This document shows positions 1 to 64,000 of a DNA stretch of 64,000 nucleotides, piece by piece. The stretch covers positions 32,001 to 96,000 of the IMG/VR virus record IMGVR_UViG_3300032330_001742. One strand, given 5' to 3'. The notes beneath the pieces are model-generated. The model saw nothing but the letters and a program-made list of their open reading frames with translations, was not told the DNA's origin and searched no databases. Positions within the stretch are counted from its first letter, which is position 1. Every line of letters starts with the position of its first letter. This DNA comes from a virus (Duplodnaviria > Caudoviricetes). A program made the position numbers and the translations under genes.

Positions 1-2
1 AT

Positions 3-167
3 ATAGATTGGCCACTCATTATTGAGGGCACTAAGTTTGACATGAGAGACAATGATATGATAGCATTTAATGGAAGCAAGCAATATCATGGAAGAGAAGA
101 TAGAGTTTTTAAAGATACTGATTTTTTAGAAAATGTTTTTTTTCAATTTGTAGAAAAGGGAAAATAA
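3..167 (+). CDS. C-terminal part of a 2OG-Fe(II) dioxygenase-like protein (truncated by the window edge)
   Basis: Frame 3 reads IDWPLIIEGTKFDMRDNDMIAFNGSKQYHGRE...; resembles the W-x-x-x-x-EG...F-x-G...H-x-R C-termini of ORFs 48363, 49362 and 57046. Confidence 0.6.
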   Translation: MDWPLIIEGTKFDMRDNDMIAFNGSKQYHGREDRVFKDTDFLENVFFQFVEKGK

Positions 168-469
168 TGAATAATGAAACAACTATAGATATGGTAAATG
201 GCTTAGCAGAAATTGCTGAGTATATGGAAGATGAGGAACTTACACAAGCATTAACTTTTATTGCTAAGATAATTATTAAGCCAGATATTCCTTTAAATGT
301 AGCAACAATTGAAATAGTTAGGTTGCAGGCAATTGCAGCCAAGATGGCATTTAAAGCAACCTGGATGGCAAATGTTGATAAGTCTGACCGTGGCAAAAAA
401 AATCTATACTATACAGCAGCAGAATCAATCAACAACCTTGTGTCTGCACTAAAGTACATAACACGCTGA
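167..469 (+). CDS. hypothetical phage protein
   Basis: 100-aa ORF coupled to the upstream gene by a TAATG overlap. Confidence 0.7.
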   Translation: MNNETTIDMVNGLAEIAEYMEDEELTQALTFIAKIIIKPDIPLNVATIEIVRLQAIAAKMAFKATWMANVDKSDRGKKNLYYTAAESINNLVSALKYITR

Positions 470-506
470 TCTCTGGTATACTTATAAAAACAGAAAAGAG
501 TTTAAA

Positions 507-1304
507 ATGACAAAAAGTTTATTACAACAAGTTATGGTTAGACCACCTATAAAGGCGGTTGATCCTGTAGACCCAGATGGTCTTGTAAAGGCTATTGAGG
601 CTGGATATGTAGCATCTAGAGGAACTAAGTTTCAAACAAAGAAAACTTTTGCTCCTTCAACTATTGCATACTCACATGGAGAATGTGCACGATATTGGTT
701 CCTTGCTTTTAATGGCAATGACTTTGAAGACAGCGCTGATGCATATGGTGTAGCAAATATGACAGCAGGAACTTTGTCTCATGGAAGAATTCAAAAGGCT
801 ATGAAAGACGCTGGAATTTTAATTGAAGATGAATTTAAAATTACATATGTAGATCCTCCAATCTTTGGGTATGGAGATGTAATGCTTAACTGGCAGGGAG
901 AAGAACTCCTTGGTGAAATCAAAACTATGATGAGTGAAGCATTTGAATACCGAAAAGCAGCAGGCAGACCAAAGGCTGGTCACCTAATTCAGTTGCTTAT
1001 TTATATGAAGATTCTAAAGAAGAAGAAGGCTGTGTTTATTTATGAAAATAAAAATAATCATGAACTGCTAATTCTTCCTGTAGAAATAAATGATTACTAT
1101 GTTCGGTGGGTAGACCAAGCATTTGATTGGATGAGACGGGTCCGTAAAAGTTGGGAAGATCAAGTTCTTCCAACAAAAAATTATAGATCCAATTCAAAGA
1201 TATGTAAGACATGTCCAGTAAAAAAGGCATGCGACATTGCTGGCGACGGAACTATAAAAATTAGTCCACTGGAGCCACTAGATGAAAAACTGTCAATGGT
1301 GTGA
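507..1304 (+). CDS. Cas4-like/RecB-family PD-(D/E)xK exonuclease
   Basis: PSTI..ECARY, GYGD..GEIKT, QLLIY and C-terminal CKTCPVKKAC (4-Cys Fe-S staple). Confidence 0.8.
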   Translation: MTKSLLQQVMVRPPIKAVDPVDPDGLVKAIEAGYVASRGTKFQTKKTFAPSTIAYSHGECARYWFLAFNGNDFEDSADAYGVANMTAGTLSHGRIQKAMKDAGILIEDEFKITYVDPPIFGYGDVMLNWQGEELLGEIKTMMSEAFEYRKAAGRPKAGHLIQLLIYMKILKKKKAVFIYENKNNHELLILPVEINDYYVRWVDQAFDWMRRVRKSWEDQVLPTKNYRSNSKICKTCPVKKACDIAGDGTIKISPLEPLDEKLSMV

Positions 1305-1566
1305 TCACACTTTTAAATCAACAGTAAGTTATCAAATTTATTGTTCGCCTGAATGTAGAGAGTCAGCAACTAAAGAAAAAATTGCTGCTCGATACATTAT
1401 TACTAGACGACAAAAAAGATTGGGTAAAACAAGAAAATGCAAAAACTGCGATAAAGATCTATCTATCTATAATGATGATCCTTTATGTTTTGATTGCAAT
1501 GTAAACCCAAAAGAAGTAATAAAAGCATTAAAAGAAATTAAAGGTTTTACAAATGGTAAAAAATAA
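1282..1566 (+). CDS. Cys-rich zinc-finger protein
   Basis: CQWC, YCSPEC, CKNC and CFDC motifs. Confidence 0.7.
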   Translation: MKNCQWCDHTFKSTVSYQIYCSPECRESATKEKIAARYIITRRQKRLGKTRKCKNCDKDLSIYNDDPLCFDCNVNPKEVIKALKEIKGFTNGKK

Positions 1567-2149
1567 ATGGGGATTAGAACTTGCACCACAAACAATATGT
1601 TCTATTGATGCAAGTACTAATAGTCTAGCGTTTGCCTTGTTTGATACTAAGAATAAAACACTTGGCGTTGTTGGCAAAATTAATTTTACTGGAAACGACA
1701 CCTATCAAAAAGTAATGGATGCTGGACAAAAAGTAAAAGCCTTTTTTGATTACTATGGTGGGTTTGAAGCAATAGTGATTGAGCATACAGTTTTTATGAA
1801 TAGTCCTAAAACTGCTGCAGATCTTGCTTTAGTTCAAGGCGCTATCCTTGGCGCAGCAGGACAATCTGGAACAACGGTAATCGGAAAGGTTTCTCCTATT
1901 ACTTGGCAAAACTACATAGGAAATAAAAAGATATCAAAAGATGAACAGTTATTTATTCGTGCTCAACATCCAGGAAAATCTGTATCATGGTATAAACAGT
2001 ACGAAAGAAATTTAAGAAAAGAAAGAACTATTAAGTTTATTAATACTATTTATGATAGAACCATCAATGATAACGATGTTGCAGATGCTTGCGGTATTGG
2101 TCATTGGGCTATGGACAATTGGGGTAAGGCAATTGGAGTTGACAAATAA
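1553..2149 (+). CDS. ruvC: RuvC-like Holliday junction resolvase
   Basis: SIDAST, IVIEH and DNDVADA acidic RNase H-fold motifs. Confidence 0.75.
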   Translation: MVKNKWGLELAPQTICSIDASTNSLAFALFDTKNKTLGVVGKINFTGNDTYQKVMDAGQKVKAFFDYYGGFEAIVIEHTVFMNSPKTAADLALVQGAILGAAGQSGTTVIGKVSPITWQNYIGNKKISKDEQLFIRAQHPGKSVSWYKQYERNLRKERTIKFINTIYDRTINDNDVADACGIGHWAMDNWGKAIGVDK

Positions 2150-2153
2150 AACT

Positions 2154-2309
2154 ATGGCTGCTAAACTATATACATCAGAGATTTTTATGCGTAAGCGTTA
2201 TCTTATGGATAAAAAGACTCCAGAAGAAATTGCAAAGGAGTGTGGGTGCACAGTGGAAACTGTTTATGTTTACCTTGCTAAATTTGGATTAAGGAAATCA
2301 AAAAGATGA
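2154..2309 (+). CDS. small helix-turn-helix protein
   Basis: KTPEEIAKECGCTVETVYVYLAKFGL; ATG 2154 preferred over the longer ORF-track start. Confidence 0.65.
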   Translation: MAAKLYTSEIFMRKRYLMDKKTPEEIAKECGCTVETVYVYLAKFGLRKSKR

Positions 2310-2428
2310 AAAATATTAAAAAGATAGTTGTGGCAATTACTGTATTGGGTGCTCTTGCAACCGCAGCATTTATGTATTTTATGAAAAGCATGCCAAATGT
2401 TTTTGATTGGGATTTAGACGATGAGTGA
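2306..2428 (+). CDS. small membrane protein (40 aa)
   Basis: ATGA overlap with upstream gene; hydrophobic IVVAITVLGALATAAFMYF; below the ORF-track cutoff. Confidence 0.55.
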   Translation: MKNIKKIVVAITVLGALATAAFMYFMKSMPNVFDWDLDDE

Positions 2429-2666
2429 TAACTTACACATTACGGTAGATCAAGTAAATCATCCACTACACTACATCTCTGATCCATCTGGCGTAGAGTG
2501 TATTCAGATAACAAGGCACCGTAATTTTAATATTGGAAATGCTTTTAAGTATTTATGGAGGGCTGGACTAAAAGATGAGACAAAAACTATTCAAGATTTA
2601 GAGAAGGCTATTTTTTATATTCAAGACGAGATTAAACGGTTGTCTGGTTTGCATGACACAAAATAA
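2421..2666 (+). CDS. DUF3310 (SaV-like) phage protein
   Basis: DQVNHPLHY...GNAFKYLWRAGLK...QDLEKA signature. Confidence 0.85.
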   Translation: MSDNLHITVDQVNHPLHYISDPSGVECIQITRHRNFNIGNAFKYLWRAGLKDETKTIQDLEKAIFYIQDEIKRLSGLHDTK

Positions 2667-3432
2667 TGACCTAGTAAAATGGGGCAAAGTAGATAATCCA
2701 TTTGAAACAAAATTTTTTCCATTAAGTATGGAACATCACATGGACTCTCAAATTGATAATGTGTTAAACTCTTATAATTACAGGTGTGATGAATTTAAAA
2801 ATAATCATACTGGACTACATATTCTTTTTAGTGGATGTTCGGTTACATACGGAGAAGCATTATTAAAAGAAGAAGTATGGAGTAAAAAACTTTATAATAA
2901 GATAAGCAATGATAAAGAAGTATCTGGGTACTATAATCTTGCTATTCGAGGATTTTCAACATATGAAATAGTTATTAATGTGTTTAAATATATTAATAAA
3001 TTTGGCAAACCAGATTTTATTTTCTTAAATATTCCAACTGATAGTAGGTTTTATTCATATGATTCATCAAATAAATATTTTACATATGCAAACTTAGATA
3101 CTGATTCAGATAACAAAGATCTATACCACACGATGCCACTGCTATCTTTTCATTATTTATTAATGCTTGAAATGTATTGTAAATCAAATAATATAAAGTT
3201 GAATTGTTTTTCATGGTATTCAGGAGTTGAATATGGCAAAGAGGACATTGAGTCATTTATAAAAATAAAAGATGATGATCTTACAGAATTAATTTTTGAG
3301 TACCAAAAAAATAATAAAGATGATAAAAATGCACTAAAAGCAAGGGATAATAAGCATCAAGGCACAGCATTTCATGATGCTTGGTCCAAGATCATGTATA
3401 ATAAGTATCTAGAGGATATAGGTGTATCATGA
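2653..3432 (+). CDS. SGNH/GDSL-like protein
   Basis: FSGCSVTYG block I-like motif, YNLAIRG, C-terminal RDNKHQG (DxxH). Confidence 0.55.
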   Translation: MTQNNDLVKWGKVDNPFETKFFPLSMEHHMDSQIDNVLNSYNYRCDEFKNNHTGLHILFSGCSVTYGEALLKEEVWSKKLYNKISNDKEVSGYYNLAIRGFSTYEIVINVFKYINKFGKPDFIFLNIPTDSRFYSYDSSNKYFTYANLDTDSDNKDLYHTMPLLSFHYLLMLEMYCKSNNIKLNCFSWYSGVEYGKEDIESFIKIKDDDLTELIFEYQKNNKDDKNALKARDNKHQGTAFHDAWSKIMYNKYLEDIGVS

Positions 3433-3962
3433 GTACTGAAGAAGAACTAGTAAAGCATTTAGATCAAGTAAACCTTGTCGTAGAGGAATACTTAAAGGGC
3501 AATGACCCAACAGTTATTTCAAAGCAACTAGATATTCCAAGACAAAGAGTTGTAACACTTATTAATGAGTGGAAGGTTATGGCTTCTGCTAATGATGCAA
3601 TCAGAGCACGTGCAAAAGAAGCACTCGCTGCTGCTGATACACACTACAGTAAACTTGTAGCAAGAACTTACGAAGTTATTGATGAGGCTTCAATGACCAA
3701 TAATTTGAGTGCTAAGACGCAGGCAATTAAATTAGTAATGGATATTGAATCTAAAAGAATTGATATGCTTCAAAAGGCTGGACTGCTTGAAAATAAAGAG
3801 TTAGCAGAAGAAATGATGCAGATTGAAAAAAGACAAGAAGTGTTGATGATAATTCTTAAAGATATTGCATCACAATACCCAGAGGTTCGTGATGAAATTA
3901 TGAAGAGACTTTCCTCTATTGCTAAAGAAGATGAAGCGGTTACAATAATTCATGGCGTATGA
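3429..3962 (+). CDS. putative terminase small subunit
   Basis: N-terminal HTH-like segment, helical body, overlaps the large terminase start. Confidence 0.6.
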   Translation: MSTEEELVKHLDQVNLVVEEYLKGNDPTVISKQLDIPRQRVVTLINEWKVMASANDAIRARAKEALAAADTHYSKLVARTYEVIDEASMTNNLSAKTQAIKLVMDIESKRIDMLQKAGLLENKELAEEMMQIEKRQEVLMIILKDIASQYPEVRDEIMKRLSSIAKEDEAVTIIHGV

Positions 3963-5724
3963 TGAGTTTTTAGAAGCACTTCAAGATAACCCATTTGAAG
4001 AAATTCCCGTAGATGCAAAGACATTTATCGAGGGTGAAAAGTTCTTAAATCAGCCAGGACTATCCGCTATTCAATATGACATCGTAGAGGCAATGAGCCA
4101 AATATACAAAAAACCAGAACTACAACAAATATTTGGAGAAGAAGAAGGCGCAAGGTATTTTGAAAAATATACTAAAAATGAAATTATTCTTCAATTGGGC
4201 AAGGGTAGTGGTAAAGATTTTACATCTACAGTTGCATGTGCATACATTGTATATAAACTTTTGTGCCTTAAAGATCCAGCAAGATATTTTGGTAAACCAA
4301 GTGGAGATGCAATAGATTTAATTAACGTTGCTATCAACGCACAGCAGGCAAAAAATGTTTTCTTTAAAGGATTTAAAACAAAGATTGAAAAATCACCATG
4401 GTTTGCTGGAAAGTATAATGCAAAGGCAGACTCAATTGAGTTTGACAAATCTATTACAGTTTACTCTGGTCACTCAGAGCGTGAATCCCATGAGGGATTG
4501 AACCTGCTTCTTGCTGTTCTTGATGAGATCTCTGGATTTGCAACTGAAATTGGAAGCGGTAATGATCAAGGAAAAACTGCTGATAACATTTATAAAGCAT
4601 TCCGTGCATCAGTAGATTCTCGTTTCCCAGATCTAGGTAAGGTAGTTCTTCTTTCATTTCCTCGTTTTCAAGGAGATTTTATTTCTCAAAAGTATGACGA
4701 TGTAGTAGTTGAAAAAGATATTATAGATAAACAACACACCTTTATTATTAACCCACTCTTACCTGATGATGACAAAGATAATCAGTTGCATATTGAGTGG
4801 ACAGAAGAGCACGTAAGGTCCTATAAATACCCAGGAGTATTTGCATTAAAGCGACCTACCTGGGATGTAAACCCAACAAGAAAAATTGATGATTTTAAGA
4901 TTGCATTTCTTACAGATCTTGGAGATGCAATGCAAAGATTTGCTTGTGTACCAACCTATGCTTCCGATGCATTCTTTAAGCAGGCAGATAAAGTAAGAGC
5001 CTGTATGAGTATTAGAAATCCTATAGATAGTTTTAAAAGGTTTGATGAAAACTTTAAACCAGATCCTGACAAAGTATATTATGTTCACGCAGACCTTGCA
5101 CAAAAACACGATAAGTGTGCAGTTGCAATCGCCCACGTAGATAAATGGGTAAATGTACAGGTTATTAATAACTACGAACAGGTTGCTCCAATAGTAGTCG
5201 TTGACGCTGTTGTTTATTGGGAACCTAAAGTAGAAGGGCCAGTTAACCTTTCAGAAGTAAAGCAGTGGATTCAAAATCTTAGAAGGCTTGGTTTTAATAT
5301 AGGTATGGTTACTTTTGATAGATGGCAATCTTTTGATATCCAAAATGAACTAAAGCAGGTTGGAATGAGAACTGATACTGTTTCTGTTGCTAAAAAACAT
5401 TATGAAGATATGGCTATGCTAGTGTATGAAGAAAGACTCGCTATGCCTACAATTGAACTATTATTTGATGAACTTACTGAACTTCGAATAATGAAAAATG
5501 ATAGAGTTGACCACCCTCGCAAAAAGTCAAAAGACTTGGCTGATGCTGTGTGTGGGGCAATATTTGGGGCTATATCATATACTCCAAAAGATCTCAACCA
5601 AGAAATTGAGATTCACACATTCAGGGATAGGCCTAAAGTTGACACCTATTCCCAGGACGTGATACAATATAAACCTATGCCAGATGATGTAAAAGATTAT
5701 TTGGATAGATTCAATCTACTATAA
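3952..5724 (+). CDS. terL: terminase large subunit
   Basis: Walker A GKGSGKD, Walker B AVLDE, nuclease HADLA and KDLADAV motifs. Confidence 0.9.
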   Translation: MAYDEFLEALQDNPFEEIPVDAKTFIEGEKFLNQPGLSAIQYDIVEAMSQIYKKPELQQIFGEEEGARYFEKYTKNEIILQLGKGSGKDFTSTVACAYIVYKLLCLKDPARYFGKPSGDAIDLINVAINAQQAKNVFFKGFKTKIEKSPWFAGKYNAKADSIEFDKSITVYSGHSERESHEGLNLLLAVLDEISGFATEIGSGNDQGKTADNIYKAFRASVDSRFPDLGKVVLLSFPRFQGDFISQKYDDVVVEKDIIDKQHTFIINPLLPDDDKDNQLHIEWTEEHVRSYKYPGVFALKRPTWDVNPTRKIDDFKIAFLTDLGDAMQRFACVPTYASDAFFKQADKVRACMSIRNPIDSFKRFDENFKPDPDKVYYVHADLAQKHDKCAVAIAHVDKWVNVQVINNYEQVAPIVVVDAVVYWEPKVEGPVNLSEVKQWIQNLRRLGFNIGMVTFDRWQSFDIQNELKQVGMRTDTVSVAKKHYEDMAMLVYEERLAMPTIELLFDELTELRIMKNDRVDHPRKKSKDLADAVCGAIFGAISYTPKDLNQEIEIHTFRDRPKVDTYSQDVIQYKPMPDDVKDYLDRFNLL

Positions 5725-5740
5725 AGAAAAGGAAATACGA

Positions 5741-6793
5741 ATGAATTCATTTAAGAAAATTGCTCTAGGTATGGTTGCAGCCATTACTTTGGGCACACTT
5801 GTTGCAACACCTGCAAGTGCTGCTACGACAACCCTTACGGTTGGCGGATCATCACCTGCGACTGCTGGTACAACAGCAGCAACTGCAATTGCACTTCCAG
5901 TTCCTGCAGATAACTCTGTAGATTCTGCAGATGCCCTTAAGATTGCACTTACTGGACTTGATACAGGAACTGTTGTTTCTGCTTCAGTAACAAACGGTAA
6001 GATTGTAACTGCTCTTGCTACATCAGTAGCACCAGTTACAGCATCTGCTGGATCAACTTCCGCATCAGTTTCAACTGGTACAGGAACAACAGCAGACTTT
6101 TACATTTTCACAACAACAACTGCAGCAGGATCTGTTGCTGTAACAATTGGTGGAAATGTAACAACATACTATTTTGCTGGTACAGCAGGAGCACTTAATA
6201 CAATTGCTCTTGAAGCAGCAACATCAGGCGCTGCTGGTACAACATACACAGCAACAGTTCGTGGCTACGACGTATTTGGAAATGCTAAGGGCAACGCTTC
6301 AGTTAGCCTTCAGTATATTACTCCATCTGCATCAACAACATACTCACTTGCAACTGATACAGCAACAGCAACACTTGGTTCAAAGACACAAGATGTTACA
6401 TTGCCTGCATCAGGTTCAGTAACTCTTGTTGCAACAGCAACAGTAGCAACTGCAGTAACTGGTCTTACAGCACCACTTGGTGTAATTGTAAAGACAGCAA
6501 CAGTTCGTGATCTTGCATCAGAACTTGCAGCAGTTCAGTCACAATTGGCTATTGCTAATGCACAACTTGCAGCAGAAAAGGCTGGTCGTGCAAATGATTC
6601 AGCAACTGCAGCATCTGCTCTAGCAGCAGCAAATGCAGCAACTGCAAAGGCTAATGCTGATGCAGCAACAGCAAAGATTGCAGCAACTGTTGCTGCTGAT
6701 CTTGCTAAGGCTACTTATATTGCAGAGTACAATGCTCTTGCTACAAAGTGGAACAAGGCTCATCCAAAGGCTAAGGTTGCACTAAAGAAGTAA
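5741..6793 (+). CDS. secreted Ala/Thr-rich surface protein (beta-rich body, C-terminal coiled coil)
   Basis: Signal peptide MNSFKKIALGMVAAITLGTLVATPASA; strong SD; followed by a terminator. Confidence 0.7.
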   Translation: MNSFKKIALGMVAAITLGTLVATPASAATTTLTVGGSSPATAGTTAATAIALPVPADNSVDSADALKIALTGLDTGTVVSASVTNGKIVTALATSVAPVTASAGSTSASVSTGTGTTADFYIFTTTTAAGSVAVTIGGNVTTYYFAGTAGALNTIALEAATSGAAGTTYTATVRGYDVFGNAKGNASVSLQYITPSASTTYSLATDTATATLGSKTQDVTLPASGSVTLVATATVATAVTGLTAPLGVIVKTATVRDLASELAAVQSQLAIANAQLAAEKAGRANDSATAASALAAANAATAKANADAATAKIAATVAADLAKATYIAEYNALATKWNKAHPKAKVALKK

Positions 6794-6808
6794 CTTAATC
6801 CAACAACT

Positions 6809-6841
6809 AAGAGGGTTAGCCAAGTGTTAGCCCTCTTTTTT
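6809..6841 (+). terminator. intrinsic terminator
   Basis: AGAGGGTTAGC-loop-GTTAGCCCTCT followed by a T tract. Confidence 0.8.
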
Positions 6842-6900
6842 GTGTAATAAAATGGTATAATTATCCTAACAGACATTGTCTGTCTAAGGGGGAAGGACTA

Positions 6901-9366
6901 ATTAGATCATTACTCATCAAAACAAGCCTAATCGGATTACTGCTAACTTTATGGATGATTTTTTCTCCAGCAGATACCGCACATGCCGATGAGACTACAG
7001 TACAGATCAGTCCTTCTCCCAACCCAACATCAGACACAGCAACAGTTACATCAGTAACTATAGCCACTGTAGAGGCTAAAGTAGAGGCAGCAATATCAAC
7101 ACTTAGCACAGAGGCTCAGGCACAGTCTACAGCCATAATAAATACTGTAGTAGCAAATAATACAACAGTAGATACCCAGACAGCAGTTCAGATAGCCACT
7201 ACAACAGAGCCATTGGCAACTGCTATTTCTGAGGCATCTGTCAAGGTAGCGGAGGCCCAGTCAGCAATTAGCACAGCACAAACAGCAATTCAAGTAGCAG
7301 AAACAGCACAGGTAGCGGTTGAATCTCAGACCGCAGTGGTTGCTCAAGCCACAACAAATTTAAATAATGCACAGGCTGCATTGGATACGGTTACTCAGCA
7401 GGTAGAATCTCAGACTGTCAAAGTTGCAGATGATACTGCACAGGTAGCCGAAGCACAATCATCTGTTGAATCTTCGACTATTCAAACAGTAACAAATGGA
7501 GTAACGCAAACAGTTTACTATGCAACTGGCGGAGGCTCTCCTCAAATAGCCAATCAAACACCTATATCAGTAACTACCGTTCCCAATATTGCAGCACAGT
7601 GGGGTAGTGGATCAGTAGCAGGAGGACCAGCGGATCATGTTATTGTTAAATATGAGGGAACCATTACAGTTCCTAATGAAGCCGTTGCAGTTAAATATGC
7701 TATTGCATCAGATGATGGTGCAAAAATGTATATTGATGGACAACTTGCAATTAGTAACTGGAGAGATCAGGGAACTGCATGGAGCCAGTACTCACCAACA
7801 TATGATGTCACAACAGATAAACAACAAGATTTTGTTATTTGGTATTATGAAAATGGTGGAGGTGCAGCCTGTATTTTAGGGTGGGCAATATTTAGAGCAG
7901 ATGGTACTGGATATTTTACAACTCCACAAGCAAGTGCATTTGGTACAGTAACTACTGTAACTGATCCAGCATCATTAGCAGCATTAAATGCAGCACAATC
8001 TAATTTAACATCTGATACAGCAGTATTAAATACACTACAGGTAGAAAAAATAAATGCTGAGGCTGTTGTTGTAGATAAGACAGAAATTAAAACAGAGGAA
8101 GTTGCAACACTGAATCAACTAACAGAAACTGCTACAGCAACAGTTCAGGCAGCAGACTCTCTTGCAAATACTGCTACTACTAAGGTAAATGAAGCAGTAT
8201 CTGCAATGACAAATGCTGCTCAAGTTACAACAAATTATTATGCAGAACAACAAAGAATTGCAGCAGAAAATGCACGAATTGCTGCAGAGTTAGCAGCAGC
8301 CCAAGCAGCACAAGAGGCTGCAGCAGCAGAAGCAAGAGCAGCAAGAGCAGCAGAGTTAGCAGCACAGGCTGAAGCAAATAGAATTGCAGCAGAAGCAGCC
8401 ATTGCTGCACAGATTGCTGCACAGGAAAAAGCAGCAGCAGAAGCCAAGGCTGCAGAAGAAGCAAAGATCGCTGCAGAGCAAGCAGCAAAAGAAGCAGAGG
8501 CTGCAAAGGCTAAGGCAGAAGAGGATGCAAGAATTCAAGCAGAAAAAGATGCACAGGCCAAGGCAGATGCTGAAAAAGCAGAAGCAGATAAGTTAAAGGC
8601 TGAAGAAGAAGCCAAAGCCAAAGCAGAGGCAGATGCAAAATTAGAGGCCGAAAAGAAAGCAAATGAAGAAGCAATAGCAAAGGCAGAGGCTGAAAAGAAG
8701 GCCCAAGAAGAAGCAAATGCCAAGGCAGAAGCAGATAAGCAAGCACAGATTGCTAAAGATAAGGCAGCAGAAGAACAAAAAATTGCAGCAGAGCAAAAGG
8801 CTAAAGAAGCAGAGCAAGCAGCAAAAGATAAAGCCATAGAAGATGCCAAGAAGGCTACTGAGTCTGGAAAAGAATTAAGTAAAGAGGAAAAGGTTGCAGT
8901 TGTTTCAGCACTTGTTGAAAACCTTAAACCAGGTGAATCAGTCTCAGCAGCAGACATAAAATCTTCAGGTGTTGAATTTAAAGATCTTCCACCATCAACA
9001 CCAGTTGAAATGAGAACATCTGAGTCAGGTGAAGTACTTGTTATAACAGCAGAAGTTGCTGCAAATGTAGCATTAGTACAAGATCCAGGTGCACTTTTAC
9101 AAGCAGCATTTACAGATCCAGGTGCAGCACTTCAGGCACTTGGAAGTATTGGAGCAGATATGACTCCAGGAGAAAGAGAAGAAGCAACCAAGATGGTTGT
9201 GGCAACAGTTATTGCTTCAGGTGCTGCCTTAAATGCAGTAGGTGCAGCAGCAGGGTCCACTGGAGGACCAGCAGGAGGATCACGCTCAGGCGGTGGTAAT
9301 TCTGGCGGGTCAGGTGGAGGAGGAGCCTCTGGCGATTCCAAGGGAATAAGGAGAAGAAGACCATGA
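6901..9366 (+). CDS. PA14-domain, long coiled-coil, membrane-anchored surface protein
   Basis: PA14 motif SDDGAKMYIDG...YYENGGGA; AEA/K-rich coiled coil; first ATG is 6955 but the signal peptide extends upstream to ATT 6901. Confidence 0.7.
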   Translation: MRSLLIKTSLIGLLLTLWMIFSPADTAHADETTVQISPSPNPTSDTATVTSVTIATVEAKVEAAISTLSTEAQAQSTAIINTVVANNTTVDTQTAVQIATTTEPLATAISEASVKVAEAQSAISTAQTAIQVAETAQVAVESQTAVVAQATTNLNNAQAALDTVTQQVESQTVKVADDTAQVAEAQSSVESSTIQTVTNGVTQTVYYATGGGSPQIANQTPISVTTVPNIAAQWGSGSVAGGPADHVIVKYEGTITVPNEAVAVKYAIASDDGAKMYIDGQLAISNWRDQGTAWSQYSPTYDVTTDKQQDFVIWYYENGGGAACILGWAIFRADGTGYFTTPQASAFGTVTTVTDPASLAALNAAQSNLTSDTAVLNTLQVEKINAEAVVVDKTEIKTEEVATLNQLTETATATVQAADSLANTATTKVNEAVSAMTNAAQVTTNYYAEQQRIAAENARIAAELAAAQAAQEAAAAEARAARAAELAAQAEANRIAAEAAIAAQIAAQEKAAAEAKAAEEAKIAAEQAAKEAEAAKAKAEEDARIQAEKDAQAKADAEKAEADKLKAEEEAKAKAEADAKLEAEKKANEEAIAKAEAEKKAQEEANAKAEADKQAQIAKDKAAEEQKIAAEQKAKEAEQAAKDKAIEDAKKATESGKELSKEEKVAVVSALVENLKPGESVSAADIKSSGVEFKDLPPSTPVEMRTSESGEVLVITAEVAANVALVQDPGALLQAAFTDPGAALQALGSIGADMTPGEREEATKMVVATVIASGAALNAVGAAAGSTGGPAGGSRSGGGNSGGSGGGGASGDSKGIRRRRP

Positions 9367-9533
9367 TAAAGAAAATACTACAAGATATGATTGATCAACT
9401 TTGGACACTTTTAGGTATGTTTATTGCCTGGGTTGTCCTTGATGGTTCTGCAAAAACAGTTGTTGGTTATGCAATTATATGTACATTAATTGCATGGGCA
9501 GTAACATACCCAATTAGAAATAGAGAGGAGTAA
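9363..9533 (+). CDS. small two-TM membrane protein
   Basis: ATGA overlap; LWTLLGMFIAWVVLDG...YAIICTLIAWAV. Confidence 0.65.
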   Translation: MIKKILQDMIDQLWTLLGMFIAWVVLDGSAKTVVGYAIICTLIAWAVTYPIRNREE

Positions 9534-9535
9534 TT

Positions 9536-9835
9536 ATGAACGGTGTAAAAAATATTTGGAATATTCTTATGCGTATTGTTGCAGTATTTGCAGCAAATGG
9601 TTTGGCAGTTATTGGTGCTGGCGCAATCGCAGGAATTTCAACAGTTAAGGCTATTACAGTTGCAGGACTTACAGCAGTTGCAGCAGTAGTTGAGAAATTG
9701 GCTCGTGCATTCATGGACGATGGAAGACTTACAGCAGATGAGATTAATTCAGCATTCTCTACAACAGATAAAAATGCTACAACTGTAGAAGATTTGGTTG
9801 TTGAACAACGCAGATCACGCTCAAAAAAGGCATAA
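9536..9835 (+). CDS. holin-like membrane protein
   Basis: Two hydrophobic segments, DDGRLTADEIN, basic C-terminus. Confidence 0.5.
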   Translation: MNGVKNIWNILMRIVAVFAANGLAVIGAGAIAGISTVKAITVAGLTAVAAVVEKLARAFMDDGRLTADEINSAFSTTDKNATTVEDLVVEQRRSRSKKA

Positions 9836-9843
9836 ATCTATAG

Positions 9844-9902
9844 TTGACAGCCCTCTTTAGGCAATGGTATACTTAGGTATATCTATCTAGAGAGGGCTTT
9901 TG
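9844..9902 (+). promoter_or_regulatory. sigma-70-type promoter nested in an inverted repeat
   Basis: TTGACA-N18-TATACT with AGCCCTCT...AGAGGGCT arms followed by TTTT. Confidence 0.6.
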
Positions 9903-9904
9903 CC

Positions 9905-10429
9905 ATGACTTGTATTGCTGTAGTAAAACATGAAGACAAAATTTATATGGCTGGAGATCGTGGTGCTTCAGATGATGGTACCATTTTAGCACTTGATGCC
10001 CCAAAAGTTTGGAAGATTGGTCCTTATTTAATTGGATATGCAGGAGCAATGGATGGTGAACGAATTCGTTATAACTTTAAACCGTCACTTCCAAATATTC
10101 GTGACACAGATAAATTTATGCAAACCAAATTTGTTAAAGAACTGCGTGAATTTTATAATGAATTCTGGGTTGATACATCTAAAGATGGAGATCTTGGTTT
10201 AATTATCGCTGTTCGTGGAGAAATTTATGAACACAGTTCTGCAGATATGTCTTTATCTAAATACACACTACCTTATCTTGCTATGGGTTCTGGTGCAGAA
10301 TATGCTTATGGTGTTTTATACGCAACAGATAAACAAAAAAATGCAAGAAATAGAGTTATTCAGGCAGTTAACGCTGCAATTAAGTTTAGCCCATCATGTA
10401 TGGGCCCAGTTGACATTGTAACCATCTAA
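9905..10429 (+). CDS. Ntn-hydrolase (proteasome beta/HslV-like) protease
   Basis: N-terminal M-T nucleophile, AGDRG, KVW, AMGSG. Confidence 0.8.
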   Translation: MTCIAVVKHEDKIYMAGDRGASDDGTILALDAPKVWKIGPYLIGYAGAMDGERIRYNFKPSLPNIRDTDKFMQTKFVKELREFYNEFWVDTSKDGDLGLIIAVRGEIYEHSSADMSLSKYTLPYLAMGSGAEYAYGVLYATDKQKNARNRVIQAVNAAIKFSPSCMGPVDIVTI

Positions 10430-10444
10430 GGGTATACTTAATAT

Positions 10445-10648
10445 ATGAATCACACACACGATGATTTATCACCAGAAGAACAAGAGTTTGGTATTTGGTT
10501 ATCAAATGGTATTGATCGTGGCTGGGTAACACCACCATATTGCAATACACATGATGGTGGATACGAATATATTGGTGAAGAAGAAGCAGAAGAATGGGAA
10601 GCAGGTGGCGACCCATGCCAACATGTCGTCAGATTGATGATATCTTAA
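10445..10648 (+). CDS. hypothetical protein (leaderless)
   Basis: 67-aa ORF 6 nt after TATACT. Confidence 0.65.
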   Translation: MNHTHDDLSPEEQEFGIWLSNGIDRGWVTPPYCNTHDGGYEYIGEEEAEEWEAGGDPCQHVVRLMIS

Positions 10649-10665
10649 AAATGAAAAGGAATAAA

Positions 10666-11451
10666 ATGAAAAAGATCATAGCACTAGCAGCAGTATTATT
10701 TTCAGTTGTAGTACCAATTCAAGCAAATGGAGCAGAGACTAAGTCTCTTGTAATTATCGATAGTTATTTTGATTCTAAAGTAACAGATAAAAATGTATCA
10801 TGTATTGTTGTTTCAACAAATTCTTCATGTACAGATGTTGTAACTATTACTAGTCCACTTGTTGGAAATGTTATTAATCATGGTAATGCAATGGTAGAAG
10901 TTGCTAAACGACAAAATGCAAACCTAAAAATTATTGCACTTAGGTCTGCACCTGCAAGCGCAAAGTCAGTTGCAGATGTTACGCCAGCAATGTTTATTGA
11001 TGCTCTAAAGTGGGTAGACAATAACTCTAATAATGTAGGAGCAGTATCATTCTCAAGATACTTTAATCATGCAACAAAGCCATGTATGCCAACTACATCA
11101 GCACCATATACACCAGAATTAGCAGATGCAGCAATCAAATCTTTGATCTCATCACTTAACTCAAAGGGTATTCAAATTTTTGCAGCAACAGGAAATACAT
11201 TTGGAAGTACAAAGATTGATTATCCAGCATGTCTTTCATCAGTAAATGCAGTAACAGCACCAGGACTTGCCGATAACTCTGCAGTAAAATATTCTGCAGA
11301 TCTTATTAGATTGCCATTGCTTGGTGATAACTATTTATCATCAGTCTTTAAGGCTATTCCTCTAACTACATCTTCTGCTACAGCATCAGTTGCAGCACAA
11401 TATGTTAGCCTTGGTTCTATTATTGGAAAGCCAGTCAAAGTAACCGCTTAA
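10666..11451 (+). CDS. secreted subtilisin-like (S8) peptidase
   Basis: Signal peptide; IIDS (Asp), NHGN (His), AATGN (oxyanion), TTSSATA (Ser). Confidence 0.7.
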   Translation: MKKIIALAAVLFSVVVPIQANGAETKSLVIIDSYFDSKVTDKNVSCIVVSTNSSCTDVVTITSPLVGNVINHGNAMVEVAKRQNANLKIIALRSAPASAKSVADVTPAMFIDALKWVDNNSNNVGAVSFSRYFNHATKPCMPTTSAPYTPELADAAIKSLISSLNSKGIQIFAATGNTFGSTKIDYPACLSSVNAVTAPGLADNSAVKYSADLIRLPLLGDNYLSSVFKAIPLTTSSATASVAAQYVSLGSIIGKPVKVTA

Positions 11452-11458
11452 AAGGTTT

Positions 11459-11531
11459 TGGACTGTAGTTCAGTTGGTAGAACACTCGACTGTTAATCGA
11501 GATGTCGCAGGATCGAGACCTGCCAGTCCAG
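11459..11531 (+). tRNA. tRNA-Asn(GUU)
   Basis: Acceptor TGGACTG/CAGTCCA; anticodon arm CTCGA-CTGTTAA-TCGAG; T loop ATCGAGA; no encoded CCA. Confidence 0.9.
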
Positions 11532-11575
11532 CAAAGAATGATATAATATACTTATAAGATCCGTAGGAGGATACA

Positions 11576-12373
11576 ATGGCAACAAAAGGTTCACTAGAAG
11601 CAATTATTGAAATTGCAAAAAAAGAAATTGGAACTATCGAAGGTCCAAAAGATAATGAGACAAAGTATGGGAAATGGACTGGAGCAAACTTTTTGCCATG
11701 GTGCCAATCATTTGTTTCATGGTGTGCATTTACTGCAGGACTAGATCCTAAAACTTATCCAAAGAGTGCAGCGACAGTTGCAGCATCTGATTGGTTTAAG
11801 AAAAATGATCGTTGGGCAGATGCTCGTAATGATGATCCAACTCCAGGAGACTGGATTTATTTTGATTTTCCAGATGATGGTGTTAATCGTATTTCTCACG
11901 TAGGTCTTTGCATTAAGAATAATGGCGATGGAACAATCCAAGTTATTGAAGGCAATACTTCAGGAACTGCTAAGGGAGACCAACGCAATGGAGGAATGTG
12001 CGTAGAAAAAACTCGTGCATATGTAAAGAATAATAAGCCTAAGTTAATGAATGCAATTGTTGGTTGGGGTCGTCCAGTATATGCTGGTGAGGAAAACCTT
12101 CCATTACTTTCAAAGGTAGGGTCGTCCGATGCACCAGTTAAAGCATCAAAGCCTGCTGCAACAGCACCTGCTGCTAAAAAAGAGTTTAAAGCATTTAAAA
12201 TTGGATCTAAAGGTTCTTCTGTAAAGAAGGTTCAGGATGCACTTGGGCTTACTGCAGATGGAGATTTTGGTCCAGGAACAGATAAAGCGGTAAAGGATTT
12301 TCAAAAGAAAAATAAGTTAACTCCAAATGGAATTGTTGATTCAATTACCTACAAGAAAATTTTAGGTGCATAA
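11576..12373 (+). CDS. endolysin: CHAP domain plus peptidoglycan-binding domain
   Basis: PWCQSFVSW, SHVG, IEGNT; C-terminal VKKVQDALGLTADGDFGPGT..VKDFQ. Confidence 0.9.
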   Translation: MATKGSLEAIIEIAKKEIGTIEGPKDNETKYGKWTGANFLPWCQSFVSWCAFTAGLDPKTYPKSAATVAASDWFKKNDRWADARNDDPTPGDWIYFDFPDDGVNRISHVGLCIKNNGDGTIQVIEGNTSGTAKGDQRNGGMCVEKTRAYVKNNKPKLMNAIVGWGRPVYAGEENLPLLSKVGSSDAPVKASKPAATAPAAKKEFKAFKIGSKGSSVKKVQDALGLTADGDFGPGTDKAVKDFQKKNKLTPNGIVDSITYKKILGA

Positions 12374-12574
12374 ATGGAGTCAACTAAAAGAACATCTATT
12401 AAAACTATTACTTGGGAAACTTTTCATCTAACAGTACTTGCTGGAATTATTTATGCATTTACTGGTGAATGGGAGTATGCAACACTTGGAGCAATATTTT
12501 ATATTGCTATTGAATCATTTGGATATTTTATACATGAAAGATTGTGGGCAAAGTTTGGGAAAGGGGTAAGGTAA
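12374..12574 (+). CDS. DUF2061-like membrane protein
   Basis: KRTSIKTITW...YFIHERLW. Confidence 0.75.
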   Translation: MESTKRTSIKTITWETFHLTVLAGIIYAFTGEWEYATLGAIFYIAIESFGYFIHERLWAKFGKGVR

Positions 12575-12683
12575 TGCGTATTAAAATTATCAAGTTTGTA
12601 GTTAAAACACTTGGGTATGAATGGGGCGGAGAAAACCTTAAACTACCTTATTGGACAGTAAAAGCAAAAAAGAAAAATTAAGC

Positions 12684-12869
12684 ATGGCACTGTACGAATA
12701 TGATTGCATGCCATGTGCAAAAAGATATACAAAGGAGCGGTCTATAAAAGATAATGATCCTGGATACCAATGTGAAGTTTGCAATGCTAACTTAGTTCGT
12801 GTATACTCTAATGTAGGAGCAGTTTTTAACGGCAGTGGTTTTTATAGCACTGATAATAGAAAGAAGTAG
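12684..12869 (+). CDS. FmdB-family zinc-ribbon protein
   Basis: MALYEYDC..C...C..C...FNGSGFYSTD. Confidence 0.8.
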   Translation: MALYEYDCMPCAKRYTKERSIKDNDPGYQCEVCNANLVRVYSNVGAVFNGSGFYSTDNRKK

Positions 12870-12875
12870 TATACT

Positions 12876-13130
12876 ATGAATACAATGATTGAGACACCAG
12901 AAGAAATAAAAGAATGGACTCTACGGGCAACAGATAGGTGTGATTCCTGTGCTGCAGAGGCATTAGTTCAAGTAACTGGACTTAATGGTGATCTTTTATT
13001 TTGTGGACATCATTATAATAAAATTATGGACAATCCAGAATCATATAAAAAGATGATGTCTTTCATGATTAGTATTGTAGATGAAAGAGATAAACTTATT
13101 GAAAATAAAGAAAAGGGTAAAGACTACTAA
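12876..13130 (+). CDS. actinobacterial-type small Cys/His protein
   Basis: DRCDSCAAEA...LLFCGHH. Confidence 0.65.
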   Translation: MNTMIETPEEIKEWTLRATDRCDSCAAEALVQVTGLNGDLLFCGHHYNKIMDNPESYKKMMSFMISIVDERDKLIENKEKGKDY

Positions 13131-13642
13131 TGATTATTCAAATGATGGGTATGGATTCAGAAACAAGAGAAAAACTTGGTAGATCACTAGCAAGCAAACT
13201 TGATGCTTGGTATTTAGATAGCAAAGATTTGCCAATGGGTCATACACAGCCACAGCAGGCACGTTGGTTGCGTGTTGTAGCAAAGGTTTATGACAGAAAT
13301 AATCGTGGACATATAATTACAAGTGGTTTTTTTGCAACAGCAGAAGCACGTGAGCAGTATCGTATTGAAGGTGGAAGACAGGTACCAGATTTTTCTGTAT
13401 ACGTTGATACAATACCACATGATCAATTTCACACAATTCCAGGATATGTAGAGCGAGTGGTAAACAATGTAGATGATCATACTAAAGATGAGATGCAGAG
13501 ATTAGATTATTGGGAAGAGCCAACTGAATTTGATTATGATTTGATTATTAAAGATGCTTCTAATATTGAAGAAACTGTAAAATATATTTTAGAAAAATAT
13601 AACAGTAAAATGACTAATTATACTATTATAACAAAAGGATAA
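13130..13642 (+). CDS. degenerate APS-kinase-like protein
   Basis: Colinear with the 14192 N-domain (QARW/QARR, VDTI, WEEP/WEDP) but the P-loop is replaced by GMDSETRE. Confidence 0.6.
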   Translation: MIIQMMGMDSETREKLGRSLASKLDAWYLDSKDLPMGHTQPQQARWLRVVAKVYDRNNRGHIITSGFFATAEAREQYRIEGGRQVPDFSVYVDTIPHDQFHTIPGYVERVVNNVDDHTKDEMQRLDYWEEPTEFDYDLIIKDASNIEETVKYILEKYNSKMTNYTIITKG

Positions 13643-13643
13643 T

Positions 13644-14195
13644 ATGTCTAAAATTGCAGAAAAGTTTAATTTTAAATATGTACGTGATTTCAATGTAGAT
13701 AAAATAATTGATATTGCAAATTTAAATAAAGATGTTTGGTTTTTTGAAGAACCAGATGTAAAAGTTTATTCAAAATATTATGCGGTATATGAGTCATCAA
13801 TTCATTGGAAACCAGAAAGTGAACCATTTGTAGTAACTCAAGAATCAAATGATGAACAACTTTTAAGTCTTCTTGAACCAATTATTTTTCATTTAGAAAT
13901 GCTTTGTGATGGAGTACGTGCTGAGGTTATTATTACTAATCTAAGAGGATATAATAAAATTGACTTGCATATGGATCATGGTCCCTATCTATCAAAAGTA
14001 AGAAGGCACCATATACCATTGATTACTTCAGAACTTGTTGATTTTTGTGTTGGAAGTGATAAGGTAAACATGAAGGTTGGTGAGTGTTGGGAAATTAATA
14101 ATAATAGACCACATTCAGTACAAAACAATGGCAATGAAGATCGTATACATGTTATAATTGACATAATGCCAAAAACAGAAATGGGAAATATATGA
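13644..14195 (+). CDS. Asp/Asn beta-hydroxylase-like 2OG-Fe(II) dioxygenase
   Basis: HMD, RHHIPLIT, WEINN..HSVQN...RIHVIID. Confidence 0.85.
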   Translation: MSKIAEKFNFKYVRDFNVDKIIDIANLNKDVWFFEEPDVKVYSKYYAVYESSIHWKPESEPFVVTQESNDEQLLSLLEPIIFHLEMLCDGVRAEVIITNLRGYNKIDLHMDHGPYLSKVRRHHIPLITSELVDFCVGSDKVNMKVGECWEINNNRPHSVQNNGNEDRIHVIIDIMPKTEMGNI

Positions 14196-14959
14196 TAATA
14201 CTTTTTATAGGATTGCCAGGTGCTGGAAAAACCAGTATTGCTGGAGCAGTATCAGATAGGATTAATGGTTTGCACATTAATGCAGATGAAGTAAGAGGTG
14301 GACTCAATAAAGATCTTGGATTCACGCCCGAAGATCGCATTGAGCAAGCAAGACGTATGGGTGAACTTGCACGATTAATGGAAAACAAGCAAGACCGTCC
14401 AGTGATTGTTGATTTTGTTTGTCCAACTGAAGAAACTCGTAAAGCATTTGGTGAAGCAGATCTAGTTGTTTGGGTAGATACAATTAAAGAGGGTAGATTT
14501 GAAGATACTAATAAACTTTGGGAAGACCCACAACACTATGATCATCGTATTGAAGTAACTGGAGATGATTATTTAGATTCATTGCCAACACGAGCAATTA
14601 CAGTTGTTCGCAAGTTTGGACTTATTGATTGGAAAGAAGATACAGTTCTTCTTCTTGGTCGTTACCAGCCTTGGCATGAAGGCCACCGTGCTCTTTATGA
14701 AGAAGCAAAGAAGAGGGCATACCAGGTTGTTATTGGAGTACGACATACATCTGGTATGACAGAAAAAGATCCACTACACTTCCATGAAGTTAAGCAGCAC
14801 ATACTAAATGATGTTCCAGATGCATTTGTAGTTAAGATGCCTAACATTACTAATATTGTTTATGGTCGTGATGTAGGATATAAGATTGAACAAGTAGATT
14901 TGGGGGCAGACATTCATGCTATTAGCGCTACGCAAAAGCGTAAAGAAATGGGTATTTAA
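14192..14959 (+). CDS. cysC: adenylylsulfate kinase fused to an HxGH nucleotidyltransferase domain
   Basis: GLPGAGKT, NADEVR, DLGFTPEDR; second domain GRYQPWHEGH...ISAT. Confidence 0.8.
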   Translation: MIILFIGLPGAGKTSIAGAVSDRINGLHINADEVRGGLNKDLGFTPEDRIEQARRMGELARLMENKQDRPVIVDFVCPTEETRKAFGEADLVVWVDTIKEGRFEDTNKLWEDPQHYDHRIEVTGDDYLDSLPTRAITVVRKFGLIDWKEDTVLLLGRYQPWHEGHRALYEEAKKRAYQVVIGVRHTSGMTEKDPLHFHEVKQHILNDVPDAFVVKMPNITNIVYGRDVGYKIEQVDLGADIHAISATQKRKEMGI

Positions 14960-15018
14960 TTTCTTTTTAAGTAATGATTTAGCAGACAAAGAAGCAAGAC
15001 TCTATTTTAAGGATAAAG

Positions 15019-15228
15019 ATGAAAGTAACTAAGCAAAGATCTGCGTTAAAGGCAATAACTTGGCGCATAATTGGAACTGCGGATACCTTTGTACTATCAT
15101 ATTTTATAACACACAAAGCAATTACTGCTGCATCAATTGCAGGGTTTGAGGTACTAACAAAAACAATTCTTTATTACTTTCATGAGCGTGGTTGGAATAA
15201 AGTTAAATGGGGGAGAAAGAATGCGTAA
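15019..15228 (+). CDS. DUF2061 membrane protein
   Basis: RSALKAITWRIIGT...YYFHERGW. Confidence 0.85.
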   Translation: MKVTKQRSALKAITWRIIGTADTFVLSYFITHKAITAASIAGFEVLTKTILYYFHERGWNKVKWGRKNA

Positions 15229-15862
15229 AGTATTAGTAACAGCAATCATCAGCATTGCACTTATTGGGGGCACAGCCCAAGCAGCAGGACCAGTATCATA
15301 CAAGGATGCTACAACGGCCTTAAATAGCCTTAAGGTGGCAGATGAGGTGCGTACAGGGTACAAGCGCACACTCTTTAAACATTGGACTGGAGCAGGCAAT
15401 GGATGTGATTCTCGCAAAGCAGTAATCATTTCTGAAGCAATCGTTAAGCCAGTTGTTGAAAAGGGTTGCGTTATTAAGGGTGGAGAATGGTTGTCTATCT
15501 ATGATAATGTTAAGGTTACAGAAGCAGGGAAGTTGGATGTAGATCATATGGTTCCACTTGCCGAAGCCTGGGATTCTGGAGCATCTGCATGGGATGCAGC
15601 AAAGAAAGAAATGTATGCCAATGATCAAACAGATCCAAGACATCTTATCGCAGTAACTGGGGGATCGAATAGATCTAAGTCAGATCAAGATCCAGCAGAA
15701 TGGATGCCAACGAATAAGGCCTATGCATGTGAGTACCTAACTAATTGGGTATCTATCAAGGTTCGTTGGAGTCTTTCTGTAGACAAGAAAGAAAAAGATT
15801 TTATTACAACTGCATTAAAGCCATGCAAAAATACAAAGTTTAGCGTGGTGCCAGTAAAGTGA
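15221..15862 (+). CDS. secreted HNH-type nuclease (DUF1524 family)
   Basis: Signal peptide; LDVDHMVPLAEAWDSGA, NRSKSDQDPAEW. Confidence 0.85.
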   Translation: MRKVLVTAIISIALIGGTAQAAGPVSYKDATTALNSLKVADEVRTGYKRTLFKHWTGAGNGCDSRKAVIISEAIVKPVVEKGCVIKGGEWLSIYDNVKVTEAGKLDVDHMVPLAEAWDSGASAWDAAKKEMYANDQTDPRHLIAVTGGSNRSKSDQDPAEWMPTNKAYACEYLTNWVSIKVRWSLSVDKKEKDFITTALKPCKNTKFSVVPVK

Positions 15863-16119
15863 AGCACATACTTTATTTTACAGCAGACTGGTGCAATCCA
15901 TGTCAGAGAACAAAGCCAGTTGCAGAAGAGTTGATGACTGAAGGACTTATTAACTTTACTTTTATTGATGTAGACATTGAATTAGAAATGGCAAAAGATT
16001 TTGAAATTAAATCTGTTCCTACTTTTATTTTAATTGAAGATAAAAAAATTATTGCTAGAACCAATGGAGCAAAAACAAGAGAACAGTTTTTAGAATTTAT
16101 TGGAAATCAACTTGACTGA
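15859..16119 (+). CDS. thioredoxin
   Basis: FTADWCNPC, SVPTF. Confidence 0.9.
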   Translation: MKHILYFTADWCNPCQRTKPVAEELMTEGLINFTFIDVDIELEMAKDFEIKSVPTFILIEDKKIIARTNGAKTREQFLEFIGNQLD

Positions 16120-16441
16120 AGATGATTTTATAGAAGCCTTGATTTTAAATGGTGCCTTAGAGGTAACTGCAATAGATATAGATTCTGGAGAACCACTGTA
16201 TAAGTTTACAGATAAACTAAGAGAGTTTTCTCCAGAATTATATGAAACCCAGCAGTCAATGTTTCATGAAGAACTCATGTCACTTTGGGAAGATGGTTTC
16301 CTTGATCTAGATCCAATGGAAAAAAATCCAATGGTAAAACTAACCTTTAAAGCATTTAGTGCTGTTGAAATTGACAAACTAGATGATTCAAAAAAGTCAA
16401 TGCTTAAAGAAATAATTAGAATAATGTTAACAGAACACTGA
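16100..16441 (+). CDS. hypothetical protein
   Basis: 113-aa ORF in operon. Confidence 0.65.
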   Translation: MEINLTEDDFIEALILNGALEVTAIDIDSGEPLYKFTDKLREFSPELYETQQSMFHEELMSLWEDGFLDLDPMEKNPMVKLTFKAFSAVEIDKLDDSKKSMLKEIIRIMLTEH

Positions 16442-16453
16442 TATACTTACAGT

Positions 16454-16882
16454 ATGAGTGCTTTTGAAAACTATTTACTGGGCTTTTTTTCAACAATTTT
16501 TATTTTTTTCTGTGTTGCAAAACTATCTGCCAAGATGTTTGTAATTGAAAAGGTTAAGAGTCCATACAGGTATAGTCAAAAAAATATACACTATTTAGTT
16601 AGTCCATATATTGGGGTTATGCCAAACAAACCAAAAAATACTCAATCTTTAAAGCATTTTAATAAAACTAATTTAAAGGTAATTATTGTAGATGGTGAGG
16701 CATTTTGGGTAAAGGATAATACACTTTATACAGCCAAGGTAAATCATGAGGGTGTTGATAAAGATACCACATCTGTAGTTGACACAATGAGTATGGATAA
16801 GGTACAATTAGATAAGATGTTGTTCATTATAGATCAACTAAGAGATGGGAATAGTAATGATAGTAGGGGTCCAAGGTACTAG
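16454..16882 (+). CDS. membrane-anchored hypothetical protein
   Basis: N-terminal TM; leaderless after TGATATACT. Confidence 0.65.
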   Translation: MSAFENYLLGFFSTIFIFFCVAKLSAKMFVIEKVKSPYRYSQKNIHYLVSPYIGVMPNKPKNTQSLKHFNKTNLKVIIVDGEAFWVKDNTLYTAKVNHEGVDKDTTSVVDTMSMDKVQLDKMLFIIDQLRDGNSNDSRGPRY

Positions 16883-17207
16883 TAGTTTTGAAGACTACAA
16901 TGTATTTTTAAGAGCAATGGCAGTTGCCATGTCTGGTATGCCTGTAGAAGATAAAACTTTTGACTTGTACACTGCTGGACCAGTAAAAATTAATTCTATG
17001 GTTTCTGAATTTGTTAATGTGTCAGAGCGTGGAATGAAATCTCGTGGAAAAAAGATTAGATCCTACAAGGTTCCACCAAGTTGGATTGAAGAAAACATAT
17101 CTGCGATAAATTATTTGGCTTTTTTTAGTCAGCCAAAAGAAAATGCTTCACATTTAGTTAAAGTAGCAGAAGAAAACAATATTGAAGTCGGAATATTCAA
17201 ATACTAG
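16857..17207 (+). CDS. hypothetical protein, SLOG/YspA-like
   Basis: MIVGVQGTSSFEDY N-terminus resembles the SLOG family. Confidence 0.45.
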   Translation: MIVGVQGTSSFEDYNVFLRAMAVAMSGMPVEDKTFDLYTAGPVKINSMVSEFVNVSERGMKSRGKKIRSYKVPPSWIEENISAINYLAFFSQPKENASHLVKVAEENNIEVGIFKY

Positions 17208-17220
17208 AATGGAAAATAAA

Positions 17221-17430
17221 ATGATTGTAAAAGATTTAGAAACTATGGAGTCAATTGTAACTTCAAACAAGACACTTTTTTGGGATGGATGGACAGTTGT
17301 TAATTCTTATCCTTCAGAAAAAGGTCGTACATCTAAGAATGGTGCACTTGTTGATTCTAAGTGGCACATTCAAACTCGGTATGAACCAAACCAAGATGGC
17401 TGGAATATCCCTTCAAAGTTTGCAGGTTAA
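17221..17430 (+). CDS. hypothetical protein
   Basis: ORF containing LFWDGWTVV. Confidence 0.6.
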   Translation: MIVKDLETMESIVTSNKTLFWDGWTVVNSYPSEKGRTSKNGALVDSKWHIQTRYEPNQDGWNIPSKFAG

Positions 17431-17433
17431 AGT

Positions 17434-17724
17434 ATGAAGAAGCATGAGTGGAAAGATGATGCTCTATGCTTAGAATATGATACTAATCTATTTTTTGATA
17501 AATATGAGGAAGATGAACTTCTAAGACCAGCAATAGATAAACTATGTTCTAACTGTCCAATTAGTAAAAATTGTTTTGCTGTTGGTATAACTGGAAAAGA
17601 GTGGGGAGTATGGGGTGGTGTTTATCTAGAAGGTGGAGAAATATCTAGAGAATTCAATAAGCATAAAGATAAAGCAACATGGGGAGATACATGGAAGTAC
17701 TTAACAATGGAGTCAGATAACTAA
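17434..17724 (+). CDS. whiB: WhiB-family transcription factor
   Basis: W..DALC...LFF...CSNCPISKNC...GVWGG: four Cys plus the G(V/I)WGG turn. Confidence 0.9.
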   Translation: MKKHEWKDDALCLEYDTNLFFDKYEEDELLRPAIDKLCSNCPISKNCFAVGITGKEWGVWGGVYLEGGEISREFNKHKDKATWGDTWKYLTMESDN

Positions 17725-17961
17725 ATGTATACAGACGCAATGAAGAGGGCTTTTAGATCTTTGACACCTCCTGCAAACTTTTCTGTTTCTATTATTGATG
17801 ATGAGTTTTTTTTAACAGTATTAGCAAAAGAAAAAGATTTTATGCAGTTAAGCGTAGACGATAAATACCGTGCTGTAGAATATATGATAAGGGTTAAGAA
17901 TGCATTAGAGGATAATGGTGCAGTAGTTCAACTTGTAAGAGAAGGAGGAAAACGTGACTAA
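17725..17961 (+). CDS. hypothetical protein
   Basis: 78-aa ORF abutting whiB. Confidence 0.65.
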   Translation: MYTDAMKRAFRSLTPPANFSVSIIDDEFFLTVLAKEKDFMQLSVDDKYRAVEYMIRVKNALEDNGAVVQLVREGGKRD

Positions 17962-18370
17962 TATTTTTTATTATTTTATTTTTATTTCTTTTGTTGCTAT
18001 GTTTTCTATTTTACTAATTAACTGGAATATGATTAAAATTGAAAATACAAAACTTAAATCACAAATGATTGATGTAATGCAGCAAAATCAAATATTTAAA
18101 ACTTTGCTGGATCAAAAAGATAGTGCTAATGTTGAAAAAACTGAAGCATTTTTAAATTTTGTTACACAGTCTAGAGATTGGGCTTTTGAATATATTGAAG
18201 ATGTTCAGCGTGTAATAAATAGTGTTTTAAAGCAAACAGAATCAACTGTTAAATATCACAATGAGTTTTCTTCACTAGTTATTGAACCATACAAAAAACA
18301 ACTAGATACACTAGTTAATGCTATTGAGGAATTAAAATTTTTACTACCAAACGAGGAGTTCTTTAAATGA
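17954..18370 (+). CDS. membrane-anchored coiled-coil protein
   Basis: N-terminal TM; SRDWAFEYIE. Confidence 0.6.
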   Translation: MTNIFYYFIFISFVAMFSILLINWNMIKIENTKLKSQMIDVMQQNQIFKTLLDQKDSANVEKTEAFLNFVTQSRDWAFEYIEDVQRVINSVLKQTESTVKYHNEFSSLVIEPYKKQLDTLVNAIEELKFLLPNEEFFK

Positions 18371-18525
18371 AAGACATTATACTATCAACACTAACAGGTT
18401 TTGGATGTGGCATTGTTTTTGCTGCATTCAAATTGCCAGTACCAGCACCACCAGTTTTTGCGGGAGTCGCAGGAATTATTGGTTTATGGATTGGCTTCAC
18501 AGTACTAACAAACGTTATATCCTAG
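18367..18525 (+). CDS. XapX/DUF1427-like membrane protein
   Basis: G..CGIVFAAFKLPVPAPPVFAGVAGIIGLWIG. Confidence 0.75.
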   Translation: MKDIILSTLTGFGCGIVFAAFKLPVPAPPVFAGVAGIIGLWIGFTVLTNVIS

Positions 18526-18535
18526 GAGGAATAAT

Positions 18536-18814
18536 ATGAATGAACAAGTTAAAGCACTACTAGCATCATACGGACGCTCTGTTCTGGGTGCTGCAATCGC
18601 ACTATACATGTCTGGGGTTACAGATCCTAAGACTCTTGCATACTCATTGGTTGCTGCACTTGCACCAGTTGCATTGAGAGCAGTAAATCCAAATGATACG
18701 GCTTTTGGTAGACTACCAGCACTTGCTGATGTTGAGTCTGCAGTAAAGTCTGTAAAGGTCAAGAAGGCACCTGCCAAGAAGGCTGTTGCTAAGAAGGCTG
18801 CACCAAAGAAGTAA
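18536..18814 (+). CDS. holin-like membrane protein with a Lys/Ala tail
   Basis: ASYGRS..AA, two TMs, LRAVNPNDTAFG, KKAPAKKA tail. Confidence 0.55.
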   Translation: MNEQVKALLASYGRSVLGAAIALYMSGVTDPKTLAYSLVAALAPVALRAVNPNDTAFGRLPALADVESAVKSVKVKKAPAKKAVAKKAAPKK

Positions 18815-18823
18815 TATATAAAT

Positions 18824-18864
18824 AAAATAGGCTAGGAGAATAAAACCTCTTAGCCTATTTTTTT
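18824..18864. terminator. bidirectional intrinsic terminator
   Basis: AAAATAGGCTAGGAG-loop-CTCTTAGCCTATTTTTT between convergent genes. Confidence 0.8.
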
Positions 18865-19570
18865 ATGCCTCAAATAGGTTTGTAAAGATTGGCTTGTATG
18901 GAAAGTCTAAGCCTTTTCTTCTGGTATCAGTTTCTTTTTGATCACCAAAATAAAAAAATGAAACAACTGTCCATCTAGGATTTCCTGCAGTAATTTCAAG
19001 AATCTTGTGTTCATATGAATATGCTGAAGGAAAAATAAATAACTGACCCGCTTTAGGTTTAATTGTAACTCCAAAGTGAATAAACTCTAGTTCACCACCA
19101 ACATAATCATCATTAGGATAGTAAACCATAGATACAGTTCTTGGTGTTGCTAACGTATCATCTGCATGTGCACCAAAAAATTCTCCATTAGAGAATCTAG
19201 AAATACGCAAACTTTCTCTGCTTTTTGGATCTAGGTTCCAATGGTATAAATATGAGTTTACTGGACCACTAAACGCATTGTTTGCATCTGGATAGTTGTA
19301 CACCCAGCATGTATCAGATTGCTTACCATTTTCTTTTGTATATTCCAAATCATCAAAAAAATCTTCTCTAACCCATTTTTTATAACCTGGCTTATCACTA
19401 TTCTTTTCCCAAAATTCTTTTGTAAGTGTTTCATTAAAAAACTCCATTGAGTTTGGCCAAACATTATCATATATGTGCATTCCTGGAAATGGGGTTGTAA
19501 ATTTAAACTCATTACCATTTTGGTCTACAGTCACCCCACGGGCTGCGTTATTCAATCTTTGTTGATCCAT
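18863..19570 (-). CDS. 2OG-Fe(II) dioxygenase (prolyl-4-hydroxylase-like)
   Basis: HADD, YPNDDYVGGEL, FPS..YEH, RWTVV. Confidence 0.85.
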   Translation of the reverse strand: MDQQRLNNAARGVTVDQNGNEFKFTTPFPGMHIYDNVWPNSMEFFNETLTKEFWEKNSDKPGYKKWVREDFFDDLEYTKENGKQSDTCWVYNYPDANNAFSGPVNSYLYHWNLDPKSRESLRISRFSNGEFFGAHADDTLATPRTVSMVYYPNDDYVGGELEFIHFGVTIKPKAGQLFIFPSAYSYEHKILEITAGNPRWTVVSFFYFGDQKETDTRRKGLDFPYKPIFTNLFEA

Positions 19571-19625
19571 AATATTCCTTTGTTCTTAACAATTATACCA
19601 TAGGTGTTTCTGGTATACTTTCTAG

Positions 19626-20333
19626 ATGCCTGGTTTTTTTATATCAACGCCACCTAGATGTGGAACTCACCTTATTGTAGATTCTGTTGCATTTGCAACA
19701 CAGTCTCACTCAATGAGATTTACTAAGTATGATGATGATTTTTGGAATCATCCGACGGTAAAGAATAGATCTAATGCAGTAATTGGAATTCATGCACATA
19801 ATGATAACGATAGGTTATTTAAATATGCTAAATCAAATAAGATAATTACAACAGAGAGACACCCCATTGGCCAAGCGTTATCTATTTTGTTTATGCATAA
19901 TAGAGGATTTTCTCCTGACTGGCCAGATAACAAGATGTTTGATTCTGAACTATTTAAGACTATGATGCCAAACTCAGAGCAGTTTCTATCTTATATTGGC
20001 AGTAGGCAGTTTGCTAGTTACAGAGAGATCACATCAGATTGGTCTAAGCATGGAGAGTGCTTCAGTTTTGATAAACTGGTATCAGGTAATACAGGTGAAT
20101 TAGACAGGCTTAGCGATTATGTTGGATCCAAGGTTGTCTTAAAGGATATTGAAAAGAGTAAAAAGAAGTACAACGATGGTATAGTATTTCTTGGAGATCC
20201 TAACTTATGGAAGACCATTGTGTCTCAAGAGATAGCATCAGAGGTTGCAAAGATATTTCCAGAGTACGATATGGAAACCTACAATCCATCACCTGTAGAT
20301 GGTGATTGGCTTTTTAAACAACTTCTGGTATAA
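19626..20333 (+). CDS. sulfotransferase-like protein
   Basis: PPRCGTH (5-prime-PSB-like) and ERHP...LS (3-prime-PB-like). Confidence 0.55.
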   Translation: MPGFFISTPPRCGTHLIVDSVAFATQSHSMRFTKYDDDFWNHPTVKNRSNAVIGIHAHNDNDRLFKYAKSNKIITTERHPIGQALSILFMHNRGFSPDWPDNKMFDSELFKTMMPNSEQFLSYIGSRQFASYREITSDWSKHGECFSFDKLVSGNTGELDRLSDYVGSKVVLKDIEKSKKKYNDGIVFLGDPNLWKTIVSQEIASEVAKIFPEYDMETYNPSPVDGDWLFKQLLV

Positions 20334-20392
20334 TATATATACCTGCCTAAAAAGGGGGTACAAATAACTTATTCGCTTGAAAGGGGAATAAT

Positions 20393-20797
20393 ATGATGAA
20401 AGCAACACTGGATCTTTTTAATGATCCATTCTTTAATACCTTTAGCACAATTGCAAAGGTTCAAAATACAACAAACTATCCACCTTATAATCAAATTAAA
20501 ATAAATGACAAAGAGTATATTCTTTCATTTGCTTTGGCTGGTTTTACTAAGGATGATGTTTCTATTTCGCTAGATAACCGAACGCTCACAATTCGTGGTG
20601 ATCGAAAGGAAATAGAATTACCAGAGGGTGCAGAGTATCTACATCGTGGAATTGCAGCACGTAAGTTCACCGATATCTTTACCCTTCCTGAGTTTGTTGA
20701 AGTTGTGGGTGCGGATTTTAAAGATGGCATTTTAAATGTTAAACTTGAAAAACAAATCCCAGAAGATAAACTACCGAAGATCATTGAAATTCAGTAG
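20393..20797 (+). CDS. small heat-shock protein Hsp20 (IbpA-like)
   Basis: NYPPYN, ALAGF, YLHRGIAARKF, DGIL. Confidence 0.92.
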   Translation: MMKATLDLFNDPFFNTFSTIAKVQNTTNYPPYNQIKINDKEYILSFALAGFTKDDVSISLDNRTLTIRGDRKEIELPEGAEYLHRGIAARKFTDIFTLPEFVEVVGADFKDGILNVKLEKQIPEDKLPKIIEIQ

Positions 20798-20808
20798 TAC
20801 AATGTAAT

Positions 20809-20925
20809 TGTCGGGGGAGACAGCGACATTAAATACCTGGTATGCCTCACGTAGGACCTTGGGATGGATTAGTTACCTATTCTATACGACCTGGGCCATT
20901 GTGCTTGAATCGCCTACGTGGGGCT
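20809..20925 (+). ncRNA. candidate structured small RNA
   Basis: TACAAT upstream; GTCG/CGAC hairpin; 12-bp stem GCCTCACGTAGG/CCTACGTGGGGC. Confidence 0.4.
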
Positions 20926-20953
20926 CTTAATATTTTGCGGTATAATATTATTA

Positions 20954-21220
20954 ATGACTAACAAAGAGTTAGAGACATATAATAAGCAAGAGTATAAAAG
21001 AAAACTTGCTAAGATAAAAGAAGATTCTGGCTGTGTTGATTGTGGTGTATCTAATCATATAGTTTTAGATTTTGATCACCTTAGAGATAAAAAATATAAT
21101 ATATCAAGAATGATTCATGATGGTTTTTCTTGGAAGGCTATAAAAAAAGAAATAGAAAAGTGTGAAGTAGTATGTGCAAACTGCCATAGGGTGAGAACTC
21201 ATAATAGGTTGACAGCGTAA
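20954..21220 (+). CDS. HNH-like zinc-binding endonuclease
   Basis: CVDC...LDFDH...CEVVCANCHR. Confidence 0.8.
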   Translation: MTNKELETYNKQEYKRKLAKIKEDSGCVDCGVSNHIVLDFDHLRDKKYNISRMIHDGFSWKAIKKEIEKCEVVCANCHRVRTHNRLTA

Positions 21221-21482
21221 ACAATTTAGTATACAATTAGAGTATACAAAGGGAGAATTATGATACACGCACTATTTCTTATTCCAGCATTTATAATGGG
21301 GTATGTAGCCTGTTATGTTGCAATGACTTATAAAGTAGATCAAAACTAATGCGTTCTGATTTTATTGACGCATCTAATAATAATCTTAAAACATGTATGA
21401 AATGTTTAGACGATTCTAATGATGAAAATTTTTGGGAAAATCATCAGGAGATGCGTGACAATATTATTTGGTGTGTTTCCAA

Positions 21483-21559
21483 AGGGCAGTAGTTCAGTTG
21501 GTTAGAGCACCACTCTTATAAGGTGGTTGTCGTGGGTTCAAGTCCCACCTGCCCTACCA
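21483..21559 (+). tRNA. tRNA-Ile(UAU)
   Basis: AGGGCAG/CTGCCCT-A-CCA; anticodon arm CCACT-CTTATAA-GGTGG; T loop TTCAAGT. Confidence 0.9.
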
Positions 21560-21560
21560 G

Positions 21561-21634
21561 TTCCCCTTCGTATAACGGCAATACGCCACCCTTTGGAGGT
21601 GGTCATCGTGGTTCGAATCCATGAGGGGAAGCCA
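21561..21634 (+). tRNA. tRNA-Gln(UUG)
   Basis: TTCCCCT/AGGGGAA-G-CCA; CCACC-CTTTGGA-GGTGG; T loop TTCGAAT. Confidence 0.92.
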
Positions 21635-21655
21635 ATACTATGGTATAATTTTTAC

Positions 21656-22105
21656 ATGGAGTCACTACTAAACATGCTTAAAGTTTTGCTTGCAGATAAC
21701 ATTACCCTTAAACTTAAAGCCCATGGCTATCACTGGAATGTTGAAGGAGATGATTTTCTTCAGTATCATGAACTTTTTGAAAACATTTATACAGATTATG
21801 ATGGTGCAACAGATACTTATGCTGAATGGCTTCGCAAGTTAGATACATATGCACCATTTAAACTTTCTCGCTTTATTGAACTTAATGAAGTTGGAGAACC
21901 AGATGTAACTTCAGATCCAATGATGATGGCAGCAGATTTACTTATGGCTAATGATATGGTTCTTTCTAAACTTATGGATGCTTTTGATATGGCAACAGCA
22001 CAACGCCAACAAGCACTTGCAAACTTTTTTGCAGAAAGAATGGATATGCATCAAAGATGGCATTGGATGCTTTCGGTATCACTAAAAGAAGTAGGTATGG
22101 ATTAA
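21656..22105 (+). CDS. dps: Dps/ferritin-like protein
   Basis: KAHGYHWNVEG..F..YHELFE..Y, D..AE, H...HWML; leaderless start at 21656. Confidence 0.9.
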   Translation: MESLLNMLKVLLADNITLKLKAHGYHWNVEGDDFLQYHELFENIYTDYDGATDTYAEWLRKLDTYAPFKLSRFIELNEVGEPDVTSDPMMMAADLLMANDMVLSKLMDAFDMATAQRQQALANFFAERMDMHQRWHWMLSVSLKEVGMD

Positions 22106-22641
22106 TGTCTGATTGCTGTCCAGAAATAATTAGTAAACAAGATCCATGTTGGGATGGTTATGTTCAGCGTGGCATGAAAGAACAAGGTGGAAAGATGGTT
22201 CCTAACTGTGTTCCTTCAGAAAAATCAGATGCACCTATGGATGTTGCTAATAACCCAACTATTAGTGACCCAACACCTGCAGCACCTAATGGATTAGGAA
22301 TGAAAAGACCACAATACATGTTAAATCAAGCACGTCCAACAAAGCCCCTTAAAATTCACAATAAGCCTGGTGTAGATATTTGGGCTGGATCTGCTTTTGG
22401 ATCAAAAAAGTATGACGAAATTGTAAAAGATAATCCAGTAATGCCAACTGACACATATCAGGTTCCCGAATATGATGGTTGTGGTTGTGAAACATGCATG
22501 GAACTAAATGTAAATTGTAATAATTGTCCTGTCTGTGGACCAACACAAGTAAATGATGTTTCAGAACTTGGAAAAAGTATTTTTAATTTAGAAACAGCAG
22601 CATCATTAATAACTAAACAAACAATAAGATGGGATAAGTAA
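22105..22641 (+). CDS. hypothetical Cys-motif protein
   Basis: PCWDGYVQRGMK..GKMVPNCVP and CGCETC..CNNCPVC. Confidence 0.6.
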   Translation: MSDCCPEIISKQDPCWDGYVQRGMKEQGGKMVPNCVPSEKSDAPMDVANNPTISDPTPAAPNGLGMKRPQYMLNQARPTKPLKIHNKPGVDIWAGSAFGSKKYDEIVKDNPVMPTDTYQVPEYDGCGCETCMELNVNCNNCPVCGPTQVNDVSELGKSIFNLETAASLITKQTIRWDK

Positions 22642-22787
22642 TGCCAAAAAAGAAAGCGGGATCTTTTAACGATACTCAAATTAAGGATGGCTGGATAGTT
22701 AAGATTCGTAAAGATGGAACTATTAAGTCTAAAGTAGAAAGATACTTTAATAAAACTACACAACTAAAACCAAAATCAGAAAGATAA
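22641..22787 (+). CDS. small basic protein
   Basis: MPKKKAGSFNDTQIKDGWIVKIRKDG...; TAATG coupling. Confidence 0.55.
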   Translation: MPKKKAGSFNDTQIKDGWIVKIRKDGTIKSKVERYFNKTTQLKPKSER

Positions 22788-22793
22788 CTAGCC

Positions 22794-23813
22794 ATGCGCT
22801 TAGATAAAAATGGCATTGGAATTAATGATTCTGGTAAAGAGTATCTTTGGGATTTAACATATCAGTCAATATCATCTATAACAACTTCTGATTTAGATTT
22901 TTTTCATTTAACTTGGGCAAAAGATCCAGAAGGAATAGAAGAAAAATTTAATAATGCTGACAATAGCATACATGGTAATACAAATGGTTATCTTCCAACG
23001 CTAATAAATTCAAAATATAATTATAGGTTTAAAGATACATATCATGTTTTAGATTGTGTTCCAGTAGATTGGGCAAAAGATAGAAATAAAGACAGACAAA
23101 TAGAATATAGGTATAACTCTGATTGGTTTAGATCTGATCATTTTAAAAAAGAACATACAGGTATACACGTTTTGTTTTCTGGATGTTCAAATACAGAGGG
23201 TATTGGCGCTAACATTGAAAATACTTGGTCTCATATGTTATATAAAAAGATGTCAGAACAATATTATATGGATGGATACTATAACCTTGGTCAAAGTGGT
23301 GCAGGAATTGAGTCGATAATTCATAATATAACAAAATATATTAATGAGTATGGAGCACCAAATTTTATATTTTTACTACTTCCGAATATACTGCGTGGTT
23401 GGAAATGGAATGAGGAAGAGTCCAGATGGTACTACCATCAAGATAATCCTTGGGAAGATAACCCAGTAAAAGAAGAAACAATTAAAAAGCATAGAGATAG
23501 GTTTCCTACCTGGCTTTTTACAATGAGTATGTTTTTAAATTATTGTAAGGATAAAGACATTAAGGTAATTTGGAGTACATGGGATACTTGGGAAACAGAT
23601 AACTTAAAGTATGTTAAACAATTTGAGAATACCTTTTTGCCAATTTCAAAAATTACCATGGAAGATATAGAAACAAAGTACATTGATCTAATAAAAAGAG
23701 AAGATGCTATGGAAGCCAGAGATGGACATGATGGATATATAACACAAACACACTGGTATAATCATTTTAAGGAACTACTTGTTGCAAGGGGAACACTAAA
23801 TGATAATAATTGA
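22794..23813 (+). CDS. SGNH/GDSL-like protein
   Basis: YNSDWFRS, FSGCSNTEG, YNLGQSG, RDGHDG; paralog of 2653. Confidence 0.55.
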   Translation: MRLDKNGIGINDSGKEYLWDLTYQSISSITTSDLDFFHLTWAKDPEGIEEKFNNADNSIHGNTNGYLPTLINSKYNYRFKDTYHVLDCVPVDWAKDRNKDRQIEYRYNSDWFRSDHFKKEHTGIHVLFSGCSNTEGIGANIENTWSHMLYKKMSEQYYMDGYYNLGQSGAGIESIIHNITKYINEYGAPNFIFLLLPNILRGWKWNEEESRWYYHQDNPWEDNPVKEETIKKHRDRFPTWLFTMSMFLNYCKDKDIKVIWSTWDTWETDNLKYVKQFENTFLPISKITMEDIETKYIDLIKREDAMEARDGHDGYITQTHWYNHFKELLVARGTLNDNN

Positions 23814-23895
23814 TTCAATAAGAAATATTATAAAAAAAAGAAAATTAAAAAAAATATTAAAAGAAATTAACAAACCAAGAAAGTATATCTACTAA
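23800..23895 (+). CDS. 31-aa Lys-rich peptide
   Basis: MIIIDSIRNIIKKRKLKKILKEINKPRKYIY; fills the gap up to the next ATG. Confidence 0.55.
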   Translation: MIIIDSIRNIIKKRKLKKILKEINKPRKYIY

Positions 23896-24522
23896 ATGTT
23901 AAGGGTAAACTCTTTCCCAAGAACCGCTAATATTTTTGTCTCTGGTTTTTTGCAGCAGTTTTTTACAATAGAAGACAAAACATATACACCACAAACTATG
24001 CATGACCTAAGTTTGCTTGACAACAAAGAAGTAAAACAAATAGTTATTATAAGAAATCCAAAAGACTGCATACCATCTTTTGAAATATTAAAAAAACTAA
24101 GTGATGAATATTGTGAAGAGCCAATTTTATATGCCATAAACGAATGGATTCGGTGGCATGAAAAAGTAATTGAAAATTCAGACCACTTGTTTTTATTTTC
24201 TTTTGAGCAAATCATCAATAATCCAGTAGACTGCTTAGTATCTGTTGCTGATATAAATAAAATTAAATACATGCCAAAATATGAAATGCACAATCACCAT
24301 GGCAGATGGGTTAATGCAAAAACACAACTGGGACCAGATGATTCAATTAGAAGCACATCAAAAAATAGCAAAGAGTATCAATCAAAAGTGGATGAGTATT
24401 TCAATCAAGATCCAGAAATTTTGGAAAGAGTAGAATTGCTTTATTCTAAATTAAAAGAAACCATCATTATAAATCAAAAATTATTTGGAATAAAAATAAA
24501 AGAAATGGGGAAAAATGAATAA
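23896..24522 (+). CDS. sulfotransferase-like protein
   Basis: SFPRTAN, IRNPKDCIPS, FEQIINNP. Confidence 0.55.
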   Translation: MLRVNSFPRTANIFVSGFLQQFFTIEDKTYTPQTMHDLSLLDNKEVKQIVIIRNPKDCIPSFEILKKLSDEYCEEPILYAINEWIRWHEKVIENSDHLFLFSFEQIINNPVDCLVSVADINKIKYMPKYEMHNHHGRWVNAKTQLGPDDSIRSTSKNSKEYQSKVDEYFNQDPEILERVELLYSKLKETIIINQKLFGIKIKEMGKNE

Positions 24523-25294
24523 AGGAAAACTTTTTTTAGTAGGAATGCCAATTGGTAATTGGGAAGATATGTCTGTCAGAGCATACAATTATATTAAAAA
24601 TGCAAAAAATATTGTTATCGAAAGAGAAGAAGCCTTTAGAGAAATTTGGCCTGCTTTAAATTTAGATAGAAGTGATGCAAATATAATATCTATTGAGTTT
24701 GAATCAAATGAAGGTGAGCCCACAGGGATTCCATATGAACTGCATAATGCAGGAAAGATACTTGATTTATTAAACAATGGAGAGGACGTGTTTGTAGTTT
24801 CTGATGAAGGAATGCCAGGAGTAGCAGATCCTGGAGCACACATCGTGGCAGAGGCAATTAAAGCAGGGGTAGAAATAACAGCAACACCTGGTCCTTCAGT
24901 AGTAATAGCAGCAGTTTCAGTTACTGGAACAATGCATAATTTTACTTTTGATTCATTTTTACCATTTGAAAGAGAAGACAAAAGAGAATTTCTTAAACAA
25001 AGAGCAGGACTTGCAACCCCACTTGTTTTAGTATTAAGGACAGTTAAAAATACAGATGGACCTAATCCAGTATCTATTTTTAGCAATGAAATTCCAGAGT
25101 TTTTAGAGGATGCCTGTGAAATATTTGGATCCAATAGGCATGCAGCACTTTGTTACAATTTAACAAGAAAAGATGAAAAGGTAGTAAGAGGAACACTCAA
25201 ATATCTTAAAGATTATTTTGCTACAGAGGAAAAAAATTTACGTGATCAGATCACTGTAGTTATTGATAAGAAGTTTGGATCAATGGCTATCTAA
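24515..25294 (+). CDS. rsmI: RsmI-like SAM-dependent methyltransferase (tetrapyrrole methylase fold)
   Basis: GKLFLVGMPIGNWEDMSVRA, VSDEGMPGVADPG, PGPS, F.SFLP, LTRKDEKVVRG. Confidence 0.75.
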   Translation: MNKGKLFLVGMPIGNWEDMSVRAYNYIKNAKNIVIEREEAFREIWPALNLDRSDANIISIEFESNEGEPTGIPYELHNAGKILDLLNNGEDVFVVSDEGMPGVADPGAHIVAEAIKAGVEITATPGPSVVIAAVSVTGTMHNFTFDSFLPFEREDKREFLKQRAGLATPLVLVLRTVKNTDGPNPVSIFSNEIPEFLEDACEIFGSNRHAALCYNLTRKDEKVVRGTLKYLKDYFATEEKNLRDQITVVIDKKFGSMAI

Positions 25295-26711
25295 TAATAG
25301 ATTGCTTGTATGTTTTTTCCCATAGTTTAATGTCATTTTCGTCATTGAGCAAAGGCTGCCCCTTAATGTTTAAACTAGTATTAAGTAAAACTGGTACACC
25401 AGTTTCTAGATAAAATTTATTAACTGTTCTCCACAAGCCTCTATGATCATTTCTATTTACTGTTTGCACTCTAGATGTTCCATCAGCATGAACAACTGAA
25501 GGAATTTTTTCTGGTTGTAAACACTTAACAGTGTATTGCATATAAGGAGATGAGAAATCCATATCAAACCATTTTGACGCACACTCTTCTAAAACAACTG
25601 GAGCAAATGGTCTAAATAGTTCACGTTTCTTAATCATGTTTACTTTATCTTTAATGTTTGGATCTCTTGGATCAGCCAAAATTGACCTATTGCCAAGTGC
25701 ACGAGGACCATACTCTGCTCTACCAGTAGCAACAGCAGCAACTCCATCTTTTAATATTGTATCTACTATCTTTTGTACTGGGTATTCTCCACCAAGATCA
25801 TAGCCAAGATAAGGAGTTTCCCAATCAAGGTGCTTGCCATAAAGTGCTGCAGCAGCACCTAAAGAACTACCAGCATCACCTGGGTTTGGCATAATCCAAA
25901 TCATATCGAAAAGTTTCCATAGCGCTGTATTAGCAGAAGAGTTGAGTGCACAACCACCCATAAAAACTAAATTCTTTTTACCAGTGATTGCTTTTGCTTC
26001 TGCCATAAACTCCATAAGCCTTGTCTGGTACACAACCTGAACAGCAGCAGCAATATCAAACTTATCTTGTTCGCCCTTGATCCATCCCCAGTCAGTTATA
26101 CCTTTGTGAAAGTTATAAGACTGGCTGCGAAAGTTAGGGAAGTACTCGTCAACTTCCTTATAGTATCTACGCCAATCACCGTATGCAGCCATGCCCATCA
26201 TAATGTACTCTTCTTGGTTTGGCATTAGACCAATCAACTGTGTAAATGCAGAGTAGAACAAACCAAAACTAACAGGATAGTTTTGCTTATATTTTAATTT
26301 AATCTTATCACCTTCGCCTACCCAAACGGTAGATGTATTATATTCTCCAATTGCATCTAAGACTACAATTACTGCATCATTAAAAGGACTAGTATAGTAT
26401 CCTGCAGCAGCATGTGAATAATGATGACCAAAAGATTTTCTAGGTACATTAGGAAGGTCAAAGCGTGGCTTCCAATCCCCTGAACCACCCTTTATAAGCA
26501 GCCTGGAGGCCTTTAGAAGGGGTTTTTCATAGTAGGCTATACGATCTGGTAGGCCATGCTGTAAAGCATCATTAACTAAACTATCATTAACATACCAATC
26601 GTTTTTGTTTTTGCTATATCTTTCAGCATGTCCAGCAAATAATATTTTGCCATCTTCAATTAATGATACAGATGCATCATGTGAAGTTTCATTAATCCCT
26701 AAAATTCTCAT
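25287..26711 (-). CDS. NodU/CmcH-family carbamoyltransferase
   Basis: HDAS, HHYSHAA, GGCALN, DAGSSLGAA, EYGPRALGNRS, RPFAP, LNTSLN. Confidence 0.93.
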   Translation of the reverse strand: MRILGINETSHDASVSLIEDGKILFAGHAERYSKNKNDWYVNDSLVNDALQHGLPDRIAYYEKPLLKASRLLIKGGSGDWKPRFDLPNVPRKSFGHHYSHAAAGYYTSPFNDAVIVVLDAIGEYNTSTVWVGEGDKIKLKYKQNYPVSFGLFYSAFTQLIGLMPNQEEYIMMGMAAYGDWRRYYKEVDEYFPNFRSQSYNFHKGITDWGWIKGEQDKFDIAAAVQVVYQTRLMEFMAEAKAITGKKNLVFMGGCALNSSANTALWKLFDMIWIMPNPGDAGSSLGAAAALYGKHLDWETPYLGYDLGGEYPVQKIVDTILKDGVAAVATGRAEYGPRALGNRSILADPRDPNIKDKVNMIKKRELFRPFAPVVLEECASKWFDMDFSSPYMQYTVKCLQPEKIPSVVHADGTSRVQTVNRNDHRGLWRTVNKFYLETGVPVLLNTSLNIKGQPLLNDENDIKLWEKTYKQSIIR

Positions 26712-27376
26712 TCGGCACCAGTAGAATCTCTTTTGTCTTTTAGCGGTATATTGTGATACCAATTTGGAAGAGCATATCTTGGCCCTTTTGTTACGGGATA
26801 GACCTCATGAACATACAAAAAGTTTGATGGGAAGAACAAAACACTTCCAGCCTTTGGCTTAAACTTTAATCCAGAGTGTCTAAATTCAATCTCACCACCT
26901 TCATAGTCATCATTTAGGTATAGTAGTACAGATAGAACTCTGCTACTTATCCCCTGATCTTGGTGGGCTGGTAAATGACCACTTTTATCATATTTCAAAA
27001 GATGCATTGTATGTTCTCTAGACTTAATATTCTTTTCAGCAAATGGGTATAGTTCTGTGGTGTAATGGTTTAATGTTTTATCTAATGCACCAAAAAGTTG
27101 TGACGAAATGCTTGCTTGCTCTTCTCTATAAACATCATTGGCTGGTATGTGTTCAACTTGTGGAATAAACTTTTGCCAACAAAACATTAATTTATTATCG
27201 CCTTCACCATATGTCCAAGCAACCCATGGCTTAACAGATGTTAGTTGAGGCTGTTTATCTTTTTCATATCTAGCATCTAATTCTTCAATTTGCTTAATCA
27301 AGGATGCAGGGTCTTTAATCACATTTGTATAATAGGCAATTCCTAAATCTAAAGTTTCAACATTAAATTCTTGCAA
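26708..27376 (-). CDS. 2OG-Fe(II) dioxygenase (P4H-like)
   Basis: HQD, YLNDDYEGGE, HEV.PV..G.RY. Confidence 0.88.
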   Translation of the reverse strand: MQEFNVETLDLGIAYYTNVIKDPASLIKQIEELDARYEKDKQPQLTSVKPWVAWTYGEGDNKLMFCWQKFIPQVEHIPANDVYREEQASISSQLFGALDKTLNHYTTELYPFAEKNIKSREHTMHLLKYDKSGHLPAHQDQGISSRVLSVLLYLNDDYEGGEIEFRHSGLKFKPKAGSVLFFPSNFLYVHEVYPVTKGPRYALPNWYHNIPLKDKRDSTGAE

Positions 27377-27956
27377 GAGGGTAATCCTTTGCTTTCCATT
27401 TATTTATTCCAGGATGAAATTCTGGATCTACATGCTGTGGCAAAGATGTATGCATGTACAGTCCAGTATATCTATTACCCCTTGTAACCGTAGTTATACC
27501 ATGAATGTGTTCTGTTCCAGAACTTGGAAAAAATACTGCAGAATATTGTTTTGGTTTATATTCAAATCCCTGATTTGGAAAATAAATTATTCCACCATCA
27601 TAATCTTTTTCATTATTAAGATACATTACTGTACTAAACTCAATCCAAGGCTCTGGTCCTTGTGCATCAATATGAAGGTCACCTTTTGTTCCAGTTGCCC
27701 AATGAGATCCAAACCCTTTAAAAACATATATATCATTTTTAAAGCCGTACAGTTCTTTATGCATAAGATTTGCTTTATGACCATACTTAATCATAATATC
27801 CATAACCGTTTTGTTATAAGGAAGAGATGTTCCTCCATATCGTTTGCTGTAGTATTCTGGGTACGGATTGACCTCAGATGGATTAGTCTGTTCAGCAATC
27901 AGTGTTGCTGCATCTTCTGGTGAGATAAAGTTTTCTACTATATGTATTCTATGCAT
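27363..27956 (-). CDS. 2OG-Fe(II) dioxygenase (P4H-like)
   Basis: HID, YLN..DYDGG, HGI..V..G.RY. Confidence 0.88.
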   Translation of the reverse strand: MHRIHIVENFISPEDAATLIAEQTNPSEVNPYPEYYSKRYGGTSLPYNKTVMDIMIKYGHKANLMHKELYGFKNDIYVFKGFGSHWATGTKGDLHIDAQGPEPWIEFSTVMYLNNEKDYDGGIIYFPNQGFEYKPKQYSAVFFPSSGTEHIHGITTVTRGNRYTGLYMHTSLPQHVDPEFHPGINKWKAKDYPLARI

Positions 27957-27977
27957 AACTCTATTATAGCACTAGCC

Positions 27978-28676
27978 CTATGCTACCCTTTTTATATAAA
28001 TATCATAAAAGCCTAAATTGTGTAACGCAATTCCGTCTACAATCCAGTTTTTATTTAAAAATAAAAATTCATTTACTGTTTGAAACGTTCCATATGGCTT
28101 TTCTTCAATAACACCATCATAAATAAGATAATCGTTTAAACCAATTATTCCACCAACACGAACTAACTTTGATGATTCTTTTAAGAGTTCTCTAGTTTGA
28201 CTTCTTTCATTAGTTATATCAATATAAATAAAATCATATTTTCCATTTAGTTGTTTTGCTACATTAATAGCATCACCCTTCATTGTTGCCACATTATCAT
28301 GATAATTAAACTTATCAATAATATATTGTTGATGATTTTCTGGGGTATAAAGTAATTCATGCTTAAAGCCTTCACACTGGCAAGAGCCAAACTTACGCCA
28401 AGACCAACACTTCAGATCTTGATTGTATAGGTCAACTAAAAGTGCATGAGATGCTTTTGCTGTATCAATAAATAGTTGTGCGGAGTAACCCCAGGCTACA
28501 CCAAATTCTAAATACCTTATACCAAGTGGCAAACTTTTGGCATATTCCTCTCTAGATGAATATAATTTAGCCAAATTTAATTGATCTTGAGATATTTTTT
28601 CTGAATCTTCAATTTCATCTTCAGCAAAATCTTTAAACTCATCAAACTTTAAACCACGAACTGGTTTTCTAGCCAT
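27978..28676 (-). CDS. class I SAM-dependent methyltransferase (Methyltransf_24-like)
   Basis: LEFGVAWGYS, YDFIYID, GGIIGLNDY. Confidence 0.8.
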   Translation of the reverse strand: MARKPVRGLKFDEFKDFAEDEIEDSEKISQDQLNLAKLYSSREEYAKSLPLGIRYLEFGVAWGYSAQLFIDTAKASHALLVDLYNQDLKCWSWRKFGSCQCEGFKHELLYTPENHQQYIIDKFNYHDNVATMKGDAINVAKQLNGKYDFIYIDITNERSQTRELLKESSKLVRVGGIIGLNDYLIYDGVIEEKPYGTFQTVNEFLFLNKNWIVDGIALHNLGFYDIYIKRVA

Positions 28677-28884
28677 TTGAATGAGATCCATCACAAAATG
28701 GATAGGATTTTGATTGACCACATACACACAATTTTTTGCGTTTTAGGTTTTCTATTTTTTCAACTACTTCTGTTGCATCTTTATAAAGTCTGAGCGTTGC
28801 TTCTGATTCATTGATAGAAAGAATTTCTGCTGCTTTATCTTTGTTTTCGCCTTCTAGAATTACTACTAGATTACCTTGCTTCAT
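28669..28884 (-). CDS. CDGSH iron-sulfur domain protein
   Basis: LCVCGQSKSYPFCDGSH. Confidence 0.85.
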   Translation of the reverse strand: MKQGNLVVILEGENKDKAAEILSINESEATLRLYKDATEVVEKIENLKRKKLCVCGQSKSYPFCDGSHSNG

Positions 28885-28887
28885 ATA

Positions 28888-29655
28888 TTACCTTTCGAGT
28901 GTATTGTTTAGTCGTGCTTCTTCATAAAAATCAAAACGGCACCAATTAGAAAGTGTATACCTTATACCTTTTGTAATAGGAGTAACGCCATGCACATAGT
29001 AAAGGCTTCCTGGAAACATCACTATTGATCCTCGTTCTGGTTTAAAGTGATAGTCAAAGTCTGGAAAGTATAACTCTCCGCCTTCAAAGTCGTCATTTAT
29101 ATATGCAAGTATTGCTAAATCACCACTCCACATGTTAGGCCAAGTCTTCAATTGTTCTTCTTGGCTTGGTCCCTCATCATGATCTGGATCATTATTTACA
29201 TAATGAATATCTAATATGTCTGTATGTGGTGCTAAATATGTATTCTCTGGATGAACCATCATCATACATTTTTGATCTGTAAGATTAGATAGTTTTTCAT
29301 TCCATTCTTTTGCTGCAAAATCAATCATTCTTTTGCTCATCTTTTGCATAAACTTTTCATACTCAAAAGTTACTTTTGGCTTGTCATGGAATCCACGTGC
29401 CAATGTGAGTGGATAGCAGTGAGTGCGTTCAGACATAACCTCGTACTCTTTTACAATTTCCATAAACTCTTGAATTTCATCTTCAGTAAGGAAGTTTTTA
29501 ATATATACAATGTTGTCAATACCCGTTCCATATTTTTCTGTAAATACATCTGCAACCTTTTTATCTTGTTGCCCTTCAAAAAAATAAGGTCTTGGCGTAT
29601 CAATACTTTTAAAAAGTTCATCTAGAACTGGTGTTTGAAATGGATAATTGCTCAT
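28888..29655 (-). CDS. 2OG-Fe(II) dioxygenase (P4H-like)
   Basis: HTD, YINDDFEGGEL, HGV.PI..G.RY. Confidence 0.88.
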   Translation of the reverse strand: MSNYPFQTPVLDELFKSIDTPRPYFFEGQQDKKVADVFTEKYGTGIDNIVYIKNFLTEDEIQEFMEIVKEYEVMSERTHCYPLTLARGFHDKPKVTFEYEKFMQKMSKRMIDFAAKEWNEKLSNLTDQKCMMMVHPENTYLAPHTDILDIHYVNNDPDHDEGPSQEEQLKTWPNMWSGDLAILAYINDDFEGGELYFPDFDYHFKPERGSIVMFPGSLYYVHGVTPITKGIRYTLSNWCRFDFYEEARLNNTLER

Positions 29656-29674
29656 AAAACAATTATACCATTAG

Positions 29675-29746
29675 CACCCCCAGTAGGATTCGAACCTACG
29701 ACTTACTGCTTAGAAGGCAGTTACTCTTCCGCTGAGTTATGGAGGT
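29675..29746 (-). tRNA. tRNA-Arg(UCU)
   Basis: ACCTCCA/TGGGGGT-G; ACTGC-CTTCTAA-GCAGT; A20 present; T loop TTCGAAT. Confidence 0.92.
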
Positions 29747-29750
29747 AAAG

Positions 29751-29821
29751 TAGGCCTAGAAGGTAACGCTCCTTCTTCTCAGGATTAAAAGTCCTGAGCA
29801 TCACTTTAATGCTTTAGGCCC
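29751..29821 (-). tRNA. tRNA-Lys(UUU) with atypical T and D loops
   Basis: GGGCCTA/TAGGCCT-A; CAGGA-CTTTTAA-TCCTG; T arm GAAGG-AGCGTTA-CCTTC. Confidence 0.8.
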
Positions 29822-29963
29822 ATATGTCAGATCAGTTTATCTTTCACCACACTGTAAGGTTTTGTAACCGAGTGCTCTGACAACACCGTGTAGGTTGCTC
29901 TAGAAACCCCTACATATTAGCGTAAACTTCCAACCAATGAGAAGCCATACTAATGTTACTTTG

Positions 29964-30036
29964 TGCCCCCAACGGGATTCGAACCCGTGTTACCGCCGTG
30001 AAAGGGCGATGTCCTAGGCCTCTAGACGATGGGGAC
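29964..30036 (-). tRNA. tRNA-Glu(UUC)
   Basis: GTCCCCA/TGGGGGC-A; TCGCC-CTTTCAC-GGCGG; T loop TTCGAAT. Confidence 0.93.
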
Positions 30037-30038
30037 CT

Positions 30039-30112
30039 TGGAGCGGATGATGAGAATCGAACTCACCCCTTCTGCTTGGAAGGCAGAGGCACTACCAATA
30101 TGCAACATCCGC
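30039..30112 (-). tRNA. tRNA-Gly(UCC)
   Basis: GCGGATG/CATCCGC-T-CCA; TCTGC-CTTCCAA-GCAGA. Confidence 0.93.
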
Positions 30113-30118
30113 AATACT

Positions 30119-30601
30119 TTAAACTTTTTTATCTTTAATTTTTTTATACATATTTTTGTTTGGATATAACTTTTCCATTTCTGCATCAAAATCTTCTGAA
30201 CCAATCCAAAATATTTTATCTGATACATGCCAACAAAAGTTAATGTTATTAGACAAACAATATGATATACCCCAGGATAGCACATCCGAGTCCATTTTTC
30301 TACCAGCCTCAACAAGCAATAAATATTCTATTGAGTTAATATCCTTTTTAACAAAAATTGATCCAACAACAGAAGGCTTTAAAGCAAGTGGTACACGCTC
30401 ATTAATAAGCCACTCACACTCAAAATTTTTACATGGGTGCTGTGGTCTATCTTCATATTCTTTGCAGCCTTTTCCAATTTCTAGAAAATGACAATTTTTG
30501 CCAGGGTACATCTTATGACCACGAATATCTCCAGCAAGCCAACCTTCACAGCAACGTGTACAGTCACCGCAAGTACGATTAAGTAATGGTAGTTGTGTCA
30601 T
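30119..30601 (-). CDS. YkgJ-like CxxCxxCC cysteine-cluster protein
   Basis: CGDCTRCC...CHFL...C..Y..RP..C..F.C. Confidence 0.75.
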   Translation of the reverse strand: MTQLPLLNRTCGDCTRCCEGWLAGDIRGHKMYPGKNCHFLEIGKGCKEYEDRPQHPCKNFECEWLINERVPLALKPSVVGSIFVKKDINSIEYLLLVEAGRKMDSDVLSWGISYCLSNNINFCWHVSDKIFWIGSEDFDAEMEKLYPNKNMYKKIKDKKV

Positions 30602-30800
30602 TGTTCCTCTTAGTAATTAGGTATGGATTTAATTCTTTTATTACAGACAGTGCAATTTGTATATGTTCTCATTGTGAATGGACATGAGGAATCTATGGTA
30701 TGTTTATGCCTACATGCTGATTGCTTTAAAAGCATCAGCGTTACCTTAAAAAACTCTTTGATCATTACTTTAGTATAGCATCACCTGCTATAATTGTAAA

Positions 30801-31352
30801 GTGCAACCATACATCATTAAAAATTTTATTAGCAATGAAGATGCTAATTTAATAATAGAGTTTATTGAAAAAAATGATAAACAGGATAGTGATAAAATTA
30901 AAAGAAGACTTATTCGTTTTGGAATAGATAATTTTAATGGTACAACAGGAACAGTTGATGAGGCAGGCCAAATTGGCCAGTTGGTAAAGTCACACGCTCT
31001 AAATGTTATTAATCTAATTAAAGATAAGCATGAAGATTCTTCAGAAATTTATCTATCTACACTGTGGCTATCAAAACAAATACCAGGGTCCAATGTTTTG
31101 GCTCACAGAGATACAGATGGTGGTATGAGCATGCACTATAAATATAGCGGAATTATATATTTAAATACACAAGAAAATGGTGGAGAAATATCTTTTCCTA
31201 AACTTGGTATTGATTATAAACCAGAGGGTTGTGATCTAGTTTTCTTTAATTGCAGAGATAGAAGGTCTGTGCATAAAGTTAAAGAAACAACTCAAAATAG
31301 ATATGCAATCCCAATGTGGTTTACTGATGATCCAAAATTTGCAATGGCTTAA
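30801..31352 (+). CDS. 2OG-Fe(II) dioxygenase (P4H-like)
   Basis: HRD, YLN....GGEISF, HKV, RYAIPMW. Confidence 0.85.
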   Translation: MQPYIIKNFISNEDANLIIEFIEKNDKQDSDKIKRRLIRFGIDNFNGTTGTVDEAGQIGQLVKSHALNVINLIKDKHEDSSEIYLSTLWLSKQIPGSNVLAHRDTDGGMSMHYKYSGIIYLNTQENGGEISFPKLGIDYKPEGCDLVFFNCRDRRSVHKVKETTQNRYAIPMWFTDDPKFAMA

Positions 31353-31749
31353 GGTATCTAACTTCATCAATAATTTTATGTTTAAGTGCCTGATTAATCA
31401 TTTGGTCTGAATATGAGTTTGGTTCTGGTGTATCAGAAAAATATACTACATAATACATGTGGCTGTATATTGTTTTCATAATTGCCCCATTGGCAATTGC
31501 TTTTTTTACATTATCTGTTCTTTTTGCTCCAGGCCTTTTCTTTTCGCCCTCTAGGCCACCCTTGCATTCAACATATTCATATCTTTCACCTTTAGCAAGA
31601 TAATCAACCTCGCAACCAGTATTTTTCATATAAACATTTTTTTCTATTTCTACAAATCCTCTAGTAACCAAATCATTAAATACTAAATCTTCAAAAGCAT
31701 CTCCAGATTTTTTAGATTGAGATTGAAAATTATTTTGATTATAGTTCAT
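31321..31749 (-). CDS. PD-(D/E)xK endonuclease-like protein
   Basis: GDAFE, EVDY, VECKG. Confidence 0.7.
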   Translation of the reverse strand: MNYNQNNFQSQSKKSGDAFEDLVFNDLVTRGFVEIEKNVYMKNTGCEVDYLAKGERYEYVECKGGLEGEKKRPGAKRTDNVKKAIANGAIMKTIYSHMYYVVYFSDTPEPNSYSDQMINQALKHKIIDEVRYLKPLQILDHQ

Positions 31750-31783
31750 TAAACAATGGTACCACATCTGATATAATAATTCA

Positions 31784-32443
31784 ATGACTATTTTTTTTAA
31801 TCCATTTAGAAATATTGATCACCCCTATATTGAAAACTTAACGATATCTGAGCGTCAACTCAAAAGGGCAAAAGTTTATGAGAGCAGGTGGGTCTGGCTT
31901 TCCTCATTAAATCCTGGCGGTGAGATAATGGAGGTTGGAGTTGCAGCAGGAGATTTTTCGGAATCAATAATTAAAAAAGCAATGCCTGAAAAATTATACC
32001 TTGTAGACACATACGAGCAAGGAGATATACAGTTAGCAAATTCTGCAAGAAAGCCTAGATATGATATTGGTGAAAATTTAGATTATATAAAAAACAAATT
32101 TAAAGATAAAAAAGAAGTAGTTATTTTAGAAGGTTTGAGTCAAGACATACTGCCAGTTCTTGCACGTGGATCACATAAGTTTGATATGATCTATTTAGAT
32201 GCAATGCATACATTTGAAGAGGTATGTACTGATATAGAAAACTCAATTCCGCTCTTAAAAAGAGATGGTATTTTAGCAATTAATGATTACGTACTTCGTG
32301 ATGAAAATGGTGAAAACTATGGAGTTGTACAGGCTGTAAATCAATTTCTTTATGCAAATCCTCAATGGCAAGTAATAGGCTTGGCACTAGATAATAGAAT
32401 GTATATGGATATTTATTTACAAAAGTCTTATGCACCGTTGTAG
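31784..32443 (+). CDS. class I SAM-dependent methyltransferase (Methyltransf_24-like)
   Basis: MEVGVAAGDFS, FDMIYLDAMH, GILAINDY; paralog of 27978. Confidence 0.85.
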   Translation: MTIFFNPFRNIDHPYIENLTISERQLKRAKVYESRWVWLSSLNPGGEIMEVGVAAGDFSESIIKKAMPEKLYLVDTYEQGDIQLANSARKPRYDIGENLDYIKNKFKDKKEVVILEGLSQDILPVLARGSHKFDMIYLDAMHTFEEVCTDIENSIPLLKRDGILAINDYVLRDENGENYGVVQAVNQFLYANPQWQVIGLALDNRMYMDIYLQKSYAPL

Positions 32444-32926
32444 CAAAGAATTATAAAGTTCCCAAGATTTTTCTAAATTATAATTCTTTGTATTTAGTTC
32501 TTGTTCAGGTCCACCTTCAGGCTCATACTTATTTACATGTACATCTGTTTTGTTTATTACATCATTACGTAAAGACTCTCTTCCAGTCTTTGTTTTATAA
32601 TTTTGTTCATCTAAGTTTAACTTATCAAACAAATCAATTATAAAGTAATTAGTTTTATTAACAACATCGTCCTCATGATATAGATATTGCGCTTTTGCAG
32701 CATCTTCTAGTGTTTTGTTATATAAGGATATAAAAAGTTCTAGAGTTGGATTATCTTGTGCTCTTCCAATAGATTTAATTGGATCATCAATAATTGCTAC
32801 AGTAACAACATCTTCTGTCTCACTATTAAACTTAAGAGGTACATGTGGAACTTGAATTCGCTGCTCAATATGAGCCTCTGCTATATTTTTTGCGGGACCA
32901 GGGTAAGAAATTAAGTTAAGATTCAT
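32417..32926 (-). CDS. hypothetical protein, possibly a degenerate sulfotransferase-like fold
   Basis: ISYPGPAKN and IIDDPIKSI loosely echo ORF 23896. Confidence 0.45.
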   Translation of the reverse strand: MNLNLISYPGPAKNIAEAHIEQRIQVPHVPLKFNSETEDVVTVAIIDDPIKSIGRAQDNPTLELFISLYNKTLEDAAKAQYLYHEDDVVNKTNYFIIDLFDKLNLDEQNYKTKTGRESLRNDVINKTDVHVNKYEPEGGPEQELNTKNYNLEKSWELYNSLLQRCIRLL

Positions 32927-33052
32927 AAGTATTAGTATACCAGAGCAGATTCAAAAGCATCGTCATCATTTGTGCATTCAGAGTGGTACATGGCAAAAAA
33001 TACTTTATCCCGATCTGTCTCATATGGCATTACCTTACCGCATACGCACTCT

Positions 33053-33262
33053 TTATTCATCACGCTTCCAGTGCATGTATGACCTTATGTAAGTGGCTGC
33101 ATAAGCCAAGGATGCAAAGATAAAACCATATTGACGGGTAGTTATGGCATAAACCATCCACAAACACTCATTAAACAAGAGTACAAACCAACCCCATATG
33201 GTCTTACGACCAACAAAGAAGATTCCTGTAACCCCAATCAGGGCTAGTACCCATGACCACAT
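33053..33262 (-). CDS. small PnuC-like membrane protein
   Basis: MWSWVL..IGV.G......K..WGW...NE.LW. Confidence 0.55.
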   Translation of the reverse strand: MWSWVLALIGVTGIFFVGRKTIWGWFVLLFNECLWMVYAITTRQYGFIFASLAYAATYIRSYMHWKRDE

Positions 33263-33689
33263 TTACTTTGAAGAAGCCAAAGCCATAACTGCGTCACATG
33301 GACAAATGATAGATTCTGGTAGTTCATGAACCTTTGTTGTAATTACAATAGATGTCTTGCATTCTTCACACTTATATGTATTTTTCATATATCAATCATA
33401 CCATAGTTACGATACTAAGCCAATAACAACGTGGTCTTTACAAACAAGAGACATAAAATAGTCTGGATCTTCTCCAACTAACTGTGTATAATCACCTGGC
33501 TTATCGCAATAGTGACACTTATCTTGGGGTCTATTTTCAATCATTATCTGATTATATCATACTAGACCTTATTTGTTATGTTCTTCTACCTTATCTTTAG
33601 GCACCCAAACTTTTTTACCATCTTTATATACAGGCCAATAACCTAATGAACGCCAGTCCATATTCATAATTTTTGGATCTTTTGGCATT

Positions 33690-34223
33690 TTACTCGTATA
33701 CGTTAATAATAATATGAATGCGTGGCTCAGTGCCATCATTTCTTACACCATGATTACGCAAATTATCAATTTCCCAAACTGAGTTAAGTGGCATATTGAA
33801 CTCACCATCTTCAAACCTATAGAAAGCCTGATCATTTGTTAAAATAGGGAAGTGAACACGGTGAATATTTTCTAAGAAATCTCCACCATCTTGATGCATT
33901 TGAATTCTATGACCAACCCCCAAACGAGCAACAAGTGCAACATATTCACGCATATTTGGAAATTTGTTCTTTAGATAGTCTAAGTATGGTTGAAGCACTT
34001 TTTCATATTTATCAAAAAGTGGCATATTTTCAATAGTGTCGTTTGTATATTTTTTTGAATGTCTAAGAACAATAGAGTCATAAGAGGACTTGCCGTAATT
34101 GTCTACCATAGACTTTCGGTAATCAAGAACTCCCCAGTCCTCTTCATCCATTACGCTCATGAAGTTGGCAGCAAATTCTGCTGGAACATCTTCCATTCTG
34201 ATATAAGGTACGTCTAAATGCAT
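33690..34223 (-). CDS. Asp/Asn beta-hydroxylase-like dioxygenase
   Basis: HQD, HRVHFPILTN, WEIDN...HGVRN...RIHIII. Confidence 0.85.
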   Translation of the reverse strand: MHLDVPYIRMEDVPAEFAANFMSVMDEEDWGVLDYRKSMVDNYGKSSYDSIVLRHSKKYTNDTIENMPLFDKYEKVLQPYLDYLKNKFPNMREYVALVARLGVGHRIQMHQDGGDFLENIHRVHFPILTNDQAFYRFEDGEFNMPLNSVWEIDNLRNHGVRNDGTEPRIHIIINVYE

Positions 34224-34308
34224 TTTAATCCTCCATTAATTCTTTTATTATACAGCAAATTTATAATATTCCCAATCAATATTATTAATGCTAAGCCAAT
34301 CTAAATAA

Positions 34309-34674
34309 TTAACTATCATTGCTTAAGGCCCTTGCTTCTGCTTTTCGCATAAAGGTTCTGTGTCTATGGCAATTGGCACAAACTATCTCACATTTTGCTA
34401 TCTCAGCATTAACTGAGTCTAGACCTCTGCCTTTAACTCCAGAAGATGATAGAGCAAAAGACTTCTCAAACTCTGGTAAGTGATCAAAATCCAAAACATG
34501 CGGGGGATAATCAATTCCACAATCAACACAGATAGGATTATTAGCCTTATGGTCAGACACATACTTTCTAATCCAAGAGACCTTAGATTTTATATCAATT
34601 AATCTTGCTTCTTTATTGCGCTGATACCATAAGCGCTGAACACGATTACGCTCTTCTCTATTTTTAATAGGCAT
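34309..34674 (-). CDS. HNH-like zinc-binding endonuclease
   Basis: CVDCG...LDFDH...CEIVCANCHR; paralog of 20954. Confidence 0.8.
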   Translation of the reverse strand: MPIKNREERNRVQRLWYQRNKEARLIDIKSKVSWIRKYVSDHKANNPICVDCGIDYPPHVLDFDHLPEFEKSFALSSSGVKGRGLDSVNAEIAKCEIVCANCHRHRTFMRKAEARALSNDS

Positions 34675-34880
34675 TAATAACCACCCATACACTCATTTCT
34701 TGTATGATATAGCCTAATCTTATTCATAATCTTTTTGTTAGGAGCATAGAGTTCTTCTCCACAGCAAGGTGTAGTTAGATGCCATTCTTTAGCAAAGAAG
34801 TCATAGACAAAGCCTTTAGCATTAGCATACTTGTTGGCTACAAAAATCTCAAATGGATCTGGAATCTCTAGATTGATCAT
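34674..34880 (-). CDS. hypothetical protein
   Basis: ORF containing EIPDPF...CCGEELYAP. Confidence 0.55.
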   Translation of the reverse strand: MINLEIPDPFEIFVANKYANAKGFVYDFFAKEWHLTTPCCGEELYAPNKKIMNKIRLYHTRNECMGGY

Positions 34881-35450
34881 TGAGGCGGTACACATTCAGA
34901 ACAAAATGCTACACCTGTTTTAGCAACACGAGCATTGACAGGATTAACATAGACAGCATCTGCTTTATCAATATGTCTGCGACATACATAACATTTAGTC
35001 ATTGGTGCTCTTTCTTAATATGATTAGTTAGAGTATGGTGTGCAAAAGGTGACCTAACCTCAATCTCACGTTTACAGTTAGGACAGATAACGATTCTAGT
35101 ACTCAATGCTAAACCAGAACCATAGGAAGTCTATGCTGAACTGATATCGATCAATACGAAAGCCTAGACCAAAGCCTTTAGAGTAGCCAATATGAACCCA
35201 TTTGCCTTTGATATCAAACTCTTTATTCATTGGAGTATTCGTAATCTAATAGGTACTTAATGCTGTTCAAAAGTGCGAGGGCAATGAATGCACTCTTCCA
35301 ATAATTAATCTTATCATCCATAAACGATAGTCCAAGAGCCATACCTAGTATAAAAGGCGCTCCGTTAATAAGGGATCTATATATTTTAGTCATAATACAA
35401 TTGTATCAGATAGGGTGGTTTGGGTCAAGTGTGTTATACTGAAAATGCAA

Positions 35451-35521
35451 TTCGGGTTCGTATAATGGTAGTACTCCAGGTTCCGAACCTGATAACGATG
35501 GATCGTAACCATCACCCGAAG
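35451..35521 (+). tRNA. tRNA with a CCG anticodon (nominally Arg) and a Gln-like body
   Basis: TTCGGGT/ACCCGAA-G; CAGG-TTCCGAA-CCTG; T arm GATGG-ATCGTAA-CCATC; TGTTATACT just upstream. Confidence 0.7.
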
Positions 35522-35719
35522 CAATCTTTAAAGTTCGGCGCAAAATAGAGTTACCAAACCTTTCTATGCCCTACAAGGGCACTATCGGTTAGTCTTCTCA
35601 GTTTTACGCTTTTTCAAGGGGTAAACAAAAAGATACAGTAAACTCTCTATAATCGCTATACTACAAACACCTAGCATAAAGTAAATCCAATAGATATATA
35701 GAACCCATACATCTTTCAT

Positions 35720-35908
35720 TTATTTACATGCCAAACAATAGTATGGGCTACGAAGGTTATCCACATGTGTTTGTATTCTTTGAGAACATTTAGAGCATGT
35801 AGCCAAAACCATGTTTGGATCTTTTTCTGATATTTCTATAGTAAATTGTTTTGTATAGTAGATTTTTGTAGCATACCATGTTGCTGCCATAAGGATTAAA
35901 GTAATCAT
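35720..35908 (-). CDS. small membrane/zinc-ribbon protein
   Basis: N-terminal hydrophobic stretch, CSKC...CLAC. Confidence 0.5.
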   Translation of the reverse strand: MITLILMAATWYATKIYYTKQFTIEISEKDPNMVLATCSKCSQRIQTHVDNLRSPYYCLACK

Positions 35909-35993
35909 ATATACATCATATCACATCAAAGTTAACAGGTTTATCCACAGTTTAATAGGCTCAAAAATGTTAGTTATCCACATGTTATCCACA
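35757..35993 (+). promoter_or_regulatory. cluster of four perfect DnaA boxes
   Basis: TTATCCACA at 35757, 35941, 35974 and 35985. Confidence 0.75.
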
Positions 35994-36031
35994 TATAAAT
36001 CTTACTGATTATTTAATTAGATAGTCTAGAA

Positions 36032-36152
36032 GTGGAGTGTTGTGGAGGATAGTGGAGCATTGAGCACTTTAAAGAGGGCGTTCGTAATCCCCGCTTTTTT
36101 CAAACCTCCATATCCAAACCTTATACCACATATCCAAACCTTTGTCAAACCT
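36032..36152 (+). repeat. iteron-like short direct repeats
   Basis: GTGGAG at 36032/36042/36052; CAAACCT at 36101, 36115, 36135, 36146 (CATATCCAAACCTT twice, 20 bp apart). Confidence 0.75.
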
Positions 36153-36363
36153 TTATATCTGCCAAATTGGGATGCATTATATATCAAACATTAGTGTTTG
36201 TCAACTTTGTTTTGACACAAAACATTATGACATCGTAAAGGATTTTTGGCAAATTTTGAGTTAAATCGTAATAAATTTAATTAGATTGTTTTAAATTAAA
36301 ATATATCAAACAAAATGTTTGAAAACAATTAAATACTATTGTTTGTCTATATAGGAGTGTTTG

Positions 36364-36642
36364 TTACTCTTCAAAGGATGATAGATTATCAAAGAGATCT
36401 ATTGGTATCCCCTGGGAAAATTGGTATACCTCTGCGTATGCCTGGCCTAGCGCCTCGGCTGCGTCTGAGTCCTTGTAGTCTATGGCATCGGCCAGAAAAT
36501 CGGGGGTAAAAGAAAAGAAACGATTGACTATAGGAACATGCTTCGTAATAGATACAAAACTATTCCACATAGAGTTAGAAAATGCTTCATATTCTTTTGG
36601 TTGTTGCTTTGCATAGTTTGCAAAGTGATGTCTTGGACTCAT
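36364..36642 (-). CDS. hypothetical protein (leaderless)
   Basis: MSPRHHF... starts 6 nt after TGGTATAAT on the minus strand. Confidence 0.55.
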   Translation of the reverse strand: MSPRHHFANYAKQQPKEYEAFSNSMWNSFVSITKHVPIVNRFFSFTPDFLADAIDYKDSDAAEALGQAYAEVYQFSQGIPIDLFDNLSSFEE

Positions 36643-36765
36643 AAAATTATTATACCATTGTTTGACAAATAGAAGGTTTGGCGATATAATCCATGGATCG
36701 TAATATGGGGATCGTAAAGGTCGGTTCGTAATCCTTTTTAGCCGAAGCCGAGCCGAAACAAGTAA

Positions 36766-36781
36766 GGGGGCTTTCGCCCCC
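36766..36781 (-). terminator. GNRA-loop terminator hairpin
   Basis: GGGGGC-GAAA-GCCCCC followed by TTACTTGTTT on the minus strand. Confidence 0.65.
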
Positions 36782-36786
36782 AAACC

Positions 36787-37044
36787 TTATCCTATTGAAA
36801 ATATCTCATTCAATGTTTCAAACCCTTTATCCTCTAGGCTCATAGCCTCTAGCAATAGGTCAAAGGATTCATTGATATAAGCCTCAGCCACTACTGTAGA
36901 CTTTACAATATCCTCATGAATAGCAAAAGCCAAAGACAATCCCAAATCATTATATTCCATATAGTCTGATAGTTCTGTTTCATCTTTGTATTGCATCCAC
37001 AGATCAGATAGGATTTCACAACGCTTCTCAATACTTGTATTCAT
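36787..37044 (-). CDS. hypothetical acidic protein
   Basis: MNTSIEKRCEILSDLW... Confidence 0.65.
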   Translation of the reverse strand: MNTSIEKRCEILSDLWMQYKDETELSDYMEYNDLGLSLAFAIHEDIVKSTVVAEAYINESFDLLLEAMSLEDKGFETLNEIFSIG

Positions 37045-37225
37045 TATGGCTCTCTTCCTTTTCATACTGTGCTGACTCTGCTACAGTTATAAGTCTATTA
37101 TACACGACAGTAGGTGATATCTTTGCCAAGTATCTACCCACCATTTCTATATCTAGTCTTAGGTCTGATAAGATATTATTTAGTTTAATTACCGCTTTTT
37201 CTTCCTCTGTTATTCTGTGTCTCAT
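37028..37225 (-). CDS. hypothetical protein
   Basis: MRHRITEEEK..., overlaps the next gene. Confidence 0.6.
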   Translation of the reverse strand: MRHRITEEEKAVIKLNNILSDLRLDIEMVGRYLAKISPTVVYNRLITVAESAQYEKEESHNEYKY

Positions 37226-37298
37226 ACTACTCCTAACGCTCCAGTATATCAAAAATAGGAGGAAGGGGCAAGCCACCCAATAGCCTGCCCCATTCCTA

Positions 37299-37670
37299 TT
37301 AGACGCTGAGGAGAGACCCAGTATCCTCAGCCACAGTGGCATATGCCGCCACAAACTTATCCCAAGTAACAGGGACATTATCAGTAACAGTCTTATTAGT
37401 AAAGTCAATGACTACGGTTTGTTCACCTAGGTCATAGTTCTCACCATTAACTGCATAAATTCCAAACCCTGTCTCATCCAAAACATTATGTTGAATAAGA
37501 TAACTAATCATCATACGGGTGCCATATGAAGAATCAGACCAACGTGGACGTGCATGCTGCAGGGCACCTGCAATGTCAGTCTCCCAGCCATCTTGGCCCC
37601 AATGGCTGTATAAGACAACGCTAGGACCTGACTCTGAGTCTTTAAATACAAAGTTAATACGTGCTCCCAT
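37299..37670 (-). CDS. conserved-looking phage early protein
   Basis: MGARINF...VVLYSHWG...ARPRW.D..Y.TR. Confidence 0.7.
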   Translation of the reverse strand: MGARINFVFKDSESGPSVVLYSHWGQDGWETDIAGALQHARPRWSDSSYGTRMMISYLIQHNVLDETGFGIYAVNGENYDLGEQTVVIDFTNKTVTDNVPVTWDKFVAAYATVAEDTGSLLSV

Positions 37671-37671
37671 T

Positions 37672-37863
37672 TTATTCCTCTTCCTCTTCTTCTTGCTCTT
37701 CTACGGATTCTACTTCTATAGGATACCAGTCAATGGCGTATTCTTCAATGTCACCTTCAAGTTCTAACTGTCTTACTTGATCTTCAGCATCCATCTCATC
37801 AGGTGCTTCAATCTCAAACTCGTAGTGGGTTTCTCGTGTTGCAGTAACTGTATATCTAGGCAT
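37672..37863 (-). CDS. small acidic protein
   Basis: MPRYTV...FEIEA, poly-Glu tail. Confidence 0.6.
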   Translation of the reverse strand: MPRYTVTATRETHYEFEIEAPDEMDAEDQVRQLELEGDIEEYAIDWYPIEVESVEEQEEEEEE

Positions 37864-38287
37864 ATGCTTTCTCTACTTCCTCTAGTTGTTCGGGGGTTGC
37901 ACATTCAGGGCAGCATTCGAAGTCATAGAACTTCTCATTAATTAGTTGGCCATCATCTTCAATCTCAGCACCGCAGCCTTCGCAGTAGTACCAATAGGAA
38001 CTAACTTTGATTTGAATGGTAGTATCAGCGGGACAAGGGACCTCAGTAATGAAGTAACCAATACGATTAACAAAAGACCAACCATTCCAAACATAACTAC
38101 CACCATCATCGCCATCGCCATAAGTCCAGATATAAGAACCATCTTGCTCCTTTACAAAAGCAACTTCGTCGCCATATGTTTCAAACATTGCTCCATCAAA
38201 TGAGGCATTTGTATCTATATGGTTTTGAATAGGCTTGTATACATCACACCATTCATCAAAATCCATTTCAATAAATGTATCAGGCAT
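37856..38287 (-). CDS. hypothetical protein with C-terminal zinc ribbon
   Basis: MFETYGDE, FVNRIGYFITE, CEGC..CPEC. Confidence 0.7.
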   Translation of the reverse strand: MPDTFIEMDFDEWCDVYKPIQNHIDTNASFDGAMFETYGDEVAFVKEQDGSYIWTYGDGDDGGSYVWNGWSFVNRIGYFITEVPCPADTTIQIKVSSYWYYCEGCGAEIEDDGQLINEKFYDFECCPECATPEQLEEVEKAYA

Positions 38288-39015
38288 TTGCGTATCTGTC
38301 CTTTACTTCTAGTAGGATTAGGTCTACATATTCTACAGCACCCTCTAGATAATTATATATTGGGTCTGCTCCATCTGCAAGTTCAAGGCGTTCTTCTAAC
38401 TCATTTTTTTCATTCTCAATATAGTTAATGATACCCTCGATAAAATTAATAGCGTCGTCACGTTCACATGTGCCACATTGGGCTGTTTCATCATTTGTAT
38501 AAGTTATGCTACAGCCACAACCTGCACACCATGATTCATCATGCATGCCCATTAGAGTTCCTCGATATCATTTTGGTCAACAATAGCGATTGGTGGATTG
38601 TATGCTTCTCCATATACTATTGCATATGCCATACCTAATCCTTCTGCATACCCTTGCGCTTCTGTACGTTCCATAGATTTCATTGCGTCTGAGTATCCGT
38701 CCTCTGCTTCCTCTGTAGCGATTTCATTAAAATCACTCCAAGCATTGGTAATCATTGTCTGTAGTGCTTCTTGTGGGTTCATTGGGTCTCCTCTATGTGT
38801 TTTCTGTCTATAGATAAATTATATGTCATAGCGTACATATTTGTCAAGGCTTCCATATAACCCTCAAGGAATCGATCAGGGTTATCTTTCATAGCCTCTT
38901 GGCACTCTAGCATTTCTACTTTAAGGTGTCCATGCATTAAATCAATTAATGGGATAGTTATATCTTCCAAACCTTTTATTAAATGTTCGGGGATGAAGGG
39001 ATACTTATCGCTCAT
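38280..39015 (-). CDS. three coupled small hypothetical ORFs (38280-38552, 38552-38782, 38779-39015)
   Basis: Overlapping stop/start codons; shared Y.EG helical motif. Confidence 0.6.
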
Positions 39016-39166
39016 CTAATACTCCTAATATATGATTAAGAGCATACTGTTGTCCATTAAGGTGGATGATAGAATCTCTATCTCCGTCAGGTACCTTATC
39101 ATAGTCTTGTTGGACACTGATAAGATGTATTTTTATATATTCTTTTAGTGTGTTTAGGTCCATATA

Positions 39167-39382
39167 TTAATTATAGGGGTTTGAGTTGATTTTTACAAGG
39201 TTTGAAGGTGTGATACTAATCACAGGAGCCATCTGCTCAGGTTCTACGGCGGTACGGGTAACGAAGGTATCAATACCACATACACAGCCTGGATCCATCA
39301 CGGGAGCCTTATTAGTAATAACCTCAATAAGAGAGTCACACTCAGTACATAGATAACTATACTTAGTCCACATATTATTCAT
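39167..39382 (-). CDS. small zinc-ribbon protein
   Basis: CTECD...CVC. Confidence 0.55.
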   Translation of the reverse strand: MNNMWTKYSYLCTECDSLIEVITNKAPVMDPGCVCGIDTFVTRTAVEPEQMAPVISITPSNLVKINSNPYN

Positions 39383-39685
39383 CCCAATACTTTACAACAG
39401 TTCTAATGGTAGTATGGATATGGCAATCACAGTCTTCTGTGGCTTGATCAAAATGTTCTAAATTATCCTCATAAATGAGAGTAACTAATTCGTCTATAGT
39501 ATAAGGTTTGTATGTTTGGGTCATACATTAATTCTACCCTAAACCTGGCAAAAATACAAGTCCATCGTAATTAAATTTTGGTTTGACATTTTGGGAAATA
39601 TATGCCGACCTTCGTAATTGATTTTGATCATGACATTTTTAGCCGACCCGCATTTTTATGCATTGGCTTGCATATTTATTTATTG

Positions 39686-39759
39686 CGATTCCGACGGGAC
39701 TTGAACCCGCAACCTCTACCGTGACAGGGTAGCGATCTAACCAATTGATCTACGGAATC
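39686..39759 (-). tRNA. tRNA-Asp(GUC)
   Basis: GATTCCG/CGGAATC-G; CTACC-CTGTCAC-GGTAG; T loop TTCAAGT. Confidence 0.93.
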
Positions 39760-39762
39760 GTG

Positions 39763-39789
39763 TGAGCAGTTTTACATCATGCTCAGGAT
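39763..39789 (-). ncRNA. repeated H-type pseudoknot motif, copy 1
   Basis: ATC-CTGAGCAT-GAT-GTAAAAC-TGCTCA. Confidence 0.6.
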
Positions 39790-39795
39790 TTTGTG

Positions 39796-40818
39796 TTATG
39801 CGATTTGCATAACGTTTTGTACAACTTTAAGCAAACGATTCTTCTCTGCGTTAATTGCAGGGTCAAATCCACTTGCAGATGCTAACATGCTTTCATTGTT
39901 ACCACCACGTGCAGAGCGATACCAATCAAGGCGTTCTGTAAGTGCATTAAATGCACCCCATGCGTTACCAGCAATCATACCATTAAATTCACCTGTGTAG
40001 ATGTCGTTAATTGTATCGATTTTGTTTTCCCACTTAGTTAGCGCACCCTTTGCATCTTTTTCAGGCTTTGGGTATGCAGCGAGAATGATGTCATTGAAAG
40101 ACTTAGCATTTACTTCTTTTTCAAAAAGTGCTTTAGCCATAACATCGAATTCGTCCATGTAAGCATTAGCAAGACCAAGAGTCTCACGTGCAATTTGAAC
40201 TTTTCCATTTGCTGTCTGTGTGTGGCGAATCTTGAATGATTGCTTGATATTCTTATTCTTCTTGCGACCAACGCCACCAAGAGCAAGATTAAGAGTATTA
40301 GCGCAAACAACACGAACAGGTGTGATGCTTGCTTGAATTGCGATTGAGCCATCGTGTGATGTGTTGATGAGCAAATAAGTTTTTACCTTATCTGCAACAC
40401 CGCTAGGGTCTAGAACTGTCTCACGCTCAAGAGCAAGAGAGCCAAATACTACACGCCCACCCTTGATTGAACCAGCAGTTTCCCAACGTCCACCACCATC
40501 GAGAATGTTATCACCAAATGAAAATAAATCTTCATTCTGCAATGGGTGATAGCGTTCACCAACGATTCCCAAAATATCTGTCTGGGTGTTATCTGTAGGG
40601 TTAGTACGCAAAACGTACTGATACGCCTTGTCGCTTGTTAGATGTGATGGGGCTTCTAAATCTTCAAGACGAACATTCCAACCATTAAGATTTGCTGCTT
40701 CGAGCATTTCTGTGGTAGACTTTTCTTCTGTGAAGACTGTACCCAATCCATGCCATGCAGGCTCACGAAATGATGCAAAAGATGCTACGCCATTTTGTGT
40801 TTCGAGGTCATGTGCCAT
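39796..40818 (-). CDS. DUF932 (phage/plasmid-like) protein
   Basis: REPAWHGLG, WETAGSIKGGRVVF, SHDGS, TPVRVVCANTL. Confidence 0.9.
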   Translation of the reverse strand: MAHDLETQNGVASFASFREPAWHGLGTVFTEEKSTTEMLEAANLNGWNVRLEDLEAPSHLTSDKAYQYVLRTNPTDNTQTDILGIVGERYHPLQNEDLFSFGDNILDGGGRWETAGSIKGGRVVFGSLALERETVLDPSGVADKVKTYLLINTSHDGSIAIQASITPVRVVCANTLNLALGGVGRKKNKNIKQSFKIRHTQTANGKVQIARETLGLANAYMDEFDVMAKALFEKEVNAKSFNDIILAAYPKPEKDAKGALTKWENKIDTINDIYTGEFNGMIAGNAWGAFNALTERLDWYRSARGGNNESMLASASGFDPAINAEKNRLLKVVQNVMQIA

Positions 40819-40937
40819 GAGTTTCCTTCTTTCTGTTGTTGTTAATATAAGTATACATGCGCCCACTGACAATGTCAAATAGGCTACGTAATGATTGGGG
40901 CAATTCAGACATTTCTTAAAGGTGATCTTAAACACAG

Positions 40938-40953
40938 TGTGATATTGATCACA
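40938..40953. promoter_or_regulatory. CRP/GlxR-type palindrome (one of five perfect copies)
   Basis: TGTGA-TATTGA-TCACA; the others start at 39209, 42686, 43947 and 45296. Confidence 0.7.
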
Positions 40954-40986
40954 TGGGGCCGACTCAAAATTTTAAGGTTTTTAGAG

Positions 40987-41015
40987 GGGCCAGTTTTAAT
41001 TCATGGCCCAGGAAT
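40987..41015 (-). ncRNA. repeated pseudoknot motif, copy 2
   Basis: ATTC-CTGGGCCAT-GAAT-TAAAAC-TGGCCC. Confidence 0.6.
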
Positions 41016-41034
41016 TTGTTTAGTAGTCCCCCTA

Positions 41035-41445
41035 CTAAAAATCAATTCTGTCGACTGTAGCGCTAAGCCACGTGATGTTGTCAGAATTATAAGATACAGA
41101 TTCAAAATCGATATCGTTAACAATTGATTCTACATCTTCGTCATATGGCACCTGAACTGTAACGTTGTAAGTAACTGAGACCTCAACTTCAACTTCCTTG
41201 GTAAGTTCAAAGCCCATTATTTCTGCAATTTCATTTGCTTGGTTTTCTGTAATTGCATCACGTTCTAGTTCTGCTAGCGTCCAGTGTTGCATGCCCTCTA
41301 CCATACGGTTACGGTCCGCTGAATCAGAATATGAACGTTGGTTTAACCGCTGAATGAATTCATCCTTAGATGTAATTGACTCCTGCAGTGCAGTGATTTG
41401 TGTTTTGAGAAACTCTTCTGTTGCATTTACTATTGTTTGGTCCAT
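41035..41445 (-). CDS. hypothetical protein
   Basis: MDQTIVNATEEF..., downstream of a TTGACA/TACAAT promoter. Confidence 0.65.
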   Translation of the reverse strand: MDQTIVNATEEFLKTQITALQESITSKDEFIQRLNQRSYSDSADRNRMVEGMQHWTLAELERDAITENQANEIAEIMGFELTKEVEVEVSVTYNVTVQVPYDEDVESIVNDIDFESVSYNSDNITWLSATVDRIDF

Positions 41446-41522
41446 GGGGGGCCTGCTTTCTGTTAGTTTGTTTATATTAATTGTACTCGTGGCCACTGAC
41501 ATTTGTCAAGGACCCCTTAGGG

Positions 41523-41549
41523 TGAGCCTTTTTGGATCGTGCTCAGGAT
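41523..41549 (-). ncRNA. repeated pseudoknot motif, copy 3
   Basis: ATC-CTGAGCAC-GAT-CCAAAAAG-GCTCA. Confidence 0.55.
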
Positions 41550-41688
41550 GTCTGCTTCTTTAGGGCTGCAGTACCCTTGCTCTATAGTATTTCTATAATC
41601 GCCCTAATCAGCCTGGCGAATAATGAGAGTTCTTACTTACGACATTGGGCGAGAACACTCTCTAAACTGCCCCTGTTTCGTTATTTAG

Positions 41689-42111
41689 TTATAGGTAACG
41701 AGCAACTGCTTGATAAGTAGAAGTCGAAACTGTTTCCTCATCTGTCATCTGCAAGATACGGATTGCGTTAGAGATTTCCTCTTTTTGCTCACGATAGTTA
41801 TAGATAGAGATTGACTCAAAATCCTTTACAGGCTCTTTAGGCAATTCCTTTTCTGCAACTGTGATGTCGAAGTCAATGTTTAACTGATTGTTCCAAGAAC
41901 GATAGTTAGTGCGGAAGTTTTCTGCCTTCTTGATGTTTGCTACTGCATAATCAACAAGTTCCTTCTGCCAAGCCTTACGAGCCTTTTCATACTTAGCCTC
42001 GTTTGCTTCTTGTGATGTGTAATCAAGTTCTAACTTTGCTAGTGCGCCTTCTAGTGCCTTGATAACCTTTGGTGTTGCCACCTTTACTGAGATTGCTTTG
42101 CTTCGTGCCAT
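41689..42111 (-). CDS. hypothetical protein
   Basis: 140-aa ORF with an AAGGAAA SD. Confidence 0.7.
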   Translation of the reverse strand: MARSKAISVKVATPKVIKALEGALAKLELDYTSQEANEAKYEKARKAWQKELVDYAVANIKKAENFRTNYRSWNNQLNIDFDITVAEKELPKEPVKDFESISIYNYREQKEEISNAIRILQMTDEETVSTSTYQAVARYL

Positions 42112-42148
42112 TTGGGTCTGTTTCCTTTTCTATTAGTTGGGGGGTGAG

Positions 42149-42180
42149 TGAGTAGTTTAATTATCTCATACTCAGGAGAT
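42149..42180 (-). ncRNA. repeated pseudoknot motif, copy 4
   Basis: ATCTC-CTGAGTAT-GAGAT-AATTAAAC-TACTCA. Confidence 0.6.
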
Positions 42181-42190
42181 TTTTGTCAAT

Positions 42191-42358
42191 TTACTTTGCT
42201 GTCCAAGTTGTGTAACGAGGCTTTCCATCAACATCAAGTTTTACACGAACACTCTGTCCGTTCTTGTTTGGTGTGATTTCAAGAATTGTTCCTGTTACCT
42301 TTGACTTCTGTGTTGTGAACAAGTCGCCAACCTTGTAAGTTGCTGTATTTACTGCCAT
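42191..42358 (-). CDS. small SH3/KOW-like beta protein
   Basis: MAVNTATYKVGDLFTTQKSKVTGTILEI...; below the ORF-track cutoff. Confidence 0.65.
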   Translation of the reverse strand: MAVNTATYKVGDLFTTQKSKVTGTILEITPNKNGQSVRVKLDVDGKPRYTTWTAK

Positions 42359-42431
42359 TTGTTTATTTCCTTTTCTGTTAGGGGTTTTTGCTTACTGTAT
42401 TAGTTTAACATTTTTTGGGGAAAATGTCAAA

Positions 42432-42602
42432 TTACTTAGAGGTCTTAACCATAGCCAAACGGCGTGAGCCATTTGCCAAGACTAGGCTAACTCTGGTAAC
42501 CTTGTTACTGATTGGTGAGAAACCTGCGATACGACCTGTAACGCCTGTTTTGCTTGTTGTGAACAAGTCACCAATTTGGTATGTGTATCCTGAGATTGTC
42601 AT
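42432..42602 (-). CDS. small SH3/KOW-like beta protein, paralog of 42191
   Basis: MTISGYTYQIGDLFTTSKTGVTGRIAGF... Confidence 0.65.
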   Translation of the reverse strand: MTISGYTYQIGDLFTTSKTGVTGRIAGFSPISNKVTRVSLVLANGSRRLAMVKTSK

Positions 42603-42832
42603 AGGGGTCTTGCCTTTCTGTTTGGGTTATAGTTTAATTCTACACTAAAAATGTCAAAAATACCAATCTAAGTGGCATTTTTGGGTGTGATAAAACTCAC
42701 ATCTTAAACAGCGTGTCGTAACTTGACAAGATCAAGATTTTGCGCCGACCCCATTTTCGGGGACTTATCAAGTCATTGAATTAAAAATAAATAAAATATT
42801 AAGAGTGCAAGCATTAACCAGTACATGTTAAC

Positions 42833-43579
42833 TCATTTCTTACTCGCAGAAAATACAATGTCTGCTTTAGAGTATACACACAATGAACAAAAAACGCAAG
42901 CGCTACCTGCAGTGCTAATAAGTGGAATTGCTTTTTTATTTTCAGGACACTTAGCACCAGGCTTACCAATCATTTCTTTCATGTCTGCTTGACCTATTGC
43001 GAAATTCTTAGCAAGGTATGCAAGGCGAACACCATTTTTAATTTTAAGGTCAACACCTACTTTTACATTTTCGCTATCAGTACTAAAATAAAGAGACAGG
43101 TTAGGAATGTCTTTTAAGATAAGTGCTGCAGACTTAACACGTGTATATACCCAGAATTGAATATCAGGTTGTTCTTCAATAACCATACGCCATGCGTTGG
43201 TATAGTCATCGTTAAAGAAATCTCCGTCCCAGTGAATGCGAAATAGCATAGGGGCGTCTTTCTTTACACAATCAGTTTTAAACTCAGCAATCATTTCTGA
43301 AAGTAGAGTGTACATCGTCTGCAGATCTGAATCTTTAAGTAGGTCCCAGTTATGCAATAGGTTAGTTTTTACACCCTTGAATAGTTTTTCCAATTTGCCT
43401 GCATAGCAAACACTTTCGCAGACAGACGTAGCGCCAGGACATGAATAGTCTTTTCCTGCAGGTAATCCGAACGTATTAGCAATTGCGGCTTGCTTTCCAT
43501 TTTTTGTGACAAGGTTAGCCACCTTTCTATCATTAGAGCGTTTTAATTTAAGTGTAAGTGTATTAGTAGTCAAGGCCAA
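42833..43579 (-). CDS. mycobacteriophage gp88-like (radical-SAM-like) protein
   Basis: FGLPAG..SCPGATSVCESVCYA, FRIHWDGDF, FWVYTR. Confidence 0.75.
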   Translation of the reverse strand: MALTTNTLTLKLKRSNDRKVANLVTKNGKQAAIANTFGLPAGKDYSCPGATSVCESVCYAGKLEKLFKGVKTNLLHNWDLLKDSDLQTMYTLLSEMIAEFKTDCVKKDAPMLFRIHWDGDFFNDDYTNAWRMVIEEQPDIQFWVYTRVKSAALILKDIPNLSLYFSTDSENVKVGVDLKIKNGVRLAYLAKNFAIGQADMKEMIGKPGAKCPENKKAIPLISTAGSACVFCSLCVYSKADIVFSASKK

Positions 43580-44013
43580 GACTCATTTCTAGAGCAATGT
43601 CTTCATTATAGGTTGCGGACATTTCTTCTAGCAAGCAATGAGTGCACATTTCTTCTACTTCATCCACAGCATTTTCATGACATGAAGGACAGGTTGTTGC
43701 GTAGTATTCGTCATAGAATTCATCTGCGATATTTCCCATGGGGCTATTCTCCTTTTTGTTGATATTTATATTGTAGCATTTGTGACTGACATTTTCTACC
43801 CTTGCGAGTATATGCCTTTTTAGAGGGCACAGCGGAAGCAGCGTTAGACCTACGTAACTCCATGAGTCTACGTAATTCTTCTTCTGTTTTCTTTTGCGTC
43901 ATATAACTATCCTAACACATAGGGGAAAAAATGTCAACTTCTTAAATGTGATTAATCTCACATGCGACACGCCGTCGGAGTCGGCTTGCATTTTTATGCA
44001 GAGTGATGAATTT

Positions 44014-44235
44014 TTATTCTTCTATATCTTCATCATGCGGATAGTATAAATTAAATGTTGCGTAGTCATCAACTTCAATTAAATCTGATTCTTCATAGTT
44101 ATCTAAATACATTATTGCATAACCATCAGATAGTGGAGTAATGCCAACTACCTGCACAATTTCTCCATTGACTGAAATAAAATCATCAACTTCTAATTGA
44201 TCAACGTTGAGTGTATCTACTTTTTTGAAATCCAT
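44014..44235 (-). CDS. hypothetical acidic protein
   Basis: DQLEVDDFI. Confidence 0.55.
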   Translation of the reverse strand: MDFKKVDTLNVDQLEVDDFISVNGEIVQVVGITPLSDGYAIMYLDNYEESDLIEVDDYATFNLYYPHDEDIEE

Positions 44236-44259
44236 AGTTTTTATTCTATCACCCATTTT

Positions 44260-44550
44260 TTATTCCTCATCTTCTTCTGGGTTAATAAACCAATCAAGGT
44301 GGTGCTGTTCAATAATTGCCCACGCAGGTGCTTGCTTGCTACCCTTATAAGTAATTTGAAATTCACCAACCATTGGCATATCAATCATTCGATTAAAGTC
44401 TTCTTCATAGGCTGCATCAATAGCATCTATGCAAGGCTTCACCATTTCTGCGGGGACAGGTGGATAGTGATTACCTTTAAGGTGATAAAGTAACTGTGTT
44501 TCTAAATCAAGGACGCTATCTGCTAATCCAATTGCTGTAACTGAACCCAT
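44260..44550 (-). CDS. hypothetical protein
   Basis: HLKGNHYPPVP...IIEQHHL. Confidence 0.7.
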   Translation of the reverse strand: MGSVTAIGLADSVLDLETQLLYHLKGNHYPPVPAEMVKPCIDAIDAAYEEDFNRMIDMPMVGEFQITYKGSKQAPAWAIIEQHHLDWFINPEEDEE

Positions 44551-44551
44551 A

Positions 44552-44761
44552 TTATTTCACGCTCACATTTCCGTTGCGGTAGAAAGTCTTAGTGTACATC
44601 TTGCCAGTAGGGTCTGACAAGTTATAGGTTGCATATTCTTTAGCGTCACCAAAGTCTACACACTTATTCCATGCAGATACCATTTCAAGCATATCTGCAC
44701 TTCGTGTTGTTGATACAAGTTCTCCGTCATAGGAGATAGTTAGTGAGTAGTTATATTCCAT
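44552..44761 (-). CDS. hypothetical protein
   Basis: 69-aa ORF in the coupled leftward operon. Confidence 0.6.
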   Translation of the reverse strand: MEYNYSLTISYDGELVSTTRSADMLEMVSAWNKCVDFGDAKEYATYNLSDPTGKMYTKTFYRNGNVSVK

Positions 44762-44907
44762 TAGTTAGCCTCTTTCGTTGTAAATAGTGCACCCTCATTA
44801 AGTAAGCCTAATTCTAAATTAAACTTCTCATCTTCATTTGCTTGCGCTAAGTCTATCCAACCTGCGCCATCGTTGTCAATTCTAAATATTTCTACATATC
44901 CCATTAT

Positions 44908-45108
44908 TTATTCTCCTGTCTTTACTGCAATAGTGCGGAATGCGTATCCACCCATAGGCTTGCGTACTTCTACAAGATAACTTTCGCAATCTTGATACCA
45001 AACTGCATGAGGGTGCTTTTCTGCGGAGATAATTTCTCCTGTTAAAGTATTTGAGTAATACTGAGTTCCTACTAATAGGGACTCGATAGAGTAGACATTT
45101 GCTGACAT
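44908..45108 (-). CDS. hypothetical protein
   Basis: MSANVYSIESLL... Confidence 0.6.
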   Translation of the reverse strand: MSANVYSIESLLVGTQYYSNTLTGEIISAEKHPHAVWYQDCESYLVEVRKPMGGYAFRTIAVKTGE

Positions 45109-45355
45109 AGGGGTTACCTTCTTTTCTTTTGTTGATACTAGTATCCTATCAGATAGGGCTGACATTTCCTAAACGACACGCCGTAACGATAGAATCTTTC
45201 TTTATTTATTTTTTCTTACTATGTAAGTCTAGCCTATAATGTCAAAAATATCAACTTACTAGCGAGTATTCTTAAATAATGAGACGCTCAAACTGTGTGA
45301 GAAAAATCACATCGTACGTAAACCACGACACGCCCGAGTGCGTCGGCCCCAAAAA

Positions 45356-45382
45356 TGAGCAGTTTTAGATCATGCTCAGGAT
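45356..45382 (-). ncRNA. repeated pseudoknot motif, copy 5
   Basis: ATC-CTGAGCAT-GAT-CTAAAAC-TGCTCA. Confidence 0.6.
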
Positions 45383-45388
45383 TTTATT

Positions 45389-45541
45389 TTATTTTCGGGA
45401 ATCTAATTCGTTATAGAGTTCATTTAGTTCACGACGCAAATAAAAATTATCTACCATCGCATAACTGATAACAACAATTGAACCAATGAGTGCAATTAAC
45501 ACAGCCCATACAGTTCCTAAATCAAAATAGTATTTATCCAT
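45389..45541 (-). CDS. small membrane protein
   Basis: MDKYYFDLGTVWAVLIALIGSIVVISY. Confidence 0.55.
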   Translation of the reverse strand: MDKYYFDLGTVWAVLIALIGSIVVISYAMVDNFYLRRELNELYNELDSRK

Positions 45542-45713
45542 TTTTTTCACAAGCCTCTCTGAATTTTTCATAGTTAAAGTTTGGATTATCTGCAAAAAAC
45601 ATATCTCCAAAATCAGCGACCAAATCTTCAAAAACAACTTGGTCAATTAGATTTACATAGTCGTTAAGTAAATCAGCAACAGCGATAAAAGTTTTACGAG
45701 TATAAATTGCCAT
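45534..45713 (-). CDS. hypothetical protein
   Basis: MAIYTRKTFIAVADLL...FADNPNFNYEKFREAC; not in the ORF track. Confidence 0.6.
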   Translation of the reverse strand: MAIYTRKTFIAVADLLNDYVNLIDQVVFEDLVADFGDMFFADNPNFNYEKFREACEKNG

Positions 45714-45895
45714 TACTTAGCAACTCCTCTCAAAGTACCACGAACGCCAAGAGCATCGCAGGACATACGAACAGAAATACCAACAGGCAATTGCTGAGGG
45801 TATTGTGAAATAAATTGAGCAACTGCACCCTTAGAAGGCAAGTTGATTTTGGAAGTTGAACCTGTGAAGGTTTCTAGTGTTATAGTGTAAGTCAT
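45713..45895 (-). CDS. hypothetical protein, paralog of 47411
   Basis: ITLETFTG..SK..V..FI..Y...LPVG. Confidence 0.6.
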   Translation of the reverse strand: MTYTITLETFTGSTSKINLPSKGAVAQFISQYPQQLPVGISVRMSCDALGVRGTLRGVAK

Positions 45896-46139
45896 TTATT
45901 GACTACCTTTCTTTAGTTTGTTTATTAGGATAATTGTATCAGAGGGGACTGACATTTACAAGCAATTTATGCAATTGCATTGCTTAGAGCGTAGAAGGTA
46001 AGCAAGTACCTCTTTACGAGTGTAAGTATCTAGACCATATGAGGACTTTACTCCTCCGTTATGGTACTCGTGTACGATAGTAGAGAATAATTCTTCTGTT
46101 AGTGTAGTCATTTTAGACCACCTTTCTTTGTTTGTTTAT

Positions 46140-46360
46140 ATAATTATATTATAGCAGGGGGGTCTGACATTTAGGGGGGTACAAAACGGACATATGGGAT
46201 AAAGGGGATTGTGATGTACGTCATGTGGATAACTTAAGCGTAACTTAAGGGTGTGATGTGCATCATGTGGATAACTTGAGTCGGCTTTTTGTGGTGTAGA
46301 TCACATACAATATACGGCGTGTCGACTTGACTTTTTGACATTTCTGTGCTATACTTCTAG
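46140..46360. promoter_or_regulatory. divergent promoter hub with CRP-like sites, DnaA boxes and a GACAC box
   Basis: Leftward AATGTCAG-N7-TGCTATAAT; rightward TTGACT...TGCTATACT; TGTGGATAA at 46224 and 46266. Confidence 0.75.
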
Positions 46361-46611
46361 TATAAAGAAAATAAAGAAAGGAGTTCAAATGAACTCACTG
46401 TTTGAAAATAGAAATAACCTAGGCTCTGCCTTTCCTCTCACCCCTTGCGATACCTGCGGAGGTCTCACAGCATGGACACGATGTGTCATGTGCGGTGGAC
46501 AATTTGACCTCCATTGTCCACAAGGTAAGAACTATGTGGGCTAAATCACATAGAAAATGTCCGAATTGTCCGTGTCTAAACTTGACTTTTTGACATTTCT
46601 ATGCTATACTT
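46326..46611 (+). repeat. 31-bp duplicated promoter
   Basis: CTTGACTTTTTGACATTTCT(G/A)TGCTATACTT at 46326 and 46581. Confidence 0.85.
46389..46544 (+). CDS. small zinc-finger protein
   Basis: CDTCGG..CVMCGG; AAGGAG SD. Confidence 0.55.
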   Translation: MNSLFENRNNLGSAFPLTPCDTCGGLTAWTRCVMCGGQFDLHCPQGKNYVG

Positions 46612-46723
46612 ACAGTATTAAATAATTAAATAAGAAATCCTAGTGAGCCCTACATAGTAGGCAAATAACCTAGGTCAAGGAAAAAGATAACACAAGGTTA
46701 TCGAATTAAAGAAAGGTTATCAA

Positions 46724-46939
46724 ATGATAACACTAGATAAAAATAAAATCAAGTCCGCTAAGTACGGACATCTAACACTAGATGAGCGAATTCAAGTCGC
46801 TGCACAAATGATGGCTGATGGTCATGTCATCTCTTTCAGAGGTGCTAGTGCTGAAACCTATAAAAAGGTTCAGACTCTTGCTAATCGCATTAAGCAGGAA
46901 CGAGAGTTCCCATGGTGTCCATGTGAGGAGTGCCTCTAA
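46724..46939 (+). CDS. hypothetical protein
   Basis: SD AAAGG; ends CPCEECL. Confidence 0.6.
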   Translation: MITLDKNKIKSAKYGHLTLDERIQVAAQMMADGHVISFRGASAETYKKVQTLANRIKQEREFPWCPCEECL

Positions 46940-47410
46940 TGAATCCTTTTACATATCTAATAGACTTACTAGATGAGCATGACTATATGGGTCCTGTAGG
47001 TGCATTTATTGGTGTTGCTATTGCTATAGTAGTTGCGGTAGTGACACGCTAATGAACCTCTACCTATGCCCCTCATGTAACACCCTTGCTATTGTCACCT
47101 ATGACGGATATACTATTAACATTAACCCATGCACATGTATTAAGGAGAATAAATAAATGAAATGTATCGTTACTGATTGCGAATCAACAAGCCTAGTCTA
47201 CTCAGGCACAGACGCCTTTATGTTAGGTGTACCTACAGAGAAGGTATGCTATGCACACGCTAACATCTATGCACAGGTAAGCGCATTAGCGCATGCTTAG
47301 TGAATTAGATAGGCGTAGGGCACACCTCGCAAGCGGGGGAACAATAGAAAACTATGATAGAACACACTATCCACAATGGTATAAAGACAAATTAGAAAAG
47401 AGTATAACAA

Positions 47411-47605
47411 ATGATCAAAGTAAAACTAACATCAACATCAGGAACTACAAAGGAGATGACATTTGATAGCAAAGAAAATGTGCTTAAATTTATTGAAGAA
47501 TATCGTGCCATCCTTCCGATTGGAACTGCAGTTTGCATTGACGCACCAATCATTGGAATCCACAACGGATGGTTACAAGGTAAAAAAACACTAATGGGTG
47601 TGTAG
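47411..47605 (+). CDS. hypothetical protein, paralog of 45713
   Basis: VKLTSTSG..SK..V..FI..Y...LPIG. Confidence 0.6.
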   Translation: MIKVKLTSTSGTTKEMTFDSKENVLKFIEEYRAILPIGTAVCIDAPIIGIHNGWLQGKKTLMGV

Positions 47606-47623
47606 TATTAAACTCTAAGCGGT

Positions 47624-47659
47624 GGGTAGTGGGTGCTATTATGTGCTCACTATCTTTTT
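47624..47659 (+). terminator. terminator ending the rightward small-gene operon
   Basis: GGGTAGTGGGTGC-loop-GTGCTCACTATCT followed by TTTT. Confidence 0.55.
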
Positions 47660-47873
47660 GCGTTATTTGTTTTTAAATCATGTATCATGCATTTGGCAAA
47701 AATATTCAGATTTTAGCAAAAGTGAATTTTGAAAATTTTTTCAGATTTGTCGGTATAATAAATACATGGCAATATTAGAAAACTTAGAAAATGCATGGGA
47801 TGAAGAATTTCATTTTGAATCTAAGCCTATGCCTATTACTGACAATATGGGAAAAGAAAAGTTTTGGGAAGAT

Positions 47874-48191
47874 TTAGGCAGGCCCTAAACTAGCATACAT
47901 AATTTTGACAAAACTAGGATCACCTATGAAGTGATCTTGATTATTTCGACGGTATGCTAAGTTATAACTTTTATCTACAGAATCTGCTATATACCAATCA
48001 ATCACTTCTTCATTTACTTCTGATCTAAGGTTTGTTAAAACAATATATTTTTGACCTCTACGTAATGCTAAAACTCCAGATATCTCTGGTTTAAAATGAT
48101 CTGGCAGATCAAGGTTTGAAACCCAAGTGCATTTGTTAAATTTTTTACATTCGGGGGGACAAAAGGTGCAAACCCTACTTAATGAGTCCAT
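47874..48191 (-). CDS. truncated paralog of the YkgJ-like protein 30119
   Basis: P.ECKKF..CTW....LP..FKP...G, IDWYI, N..Y, FIG..F align with the C-half of 30119. Confidence 0.5.
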   Translation of the reverse strand: MDSLSRVCTFCPPECKKFNKCTWVSNLDLPDHFKPEISGVLALRRGQKYIVLTNLRSEVNEEVIDWYIADSVDKSYNLAYRRNNQDHFIGDPSFVKIMYASLGPA

Positions 48192-48363
48192 TTGAGTTCA
48201 ATGCATCATATAGCAACTCATTAGCATATACCAATTGAGGCATAGCCTGTTCCAACCATGGCTCAATATCAACATTTTGCTCTGATGCCATCTTCTTATT
48301 CCACTCAACGACTGTTTGAGTCATTAAATTAACTACTTCTTGTTTATCCAATTTAATCTCCAT
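48175..48363 (-). CDS. hypothetical protein
   Basis: Helical 62-aa ORF coupled to neighbours. Confidence 0.55.
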   Translation of the reverse strand: MEIKLDKQEVVNLMTQTVVEWNKKMASEQNVDIEPWLEQAMPQLVYANELLYDALNSNGLIK

Positions 48364-49046
48364 TATTGACACGGACCATTCATCATGGCTGCTTTTGCTC
48401 TTGAATTCATTAATAGTTTAGCATACTTTTCTGAGACATCGTTTGAATGGTCATCTCCATCAAGCCAATGCTCTTCTTCTAAAGGATTATCATCTAGGCT
48501 GCTATGTGTTTGACATAAGATAATATCGTAGTAATCTCCCTCTTGAAAATCATAGTCTGGTCTCCAATGGGCTTGGTGTGTACCGCTAAACCAAATACCC
48601 TTGTTTTTCTCCATAGTAAACTTTTCATCTTCTACATAAAAATCCCAATCAATGTTTGTATCTAGTTCTACAGTAAACATCAAAGCAACATGTGTTTCAG
48701 ATCTATCTTGGTGTGGCATCAATGAGGGCATTTCACCGCTTTCAAGCGTATATCTTGCCCATAGTATGCCTATATGCCCTACAGGAGCATTAGCCTCTTT
48801 TTCGAATTTCGAACGAATTTTATTTTCGACTTCTTTGGATAATCCAGGTAGTGGACCTTGGCGACGCTCCGAAAGAAAAACGACATTAAAACCATTGTTA
48901 GTATTTTTGCGGAAATGTTGCCATTTATCTCCCGAATCCTTAATTCCCATTTCCATGGTGTCGTTAATGGTCTTATAAATGGATGCGTATTCTTCTGTCG
49001 TAAAAAAATTTTTTTCTTCACGTGGGACGGTGGGCTCTATTATCAT
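48363..49046 (-). CDS. 2OG-Fe(II) dioxygenase-like protein
   Basis: ARY...PSLMPHQD, WDFYVE, FSGTHQAHWRP. Confidence 0.7.
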   Translation of the reverse strand: MIIEPTVPREEKNFFTTEEYASIYKTINDTMEMGIKDSGDKWQHFRKNTNNGFNVVFLSERRQGPLPGLSKEVENKIRSKFEKEANAPVGHIGILWARYTLESGEMPSLMPHQDRSETHVALMFTVELDTNIDWDFYVEDEKFTMEKNKGIWFSGTHQAHWRPDYDFQEGDYYDIILCQTHSSLDDNPLEEEHWLDGDDHSNDVSEKYAKLLMNSRAKAAMMNGPCQ

Positions 49047-49090
49047 AAAATCATTATACCACTATGCTATAATTATAAAGAACAAAGGAG

Positions 49091-49369
49091 ATGCCAATGG
49101 CATTAGAAAAGATGAGTTTTGTAGAAACCGATTGGTATACAACTCAAAATGAAACAAGTCAAGCAAGAGACTTTATTTTTAAAGACTTTTGTGACTATAT
49201 TATCGTAGTAAAGACATTTGCTGATAAATCAGACAATACCGTTCTACAGCGCACAGATGTAATTCACATCGACTCTAACCACGGTGGAGTTAATCACAAG
49301 AAGATCTCAGAACTTGATCCTCCGCTAATTGCTGCGTTGGATGCTGCGAACTTCCCTTATATCAAGTAA
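49091..49369 (+). CDS. hypothetical protein
   Basis: Own TGCTATAAT promoter and AGGAG SD. Confidence 0.6.
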   Translation: MPMALEKMSFVETDWYTTQNETSQARDFIFKDFCDYIIVVKTFADKSDNTVLQRTDVIHIDSNHGGVNHKKISELDPPLIAALDAANFPYIK

Positions 49370-49985
49370 AAAATTTACTTACATAGAAGTCCGCTTTTGT
49401 TTGCATTGTTGCTCTATGAGCATCATCTAACATTAGCGGATTTTCTGTATCCTCATAAACTTGGCAGACAATGATGTCGTAATAGTCCGAATTGTCGAAT
49501 TCTATATCTGGTCGCCAATGTATTTGGTGGCTTCCAGAAAATAAGACTGCTTGATTGTATTTCAAATCAAATTTATTTCCTTCTATATATAAGTCCCAAG
49601 GCTTAGTATGTTTTAACTGAATGCTTAGTGTGAATGAAGCCGATACCATACCAACATCATAGTGAGGCCTTAGAGAAGGCTTAGAACCCGATTCAAGGGT
49701 ATATCTTGGCATATGGTTGCCGTCTTCTTTTACGTATATAGGAACCCTTTTTGCTATTTCATTTAAAATTTTTCTTCTAATATTGTATTCAAAAGGGTAA
49801 ACACATGTTATGTACCCACAAGATGGATCTGTAAAAACATAATCACTTCCATCTCCATTTTTTTTACCAGGAGCAAGTTCAAACCTTGTTTTATAAATGC
49901 TTTCAATTTCTTCTTCGGTAAAAATATTATCTATTAGAATTGGTTTAAAATTAAAAAATGTATCTTTATTGTTCTGTATGGTCAT
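49362..49985 (-). CDS. 2OG-Fe(II) dioxygenase-like protein
   Basis: PSLRPHYD, WDLYIEG, FSGSHQIHWRP. Confidence 0.7.
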   Translation of the reverse strand: MTIQNNKDTFFNFKPILIDNIFTEEEIESIYKTRFELAPGKKNGDGSDYVFTDPSCGYITCVYPFEYNIRRKILNEIAKRVPIYVKEDGNHMPRYTLESGSKPSLRPHYDVGMVSASFTLSIQLKHTKPWDLYIEGNKFDLKYNQAVLFSGSHQIHWRPDIEFDNSDYYDIIVCQVYEDTENPLMLDDAHRATMQTKADFYVSKFFT

Positions 49986-50637
49986 GCCATTGCCTCAAAT
50001 CCATATCACGGTACATAGAATCTTTTTTGTCAAAATATTCTTGATCTATTGGCCATGCCGTAGTTCCTACAAAATCAAAATGCAAAACCATTATATCGTA
50101 AAAGTCTTCTTTGCTAAATTCTACTATTCTTGGTCTCCAGTGAGGGTATAGATTTGCAGAAAAGAATAAAGCCTGATTATCTTTTAAACTCCACCGATTT
50201 TTCTCTACACCTACATCCCATTCAACAGTAGATTTTAATTTTGATGTTAGCGACATTCTATAATTTTCTCCAAATTTTGCCTCATCAAGATGTGGTGGCA
50301 ATCCTGGAAAAAACCCAGACTCTCTAGAATATCTAGCAAAGTATCCACCTAAATTTTTTATTTCTTTTCCTAAAATATTAGATATTCTATTTCTTAGATC
50401 TTGCAAAAGTATATCGACTGTTGCATCATTACCAACATAGCCTTTGCCATCATGTTTGGGAAGAGGAAGCCTTTGCATACCATTTTGGTGAATAAAAAAG
50501 TATTTGTATTTATCACCTTCGGACTCTCCTAAAGTGGTTGTTTCTTCTACTATTGCATATATATCTTTTAGATTTTGTTCAGAAAATAAATCATCATGAA
50601 TTACTGGAGGAGTATTTAAAAGTTCCTTTGCATTCAT
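49966..50637 (-). CDS. 2OG-Fe(II) dioxygenase-like protein
   Basis: PGLPPHLD, WDVGVE, HWRP. Confidence 0.7.
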   Translation of the reverse strand: MNAKELLNTPPVIHDDLFSEQNLKDIYAIVEETTTLGESEGDKYKYFFIHQNGMQRLPLPKHDGKGYVGNDATVDILLQDLRNRISNILGKEIKNLGGYFARYSRESGFFPGLPPHLDEAKFGENYRMSLTSKLKSTVEWDVGVEKNRWSLKDNQALFFSANLYPHWRPRIVEFSKEDFYDIMVLHFDFVGTTAWPIDQEYFDKKDSMYRDMDLRQWHDHTEQ

Positions 50638-50640
50638 TTT

Positions 50641-50841
50641 TTACCACTTTCCTATTGGGCATTTTGCTTGTTTCAGTGTAGATTTTAATTTCATAAAGCA
50701 TCCACATTTTTTACATTTAATAAGTCTTTTATTAAACCATCCACAATCATTACAAATTGCTAAGCGAGATTCAATTAGTTCCTTGTCACTTCTTGGTTGA
50801 CTTGGATCAAATAAATCGGTAAACTTAACATCTTCTGCCAT
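50641..50841 (-). CDS. small Cys-rich protein
   Basis: RLAICNDC...CKKCGCFM.LK......CPIGKW. Confidence 0.7.
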   Translation of the reverse strand: MAEDVKFTDLFDPSQPRSDKELIESRLAICNDCGWFNKRLIKCKKCGCFMKLKSTLKQAKCPIGKW

Positions 50842-50888
50842 ATTTATATAATACCATATTTTAAATAATCTAGTTATAATATATCATT

Positions 50889-51143
50889 ATGACACCTGCA
50901 GACTGGGCTGGACTTATTGTTAGCGTAACTACTATAGTTGCATCTATTGCATATGGTATTAAGTGGTTAACAAAACACTATTTGCAAGAATTAAAACCCA
51001 ATGGTGGTTCAAGTTTAAAAGACTCAGTTAGACGCCTAGAGGAAAAAATATTAGAAGCAGATGAGCAGCGTTGCCGCATGGATCAAAAATTAGATAAGAT
51101 GTATGATGTTTTGCTAGAGCATATTGCTTCAAATAATAAATAA
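50889..51143 (+). CDS. single-TM protein of the phage lysis-cassette type
   Basis: TM followed by ELKPNGGSSLKD and a coiled coil. Confidence 0.6.
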   Translation: MTPADWAGLIVSVTTIVASIAYGIKWLTKHYLQELKPNGGSSLKDSVRRLEEKILEADEQRCRMDQKLDKMYDVLLEHIASNNK

Positions 51144-51144
51144 A

Positions 51145-51831
51145 TCAATACTGTAGATGGTTGTTTGGCAATTCATCTACGTGATATTGATGATCTCTAT
51201 TAAAGAAATATTGAGTAGAATATCTAGATCCACTTTTTACTGGTTCAATGTTATGGTATATGTGTGAAGGGAAAACAACCATATCTCCAGCAACTGGCTT
51301 ATACACATATGGTGGCTTTAATACATAAGGATTATTTAGATCTTGTTCTGACATCTCATTTTCTTGTTCTAGAGTTGGATCAATAAAATTCAACTCCCCA
51401 CCTTCAAAATCATCATTCCAATAGAATACACACGACATAGTGATAGCAGTCATTCCGCCTTCTAGTCCAAAGTGTTTGGTATATGTTCCAGTTGGAATAT
51501 CTCTATGTGTTCCCAACCACATGCCCTCAATTCTTTTATCGACAGTTAGCATTTCTTGTCCATATGTTTCTAGATAGTTTGGTTTTTCTAATTTGATGTC
51601 ATCTTTTTCTAGTTCAAAGTCTCTAGTGATTTTTGGAAGTATTGTGTTATGAGCCATCAAAACTGCTTTTGCTACTGGCACAGGCAAAAACTCTCTTAGT
51701 TGCAAAACTGGAGTATCAGTACAAACACTTTGTGTTAAAATTTCATTTGGGTAAAGTTCAAACATTTCCATAGATCTTTTTATGATAGACTGATCTATTG
51801 TGTTCTTATAAATTCTAACTTGGTTTTTCAT
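51145..51831 (-). CDS. 2OG-Fe(II) dioxygenase (P4H-like)
   Basis: HRD, YWNDDFEGGEL, FPS..YH.IEPV.SG.RY. Confidence 0.85.
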   Translation of the reverse strand: MKNQVRIYKNTIDQSIIKRSMEMFELYPNEILTQSVCTDTPVLQLREFLPVPVAKAVLMAHNTILPKITRDFELEKDDIKLEKPNYLETYGQEMLTVDKRIEGMWLGTHRDIPTGTYTKHFGLEGGMTAITMSCVFYWNDDFEGGELNFIDPTLEQENEMSEQDLNNPYVLKPPYVYKPVAGDMVVFPSHIYHNIEPVKSGSRYSTQYFFNRDHQYHVDELPNNHLQY

Positions 51832-52040
51832 ATTTTGATTATACCATATTTACTATATATAATATATATTATATAAACCCTTTAGAGATAGTTCTTTTTC
51901 TTATATATATTAAAGTATACACTATTGATAACTGTGACAAATATATCTATAACCTGACAAAATGGACATTATGAATTGTAACAATTTGGTAAACTTTTAT
52001 ATCAATGTCCAAATAGTCCTGATATGATATACTTTTAAAG

Positions 52041-52086
52041 TACCTAGGATAGTCTCATCATACCCACCTATCCTAGGTATTTTTTT
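52041..52086 (+). ncRNA. promoter-driven stand-alone hairpin or terminator
   Basis: TACCTAGGATAG-15 nt loop-CTATCCTAGGTA-T7, directly after TGATATACT. Confidence 0.45.
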
Positions 52087-52111
52087 GTAATTTAATGGTA
52101 TAATCAATGTT

Positions 52112-52489
52112 ATGACTATGTGTGGACCTGAAATTTTTGGTGCTAACCCAGTAAAAATTAAATGGAATGTTGTTAGAGGAGACTCTGCGTCCTTGAGAGT
52201 AGAGTTTTTAGAAAATGATGAACAGACTCGTTTTTCTACATCTGGATGGACATATAAAGCAAGTGCGTATGATCCAAAAGGTGACACAATTGATGAATTA
52301 GAAGTTGTCTCACATAATGGATATATTGATATAAAAGCAACTCCAGAAATTACTCAGTATTGGGGTACTGGATATACAACACAGGTAGCAGAACTAACCT
52401 TTGATCTTGAAGTAACAATTGACGAAGTAACTTGGACACCAGTAATTGGAACTGTTCTTGTTTATGGTGATATTTCGGGGTCACTATAA
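52112..52489 (+). CDS. virion/tail-associated Ig-like protein
   Basis: WNVVRGDS...FDLEV...WTPVIGT; related to 53322 and 60973. Confidence 0.55.
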   Translation: MTMCGPEIFGANPVKIKWNVVRGDSASLRVEFLENDEQTRFSTSGWTYKASAYDPKGDTIDELEVVSHNGYIDIKATPEITQYWGTGYTTQVAELTFDLEVTIDEVTWTPVIGTVLVYGDISGSL

Positions 52490-52584
52490 TGGCAGTAGTA
52501 AGAGTTACAACACCTAGGCCAGAATTACCACCAGTAATAAAAATTGAAAACAAAACTTATAAAATAAATAAGTAGAGGAGAATT

Positions 52585-53304
52585 ATGGTTTCTAAAAGTG
52601 TAGATTTTCCTAAAAGTGCATATGCTTCTCAGGTTCTTCAACAACAAACGCCATCTACAGATGTAGCAACATACATACCAGTACCTGGGCCAGAAGGACC
52701 AAGAGGTTTACAAGGGCCAAAGGGGGAGCCAGGAAAAGATGGTGCTCCAGGAAAAGATGGAGAACGTGGACCAAAAGGGGATAAAGGGTTTAAAGGTGAT
52801 CCAGGACAAAGTTCATTATCTTCTTCTGGACAACAAGCAGGTTGGGCTTCTTATACAAATTTAAATTCACCAGAAGCAAGGCTTGGTATTTCTAAAGGTG
52901 ATGATGGATGGGTATCACTTGAACTTGCAGAAAAGGGATCAGTTAAAAATGAAACATTTATGCCAAGTTCTTCATTTGGAACAAGCCTATACAATTTTAA
53001 CTCAAAATCTTTAACATTTAAACCATTAGAGATTGGCTCGATTGTAAATGTTACATATAATTTTGAATTAACCACATATACAAATAATACAGAAGTTTGG
53101 TTTAGAACAAATTTCCCACTAGCAAAATCTTCAGCATCTAAACTTGTTGGGTCTTTTAAGTATCAATACGTTTATGATATTTCTGTAGATCAACAGTTCT
53201 TTATTGAAAATCAAGGTATTTGGGGGTCTGGAGGAGTACCACAAATAAGAACAGATTTTGATGCAATAGCAATTTTAAAAAGCATATATGTTTCTGTTGT
53301 CTGA
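52585..53304 (+). CDS. collagen-like repeat protein (fiber)
   Basis: Contiguous Gly-X-Y run GPEGPRGLQGPKGEPGKDG... Confidence 0.85.
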   Translation: MVSKSVDFPKSAYASQVLQQQTPSTDVATYIPVPGPEGPRGLQGPKGEPGKDGAPGKDGERGPKGDKGFKGDPGQSSLSSSGQQAGWASYTNLNSPEARLGISKGDDGWVSLELAEKGSVKNETFMPSSSFGTSLYNFNSKSLTFKPLEIGSIVNVTYNFELTTYTNNTEVWFRTNFPLAKSSASKLVGSFKYQYVYDISVDQQFFIENQGIWGSGGVPQIRTDFDAIAILKSIYVSVV

Positions 53305-53321
53305 CGTGGTATAATAATTCT

Positions 53322-53756
53322 ATGGCATTTCCAGCAACTTATAACTTTTCTTACTATAAAGGTGATACCTTAGAGTTTAACATCTACCCTAAAAAGGCAG
53401 ACGGAACAGTTTTTGATTTATCTCCATTTTTGCCATCCTATGATAATGATAATAATCAATCAACGCCAAATATCGTTTATGATACCTCAAAGTTTGTTTT
53501 TTCTTTATCTAGGGGCTCTTCTGGCACTTCCTCTCAAGTAACTTGTTTTTCAAAAATATCTAATGATGCAACACACATACTGTGTGCAATTAGGCCAGCA
53601 GACTCAGTTTCAATGGTTGCAGGAACACAGTATGTTTATGATGTTCAAGTTTCTACAAATACCTCTTCTAATGGCTATCCAATTGTCCATACACTTTTGA
53701 CAGGGGTAATAACAGTAACTGATCAAGTGGCAACAGGATATGGAACTCCAAACTAA
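53322..53756 (+). CDS. virion/tail-associated protein
   Basis: YKGDT..F, YVYDVQV, TLLTGVITVTDQV (BppU-N-like). Confidence 0.55.
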   Translation: MAFPATYNFSYYKGDTLEFNIYPKKADGTVFDLSPFLPSYDNDNNQSTPNIVYDTSKFVFSLSRGSSGTSSQVTCFSKISNDATHILCAIRPADSVSMVAGTQYVYDVQVSTNTSSNGYPIVHTLLTGVITVTDQVATGYGTPN

Positions 53757-54346
53757 TGGTAGATGTAATACTTTCCAATGAAGATTTAAGTATTTTGGGT
53801 GGTCCAGAAACAGTAAATGTTGAAGTTGATTTTGGTGCAACTGGATCACGAGGAAGCAGAATATTTGTTAATTATGGCCAACCAGTAGTAGGGATTGATG
53901 GTCTTACATCACTAGCCCCAGACTGCAATCTATTTGACCTCTATATAAATATTCAAAGTACAGATGATGAATATCAGTTTGTTTATCAATATCAAAATGT
54001 TCTTGGCACATTAACTTGGGTTAAACTTTTTAAACTAGTATCAACTATTCATAGCAAAAATTATTCAGATACTTCTTTTGTATCTGGAACATGGACAAAA
54101 AATATTCCAGTAATAGATGTTTTGCCTTTAGATTTTGTTGGAACAGCAGAATCTGCCAACTTTAATATTCAATATACTATACTAGGTGAAAATCCAATTG
54201 CTTCATCTTTATCTATAGCAGAAATATCAACATCTAGCGGAGCACTGGTATTGCCTTTAACTATCAAAGCAAAAGAGTTTGTTGATGGGGCCTGGTCTAG
54301 TTTGTCTGGTACAAAAACAGTACAACTCTTTATTACTATGGTATAA
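53756..54346 (+). CDS. virion structural protein
   Basis: VDFGATGSRGS motif; structural-gene context. Confidence 0.55.
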   Translation: MVDVILSNEDLSILGGPETVNVEVDFGATGSRGSRIFVNYGQPVVGIDGLTSLAPDCNLFDLYINIQSTDDEYQFVYQYQNVLGTLTWVKLFKLVSTIHSKNYSDTSFVSGTWTKNIPVIDVLPLDFVGTAESANFNIQYTILGENPIASSLSIAEISTSSGALVLPLTIKAKEFVDGAWSSLSGTKTVQLFITMV

Positions 54347-54354
54347 TCTTATGT

Positions 54355-54780
54355 ATGGCTACAGAAAATATAGGCTCTTTATACCCAACTAAAATCCCTG
54401 GATTTGATGAACCAGCCGATATTCAGGCAGCCCTTAAACTTTATCATTATGGAACAACAGAAACAGTTTCTACAACAAATGACATTGTTGCTAATTCAGT
54501 AACTGGACATTTTAAGGCATTGGATGAAAGAGTTTCTGATCTTGAGTCTGATGGAATTGGATCTTCTATTTTATCTTCACAGCCAACAGGCGTACACGAT
54601 GGTTATATTTGGATTGATTCTACAAGTTCTGGAACAAGTCAGGTTCAATATGCACAAGCATCTTATCAGACCTCAGAACCAACAACTCCAACAATGGGAG
54701 CACTTTGGGTTGATTCAGATAGTACACCATTAACACTTTATGTTTGGTCTGGATCTGCATGGAGAGAGATTGGTGCATAA
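54355..54780 (+). CDS. tail-fiber-associated protein
   Basis: ADIQAALKLYHYG; P..G.LWVDSD; YVWSGSAW. Confidence 0.55.
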   Translation: MATENIGSLYPTKIPGFDEPADIQAALKLYHYGTTETVSTTNDIVANSVTGHFKALDERVSDLESDGIGSSILSSQPTGVHDGYIWIDSTSSGTSQVQYAQASYQTSEPTTPTMGALWVDSDSTPLTLYVWSGSAWREIGA

Positions 54781-54891
54781 TGGCTAAAGAAAAAACAACA
54801 GAAGAACAACTTCGTGAAAGCGGTATAGCAAAATTAATTTCTGCTACACAAATCACAGAAGCAGAGTTAAGAGCACTGGGGTTGACATCAA

Positions 54892-55521
54892 ATGGCAGCA
54901 ATTGATAATAGCGGAAAAGTAGCATACATTTATAGTCAAGCAGATAATAAATGGTATTCAATTGCTGGAACAGTTAATCCAAATGCATCTTATACTTGGA
55001 CAGCAAACCAACAGTTTTCAGCACCAGTAAATTTTGATATGGTAATTAATGCAAAAGCAGGCGTAAATAATTTTGCTAATCCAACAGCAAGAGATGCAGC
55101 ACTTACATCTCCTACAAATGGTTTGGTTTGTTTTGTTAGACAAACAAACGCTGGATCAGTAATAAATCAAATTCAATATTACCACAATGGTGAGTGGAGA
55201 TGGATAGGAGATTCAGCAGATCTCTCTTTAAAGACATCTAGTTTTACAATTACAAAAGATGATGCTGGGAAAACATTAAATGTTAGTTCTTCTTCAGACG
55301 TTGTAGTAACAATACCAGCAAATAGCACAACACCTTTTATTAATGGACAAAAAGTTGAAATTGTAAGAACTGGAACAGGTAATGTTTCCATTGAGGGCGC
55401 AGTTGGAGTTACAATAAATAGTAAGAATTCAAATAAGAAAATTTCTTCACAATATGTTGGTTGTGTATTAGTTAAAATAGATACAAATACCTGGTTGCTA
55501 ATTGGCGATCTGACGGCGTAG
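54892..55521 (+). CDS. tail-fiber-associated protein
   Basis: ARDAALTSPTNG; VTIPANS..PF..G; K..TNTWLLIGDL. Confidence 0.65.
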   Translation: MAAIDNSGKVAYIYSQADNKWYSIAGTVNPNASYTWTANQQFSAPVNFDMVINAKAGVNNFANPTARDAALTSPTNGLVCFVRQTNAGSVINQIQYYHNGEWRWIGDSADLSLKTSSFTITKDDAGKTLNVSSSSDVVVTIPANSTTPFINGQKVEIVRTGTGNVSIEGAVGVTINSKNSNKKISSQYVGCVLVKIDTNTWLLIGDLTA

Positions 55522-55528
55522 GTAGAAG

Positions 55529-57040
55529 ATGCTAAATTTATTTCAATGGGCATCAAAAGGAATGGTAGCAGTACCAAATCTATCGACATTGACAATTACT
55601 CAAGCACAAACACTACTTACTTCTTTAGGTCTTGGTTTTATAAACTCTGGTTCTTCATCAACATATAATATTAATTTAGATACAACTATTGCAACACAAT
55701 CAATTTCTGCAAACACCCTTGTTGATTATGGAACAAATATTAGTTTTACTTATTATGCATACGTAACTCCAGTTCCTACCCCAACTCCTACCCCTACACC
55801 TACACCAACGCCTACACCAACGCCTACACCAACGCCTACACCAACGCCTACACCAACCCCAACCCCTACACCAACTCCAACACCTACACCAAATGGTGTT
55901 GAATATTACATAGGAACATCTGCTTGTGCTGGAACAAGTGGGCTTTATTACAGTAGCCCATCAGTTTCTGGCCCATATTATTCCTCATCAATTCCATCAG
56001 ATACAAGTTCTTATTCTAATGCAGTTGTAACAAAAACAGTTTATAGATCAACATCTGCAGCAGCATTAGAGGCAGCAAAAAATGTTGCATGTGAAAATGT
56101 AACGCCTACTCCTACCCCAACTCCTACACCTACACCTACCCCAACACCTACCCCAACACCTACCCCAACCCCTACCCCAACCCCTACACCTTCACTTCCA
56201 ACATGTCCAGGAACTCAAACAAAAGCAACATCTTATACATGTAATGAATTAGGTTTGGTATATCTTGGAGGACCATCGGACTATCAGGTTGGTGTTGGAT
56301 ATCAATGTTGTGGTGGCGCAATTCCTACCCCAACTCCAACGCCTACCCCTACACCTACACCAACGCCTACACCAACTCCTACACCAACACCTACACCAAC
56401 TCCTACACCAACACCTACCCCAACACCTACCCCAACACCTACACCATATTCATTTACAACAACAGTATATGGAATTAGATGTATTTCTGGTGACACATTT
56501 ATTAGAGTTTTGCCAGGGGATGGAACTATAAATGTAGATGAAAATAATGGTGTTATTACACTAAAGGACAAAGATGGTAACACCGTTGCAAAACAGGCTA
56601 AAGATATAGTTATTGGTGATGAAATCATGACCACATCTTATTCTGAAATTGATCAAAACTCTCCAGATTACGAAATGTTCAATTGGAGTTCTGATTCTTT
56701 GACCTTTATAGAAAATGCTAAAACAACAATTGTTGATATTCAAGAAGATAATAAGAATCAGATTGCATACTTTAATAATGATCAATCAGCAAAATTTACA
56801 CTAGAGCATCCAATTTTAGTTAATAGAAAAATTAATAACATTGATGATTGGAAATTCTTGATGGTTGCAGAAATTGAAGTAGGAGATATAATTGTTAAGT
56901 ACGATTCAGAACTGGGAGTTTATAATAATGTGGTCATTGAATCAATTGACTTAATTCCATATGCAGAAACAGTTTATACATTTAGTGCTGAGCCAGTAGA
57001 TTTAATTATTGCTGGAGATATCATTACTCACAATAAGTAG
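55529..57040 (+). CDS. PASTA-like domain, three Pro-Thr repeat tracts and a C-terminal Hint (BIL-like) domain
   Basis: VAVPNL..LT..QA..LL..LGL; (PT)n three times; CISGDT at codon 318, FTLEHP block B, terminal IITHNK. Confidence 0.8.
55763..56445 (+). repeat. three coding hexanucleotide (Pro-Thr) tandem tracts
   Basis: CCWACN repeats at about 55763-55891, 56102-56191 and 56323-56445. Confidence 0.9.
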
Positions 57041-57045
57041 CGCAA

Positions 57046-57618
57046 ATGATTAAAGATCCTTATTTGATTCAAAATGTTTTATCTGACCAAGATTTATCAA
57101 CACTATCTGACTACGCTTTCAAACTTTGGGAAACTGATAAAAGTACATACAATGAAGGTTTTGGTAGGCACCAATGGGCAATATGGGGAAATGATTTACC
57201 AGAAAAACTTCTTCCATTAAAATACATTCATACTAAATTGACAAAATTAGCAAAAAAAGAATTTGATTCAGAAACGCTTAAGCCTTCTTGGTGCCTGCTA
57301 AGTATTTATGAGGGTAAAGAGGCAAAACTTTGGAAGCATAAAGATGATAATGCTTGTACATATCATATAAATTTAACTTTAATTTCTAAAACCCCTTGGG
57401 ATTTTTATGTAGAAGGAGAAAAATTTACACCAGTCCCAAATGAAGCAGTTATTTCTTATGGAAATGATCAAGAACACTGGAGAGAACAATTTCCAGATCC
57501 AGAAAATAATTTAGTTTGCAATGCATTCTTTTTTTATTGTGAGCCAGAGCATTGGTATTTTACAAAAGGACCTTCTTATTTATATACAGACATAAGAAAA
57601 GAAAAAACAAATGGATAA
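57046..57618 (+). CDS. 2OG-Fe(II) dioxygenase-like protein
   Basis: LWKHKD, WDFYVEG, YG....HWRE. Confidence 0.75.
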   Translation: MIKDPYLIQNVLSDQDLSTLSDYAFKLWETDKSTYNEGFGRHQWAIWGNDLPEKLLPLKYIHTKLTKLAKKEFDSETLKPSWCLLSIYEGKEAKLWKHKDDNACTYHINLTLISKTPWDFYVEGEKFTPVPNEAVISYGNDQEHWREQFPDPENNLVCNAFFFYCEPEHWYFTKGPSYLYTDIRKEKTNG

Positions 57619-58528
57619 AATTTTTATAAGTATTGCAGCCTATAGGGATCCAGATTTAGTAAATACAGTAAAAAGTTTTTATGACAATGCATATAATAGA
57701 GATAGTTTATTTTTTTCTTTAGTCTCTCATGAAGAAGAAGATAATATTTTAGATTTTAGTTTTTTACCAAAAAACCAATATTCTTATCAAAAAATTGATT
57801 ATCGTTTAGCACAAGGAGTTTGTTCTGGAAGATATTTGGCAAACTCTTTGTTATCATCAGATTATAAATATTTTATGCAAACAGATTCACATTCTAGAGT
57901 TATTAAAAACTGGGACCTAGAAGTAATCAAATGTTATATAAAATGTAAAAATAAATGGGGAAATGATTTTTTATTTACTAAATACCCACACGGATTTAAT
58001 TTTGATTGGAGCCTAGGTGACTATATAGCAGTTTTACCAGAAAATAATAACACTTTACACAAGGTTGTACCAGTATGGGATGATTTTGAAAGTTTATACT
58101 TACTTGAATGGAAGGAATTAGAAGATACAGAGTTTGGAGATTTAGTTTATGGCTTTGCTGCAAACTGTGTATTTGGAAGTGCAGTTGCTATGTTAAAAAT
58201 ACCATATGATCCTTTTTTGTATTTTCATGGAGAAGAAATTACCTTGGGAGTTAGGGCTTATATAAACGATGTTCCCCTTGTATCGCCACCAATTAATTTT
58301 TTATACACAAATTATGATAGAGAAAATGGCAAAAGAAATTTTCACTGGGAAGATGATATAAGTTGGTCAATAAGGGATAAATATTCAAGAATTAGAATTA
58401 ACAATATTTTTAAAAAGAAAAATTTGGGAATTTTTGGTTTAAATGATTTAAATAAATATGAAGAACTTCAGAAAAATAGTGGAATAGATTTTGAAAATAA
58501 AACTCATATTAAAAATATTTATAGGTAA
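57611..58528 (+). CDS. Gnt1-like (Skp1 hydroxyproline GlcNAc-transferase, GT60) glycosyltransferase
   Basis: IFISIAAYRD, G.C.GR, YFMQTDSHSR...WD, PYDP.LYFHGEE. Confidence 0.8.
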   Translation: MDKIFISIAAYRDPDLVNTVKSFYDNAYNRDSLFFSLVSHEEEDNILDFSFLPKNQYSYQKIDYRLAQGVCSGRYLANSLLSSDYKYFMQTDSHSRVIKNWDLEVIKCYIKCKNKWGNDFLFTKYPHGFNFDWSLGDYIAVLPENNNTLHKVVPVWDDFESLYLLEWKELEDTEFGDLVYGFAANCVFGSAVAMLKIPYDPFLYFHGEEITLGVRAYINDVPLVSPPINFLYTNYDRENGKRNFHWEDDISWSIRDKYSRIRINNIFKKKNLGIFGLNDLNKYEELQKNSGIDFENKTHIKNIYR

Positions 58529-58557
58529 ATATGCTATACTTTTTAAAAGGGGTAAGA

Positions 58558-58761
58558 ATGAACAAAAAAACAGTTAAGCCTTGGGATTTGCTAAATCCTA
58601 ATAAGCCAAGATCTAATGATGAGATTGCAAAAGAAAGATATGACATTTGTAATTGGTGCCCAGAGTTTATTTCACTAACAAAACAATGTGCAAAATGTGG
58701 CTGTTTTATGCACCTTAAGGTAAAACTAGAAGAAGCAACATGTCCGTTAGGCAAATGGTAA
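58558..58761 (+). CDS. small Cys-rich protein, paralog of 50641
   Basis: RYDICNWC...CAKCGCFMHLK......CPLGKW. Confidence 0.7.
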   Translation: MNKKTVKPWDLLNPNKPRSNDEIAKERYDICNWCPEFISLTKQCAKCGCFMHLKVKLEEATCPLGKW

Positions 58762-58844
58762 TGAAATTATTTAATAGAATTATATTCAAGTATAAAGAAT
58801 ATAAAAAATATAAAAAAATAAAAAAGGGAACTTGGATATATTAA
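58761..58844 (+). CDS. 27-aa Lys-rich peptide
   Basis: MKLFNRIIFKYKEYKKYKKIKKGTWIY; TAATG-coupled at both ends. Confidence 0.55.
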   Translation: MKLFNRIIFKYKEYKKYKKIKKGTWIY

Positions 58845-59791
58845 TGTTTTTTGATATATTTAAACCTGGTATCGTACCTCATAATAGACCAAACAGTAAT
58901 TATAGGTCTAGTGTTCTTGCTACTCATGCAGAGATAGAAAGATCAGAATACAACTATGACTGGAATTCTGACGGTATAAGATCTATAGAGTTTTCAGAAA
59001 AACCACCAATCGTAACGCTTGGTTGCTCTATTACTCTTGGTCAAGGATTACCTATAGACTTAATTTGGCCAGAAATGCTTGCTAAAAAAATCAATTTAAA
59101 AGTTGGAAATATATCATATAGTGGTGGATCTATTACTCAAATTATTTCAGGATTTTTTGGAATGATTGCTCAATATAAATACAACCCAGAGTATGTAATT
59201 TGTAATTTTCCACCTTTTGATAGGTTTTATTTTATAAATGGCAAAGGTGATCAACTTAAAGACTACAGGGCTGGTGTAAAAAAAAGAAAAACAAAGGATT
59301 CTGCGCCATGGGACTATGGTGCAACTATTCCATATGAATGGGCATATTACAGTAATTTGAATGCTTTGCAAATGCTTGAATCCTTCTGTGACTCAAATAA
59401 TATTAAACTTATCTGGAGTACATGGTCAAATGCATTGTCTGAAGATCAAGAAGATTTTCTTATGGATAATTTTCAACACTATGTTAAAGACCCAGTAAGA
59501 AAAGAGTTTGCCCCACATTTTGAGTTCTGGGTTGATTCAAAAACGGTAGATGCGTTAGATGTTTTTTATAAAATGAAAAACTGGGATAAAGTTCAATGCC
59601 ATACCAAAGAATTTATGATGCACAAAGAAATTTTTAATTATGCTTATGACTATCACAAAATAGGAGAAGCCCCAGATAAAGAGAAAGTTATTACTCGAAC
59701 TCCTCATCCAGGGCTTCACAAGCATATTCATTACGTTGATTTTTATTATAACGAAATGTTAAAAAATGGTTTTAAAGAGGGAACTTCTTAA
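58844..59791 (+). CDS. SGNH/GDSL-like protein
   Basis: WNSDGIRS, LGCSITLGQG, NISYSG, C-terminal PHPG..H. Confidence 0.55.
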   Translation: MFFDIFKPGIVPHNRPNSNYRSSVLATHAEIERSEYNYDWNSDGIRSIEFSEKPPIVTLGCSITLGQGLPIDLIWPEMLAKKINLKVGNISYSGGSITQIISGFFGMIAQYKYNPEYVICNFPPFDRFYFINGKGDQLKDYRAGVKKRKTKDSAPWDYGATIPYEWAYYSNLNALQMLESFCDSNNIKLIWSTWSNALSEDQEDFLMDNFQHYVKDPVRKEFAPHFEFWVDSKTVDALDVFYKMKNWDKVQCHTKEFMMHKEIFNYAYDYHKIGEAPDKEKVITRTPHPGLHKHIHYVDFYYNEMLKNGFKEGTS

Positions 59792-60332
59792 TCCACATCT
59801 TTGTTTTAGCAGTAAGTCCATGCCAAGAGGACCAGTCCTGCCCACCGTTAGACATCCAGAACGCAACCTGTGCATTGATTACTGGATTGAAAAGATCTTG
59901 GTTATCACTAAGACCAAACTTTTTAATTCGGTCAGGACCAAGATCTCGGATCATATTAATTTGAAAGAGACCATATGATTTGTCTCCTGTTTTACCATTT
60001 TTGTTAAAAGCATATGGTCTACCATTACTTTCTTTTTTAGACACAGCCCAAGCCTCTTTTAGATCTTTTCCTCTAAAACCAACTTGGTACAAAAGGTCTT
60101 TTAGTTCCTTGTCTGTCAATGAGTCATGACTAACATATTTTGTTAGTTTACTAAGATTTGCAGTTCTAGAAACCAAAAAAGCCCCAGAAGGGGCTATCAC
60201 GGGCTGGACCTGTTCACTCTTAGTATTTGATGTAACTGTTACTGCATTAGCATTATTTGAAAAAACGGCAAACATGCCAGTCACCGTAAGTATTCCAATG
60301 ATTACTTGTTCTTTAAATTTCTCGTTCATCAT
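59772..60332 (-). CDS. lysozyme-like/lytic transglycosylase with signal anchor
   Basis: AWAVSKKESNG, SYGLFQINM, LFNP..NA. Confidence 0.8.
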   Translation of the reverse strand: MMNEKFKEQVIIGILTVTGMFAVFSNNANAVTVTSNTKSEQVQPVIAPSGAFLVSRTANLSKLTKYVSHDSLTDKELKDLLYQVGFRGKDLKEAWAVSKKESNGRPYAFNKNGKTGDKSYGLFQINMIRDLGPDRIKKFGLSDNQDLFNPVINAQVAFWMSNGGQDWSSWHGLTAKTKMWIKKFPL

Positions 60333-60446
60333 AGTTTCCTCCTTAGAAAACAATAACACCTTGGTAGGTGTCTAGTATTAAGTATAACATAATTTTACCC
60401 ACTTTTAACCTAAAAGTCAAGTTTTACCGTGGTATAATTATTTATT

Positions 60447-60953
60447 ATGGCAACAACTAATGATGGATTGTTTAATTTACCTTTTCCAGAGTCAACTGAT
60501 CCTGTTAATGTTCATGGTGATATAAAGGCTTTAGCAGATAGATTAAGGATTGTTTTACCACCACTTGGAGTATCTGCTTTTCAACTTCCAGTAATAAATG
60601 ATAGTGGACAAACCTTAAATGCTGGAACTCCAGTTTATGCAAAAGGTTTTACAACAAAAACAACCATTGACAAATATTTGCCATCAAATACAAAACATGT
60701 TTTAGGATTACTTAAACAAGGATTAACAAATGGGTCCGAAGGTATTTGTATTGTTGCTGGAGTTCTAGAAGGTGTTAATACTTCTTCTTTTGCAAATGGA
60801 GATATTTTATATGCAGCCCCATCTGGTGGACTAACGGTAACACCTGACGGAGCAGCAGTTGGCATTGTTGCCCATGCAGCATCTTCTGGAATTATTGTTG
60901 TGCAAGCAAAAGGCAACGGTACATGGGGAGCATTAAAGGCAGGGCTATCCTAA
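60447..60953 (+). CDS. virion structural protein
   Basis: LPFPESTDPVNVHGDI; G..Y...GGLT. Confidence 0.55.
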   Translation: MATTNDGLFNLPFPESTDPVNVHGDIKALADRLRIVLPPLGVSAFQLPVINDSGQTLNAGTPVYAKGFTTKTTIDKYLPSNTKHVLGLLKQGLTNGSEGICIVAGVLEGVNTSSFANGDILYAAPSGGLTVTPDGAAVGIVAHAASSGIIVVQAKGNGTWGALKAGLS

Positions 60954-60972
60954 TGAATGGTATAATCTAATC

Positions 60973-61371
60973 ATGGCAACAACTCGTGGAGCAGCATCGT
61001 CTTATGATATTGGTAATAAACCACCTACAGTTATTTGGACAGTAGTTCGTGGTGATACTTCTGGTTTTAGAGTATATGCAACTGATGATGCAAAGCAACC
61101 ATTAAATATTCCTGATTGGGATATATCCATGAAGTTTAAAAGACCAGTATTAAACCCTGGAGTTATTTCAGATAATGCAACACTGGTTTTCACACTAACC
61201 CCAGCACCAGATGATGATGATCAAATTGGCGAGTTTACTGTATGGTTGACTGCAGCCCAATCTGCTCAACTTGAAACAGGAGACATTTTCGATATTCAGT
61301 TGTCTGACCCAACAAGAGTTTGGACTGTTGCTCAGGGCAGCATGAAGATTCTTGAAGATGTAACAGATTAA
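60973..61371 (+). CDS. virion/tail-associated Ig-like protein
   Basis: WTVVRGDT...FDIQL...WTVAQG; paralog of 52112. Confidence 0.55.
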   Translation: MATTRGAASSYDIGNKPPTVIWTVVRGDTSGFRVYATDDAKQPLNIPDWDISMKFKRPVLNPGVISDNATLVFTLTPAPDDDDQIGEFTVWLTAAQSAQLETGDIFDIQLSDPTRVWTVAQGSMKILEDVTD

Positions 61372-61592
61372 TGGCAACAGCAGTAATTATTAATGACTTA
61401 AACAACTCAGTAAAGTTTATTGAGCCAAAAAACTATTCAGTAATAACAATTAAAGATCCCCAGCCTTCAGTAAAGATAGAAGAGATTCTTCCGTTTAGGA
61501 TTAAATTTACAGCAGTTCAAATCCAAGATATTCGTGGTATGATTCCTGCAATTCCACTTCAGGTAATTGGCTATAGCAACTATATACTTTAA
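61371..61592 (+). CDS. hypothetical structural protein
   Basis: TAATG-coupled ORF. Confidence 0.55.
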   Translation: MATAVIINDLNNSVKFIEPKNYSVITIKDPQPSVKIEEILPFRIKFTAVQIQDIRGMIPAIPLQVIGYSNYIL

Positions 61593-61626
61593 TTAAATTA
61601 GTTAAAATATATGTTATAATTACAAC

Positions 61627-62073
61627 ATGGCTAAAGTATCAATTGCATCAGTAAAGTCAAAATTCCAAACAGGTGACCGCCCAACACAGGCTGACTATGA
61701 GGATTTAATTGACACACTTGCAGGATCTGGATTTGATCTTGGATCTGCAGGTAATAATGAAAACACAATCAATGGAATTGAGAACCCAACGGTAATTGAT
61801 AACTTTGATGCTACTGTTTGGCGTATGGTTAAGTATATGGTTTCTATCGCTAAAACATCAGCAGGGGACAATAAGTTCTATGCTACAGAATTAACAATTT
61901 TGGTTGATGGGCAAGATGTGTCTGTCAGCGAATATGGCACTATCGACAATGATGGGAATATTGGCACCATTAATGTCTCTCGCACTGGAAATACCGTGGC
62001 TTTAACAGTCACTCCAGATACTGCGATCAAGCCAGTCACTGTACGTTTTGCACGTATGGGACTTAAGGCATAA
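61627..62073 (+). CDS. virion structural protein
   Basis: FQTGDRPTQADY.DLID; C-terminal domain with SEYG shared with 62091. Confidence 0.6.
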   Translation: MAKVSIASVKSKFQTGDRPTQADYEDLIDTLAGSGFDLGSAGNNENTINGIENPTVIDNFDATVWRMVKYMVSIAKTSAGDNKFYATELTILVDGQDVSVSEYGTIDNDGNIGTINVSRTGNTVALTVTPDTAIKPVTVRFARMGLKA

Positions 62074-62090
62074 CTAAGGAGATATAAAAA

Positions 62091-63773
62091 ATGGCAACAG
62101 TAAACAAAGATTTTAAAATTAAGAGTGGTCTCGTCGTTGAAGGTACAACAGGTACAATCAACGGTTATGACATTCTTACAAAGAAGCAAAATGATCAAGA
62201 TTATATTATTGGTCTTATTGGTGGAGCAGCAGATTCTGCAGCAACACCAGATACAGTAGTACTCCGTGATGGAGATGCTAACTTTGCTGCTAACAATGTT
62301 ACAGTAAATGCACTCTATGTTGGTGGTTCAACTAATAATGGTATCGATGTTGTTGATGGAGATACAGAAATTGGTTCTAATAATGGAATCGTTCTTACTG
62401 CATCAGGAGACATCGCACTTAACTCAGGCAATGGAGACATTGTTCTTAATCCAGATGGAAATTCATACTTATGGACAAAGTCTAGTGGAAACCAGATTGC
62501 AACTCATGAATATGTAGATGGAGAAATTTCTTCTCTAGACACAGCAGCACAAGGCTATGCAGATGCTGCAGAGACCGCTGCAAATGGCTATACAGACTCT
62601 GCAATTTCAACCGAAGTTACAAATCGTAACTCTGCAATTGCAACTGCAAAGGGTGAGGCTGAAGATTATGCAGATACAGTTTCTGGAAATGCATATACAG
62701 ATGCAACACAGTATACAGATTCTGCTATTACAAATCTTAATCTTTCTGGTACATACGATGCACTTGGTGCAGCAACTACAGCAGAAAATAATGCAAAGGC
62801 TTATACAGACCAGGAAGTTGCTGCTCTTGTAGATTCAGCACCAGCACTTCTTGACACACTTAATGAGTTGGCTGCAGCAATTGCTGATAATCCAAATTAT
62901 GCAACAGATGTTGCTAATCTTATTGCAGATAAGGCTGATACATCTTATGTAAACCAGGAACTATCTGACCTAGATACAGCAGCACAGGGATATGCTTCAG
63001 CAGCAGATACTTCTGCTAGAGGATATGCAGATGGACTTATTTCAACAGAAGTTTCAGATCGCAACTCAGCAATTTCTACAGCAATCACAAACCTTGATCT
63101 TGCTAATACATATGATGCAAAGGGTGCTGCTACAACAGCACAAAATAATGCTGCAACATATACAGATAACGCAATTAATGCACTCACAACATCTGATATT
63201 GAAGAAGGATCAAACCTTTACTTCACAGACTATGCTGCAAAGACATCAGCAGTTGATCTTTTGACAAATGCTACAAAAAATAACATTGATATTACTTGGA
63301 CTAACCAAGGTGGTCTTGTTATTACCGCAGAAAACGGTGTAGCAGATTCTACAACATCTGACCTTGCAGAAGGTTCACGCCTTTACTTTACAGATCAGAG
63401 AGCAGTAGATGCTCTCGAAGCAGTTGTTCCAAACTTCACAGCAGTTGAGTTGAACTCAGTTGCTAAGCAGGTTGCAGCAACTCTATCAGCACCAACAGCA
63501 GGAATTCAGGTAGCACATGCTTTCGCAAAGTCTGACTACCGTTCAGCAGAATACCTTGTAAAGGTTGCCTACGGAACACACACTGAAATCTCAAAGGTCC
63601 TTTTGACACTTGATTCTTCAGACAATATTGCAATTACTGAATACGGAATTGTTGGAACAAATGGCTCAGCGTCATCAATTTCAGCAGGTATCTTAGGATC
63701 AGATGTACAACTTCAGGTAACAACTGTCAACAATAACTCAACAGTTACTGTTGTCGGAACACTTGTTGCGTAA
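62091..63773 (+). CDS. long tail fiber protein
   Basis: KDFKIKSGL N-terminus, A..YAD helical repeats, APALLDTLNELAAAI, EGSNLYFTD repeats, TEYG C-terminus. Confidence 0.75.
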   Translation: MATVNKDFKIKSGLVVEGTTGTINGYDILTKKQNDQDYIIGLIGGAADSAATPDTVVLRDGDANFAANNVTVNALYVGGSTNNGIDVVDGDTEIGSNNGIVLTASGDIALNSGNGDIVLNPDGNSYLWTKSSGNQIATHEYVDGEISSLDTAAQGYADAAETAANGYTDSAISTEVTNRNSAIATAKGEAEDYADTVSGNAYTDATQYTDSAITNLNLSGTYDALGAATTAENNAKAYTDQEVAALVDSAPALLDTLNELAAAIADNPNYATDVANLIADKADTSYVNQELSDLDTAAQGYASAADTSARGYADGLISTEVSDRNSAISTAITNLDLANTYDAKGAATTAQNNAATYTDNAINALTTSDIEEGSNLYFTDYAAKTSAVDLLTNATKNNIDITWTNQGGLVITAENGVADSTTSDLAEGSRLYFTDQRAVDALEAVVPNFTAVELNSVAKQVAATLSAPTAGIQVAHAFAKSDYRSAEYLVKVAYGTHTEISKVLLTLDSSDNIAITEYGIVGTNGSASSISAGILGSDVQLQVTTVNNNSTVTVVGTLVA

Positions 63774-63806
63774 TAAAAATAAAATAGTTGGAAGAGGGAG
63801 AAGTAA

Positions 63807-64000
63807 ATGACAACATCAGTGACAGTCGATAAAGACTTCAGAGTTAAGAATGGCTTAGTCGTAGCAAACGGCGGTTCATTCGGCGGAGCAGTTGAAGTAG
63901 GAACACCTACTATTAATACTCACGCAGCAACCAAGGAGTATGTCGATAATCGCTCAATGGCTGTCGGAGATACTGCTCCCTCTTCACCAACAAATGGTAC
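63807..64000 (+). CDS. tail fiber-like protein, partial
   Basis: MTTSVTVDKDFRVKNGL...HAATKEYVD; runs off the window. Confidence 0.65.
   Translation, partial: MTTSVTVDKDFRVKNGLVVANGGSFGGAVEVGTPTINTHAATKEYVDNRSMAVGDTAPSSPTNG

Follow-up and report, generated by a model that had tools for sequence, protein, structure and literature searches.

Five short, similar sequences on the minus strand of a 64,000-nt stretch of phage DNA (hereafter the window), most of them lying just behind a gene, raise the question of whether they are copies of one structured RNA and, if so, what such a structure does at the ends of genes. A preliminary description had proposed a compact H-type pseudoknot in which both stems covary while a CCUG and an A-rich linker stay fixed, and several hundred independent copies now strongly support that model.

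Five copies of a compact RNA pseudoknot

All five copies are present at the places described, with the coordinates originally given for them marking their 3' ends (Table 1). Reading of the minus strand bore out the listed changes ATC/GAT, (AA)TTC/GAA(TT) and (AT)CTC/GAG(AT) in stem 1 and AGCA/TGCT, AGTA/TACT and GGCCA/TGGCC in stem 2, which in copy 2 is a fully compensated variant. Four copies do lie within about 20 nt of a stop codon, copy 3 being the outlier, and copy 1 ends 3 nt before tRNA-Asp, as had been noted. The gene order DUF932-pseudoknot-tRNA-Asp was also found in ~20 IMG/VR contigs, and an ortholog of copy 3 is present in a relative (L069:1399-1434). Copies 5, 3 and 2 are located at transcription-unit ends, upstream of the promoters from which the following genes are served, and a promoter-like site overlaps copy 4; the primary transcripts of those genes would therefore lack a knot on their 5' side.

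Covariance model R2, built from 89 IMG/VR copies with the window sequences left out, recovered all five copies (Table 1), and its next-best match had an E-value of 0.17. A CCTGRG scan of the whole 116,064-bp contig revealed no sixth full copy, and a generalised pseudoknot descriptor identified no further variant above shuffle level in the phage genome.

Table 1. Pseudoknot copies and the adjoining tRNA gene, with sequence elements, R2 scores and neighbouring features. The gap is the distance from the upstream ORF to stem 1.
Feature	Position	Strand	Stem 1	Loop 1	Stem 2	Loop 2	Loop 3	R2 bits	R2 E-value	Upstream ORF (stop codon)	Gap (nt)	Other features
Copy 5	45356..45382	-	AUC/GAU	C	UGAGCA/UGCUCA	U	CUAAAAC	46.6	5.6e-11	45389-45646 (TAA)	6	UUUUU directly 3'
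Copy 4	42149..42180	-	AUCUC/GAGAU		UGAGUA/UACUCA		AAUUAAAC	31.3	1.4e-6	42191-42358 (TAA)	10	overlaps strong promoter-like site TTGACA-18-GATAAT (42189-42160)
Copy 3	41523..41549	-	AUC/GAU		UGAGC/GCUCA	C	CCAAAAAG	30.3	2.7e-6	41689-42111 (nearest of at least 40 aa)	139	-35 box of next promoter (41509-41480) 13 nt downstream
Copy 2	40987..41016	-	AAUUC/GAAUU	CU	GGGCCA/UGGCCC		AAAAC	25.8	4.9e-5	41035-41445 (TAG)	18	
Copy 1	39763..39789	-	AUC/GAU		UGAGCA/UGCUCA		GUAAAAC	46.6	5.9e-11	39796-40845, DUF932 gene (TAA)	6	tRNA-Asp directly downstream, 3-nt gap
tRNA-Asp(GUC)	39685..39759	-										

The element is a 27-32-nt H-type pseudoknot on the sense strand with the consensus NNN-U-C / C(U) / GAGCA / U / G-A-N'N'N' / (U)AAAC / UGCUC(A), comprising a stem 1 of 4-5 bp, a loop 1 of 1-2 nt that crosses a stem 2 of 5-6 bp, and an A-rich loop 3 that probably lies in the stem-1 minor groove. 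The stem-1 pair beside the fixed U-A, a position unconstrained by the search pattern, is GC in 36 copies, AU in 29, UA in 16 and CG in 15, and is unpaired in only one of 97. In three further scans, in which one stem-2 base was forced to differ while its partner was left free, the partner compensated in 95/95, 40/42 and 90/100 copies, and double changes were observed in four of the six stem-2 pairs. Overall, pairing holds in 92.3% of cells, compared with 79% for shuffles and no more than 48% for slid controls.

The closing C-G pair of stem 1 is invariant (97/97 and 87/87 copies), and the pair next to it is U-A in pattern-selected copies and A-U, C-G or G-C in copies found with the model. Loop 1 consists of an invariant C (C9); the U after it is, in most copies, paired with the 3' A. 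The AAA of the linker is likewise invariant across the alignment; the base after it is C in most copies and A in AAAAAG variants, and the next is U in ~86% (83/97). The 18 U.G wobbles on the sense strand would be A-C mismatches if the element acted on the other strand; together with the location of 110 of 136 viral copies behind a same-strand ORF, they point to an RNA rather than a DNA element. The five elements are thus almost certainly copies of a real pseudoknot RNA family.

Distribution and placement relative to genes

A search of phage metagenomes, which the preliminary description had proposed, recovered the element in well over 400 IMG/VR contigs, and it was also identified in more than 120 bacterial or metagenome-assembled (MAG) contigs. 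Cultured carriers are phages of Roseobacter, Mycobacterium, Synechococcus, Nostoc and Bacteroides, among them Mycobacterium phage Labelle, roseophage SIO1, cyanophage S-RIM4 and crAss-like phages. The carriers are hundreds of unrelated phages and mobile elements, encompassing phages of at least five phyla and many MAG contigs, so that the original view of the copies as a feature of the early island of this phage, where they do occur, was too narrow for a pan-phage and mobile-element family. Comparison of gene neighbours across carriers revealed none in common, nor any common pathway, and this broad host range without a shared neighbour argues for a partner present in all bacteria.

Rfam 15 models returned only tRNAs across the whole window at gathering thresholds, and at E-values up to 10 nothing overlapped the five copies, the preQ1, SAM-II/V, guanidine-III and ribozyme models included. 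The earlier remark that the knot could not be assigned to a known family consequently stands with respect to Rfam, but not with respect to the literature, where the coremin motif, in particular its Watson-Crick type, is a close analogue (PMC6546385, PMC10321173, PMC10520033).

The distance from stop codon to knot has its mode at 5-6 nt and falls within 4-11 nt in 114 of 189 copies, none of which starts 0-2 nt past the stop codon. A spacing of 4-11 nt is that at which frameshift pseudoknots contact the ribosome. A -1 programmed frameshift signal, which calls for a slippery heptamer 5-9 nt upstream and an overlapping -1 frame, was nonetheless rejected, as those 114 copies have a stop codon at this distance and no slippery site; for the five window copies, no X XXY YYZ heptamer was found at that distance. 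Spacing ahead of the next start codon is spread widely, over 15-40 nt or more. Downstream of the knot, a hairpin of at least 4 bp starting within 4 nt was found in 30% of 248 copies, against 39-40% of control windows, and the mean MFE of the following 30 nt was weaker than in controls for the same copies.

Possible functions of the pseudoknot

Of the functions originally listed for the knot (nuclease block, processing or termination signal, small ribozyme, protein-binding tag), its placement and its likeness to published knots speak for a roadblock. The weakest cases are those for a ribozyme, for a classical terminator and for a block specific to RNase J. RNase J was missing from four of five pseudoknot-bearing genomes searched for it, including that of a complete Bacteroides isolate. 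Tentatively, and partly by analogy with published knots, we would put first a cis-acting, compact mechanical roadblock at cistron boundaries, inferring the barrier and its direction from the observed structure, ubiquity, strand and placement. The knot would sit just outside the footprint of a ribosome terminating the upstream gene, where it may stop or slow 5'-to-3' machines travelling on early polycistronic RNA, candidates being ribosomes that pass the stop codon, 5'-end-dependent nucleases like RNase J, and scanning RNase E. The next segment, whether a cistron or tRNA-Asp, would thereby be insulated from upstream events. Right after an efficient UAA stop, however, there is no obvious ribosome to block, the position of copies 5, 3 and 2 ahead of promoters, and of copy 4 on one, also counts against the roadblock, and the tight tie to the upstream stop codon suits a 3'-end role equally well.

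Such a role, although we consider it somewhat unlikely, is the main competitor of the roadblock. In it, the knot would mark where the upstream message ends and protect that 3' end, bringing 3'-to-5' exonucleases (PNPase, RNase II/R) to a halt once termination, or endonucleolytic or RNase P cleavage just downstream, has taken place. This role accords with the near-universality of 3' exonucleases, with an anchoring to the upstream stop codon rather than to the downstream start, and with window copies 5, 3 and 2, which close transcription units with the next promoter region just after them. A tRNA 5' end lies 4-14 nt downstream of 26 of 192 viral copies, 20 of these being tRNA-Asp, and RNase P would create a 3' end there; at the tRNA-Asp of the window, its cut would leave an upstream RNA ending in the pseudoknot plus 3 nt. 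Canonical terminators are rarer past the knot (2/196) than at other ORF ends (4.2%), as if replaced by it, and a T-rich run follows 19% of 248 copies against 6% of controls; in the minority with such a U-run, the knot may itself aid termination. Yet 80% have no U-run, and about a quarter of copies lie inside operons, 15-40 nt ahead of the next start codon. In MAG mini-ORF loci a normal terminator comes after the knot, where a protective cap would be redundant. Ordinary GC-rich hairpins suffice for this purpose elsewhere, leaving the conserved loop and stem-2 sequence unexplained, and the published analogues resist machines moving 5' to 3'. The knot itself was rejected as an intrinsic (Rho-independent) terminator, in which a U-tract comes directly behind a GC-rich hairpin: a U-run follows copy 5 alone of the five in the window, a terminator scan called none of them, and the T-rich tail is confined to the 19% mentioned above.

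A more far-reaching version of the roadblock, which we regard as rather unlikely, would make the phage knot a prokaryotic counterpart of viral exoribonuclease-resistant RNAs (xrRNAs). By analogy, it would be a minimal xrRNA fold, independent of hairpin 2, that halts bacterial 5'-end-dependent decay (by the RNase J exonuclease or scanning RNase E) as well as ribosomes, a fold that DNA phages and eukaryotic RNA viruses would have in common, possibly by evolution. The absence of a second hairpin past the knot means that exonuclease resistance cannot be transferred to it by analogy with coremin.

It is improbable that the knot serves as a specific binding site, whether for a small molecule, as an aptamer built like preQ1-I, or for a conserved protein of host or phage, as an operator (candidates would be ribosomal protein S1, an RNA chaperone, or a factor in defence or anti-defence). 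The sequence of stem 2 and the loops is kept far beyond structural need, with C9 and AAA invariant and G11-C, A12-U and G13-C retained at 77-84% even in a variant-enriched set, and this is what a binding site would explain. Against it, no neighbour gene or pathway is shared, no Rfam riboswitch matched even at an E-value of 10, and the knot stands behind genes, not ahead of regulated ones; in the alignment, loop 2 is a single nucleotide and the loop bases are all taken up by stem 2, leaving no obvious ligand pocket. More doubtful still is a tRNA-like processing signal, in which an 11-12-bp coaxial stack of stems 1 and 2, near in length to the 12-bp acceptor/T stack, would mimic that arm, so that cleavage by RNase P or some other tRNA enzyme would punctuate the polycistronic RNA. 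Viral pseudoknotted tRNA-like structures are indeed cleaved by RNase P, and tRNA genes adjoin some copies; but 86% of viral copies have no nearby tRNA, the tRNA-Asp cases come mostly from one related phage lineage with DUF932 upstream, and the bases past stem 2 are variable, with no conserved 3' CCA-like tail. Finally, we give hardly any credence to a small ribozyme that cleaves itself, or to a site that acts at the DNA level, be it a promoter, an operator, or a place of recombination or nicking. In favour are the shortness, conservation and intergenic location of the element, the likeness of its loop 3/stem 2 junction (TAAACT) to a -10 box, and the promoter-like site that copy 4 overlaps. Against them, it was found that no ribozyme model matched, that the closest relatives are non-catalytic, that the TTGACA-to-TAAACT spacing in copy 4 is 24 nt, and that compensatory changes and sense-strand G.U pairs are unexpected of a site for a protein on duplex DNA.

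Should the roadblock prove true, few cis-acting RNA elements in phages and mobile elements would be as common as this 27-nt knot, so far missed by Rfam, and phages would be seen to divide up their polycistronic RNA by means of a dedicated structural bulkhead. An Xrn1-resistance motif of plant and fungal viruses would thereby be linked to the bacterial world. How the early messages of phages escape host decay, a question of long standing, could then be tested directly in cultured carriers, and synthetic operons would gain a very small part for stabilising or insulating them. Were the knot a counterpart of xrRNAs, early operons and tRNA precursors would persist in defined, stable segments in the face of host defences that target RNA, and the 27 nt would constitute a portable RNA-stabilising part. 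Whatever the function, a covariance model for the family would better annotate thousands of phage intergenic regions.

Relation to coremin and other pseudoknots

Two classes of minimal pseudoknot share the architecture of the phage element. The -1 frameshifting pseudoknots of luteoviruses and enamoviruses, typified by that of BWYV (28 nt), combine a 5-bp stem 1, a loop 1 of 1-2 nt in which a C is conserved, one nucleotide at the junction and a loop 3 rich in A, and thus agree with the phage knot in size and layout; the phage knot, however, has a stop codon upstream instead of a conserved slippery heptamer, and no overlapping -1 frame. The preQ1-I riboswitch aptamer (RF00522) is a minimal H-type pseudoknot of ~34 nt whose A-rich 3' tail occupies the minor groove of stem 1. 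Its covariance model gave no match even at an E-value of 10, and unlike preQ1-I the phage element has no pocket, its loop being wholly used by stem 2, does not lie upstream of queuosine genes and does not sequester a ribosome-binding site.

Nearest to the phage knot among published elements is the Xrn1-resistant coremin motif, above all its Watson-Crick variant. Coremin, or xrRNA-C, occurs in BNYVV, cucumoviruses and others (Dilweg 2019, PMC6546385; 2023, PMC10520033), and the variant, xrRNA-WCC, in SPlV5 (Sanxia picorna-like virus 5) and selected variants (Dilweg et al. 2023, PMC10321173). The two can be written GUC[CGAA]GAC-GUUAAACUAC and GUC[GGAG]GAC-GUUAAA-CUC; such motifs bring Xrn1 to a halt, in BNYVV-type coremin at the nucleotide preceding hairpin 1, are barriers to scanning ribosomes and promote -1 frameshifting, as also seen in an E. 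coli screen, and Xrn1 is not stalled by BWYV-type knots (PMC6546385, PMC10321173, PMC10520033). The Watson-Crick type frameshifts even without hairpin 2 (PMC10321173).

The phage element departs from coremin proper at several points. Hairpin 2, at least 4 bp right after the spacer, is strictly required for Xrn1 resistance in coremin and was not found above control level after the phage knot, whose hosts (DNA phages, mobile elements and bacteria) have no Xrn1. The 10-nt spacer GUUAAACUAC, in which A16-A20 are essential, is matched in part by the phage element, which keeps an invariant AAA but has no 10-nt stretch ending in UAC and replaces A20 by the G that starts stem 2; the first 2-3 spacer bases vary among phage copies, as coremin tolerates. 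The consensus for the coremin loop, which is YGAD at a length of 4 nt and YGNNAD at 6 nt, differs from the 8-nt phage loop CUGAGCAU, which begins with a pyrimidine and ends in A and U but has U instead of G in second position; in the BNYVV context, a loop of 8 nt was on one occasion tolerated (PMC6546385, PMC10520033). Coremin itself also lacks a canonical Watson-Crick stem 2, unlike the phage element.

That antiparallel stem 2 is required in xrRNA-WCC and is present, with compensation, in the phage element, which has the same GAG/CUC core as SPlV5 and also has the GUUAAAC linker in common with xrRNA-WCC. In both, the 5' hairpin loop pairs with sequence past an A-rich linker (GUUAAA in xrRNA-WCC), and adenines are proposed to occupy the stem-1 minor groove; xrRNA-WCC also acts as a ribosome roadblock, stimulating -1 frameshifting, with no need of a downstream hairpin. 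The phage knot differs from it in a longer stem 2 (5-6 bp, GAGCA/UGCUC with or without the U-A pair, vs 3 bp), a hairpin loop of 8 rather than 4 nt, and a loop 1 of C or CU where xrRNA-WCC requires a single G (G5A and G5C abolish function); in having a pyrimidine after the stem it resembles BNYVV-type coremin.

Common to both coremin types and the phage element are C-G and U-A as closing pairs, an AAAC linker and a stem-2 core of GAG/CUC (compare phage sequence L028). The phage element also shares the coremin 5' hairpin of 3-5 bp with its paired second position, and the essential closing C-G (G-C abolishes function), first-loop-position pyrimidine and AAAC run. Coremin and the phage element alike are usually located on a stop codon or a short way behind one, within a 3' UTR or between genes, and the common phage variant GUCC...GACGUUAAACUGC agrees with coremin GUCCGAAGACGUUAAACUAC, 20 nt in length, in 16 of the 17 positions that lie outside the hairpin loop.

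Five copies of an H-type RNA pseudoknot in the early region

The five minus-strand elements of the early region are 27–32-nt H-type RNA pseudoknots that follow a common plan, NNN-UC / C / UGAGCA / U / GA-N'N'N' / (N)UAAAAC / UGCUCA. The preliminary description, which had placed four of them within about 20 nt of a stop codon and had one ending 3 nt before a tRNA-Asp, proved right in every checkable detail, with stop-codon gaps of 6, 6, 10 and 18 nt and with copy 1 as the tRNA-adjacent copy. Copies 5, 3 and 2 are situated at transcription-unit ends, shortly before the regulatory region and TTGACA promoter of the following unit, while copy 4 overlaps a promoter-like site. The best matches to the DUF932 product upstream of copy 1 are proteins of Streptomyces phages (~52% identity), and megablast of cultured phages with a 7-kb query of the region returned no match.

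A covariance model built from the window copies together with IMG/VR copies (R1) scored the five elements at 34.6–47.8 bits and the next window match at 13.4 bits. Because of the circularity in R1, a second model (R2) was built from 89 IMG/VR copies only; it recovered the five copies with E-values of 5.6e-11, 5.9e-11, 1.4e-6, 2.7e-6 and 4.9e-5, the next match having an E-value of 0.17. Scanning the whole 116,064-bp phage contig, whose bases 32001-96000 make up the window, for CCTGRG revealed no additional full copy, and a generalised pseudoknot descriptor found no other variant exceeding shuffle level in this genome.

Pseudoknot copies and repeated motifs of the early region
Feature	Coordinates	Strand	Context
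Pseudoknot copy 1	39789-39763	minus	6 nt after stop codon of DUF932 ORF 39796-40845
Pseudoknot copy 2	41016-40987	minus	18 nt after stop codon of ORF 41035-41445
Pseudoknot copy 3	41549-41523	minus	139 nt after ORF 41689-42111
Pseudoknot copy 4	42180-42149	minus	10 nt after stop codon of ORF 42191-42358
Pseudoknot copy 5	45382-45356	minus	6 nt after stop codon of ORF 45389-45646
TGTGA-N6-TCACA palindromes	39209-39224, 40938-40953, 42686-42701, 43947-43962, 45296-45311
Octamer GCGTGTCG	42711-42718(+), 43965-43972(-), 45174-45181(-), 45326-45333(-), 46317-46324(+)

The same region carries other repeated features. Perfect TGTGA-N6-TCACA palindromes, which match the CRP/GlxR-type consensus, occur five times in the window against 0.13 expected by chance, and at a minimum the four between 40938 and 45311 are found some tens of nucleotides upstream of a TTGACA promoter of minus-strand early units. 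The octamer GCGTGTCG, also with five occurrences against 0.13 expected, is found in the palindrome-bearing early spacers, partly inside small GC-rich hairpins. Copy 4 is set within the region's best promoter-like site (42160-42189, minus strand; TTGACA-18-GATAAT with an upstream TG), and transcripts begun there would be without stem 1. No knot is present in the paralogous spacer that lies one gene farther upstream (42402-42430, TTGACA-17-TAAACT). The genes concerned (42191-42358 and 42432-42602, minus strand) are adjacent ~55-aa paralogues with a common GDLFTT motif and their own promoter-like spacers, and only the second is trailed by a knot. Between the 140-aa ORF and copy 3 lie 139 nt (41550-41688, minus strand) with no ORF of 40 aa or more, the 3' part of which is kept in a related contig (L069); this segment may be a small RNA or the remains of a gene that has decayed.

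Covariation and spread of the family

The H-type pseudoknot is real. The first search pattern placed no constraint on bases outside UC...GA and held stem 2 fixed, and in the 97 copies that it retrieved the stem 1 pair adjacent to the fixed U-A was GC in 36, AU in 29, UA in 16 and CG in 15, with one mismatch; the next pair outward was formed in 79 of 97, by six pair types. Because this pattern fixed stem 2, three scans were performed that each required a change at one 5' base of stem 2 and allowed any base (N) as its partner. When A12 became G, the partner was C in 92 and U in 3 of 95 copies; pairing was kept in 40/42 copies with G13 changed to A or U and in 90/100 with G11 changed to A, U or C. 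The compensatory changes previously noted in both stems hold in the free positions of stem 1 and in the partner-free scans of stem 2. In an independent alignment (A4), 92.3% of cells were paired, versus 79% in shuffles and 19–48% with slid partners, and double changes were present at 7 of 11 pairs. Copies found by the model show covariation of the inner U-A of stem 1 as well (AAAC/GUUU, CCAC/GUGG, CGCC/GGCG), the closing C-G of stem 1 being invariant in these too. The presence of 18 U.G pairs on the sense strand, together with the co-orientation of 110 of 136 viral copies with their flanking ORFs, indicates that the structure belongs to the transcript and not to duplex DNA, and a DNA-level site finds little support.

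Neither Rfam 15 nor the searchable literature contains the family. Searches of Rfam 15 in gathering and E-value modes (E up to 10) returned tRNAs only, in agreement with the earlier failure to assign the element to a known family; literature searches by motif strings retrieved only unrelated primers, and a look through recent ncRNA-discovery papers gave no description of it. A degenerate pattern matched at least 119 IMG/VR contigs and, in bacterial or MAG collections, at least 120 more, including many from Saccharibacteria, Geobacteraceae, Actinomycetes, Bacteroidota and Firmicutes; those from MAGs may represent misbinned phage DNA. Three variant patterns added at least 120, at least 54 and at least 117 further IMG/VR contigs. 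Among cultured phages, short BLAST searches identified the element in roseophage SIO1 (after the class II ribonucleotide reductase gene), Mycobacterium phage Labelle (after gp85), cyanophage S-RIM4, crAss-like phages cr7_1 and cr124_1, Paracoccus phage ParMal1 and Nostoc phage NMeng1, in unannotated spacers save for one short match within a hypothetical protein. Flanking genes are varied and often typical of mobile elements. A Pfam scan of flanking ORFs (69 bacterial, 110 viral) revealed no constant neighbour protein family, those encountered (DUF932, 19; Hsp20, 4; class II ribonucleotide reductase, 2) reflecting lineages. Copies are dispersed except in a Sneathiella MAG (L186:4174-4257), where two knots sit in a 48-nt direct tandem repeat.

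A subfamily in MAG contigs (L133, L149, L154, L157, L162, L174-L176, L182, L187, L192, L194, L208, L210, L211, L213, L220, L225, L238) is associated with ORFs of exactly 20 codons with strong Shine-Dalgarno sites, encoding peptides MKRFTIPRVAHCSEGC...S and MRWMFPHATHCSACGS...S, for which an NCBIfam search gave no match. Their stop codon is either a UGA within stem 2 of the knot or a UAG just 5' of stem 1, and some of these loci lie beside merA- or arsR-like genes. The peptide terminus ...CSEGCPIRS-stop is a redox-tail-like C-terminus similar to that of the SIO1 class II ribonucleotide reductase, which terminates in ...CATGACPIR-stop and has the knot after it (L240:1440-1530; NC_002519 ~22140-22230). 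An in-frame UGA recoding site was rejected as a general reading, being confined to this subfamily, with phage copies having their stop codon upstream. An AUG-NNN-UAA mini-ORF within the knot, seen in four window copies, was likewise discarded; it is not conserved in the family, the U of AUG changing to C or A.

A candidate roadblock at cistron boundaries

With ORFs taken as crude stop-to-stop frames, the position of the knot is closely tied to the preceding stop codon. For the 189 copies preceded by an ORF of 60 aa or more, gaps of 0–2 nt between stop codon and knot do not occur and a gap of 3 nt occurs once; 5–6 nt is the commonest spacing, 114 of the 189 fall at 4–11 nt, and when the distance is taken to the invariant closing C, its smallest value, 8 nt, is the most frequent one as well. 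Distances to the next start codon are broad (15–40 nt in about a quarter, the rest much farther or with none). Of 192 viral copies, 26 lie 4–14 nt before a tRNA, 20 of these being tRNA-Asp, and most come from phages related to this one that have DUF932 upstream.

Compact knots of the coremin type, an Xrn1-resistant motif of RNA viruses, are a known obstacle to machines threading RNA 5' to 3'. The knot stands at the very spot at which a terminating ribosome would only just reach it, and could act as a cis-acting roadblock at cistron boundaries, insulating the downstream segment (the next cistron or a tRNA) from upstream ribosomes and from 5'-end-dependent decay. We favour this reading because the element resembles a known type of obstacle, sits in a ribosome-touching position, is found across hosts from many phyla and lacks a dedicated partner gene. 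RNase J was rejected as a general explanation, since searches for it (TIGR00649, PF17770) in five knot-bearing genomes found it missing from four, one of them a Bacteroides isolate; all five encode RNase E/G. This tells directly against a roadblock that works through RNase J alone.

The main rival to the cis-acting roadblock is a 3'-end cap, by which the knot would stall 3' exonucleases or stand in for a terminator. The tie to the stop codon, the location at unit ends and the adjoining RNase P sites speak for such a cap, as does the scarcity of ordinary terminators, canonical ones following the knot in 2 of 196 copies versus 4.2% at other ORF ends (T-rich runs follow in 19% of copies versus 6% of controls). 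Against it stand the copies inside operons and the terminator found after the knot in many of the MAG 20-codon loci. Ligand or protein binding, tRNA-like processing and a ribozyme each have little support.

Comparison with coremin pseudoknots

The coremin of BNYVV, GUC[CGAA]GAC-GUUAAACUAC, is followed by an obligatory second hairpin, and its essentials are the closing C-G, a pyrimidine first in the loop and the spacer A16-A20 (PMC6546385). Variants with 6–8-nt loops are known, often near or on stop codons, and coremin blocks scanning ribosomes (PMC10520033). The Watson-Crick type found in Sanxia picorna-like virus 5, GUC[GGAG]GAC-GUUAAA-CUC, folds as a genuine H-type pseudoknot whose stem 2 is GAG/CUC; the motif promotes -1 frameshifting, also in an E. 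coli screen, and without hairpin 2 the Watson-Crick type still frameshifts, whereas Xrn1 resistance needs hairpin 2 (PMC10321173). The searchable literature yielded no paper linking coremin to phages.

A common phage variant, GUCC-UGAGCAU-GAC-GUUAAAC-UGCUCA (e.g. L028), agrees with 16 of 17 positions of the 20-nt coremin outside the loop, and has the GAG/CUC stem 2 core of the Watson-Crick type, extended by CA/UG. A C9+.G-C triple and A-minor contacts are predicted for the knot. In contrast, the loop consensus YGAD/YGNNAD is not matched, loop 1 is C (C9) where the Watson-Crick type requires G, and no coremin-like hairpin 2 was found after the knot, a hairpin following in 30% of copies versus 39–40% in controls. 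On account of these three differences we keep the element outside the coremin family, and suggest that it resembles a Watson-Crick coremin knot and probably acts as one does, without being a member of that family.

Follow-up and report, generated by a model that had tools for sequence, protein, structure and literature searches.

A run of closely spaced genes in the 64,000-nucleotide window analysed here, which covers positions 32,001 to 96,000 of a Caudoviricetes genome, is likely a virion-fibre glycosylation cassette. The conserved order of Pro-rich fibre protein, oxygenase, Cys-rich partner and transferase points to sugar decoration of the fibre, and the best explanation, to which we give about an even chance, is that Pro-Thr (PT) tracts of the fibre are hydroxylated and then glycosylated. 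Gene identities, protein folds, conserved gene order and gene fusions were observed directly; from these we infer the substrate, the modified residue, the sugar and the presence of the product in the virion. An earlier sequence-only reading, which had proposed hydroxyproline formation followed by glycosylation, is partly supported. A WhiB-like gene in the phage genome suggests an actinobacterial host for this freshwater phage group.

Gene layout and the PT/Hint protein

All five ORFs of 55529-59791 were recovered on the plus strand at their previously called coordinates. Four of them (55529-58761: PT/Hint, OXY, GT60 and DUF6171-like) are separated by a 5-nt gap, an 8-nt overlap and a 2-nt gap, in agreement with the tight coupling that had been claimed for the PT, oxygenase, transferase and Cys-rich genes. 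The tail-gene setting was borne out as well, since collagen-like and fibre PHROG matches flank the cassette on both sides. The "basic peptide" reported earlier corresponds to an unsupported Lys-rich ORF of 27 codons within an AT-rich spacer. The features are as follows.

51145-51831, minus strand: closest of the genome's five true oxygenase ORFs of P4H type, PF13640 (Pfam match at genome positions 83202-83495)
52585-53304, plus strand: collagen-like fibre protein (PF01391; 13 G-X-Y triplets; kept in relatives)
54892-55521, plus strand: tail-fibre-type protein of 209 aa (p209), directly 5' of the PT/Hint gene (PHROG tail fibre, minor tail and virion structural matches down to E 8.5e-20)
55529-57040, plus strand: PT/Hint protein, 503 aa, proposed substrate and putative modular fibre appendage (ORF, domains and motifs; orthologous N-terminus and Pro-rich tracts in loci L004, L010-13 and L112)
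55565-55750, plus strand: PASTA-like N-terminal domain, aa 13-74 (PF03793, E 2.7e-5, 24.5 bits against a cut-off of 23.2 bits)
55775-55891, plus strand: (Pro-Thr) tract 1, aa 83-121 (repeat analysis)
56102-56191, plus strand: (Pro-Thr) tract 2, aa 192-221 (repeat analysis)
56324-56446, plus strand: (Pro-Thr) tract 3, aa 266-306, ending 11 residues before the Hint Cys (repeat analysis)
56480-57037, plus strand: C-terminal Hint domain, Cys318 to Asn502-Lys503 (profile matches and motifs)
57046-57618, plus strand: OXY, 190 aa, 2OG-Fe(II)-oxygenase fold of an unnamed family, H98-x-D100...H144 (AF2 model, structural neighbours, invariant residues)
57611-58528, plus strand: GT60 glycosyltransferase, 305 aa (PF11397, E 2.2e-33)
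58531-58761, plus strand: DUF6171-like Cys-rich protein, 76 aa (DUF6171 and phrog_13558 matches; gene order, fusions)
58832-59791, plus strand: accessory protein, 319 aa, possible SGNH/GDSL-type esterase or acyltransferase (Atlas lead)
59772-60359, minus strand: SLT_3 lysozyme-like gene, conserved right border of the cassette (PF18896, E 1.7e-16; border in 77 loci)

Among the 154 ORFs of the 116-kb genome, PT/Hint, the gene directly before OXY, is the only one whose product contains a PT tract or exceeds 12% Pro, and the three (Pro-Thr)n tracts read earlier in its product were confirmed. At the DNA level these tracts are imperfect 6/12-nt repeats (76-90% matches), so the PT repeat appears to be maintained as protein. 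The segments between the tracts are Ser/Tyr-rich and Cys-bearing. A profile of the C-terminus (A5, 8 homologues) matched inteins (E 1.3e-6) and a bacterial intein-like domain (BIL 2lwy, E 4e-5), and the Hint motifs were found as Cys318 in R|CISGDT, TLEH and a THN-K terminus. Motif inspection revealed no +1 nucleophile after the terminal Asn502-Lys503; therefore, cleavage or transfer is expected and not splicing. In its C-terminal position, Cys1, TxxH block, terminal HN and missing +1 nucleophile the domain resembles BIL/Hedgehog-type Hint domains, from which it differs by following a Pro-rich tract and by its linkage to modifying enzymes.

A constant core and an exchangeable module in related loci

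Comparison of related loci revealed a constant core of Pro-rich protein, DUF6171 and oxygenase, with GT60 as one of several exchangeable modules. Where at least 3 kb of upstream DNA was present, a Pro-rich protein (40% Pro or more over some 30-aa window) ends no more than 2.5 kb upstream of OXY in 53/53 related viral loci, which share ancestry and do not amount to 53 independent events. The upstream proteins carry PT, PTPVA or PFFPP tracts and vary widely in domains (p209-fused, PASTA, FN3, Hint); in many relatives a p209 homologue and the Pro-rich region are fused in one protein of 440-890 aa, so that the tail-fibre protein itself is extended C-terminally by the Pro-rich region. L003-8 and L112 likewise have a Pro-rich protein upstream of OXY, L112 with different synteny (by the portal gene). 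Two diverged lineages show the pattern in part. In L094, DUF6171 and OXY are preceded by a Cys-rich protein that ends in Hint and whose Pro-rich stretch is short (30% Pro in 30 aa); in L090, a TPPVGV-repeat protein lies two genes before an OXY-PF13640 fusion.

The linkage bears on the collagen-like fibre protein as a substrate, in which Y-position Pro or Lys would first gain a hydroxyl and then a sugar, as happens in animal and mimivirus collagen. Three Pro and four Lys occupy the Y position of its 13 triplets, its gene persists among relatives, and the viral collagen P4H vCPH is a structural match of OXY (Z 13.2). However, 4 kb and five genes separate it from OXY, the cassette in L112 and L094 travels with the Pro-rich protein and not with the collagen gene, and collagen-like fibres are widespread in phages lacking such enzymes; we regard its chances as very slim.

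The Cys-rich peptide noted earlier proved to be DUF6171-like (E 6.6e-5, below cut-off; phrog_13558, E 1e-15), with the pattern C-x2-C...C-x2-C-G-C...C and a C-terminal GKW. It is encoded directly upstream of OXY in 55/79 loci and is naturally fused to OXY in two proteins (P0021 and P0037). We consider it a probable metal-binding partner of OXY.

GT60-family ORFs numbered 31 across 80 related loci, and GT60 occupies the slot in 21/77 closed loci. Hence the predicted co-occurrence held for the Pro-rich fibre protein and the oxygenase, whereas GT60, present in about a third of relatives, did not turn out to be a constant member. Other slots carry an O-FucT-like enzyme (PF10250, E 0.002-0.005; POFUT2, E 0.018; HLRLxDH motif) together with an epimerase/dehydratase of the GDP-mannose-dehydratase/epimerase family, with or without an FkbM methyltransferase or SGNH-like protein; in the close relative L013 the slot contains no transferase. 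Since the transferase module is swapped among related phages, the glycan would differ between them. For the 319-aa protein, the SGNH-like claim survived as a lead (GCS motif; Atlas score 0.94, with Lipase_GDSL on 15% of the matched cluster) and not as a family assignment, Pfam and PHROG searches giving no match. Its family, with 43 matching ORFs in related loci (E<=1e-4), is a frequent part of the variable module.

Such highly variable content could also reflect functionally unlinked accessory genes that have accumulated where a recombination hot spot separates the fibre genes from the SLT gene, all the more as the genome is generally oxygenase-rich (five PF13640 ORFs, three other paralogues and two DUF6065-like proteins). 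This explanation is hard to reconcile with the DUF6171-OXY fusions, with start and stop codons that overlap or nearly abut, and with an order of Pro-rich protein, DUF6171 and OXY kept across diverged lineages and differing synteny, and its prospects are slim.

The oxygenase, the transferase and their target

OXY had been taken for a 2OG-Fe(II) dioxygenase of the prolyl 4-hydroxylase kind. The fold was corroborated by an AF2 model (60 homologues as input, pLDDT 95), which matched 2OG-Fe(II) oxygenases with Z 15-17, and H98, D100 and H144 are invariant in the homologues. The prolyl 4-hydroxylase identity was not, since a Pfam search, P4H models included, gave no match and the structural neighbours are mixed. 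The best match, 6n1f (Z 17.2), is without known function; protein prolyl hydroxylases make up four of the seven best representative neighbours (TaPHD, Z 15.5; DdPhyA, 15.1; PHD2, 15.0; PPHD, 14.8), and the sugar-modifying SnoN and AviO1 and the free-amino-acid oxygenases HalB and BesD also lie within 2 Z units. AlkB-type structures (Z 12-14) rank below the PHD-type ones. In alignment and model, neither Arg nor Lys occurs in strand 157-165, which we take to be where PHD2 carries Arg383. The family (785 cluster representatives at E<=1e-3) shows weak matches to AlkB-like PF13532 (20/60 members, best E 3e-4) and Asp/Asn-hydroxylase PF05118, and one distant relative is located in an NRPS cluster. 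The five true PF13640 ORFs elsewhere in the genome could act as prolyl hydroxylases. A PF13640 gene adjoins OXY in L032-39 and L111, and OXY-PF13640 fusions exist, which suggests that OXY carries out a distinct step.

The ORF at 57611 is a GT60 enzyme by its PF11397 match, and the IFISIAAYRD, DSH and GEE motifs pointed out before are present, DSH and EE being invariant across four GT60 subtypes. On sequence inspection it starts straight at the catalytic domain, with no N-terminal extension. The characterised GT60 enzymes covered in PMC6939170 glycosylate proteins directly, Gnt1 on Hyp of Skp1 and the T. cruzi enzyme on a polypeptide. In jumbo phages of Xanthomonas and Stenotrophomonas, GT60-like genes are part of the replication module and adjoin a carbamoyltransferase, so the family is not always fibre-linked.

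In mucins, Thr is the residue glycosylated by the GT60 enzyme of T. cruzi. By analogy, the phage enzyme could put GlcNAc directly on Thr of the PT tracts without hydroxyproline. OXY and DUF6171 would then serve some other reaction: they might tailor the sugar or might hydroxylate, for instance, Asp/Asn, Lys or aromatic residues close to the Hint junction or within the Cys-bearing modules. Polypeptide alpha-GlcNAc transferase belongs to GT60 (PMC6939170), OXY relatives touch PF05118, SnoN and AviO1 are near-top structural matches, and the PF13640 neighbours and fusions fit a distinct step. Thr occurs in the tracts of every Pro-rich protein examined, which weakens the hydroxyproline-first reading because a Thr-linked sugar would be possible without hydroxylation. 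We nevertheless find direct Thr glycosylation fairly unlikely: OXY is constant while transferase and sugar-nucleotide genes vary, which fits the constant Pro-rich protein as its substrate better than a variable sugar; PFFPP-type tracts without Ser/Thr are common in the Pro-rich proteins of relatives; and PHD-type prolyl hydroxylases are among the best OXY matches.

The target might instead not be a phage protein, fibre-gene proximity then resulting from a hypervariable insertion site. A host envelope polymer (altered to exclude superinfection or mask a receptor), a small molecule or the nucleic acid of the phage would accord with the weak AlkB-like matches, the jumbo-phage genes, the NRPS-cluster relative, and the dehydratase/epimerase, FkbM methyltransferase and SGNH-like candidate, which are also found in polysaccharide pathways. 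This is distinctly unlikely given that the cassette is coupled to structural genes in the same orientation, that the Pro-rich-protein linkage is invariant even under different synteny, that AlkB-type structures rank lower, and that both slot transferase families include direct protein glycosylators. Moreover, the genome held neither a thymidylate-synthase/dCMP-hydroxymethylase family member nor a Tet_JBP match over cut-off, so the hydroxymethyl-pyrimidine route for DNA glycosylation was not found.

Known systems and a proposed modification route

In the Skp1 prolyl-hydroxylation/glycosylation pathway of Dictyostelium and Toxoplasma, PhyA acts first and Gnt1 (GT60) second (PMC6939170). Fibre hydroxylation followed by glycosylation would repeat this order with a cytoplasmic 2OG-Fe(II) oxygenase and a soluble GT60, and DdPhyA and PF11397 are the respective matches of OXY and the phage transferase. 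Unlike that pathway, OXY stands outside the P4H/PHD sequence family, has a DUF6171 partner and belongs to a bacterial virus, and what it is proposed to modify is a fibre protein that is long, repetitive and Pro-rich, not a single Pro as in Skp1; no PgtA, AgtA or Glt1-type extension enzymes were seen with the cassette. Thr/Pro-rich mucin-like repeats are the substrates of the T. cruzi and Dictyostelium GT60 polypeptide transferases. These mucin-type (Thr/Ser) alpha-GlcNAc transferases share the GT60 family with the phage enzyme (PMC6939170). They are Golgi type II membrane proteins with no need of an oxygenase, in contrast to the phage protein with its catalytic domain from the start.

Giant viruses employ 2OG oxygenases on Pro-/Lys-rich repeats of viral structural proteins (mimivirus L230 lysyl hydroxylase/glucosyltransferase, PBCV-1 vCPH), followed in mimivirus by glycosylation. 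The phage oxygenase is likewise virus-encoded and structurally matched by vCPH, but it belongs to another family than the P4H/LH enzymes of these viruses of eukaryotes, and the transferase is GT60. In plant and algal extensins and arabinogalactan proteins, TP/AP/VP-type repeats are hydroxylated and then O-glycosylated to give extended stiff rods. PTPVAP and PT tracts are similar in look, a likeness short of shown homology, whereas the plant and algal enzymes are of the secretory pathway (P4H, GT31, GT95) and add arabinose or galactose. In mycobacteriophages the targets of virion glycosylation are reportedly C-terminal regions of capsid and tail-tube proteins, modified by other GT families. Phage glycosyltransferases whose genes adjoin structural genes there add sugars to virion proteins within the cytoplasm of the host (Freeman et al. 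2023, cited in PMC12582341), and to that extent the actinobacteriophage-type placement of our transferase gene is alike; the oxygenase, Pro-rich repeat stalk, Hint domain and DUF6171 set the cassette apart.

We propose that the PT/Hint protein would be an appendage of the tail-fibre set, in which a PASTA-like head is followed by three extended Pro-Thr stalks and by a Hint end that processes itself. While the protein is in the cytoplasm of the host, OXY, assisted by the DUF6171 protein as subunit or substrate-binding module, would hydroxylate its Pro-rich tracts, with conversion of Pro to Hyp as the likeliest reaction; the soluble GT60 would then attach HexNAc, presumably GlcNAc, either to the hydroxyl so created or straight to Thr, and the 319-aa protein may trim or acylate the sugar. 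The product would be a stiff, protease-resistant, mucin/extensin-like stalk, and relatives would keep oxygenase and Pro-rich substrate while swapping the transferase module. The same plan recurs at another place in the genome, where a second Hint/repeat cassette includes oxygenases and a GT60-like gene, its enzymes non-orthologous to those described here.

Gene layout and the Pro-Thr protein

The record (116,064 bp, rated complete by CheckV) has a GC content of about 35% and carries nine tRNA genes at window positions 11459-39759 (Asn, Ile(tat), Gln, two Arg, Lys, Glu, Gly and Asp). A WhiB-like ORF of 96 aa at 17434-17724 (+), with four Cys and a GVWGG motif, suggests that the host is actinobacterial. 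The ORF run described in the sequence-only reading was found entirely on the plus strand, and its tail-gene setting was borne out by fibre-type genes on both sides of the cassette:

52585-53304: collagen-like fibre gene, flanking the cassette
54892-55521: gene for a 209-aa fibre-type protein, flanking the cassette
55529-57040 (+): PT/Hint protein, with Pro-Thr tracts
57046-57618 (+): OXY, the oxygenase; 5-nt gap after the PT/Hint gene
57611-58528 (+): GT60 glycosyltransferase; 8-nt overlap with OXY
58531-58761 (+): Cys-rich, DUF6171-like protein; 2-nt gap after GT60
58832-59791 (+): 319-aa protein
after 60447: further fibre genes, flanking the cassette

The "basic peptide" of the same reading is a 27-codon Lys-rich ORF (58764-58847, +) in the AT-rich spacer between the DUF6171 and 319-aa genes, and nothing supported it as a gene. 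The 319-aa protein matched nothing in Pfam, NCBIfam or PHROG; it has GCS at aa 64-66 where SGNH enzymes have GDS, together with a weak Atlas lead to GDSL/SGNH clusters. Between 51500 and 61000, scans for promoters and terminators returned no more sites than shuffled sequence, so that operon boundaries cannot be drawn. Megablast of the cassette region against phage records gave no match, and metagenomes are the source of the homologues described below.

The PT/Hint protein is the sole Pro-rich ORF among the 154 of the genome. Its PASTA-like domain (aa 13-74), with a Pfam score barely above the cut-off, is followed by PT tracts at aa 83-121, 192-221 and 266-306, which are coded by imperfect DNA repeats (76-90% matches). 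The C-terminal region displays the Hint superfamily motifs Cys318 (CISGDT), TLEH at 424 and a THNK end; its profile matches inteins (E 1.3e-6) and BIL (4e-5), with a single-sequence Pfam match below the cut-off. Between Asn502 and the stop codon there is Lys503 alone and no +1 Cys/Ser/Thr, indicating that the domain is not a splicing intein.

Conservation of the cassette in related loci

Eighty viral loci with OXY identities of 61-78% were analysed, and they share one plan: a fibre protein with a Pro-rich tract, at times followed by a small ORF, then DUF6171, OXY and a variable module, with SLT_3 next on the opposite strand. Every one of the 53 loci that extend 3 kb or more upstream encodes a protein that reaches 40% Pro or more over 30 aa and ends no more than 2.5 kb from OXY; of the 822 ORFs in these loci that are 150 aa or longer, 74 bear such a tract. 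The co-occurrence anticipated from the window was thus upheld for the Pro-rich protein and the oxygenase; GT60 occupies the slot behind OXY in some loci, whereas most of the 77 closed loci carry other modules there. The DUF6171 gene immediately precedes OXY in 55 of 79 loci.

The tracts of the relatives are of the PT, PTPVA or PFFPP type, broken up by small Cys-bearing modules, and Pro is the residue common to all of them. A Thr-free Pro-rich protein, which would part Hyp from Thr as the acceptor, was sought and none was found among the Pro-rich proteins examined. The N-terminus is variable: it is PASTA-like, FN3, or a homologue of the 141-aa and 209-aa fibre proteins encoded in the window, fused into one chain. 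A Hint end is present in 8 of the 53 loci. An apparent lack of the Pro-rich protein in the loci L006-8 was overturned by a 168-182-aa FN3, Pro-rich and Cys-containing protein there, the L006 copy of which had been overlooked by the gene caller.

The closest GT60 (73% identity) lies at the locus L112, whose OXY resembles the window's less closely; its cassette of PASTA/PT/Cys protein, DUF6171, OXY and GT60 adjoins the portal gene. This arrangement points to a cassette that may move as a unit, with the transferase as a sub-unit.

The oxygenase and its probable Cys-rich partner

The window protein OXY matched nothing in Pfam or NCBIfam. In PDB sequences, searches with it as a single sequence and as a profile found no relevant chain, and no oxygenase was among the hmmsearch matches of the profile. 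The family is large, with 202 homologues in a word-indexed search, 785 cluster representatives (50% identity clustering) at E<=1e-3 and 332 viral contigs. An AlphaFold2 model built from an alignment of 60 homologues reached pLDDT 95 and was used throughout; the single-sequence model (pLDDT only 34) was set aside. By this model the 2OG-Fe(II) oxygenase fold of OXY is established, and the family-invariant H98-x-D100 and H144 fit the HxD...H iron triad of the double-stranded beta-helix.

Structures matched to the OXY model (Z score; all-representative structure search except where stated)
6n1f (function unknown): 17.2
SnoN: 16.6 (Foldseek-seeded list)
HalB: 15.7
TaPHD: 15.5
DdPhyA: 15.1
PHD2: 15.0
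AviO1: 14.8
Pseudomonas P4H: 14.8
SnoK: 14.6
ALKBH6: 14.2
vCPH: 13.2
AlkB: 12.1

In this model-based comparison, PHD/PhyA-type protein prolyl hydroxylases are among the closest structures, in a ranking that does not part them from sugar and free-amino-acid oxygenases. The earlier claim of a 2OG-Fe(II) dioxygenase stands as to fold. Membership of the prolyl 4-hydroxylase (P4H) sequence family was not borne out: neither the window protein nor the 60 homologues fall into PF13640 or a related P4H model. Weak family matches were to AlkB-like PF13532 (20 of the 60 members) and to the Asp/Asn hydroxylase model PF05118. The strand after the distal His (157-165) has no Arg or Lys to bind the 2OG C5 carboxylate, a part that the invariant R146 and R41 could play instead. 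Because of the strand composition and these weak matches, OXY was not filed as a P4H. Gene neighbourhood, namely the Pro-rich neighbour at all 53 loci, is the basis on which we regard it as a putative hydroxylase of peptidyl proline.

Besides OXY and the oxygenase-like paralogues of a second cassette, the genome has five PF13640 (P4H-type) ORFs:

18863-19570 (-), window
26708-27376 (-), window
28888-29655 (-), window
51145-51831 (-), window
107323-107853 (+), genome

These ORFs, together with the PF13640 genes and fusions beside OXY elsewhere, hint that OXY may perform a second, different oxidation.

The 76-aa protein scored 23.7 bits against DUF6171 (PF19668; cut-off 27, E 6.6e-5) and matched phrog_13558 (E 1e-15), and the PF19668 annotation is precomputed on its homologues and fusions. 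Six Cys are invariant in the family and a GKW is conserved at the C-terminus. Two different DUF6171-OXY fusion proteins were found, which along with the gene adjacency make the two proteins putative partners. A second DUF6171 paralogue (65-69 aa) adjoins a 239-251-aa DUF6065-like protein in L006-8 (L006:1047-1978, -), suggesting that DUF6171 proteins may have partners in several enzyme families; the paralogue alone was seen in L013, L020, L042, L059 and L075.

More distant homologues occur in other settings. On the myovirus contig L094 (OXY at E 1e-38), a Cys-rich protein of 733 aa that bears a short Pro-rich stretch and ends in a Hint domain is followed, after two ORFs, by DUF6171 and then OXY. 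At the locus L090 a protein with TPPVGV repeats is encoded two genes ahead of an OXY-PF13640 fusion. A cellular-looking contig with a sigma-54 activator nearby (L109:4638-8464) carries such a fusion and a second PF13640 gene, with a full PF10250 gene of the O-fucosyltransferase family about 1.3 kb away. In L110:3-6351 a distant OXY domain fused to PhyH lies behind a 1695-aa NRPS gene, near a phosphopantetheinyl transferase; this setting indicates that the family is not confined to fibres, and it would be compatible with a substrate that is a peptide or an amino acid. The contigs of the distant homologues P0160, P0172, P0135 and P0125 are too short to show neighbours.

The exchangeable transferases and their probable target

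The module between OXY and SLT was counted in 77 closed loci.

Module content of the slot (loci of 77)
343-aa protein, SGNH-like protein and epimerase/dehydratase: 25
GT60 alone: 20
343-aa protein and epimerase: 12
343-aa protein, FkbM methyltransferase and epimerase: 5
two unknown proteins (259 aa and 222 aa): 4
other combinations: 11

Behind an oxygenase that stays the same, GT60 is thus one choice among several exchangeable glycosylation modules. Its versions in the slots of L010-L089 form four subtypes, and the slot of a close relative, L013, has no transferase. The 343-aa family approaches PF10250 (protein O-fucosyltransferase; E 0.0017-0.005, below the cut-off) and POFUT2 (4ap5; E 0.018), has an invariant HLRLxDH (H192-L-R194-L-x-D197, of the HxRxxD nucleotide-sugar motif type) and is partnered by a clear enzyme of the GDP-mannose-dehydratase/epimerase family.

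ORF 57611 proved to be GT60-like, as first proposed, matching PF11397 with 116.6 bits (cut-off 21, E 2.2e-33) over profile positions 2-41 and 97-311 of 352. Across 15 phage sequences from the four subtypes, D92-S93-H94 and E208-E209 do not vary; they fit the acidic metal/nucleotide-binding motif (DxH/DxD type) of a GT-A core and would correspond to the catalytic motif of Gnt1. GT60 includes Gnt1, which adds alpha-GlcNAc to Hyp of Skp1 in a PhyA-dependent manner, and the T. cruzi polypeptide GlcNAc transferase (PMC6939170). No relevant chain was found in PDB sequences with the single sequence or the profile, and related viral loci, which the OXY alignment did retrieve, were not retrieved with the single GT60 sequence.

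Decoration of the adjacent Pro-rich fibre appendage is the most economical explanation of the cassette, since the oxygenase and its putative Cys-rich partner, which would act first, are constant while the transferase varies, since Pro is shared by all tract types, and since both slot transferase families include members that glycosylate proteins directly. By analogy with the Skp1 pathway, Hyp-GlcNAc would be the leading chemistry. The T. cruzi GT60 enzyme transfers alpha-GlcNAc from UDP-GlcNAc to Thr of a polypeptide. Thr-linked GlcNAc, with OXY in an unrelated role, is the main rival; Thr accompanies Pro in the Pro-rich proteins examined, and it is Pro that all tract types have in common.

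A non-protein target is less likely. Tblastn of GT60 found four jumbo phages only (24-27% identity). In the jumbo phages Xoo-sp13 of Xanthomonas (L092:6001-9696) and RAS14 of Stenotrophomonas (L093:6001-9818), the GT60-like gene lies in a replication module. The Xoo-sp13 gene neighbours DNA polymerase, RNase H and NUDIX genes and is followed by an annotated carbamoyltransferase, while the neighbours in RAS14 are unannotated; these genes may have a nucleic-acid or nucleotide-sugar role. Such placement leaves some likelihood to a non-protein target of the cassette enzymes; against it speak the coupling of the cassette with structural genes and the failure to find a hydroxymethyl-pyrimidine pathway. 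A candidate role in DNA modification gained no support, with no PF00303 match and just sub-threshold PF12851 cross-matches inside the PF13640 ORFs.

Decoration of the fibre appendage would, in its fullest form, begin with OXY, as a member of an oxygenase family not described before, and a Cys-rich DUF6171 subunit converting Pro to Hyp in the PT, PTPVA or PFFPP tracts, after which swappable transferases (GT60 here, POFUT-like elsewhere) would add lineage-specific glycans, giving an extensin/mucin-like virion stalk with a sugar coat varied by module swapping. That this amounts to a genuine phage Hyp O-glycosylation pathway in the bacterial cytoplasm we consider rather unlikely. The decoration model, if it holds, would give a function to DUF6171 and to the large unnamed oxygenase family, account for the hypervariable island next to the fibre genes in abundant freshwater phages, reveal a modular route by which phages vary the surface chemistry of the host-recognition apparatus, and offer small soluble enzymes for Hyp- or Thr-linked glycopeptides in bacteria. 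Hydroxylase and transferase pairs are known from eukaryotes and giant viruses. Literature searches turned up no work on DUF6171, on a link of GT60 with phage fibres, on phage prolyl hydroxylation or on oxygenase-dependent protein glycosylation of a bacterial virus, and we know of no description of the last. Virion glycosylation as such is already known for some mycobacteriophages (Freeman 2023, as cited in PMC12582341).

A second cassette lies outside the window at genome positions 98903-105203 (L009:2903-9203). It encodes an FN3 protein that combines repeats of the FGFSP type with a Hint domain, which has the same TTVYGIR|C junction as in the PT/Hint protein; a protein of 223 aa; a pair of DUF6065-like proteins; three oxygenase-like paralogues with the pattern HxH...H; and a remote GT60-like protein (hhalign probability 88%) without the DxH motif. 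No relation between the OXY profile and these oxygenase paralogues was detected by hhalign. The second cassette follows the plan of repeat tract, Hint, oxygenases and transferase once more, its enzymes being non-orthologous.
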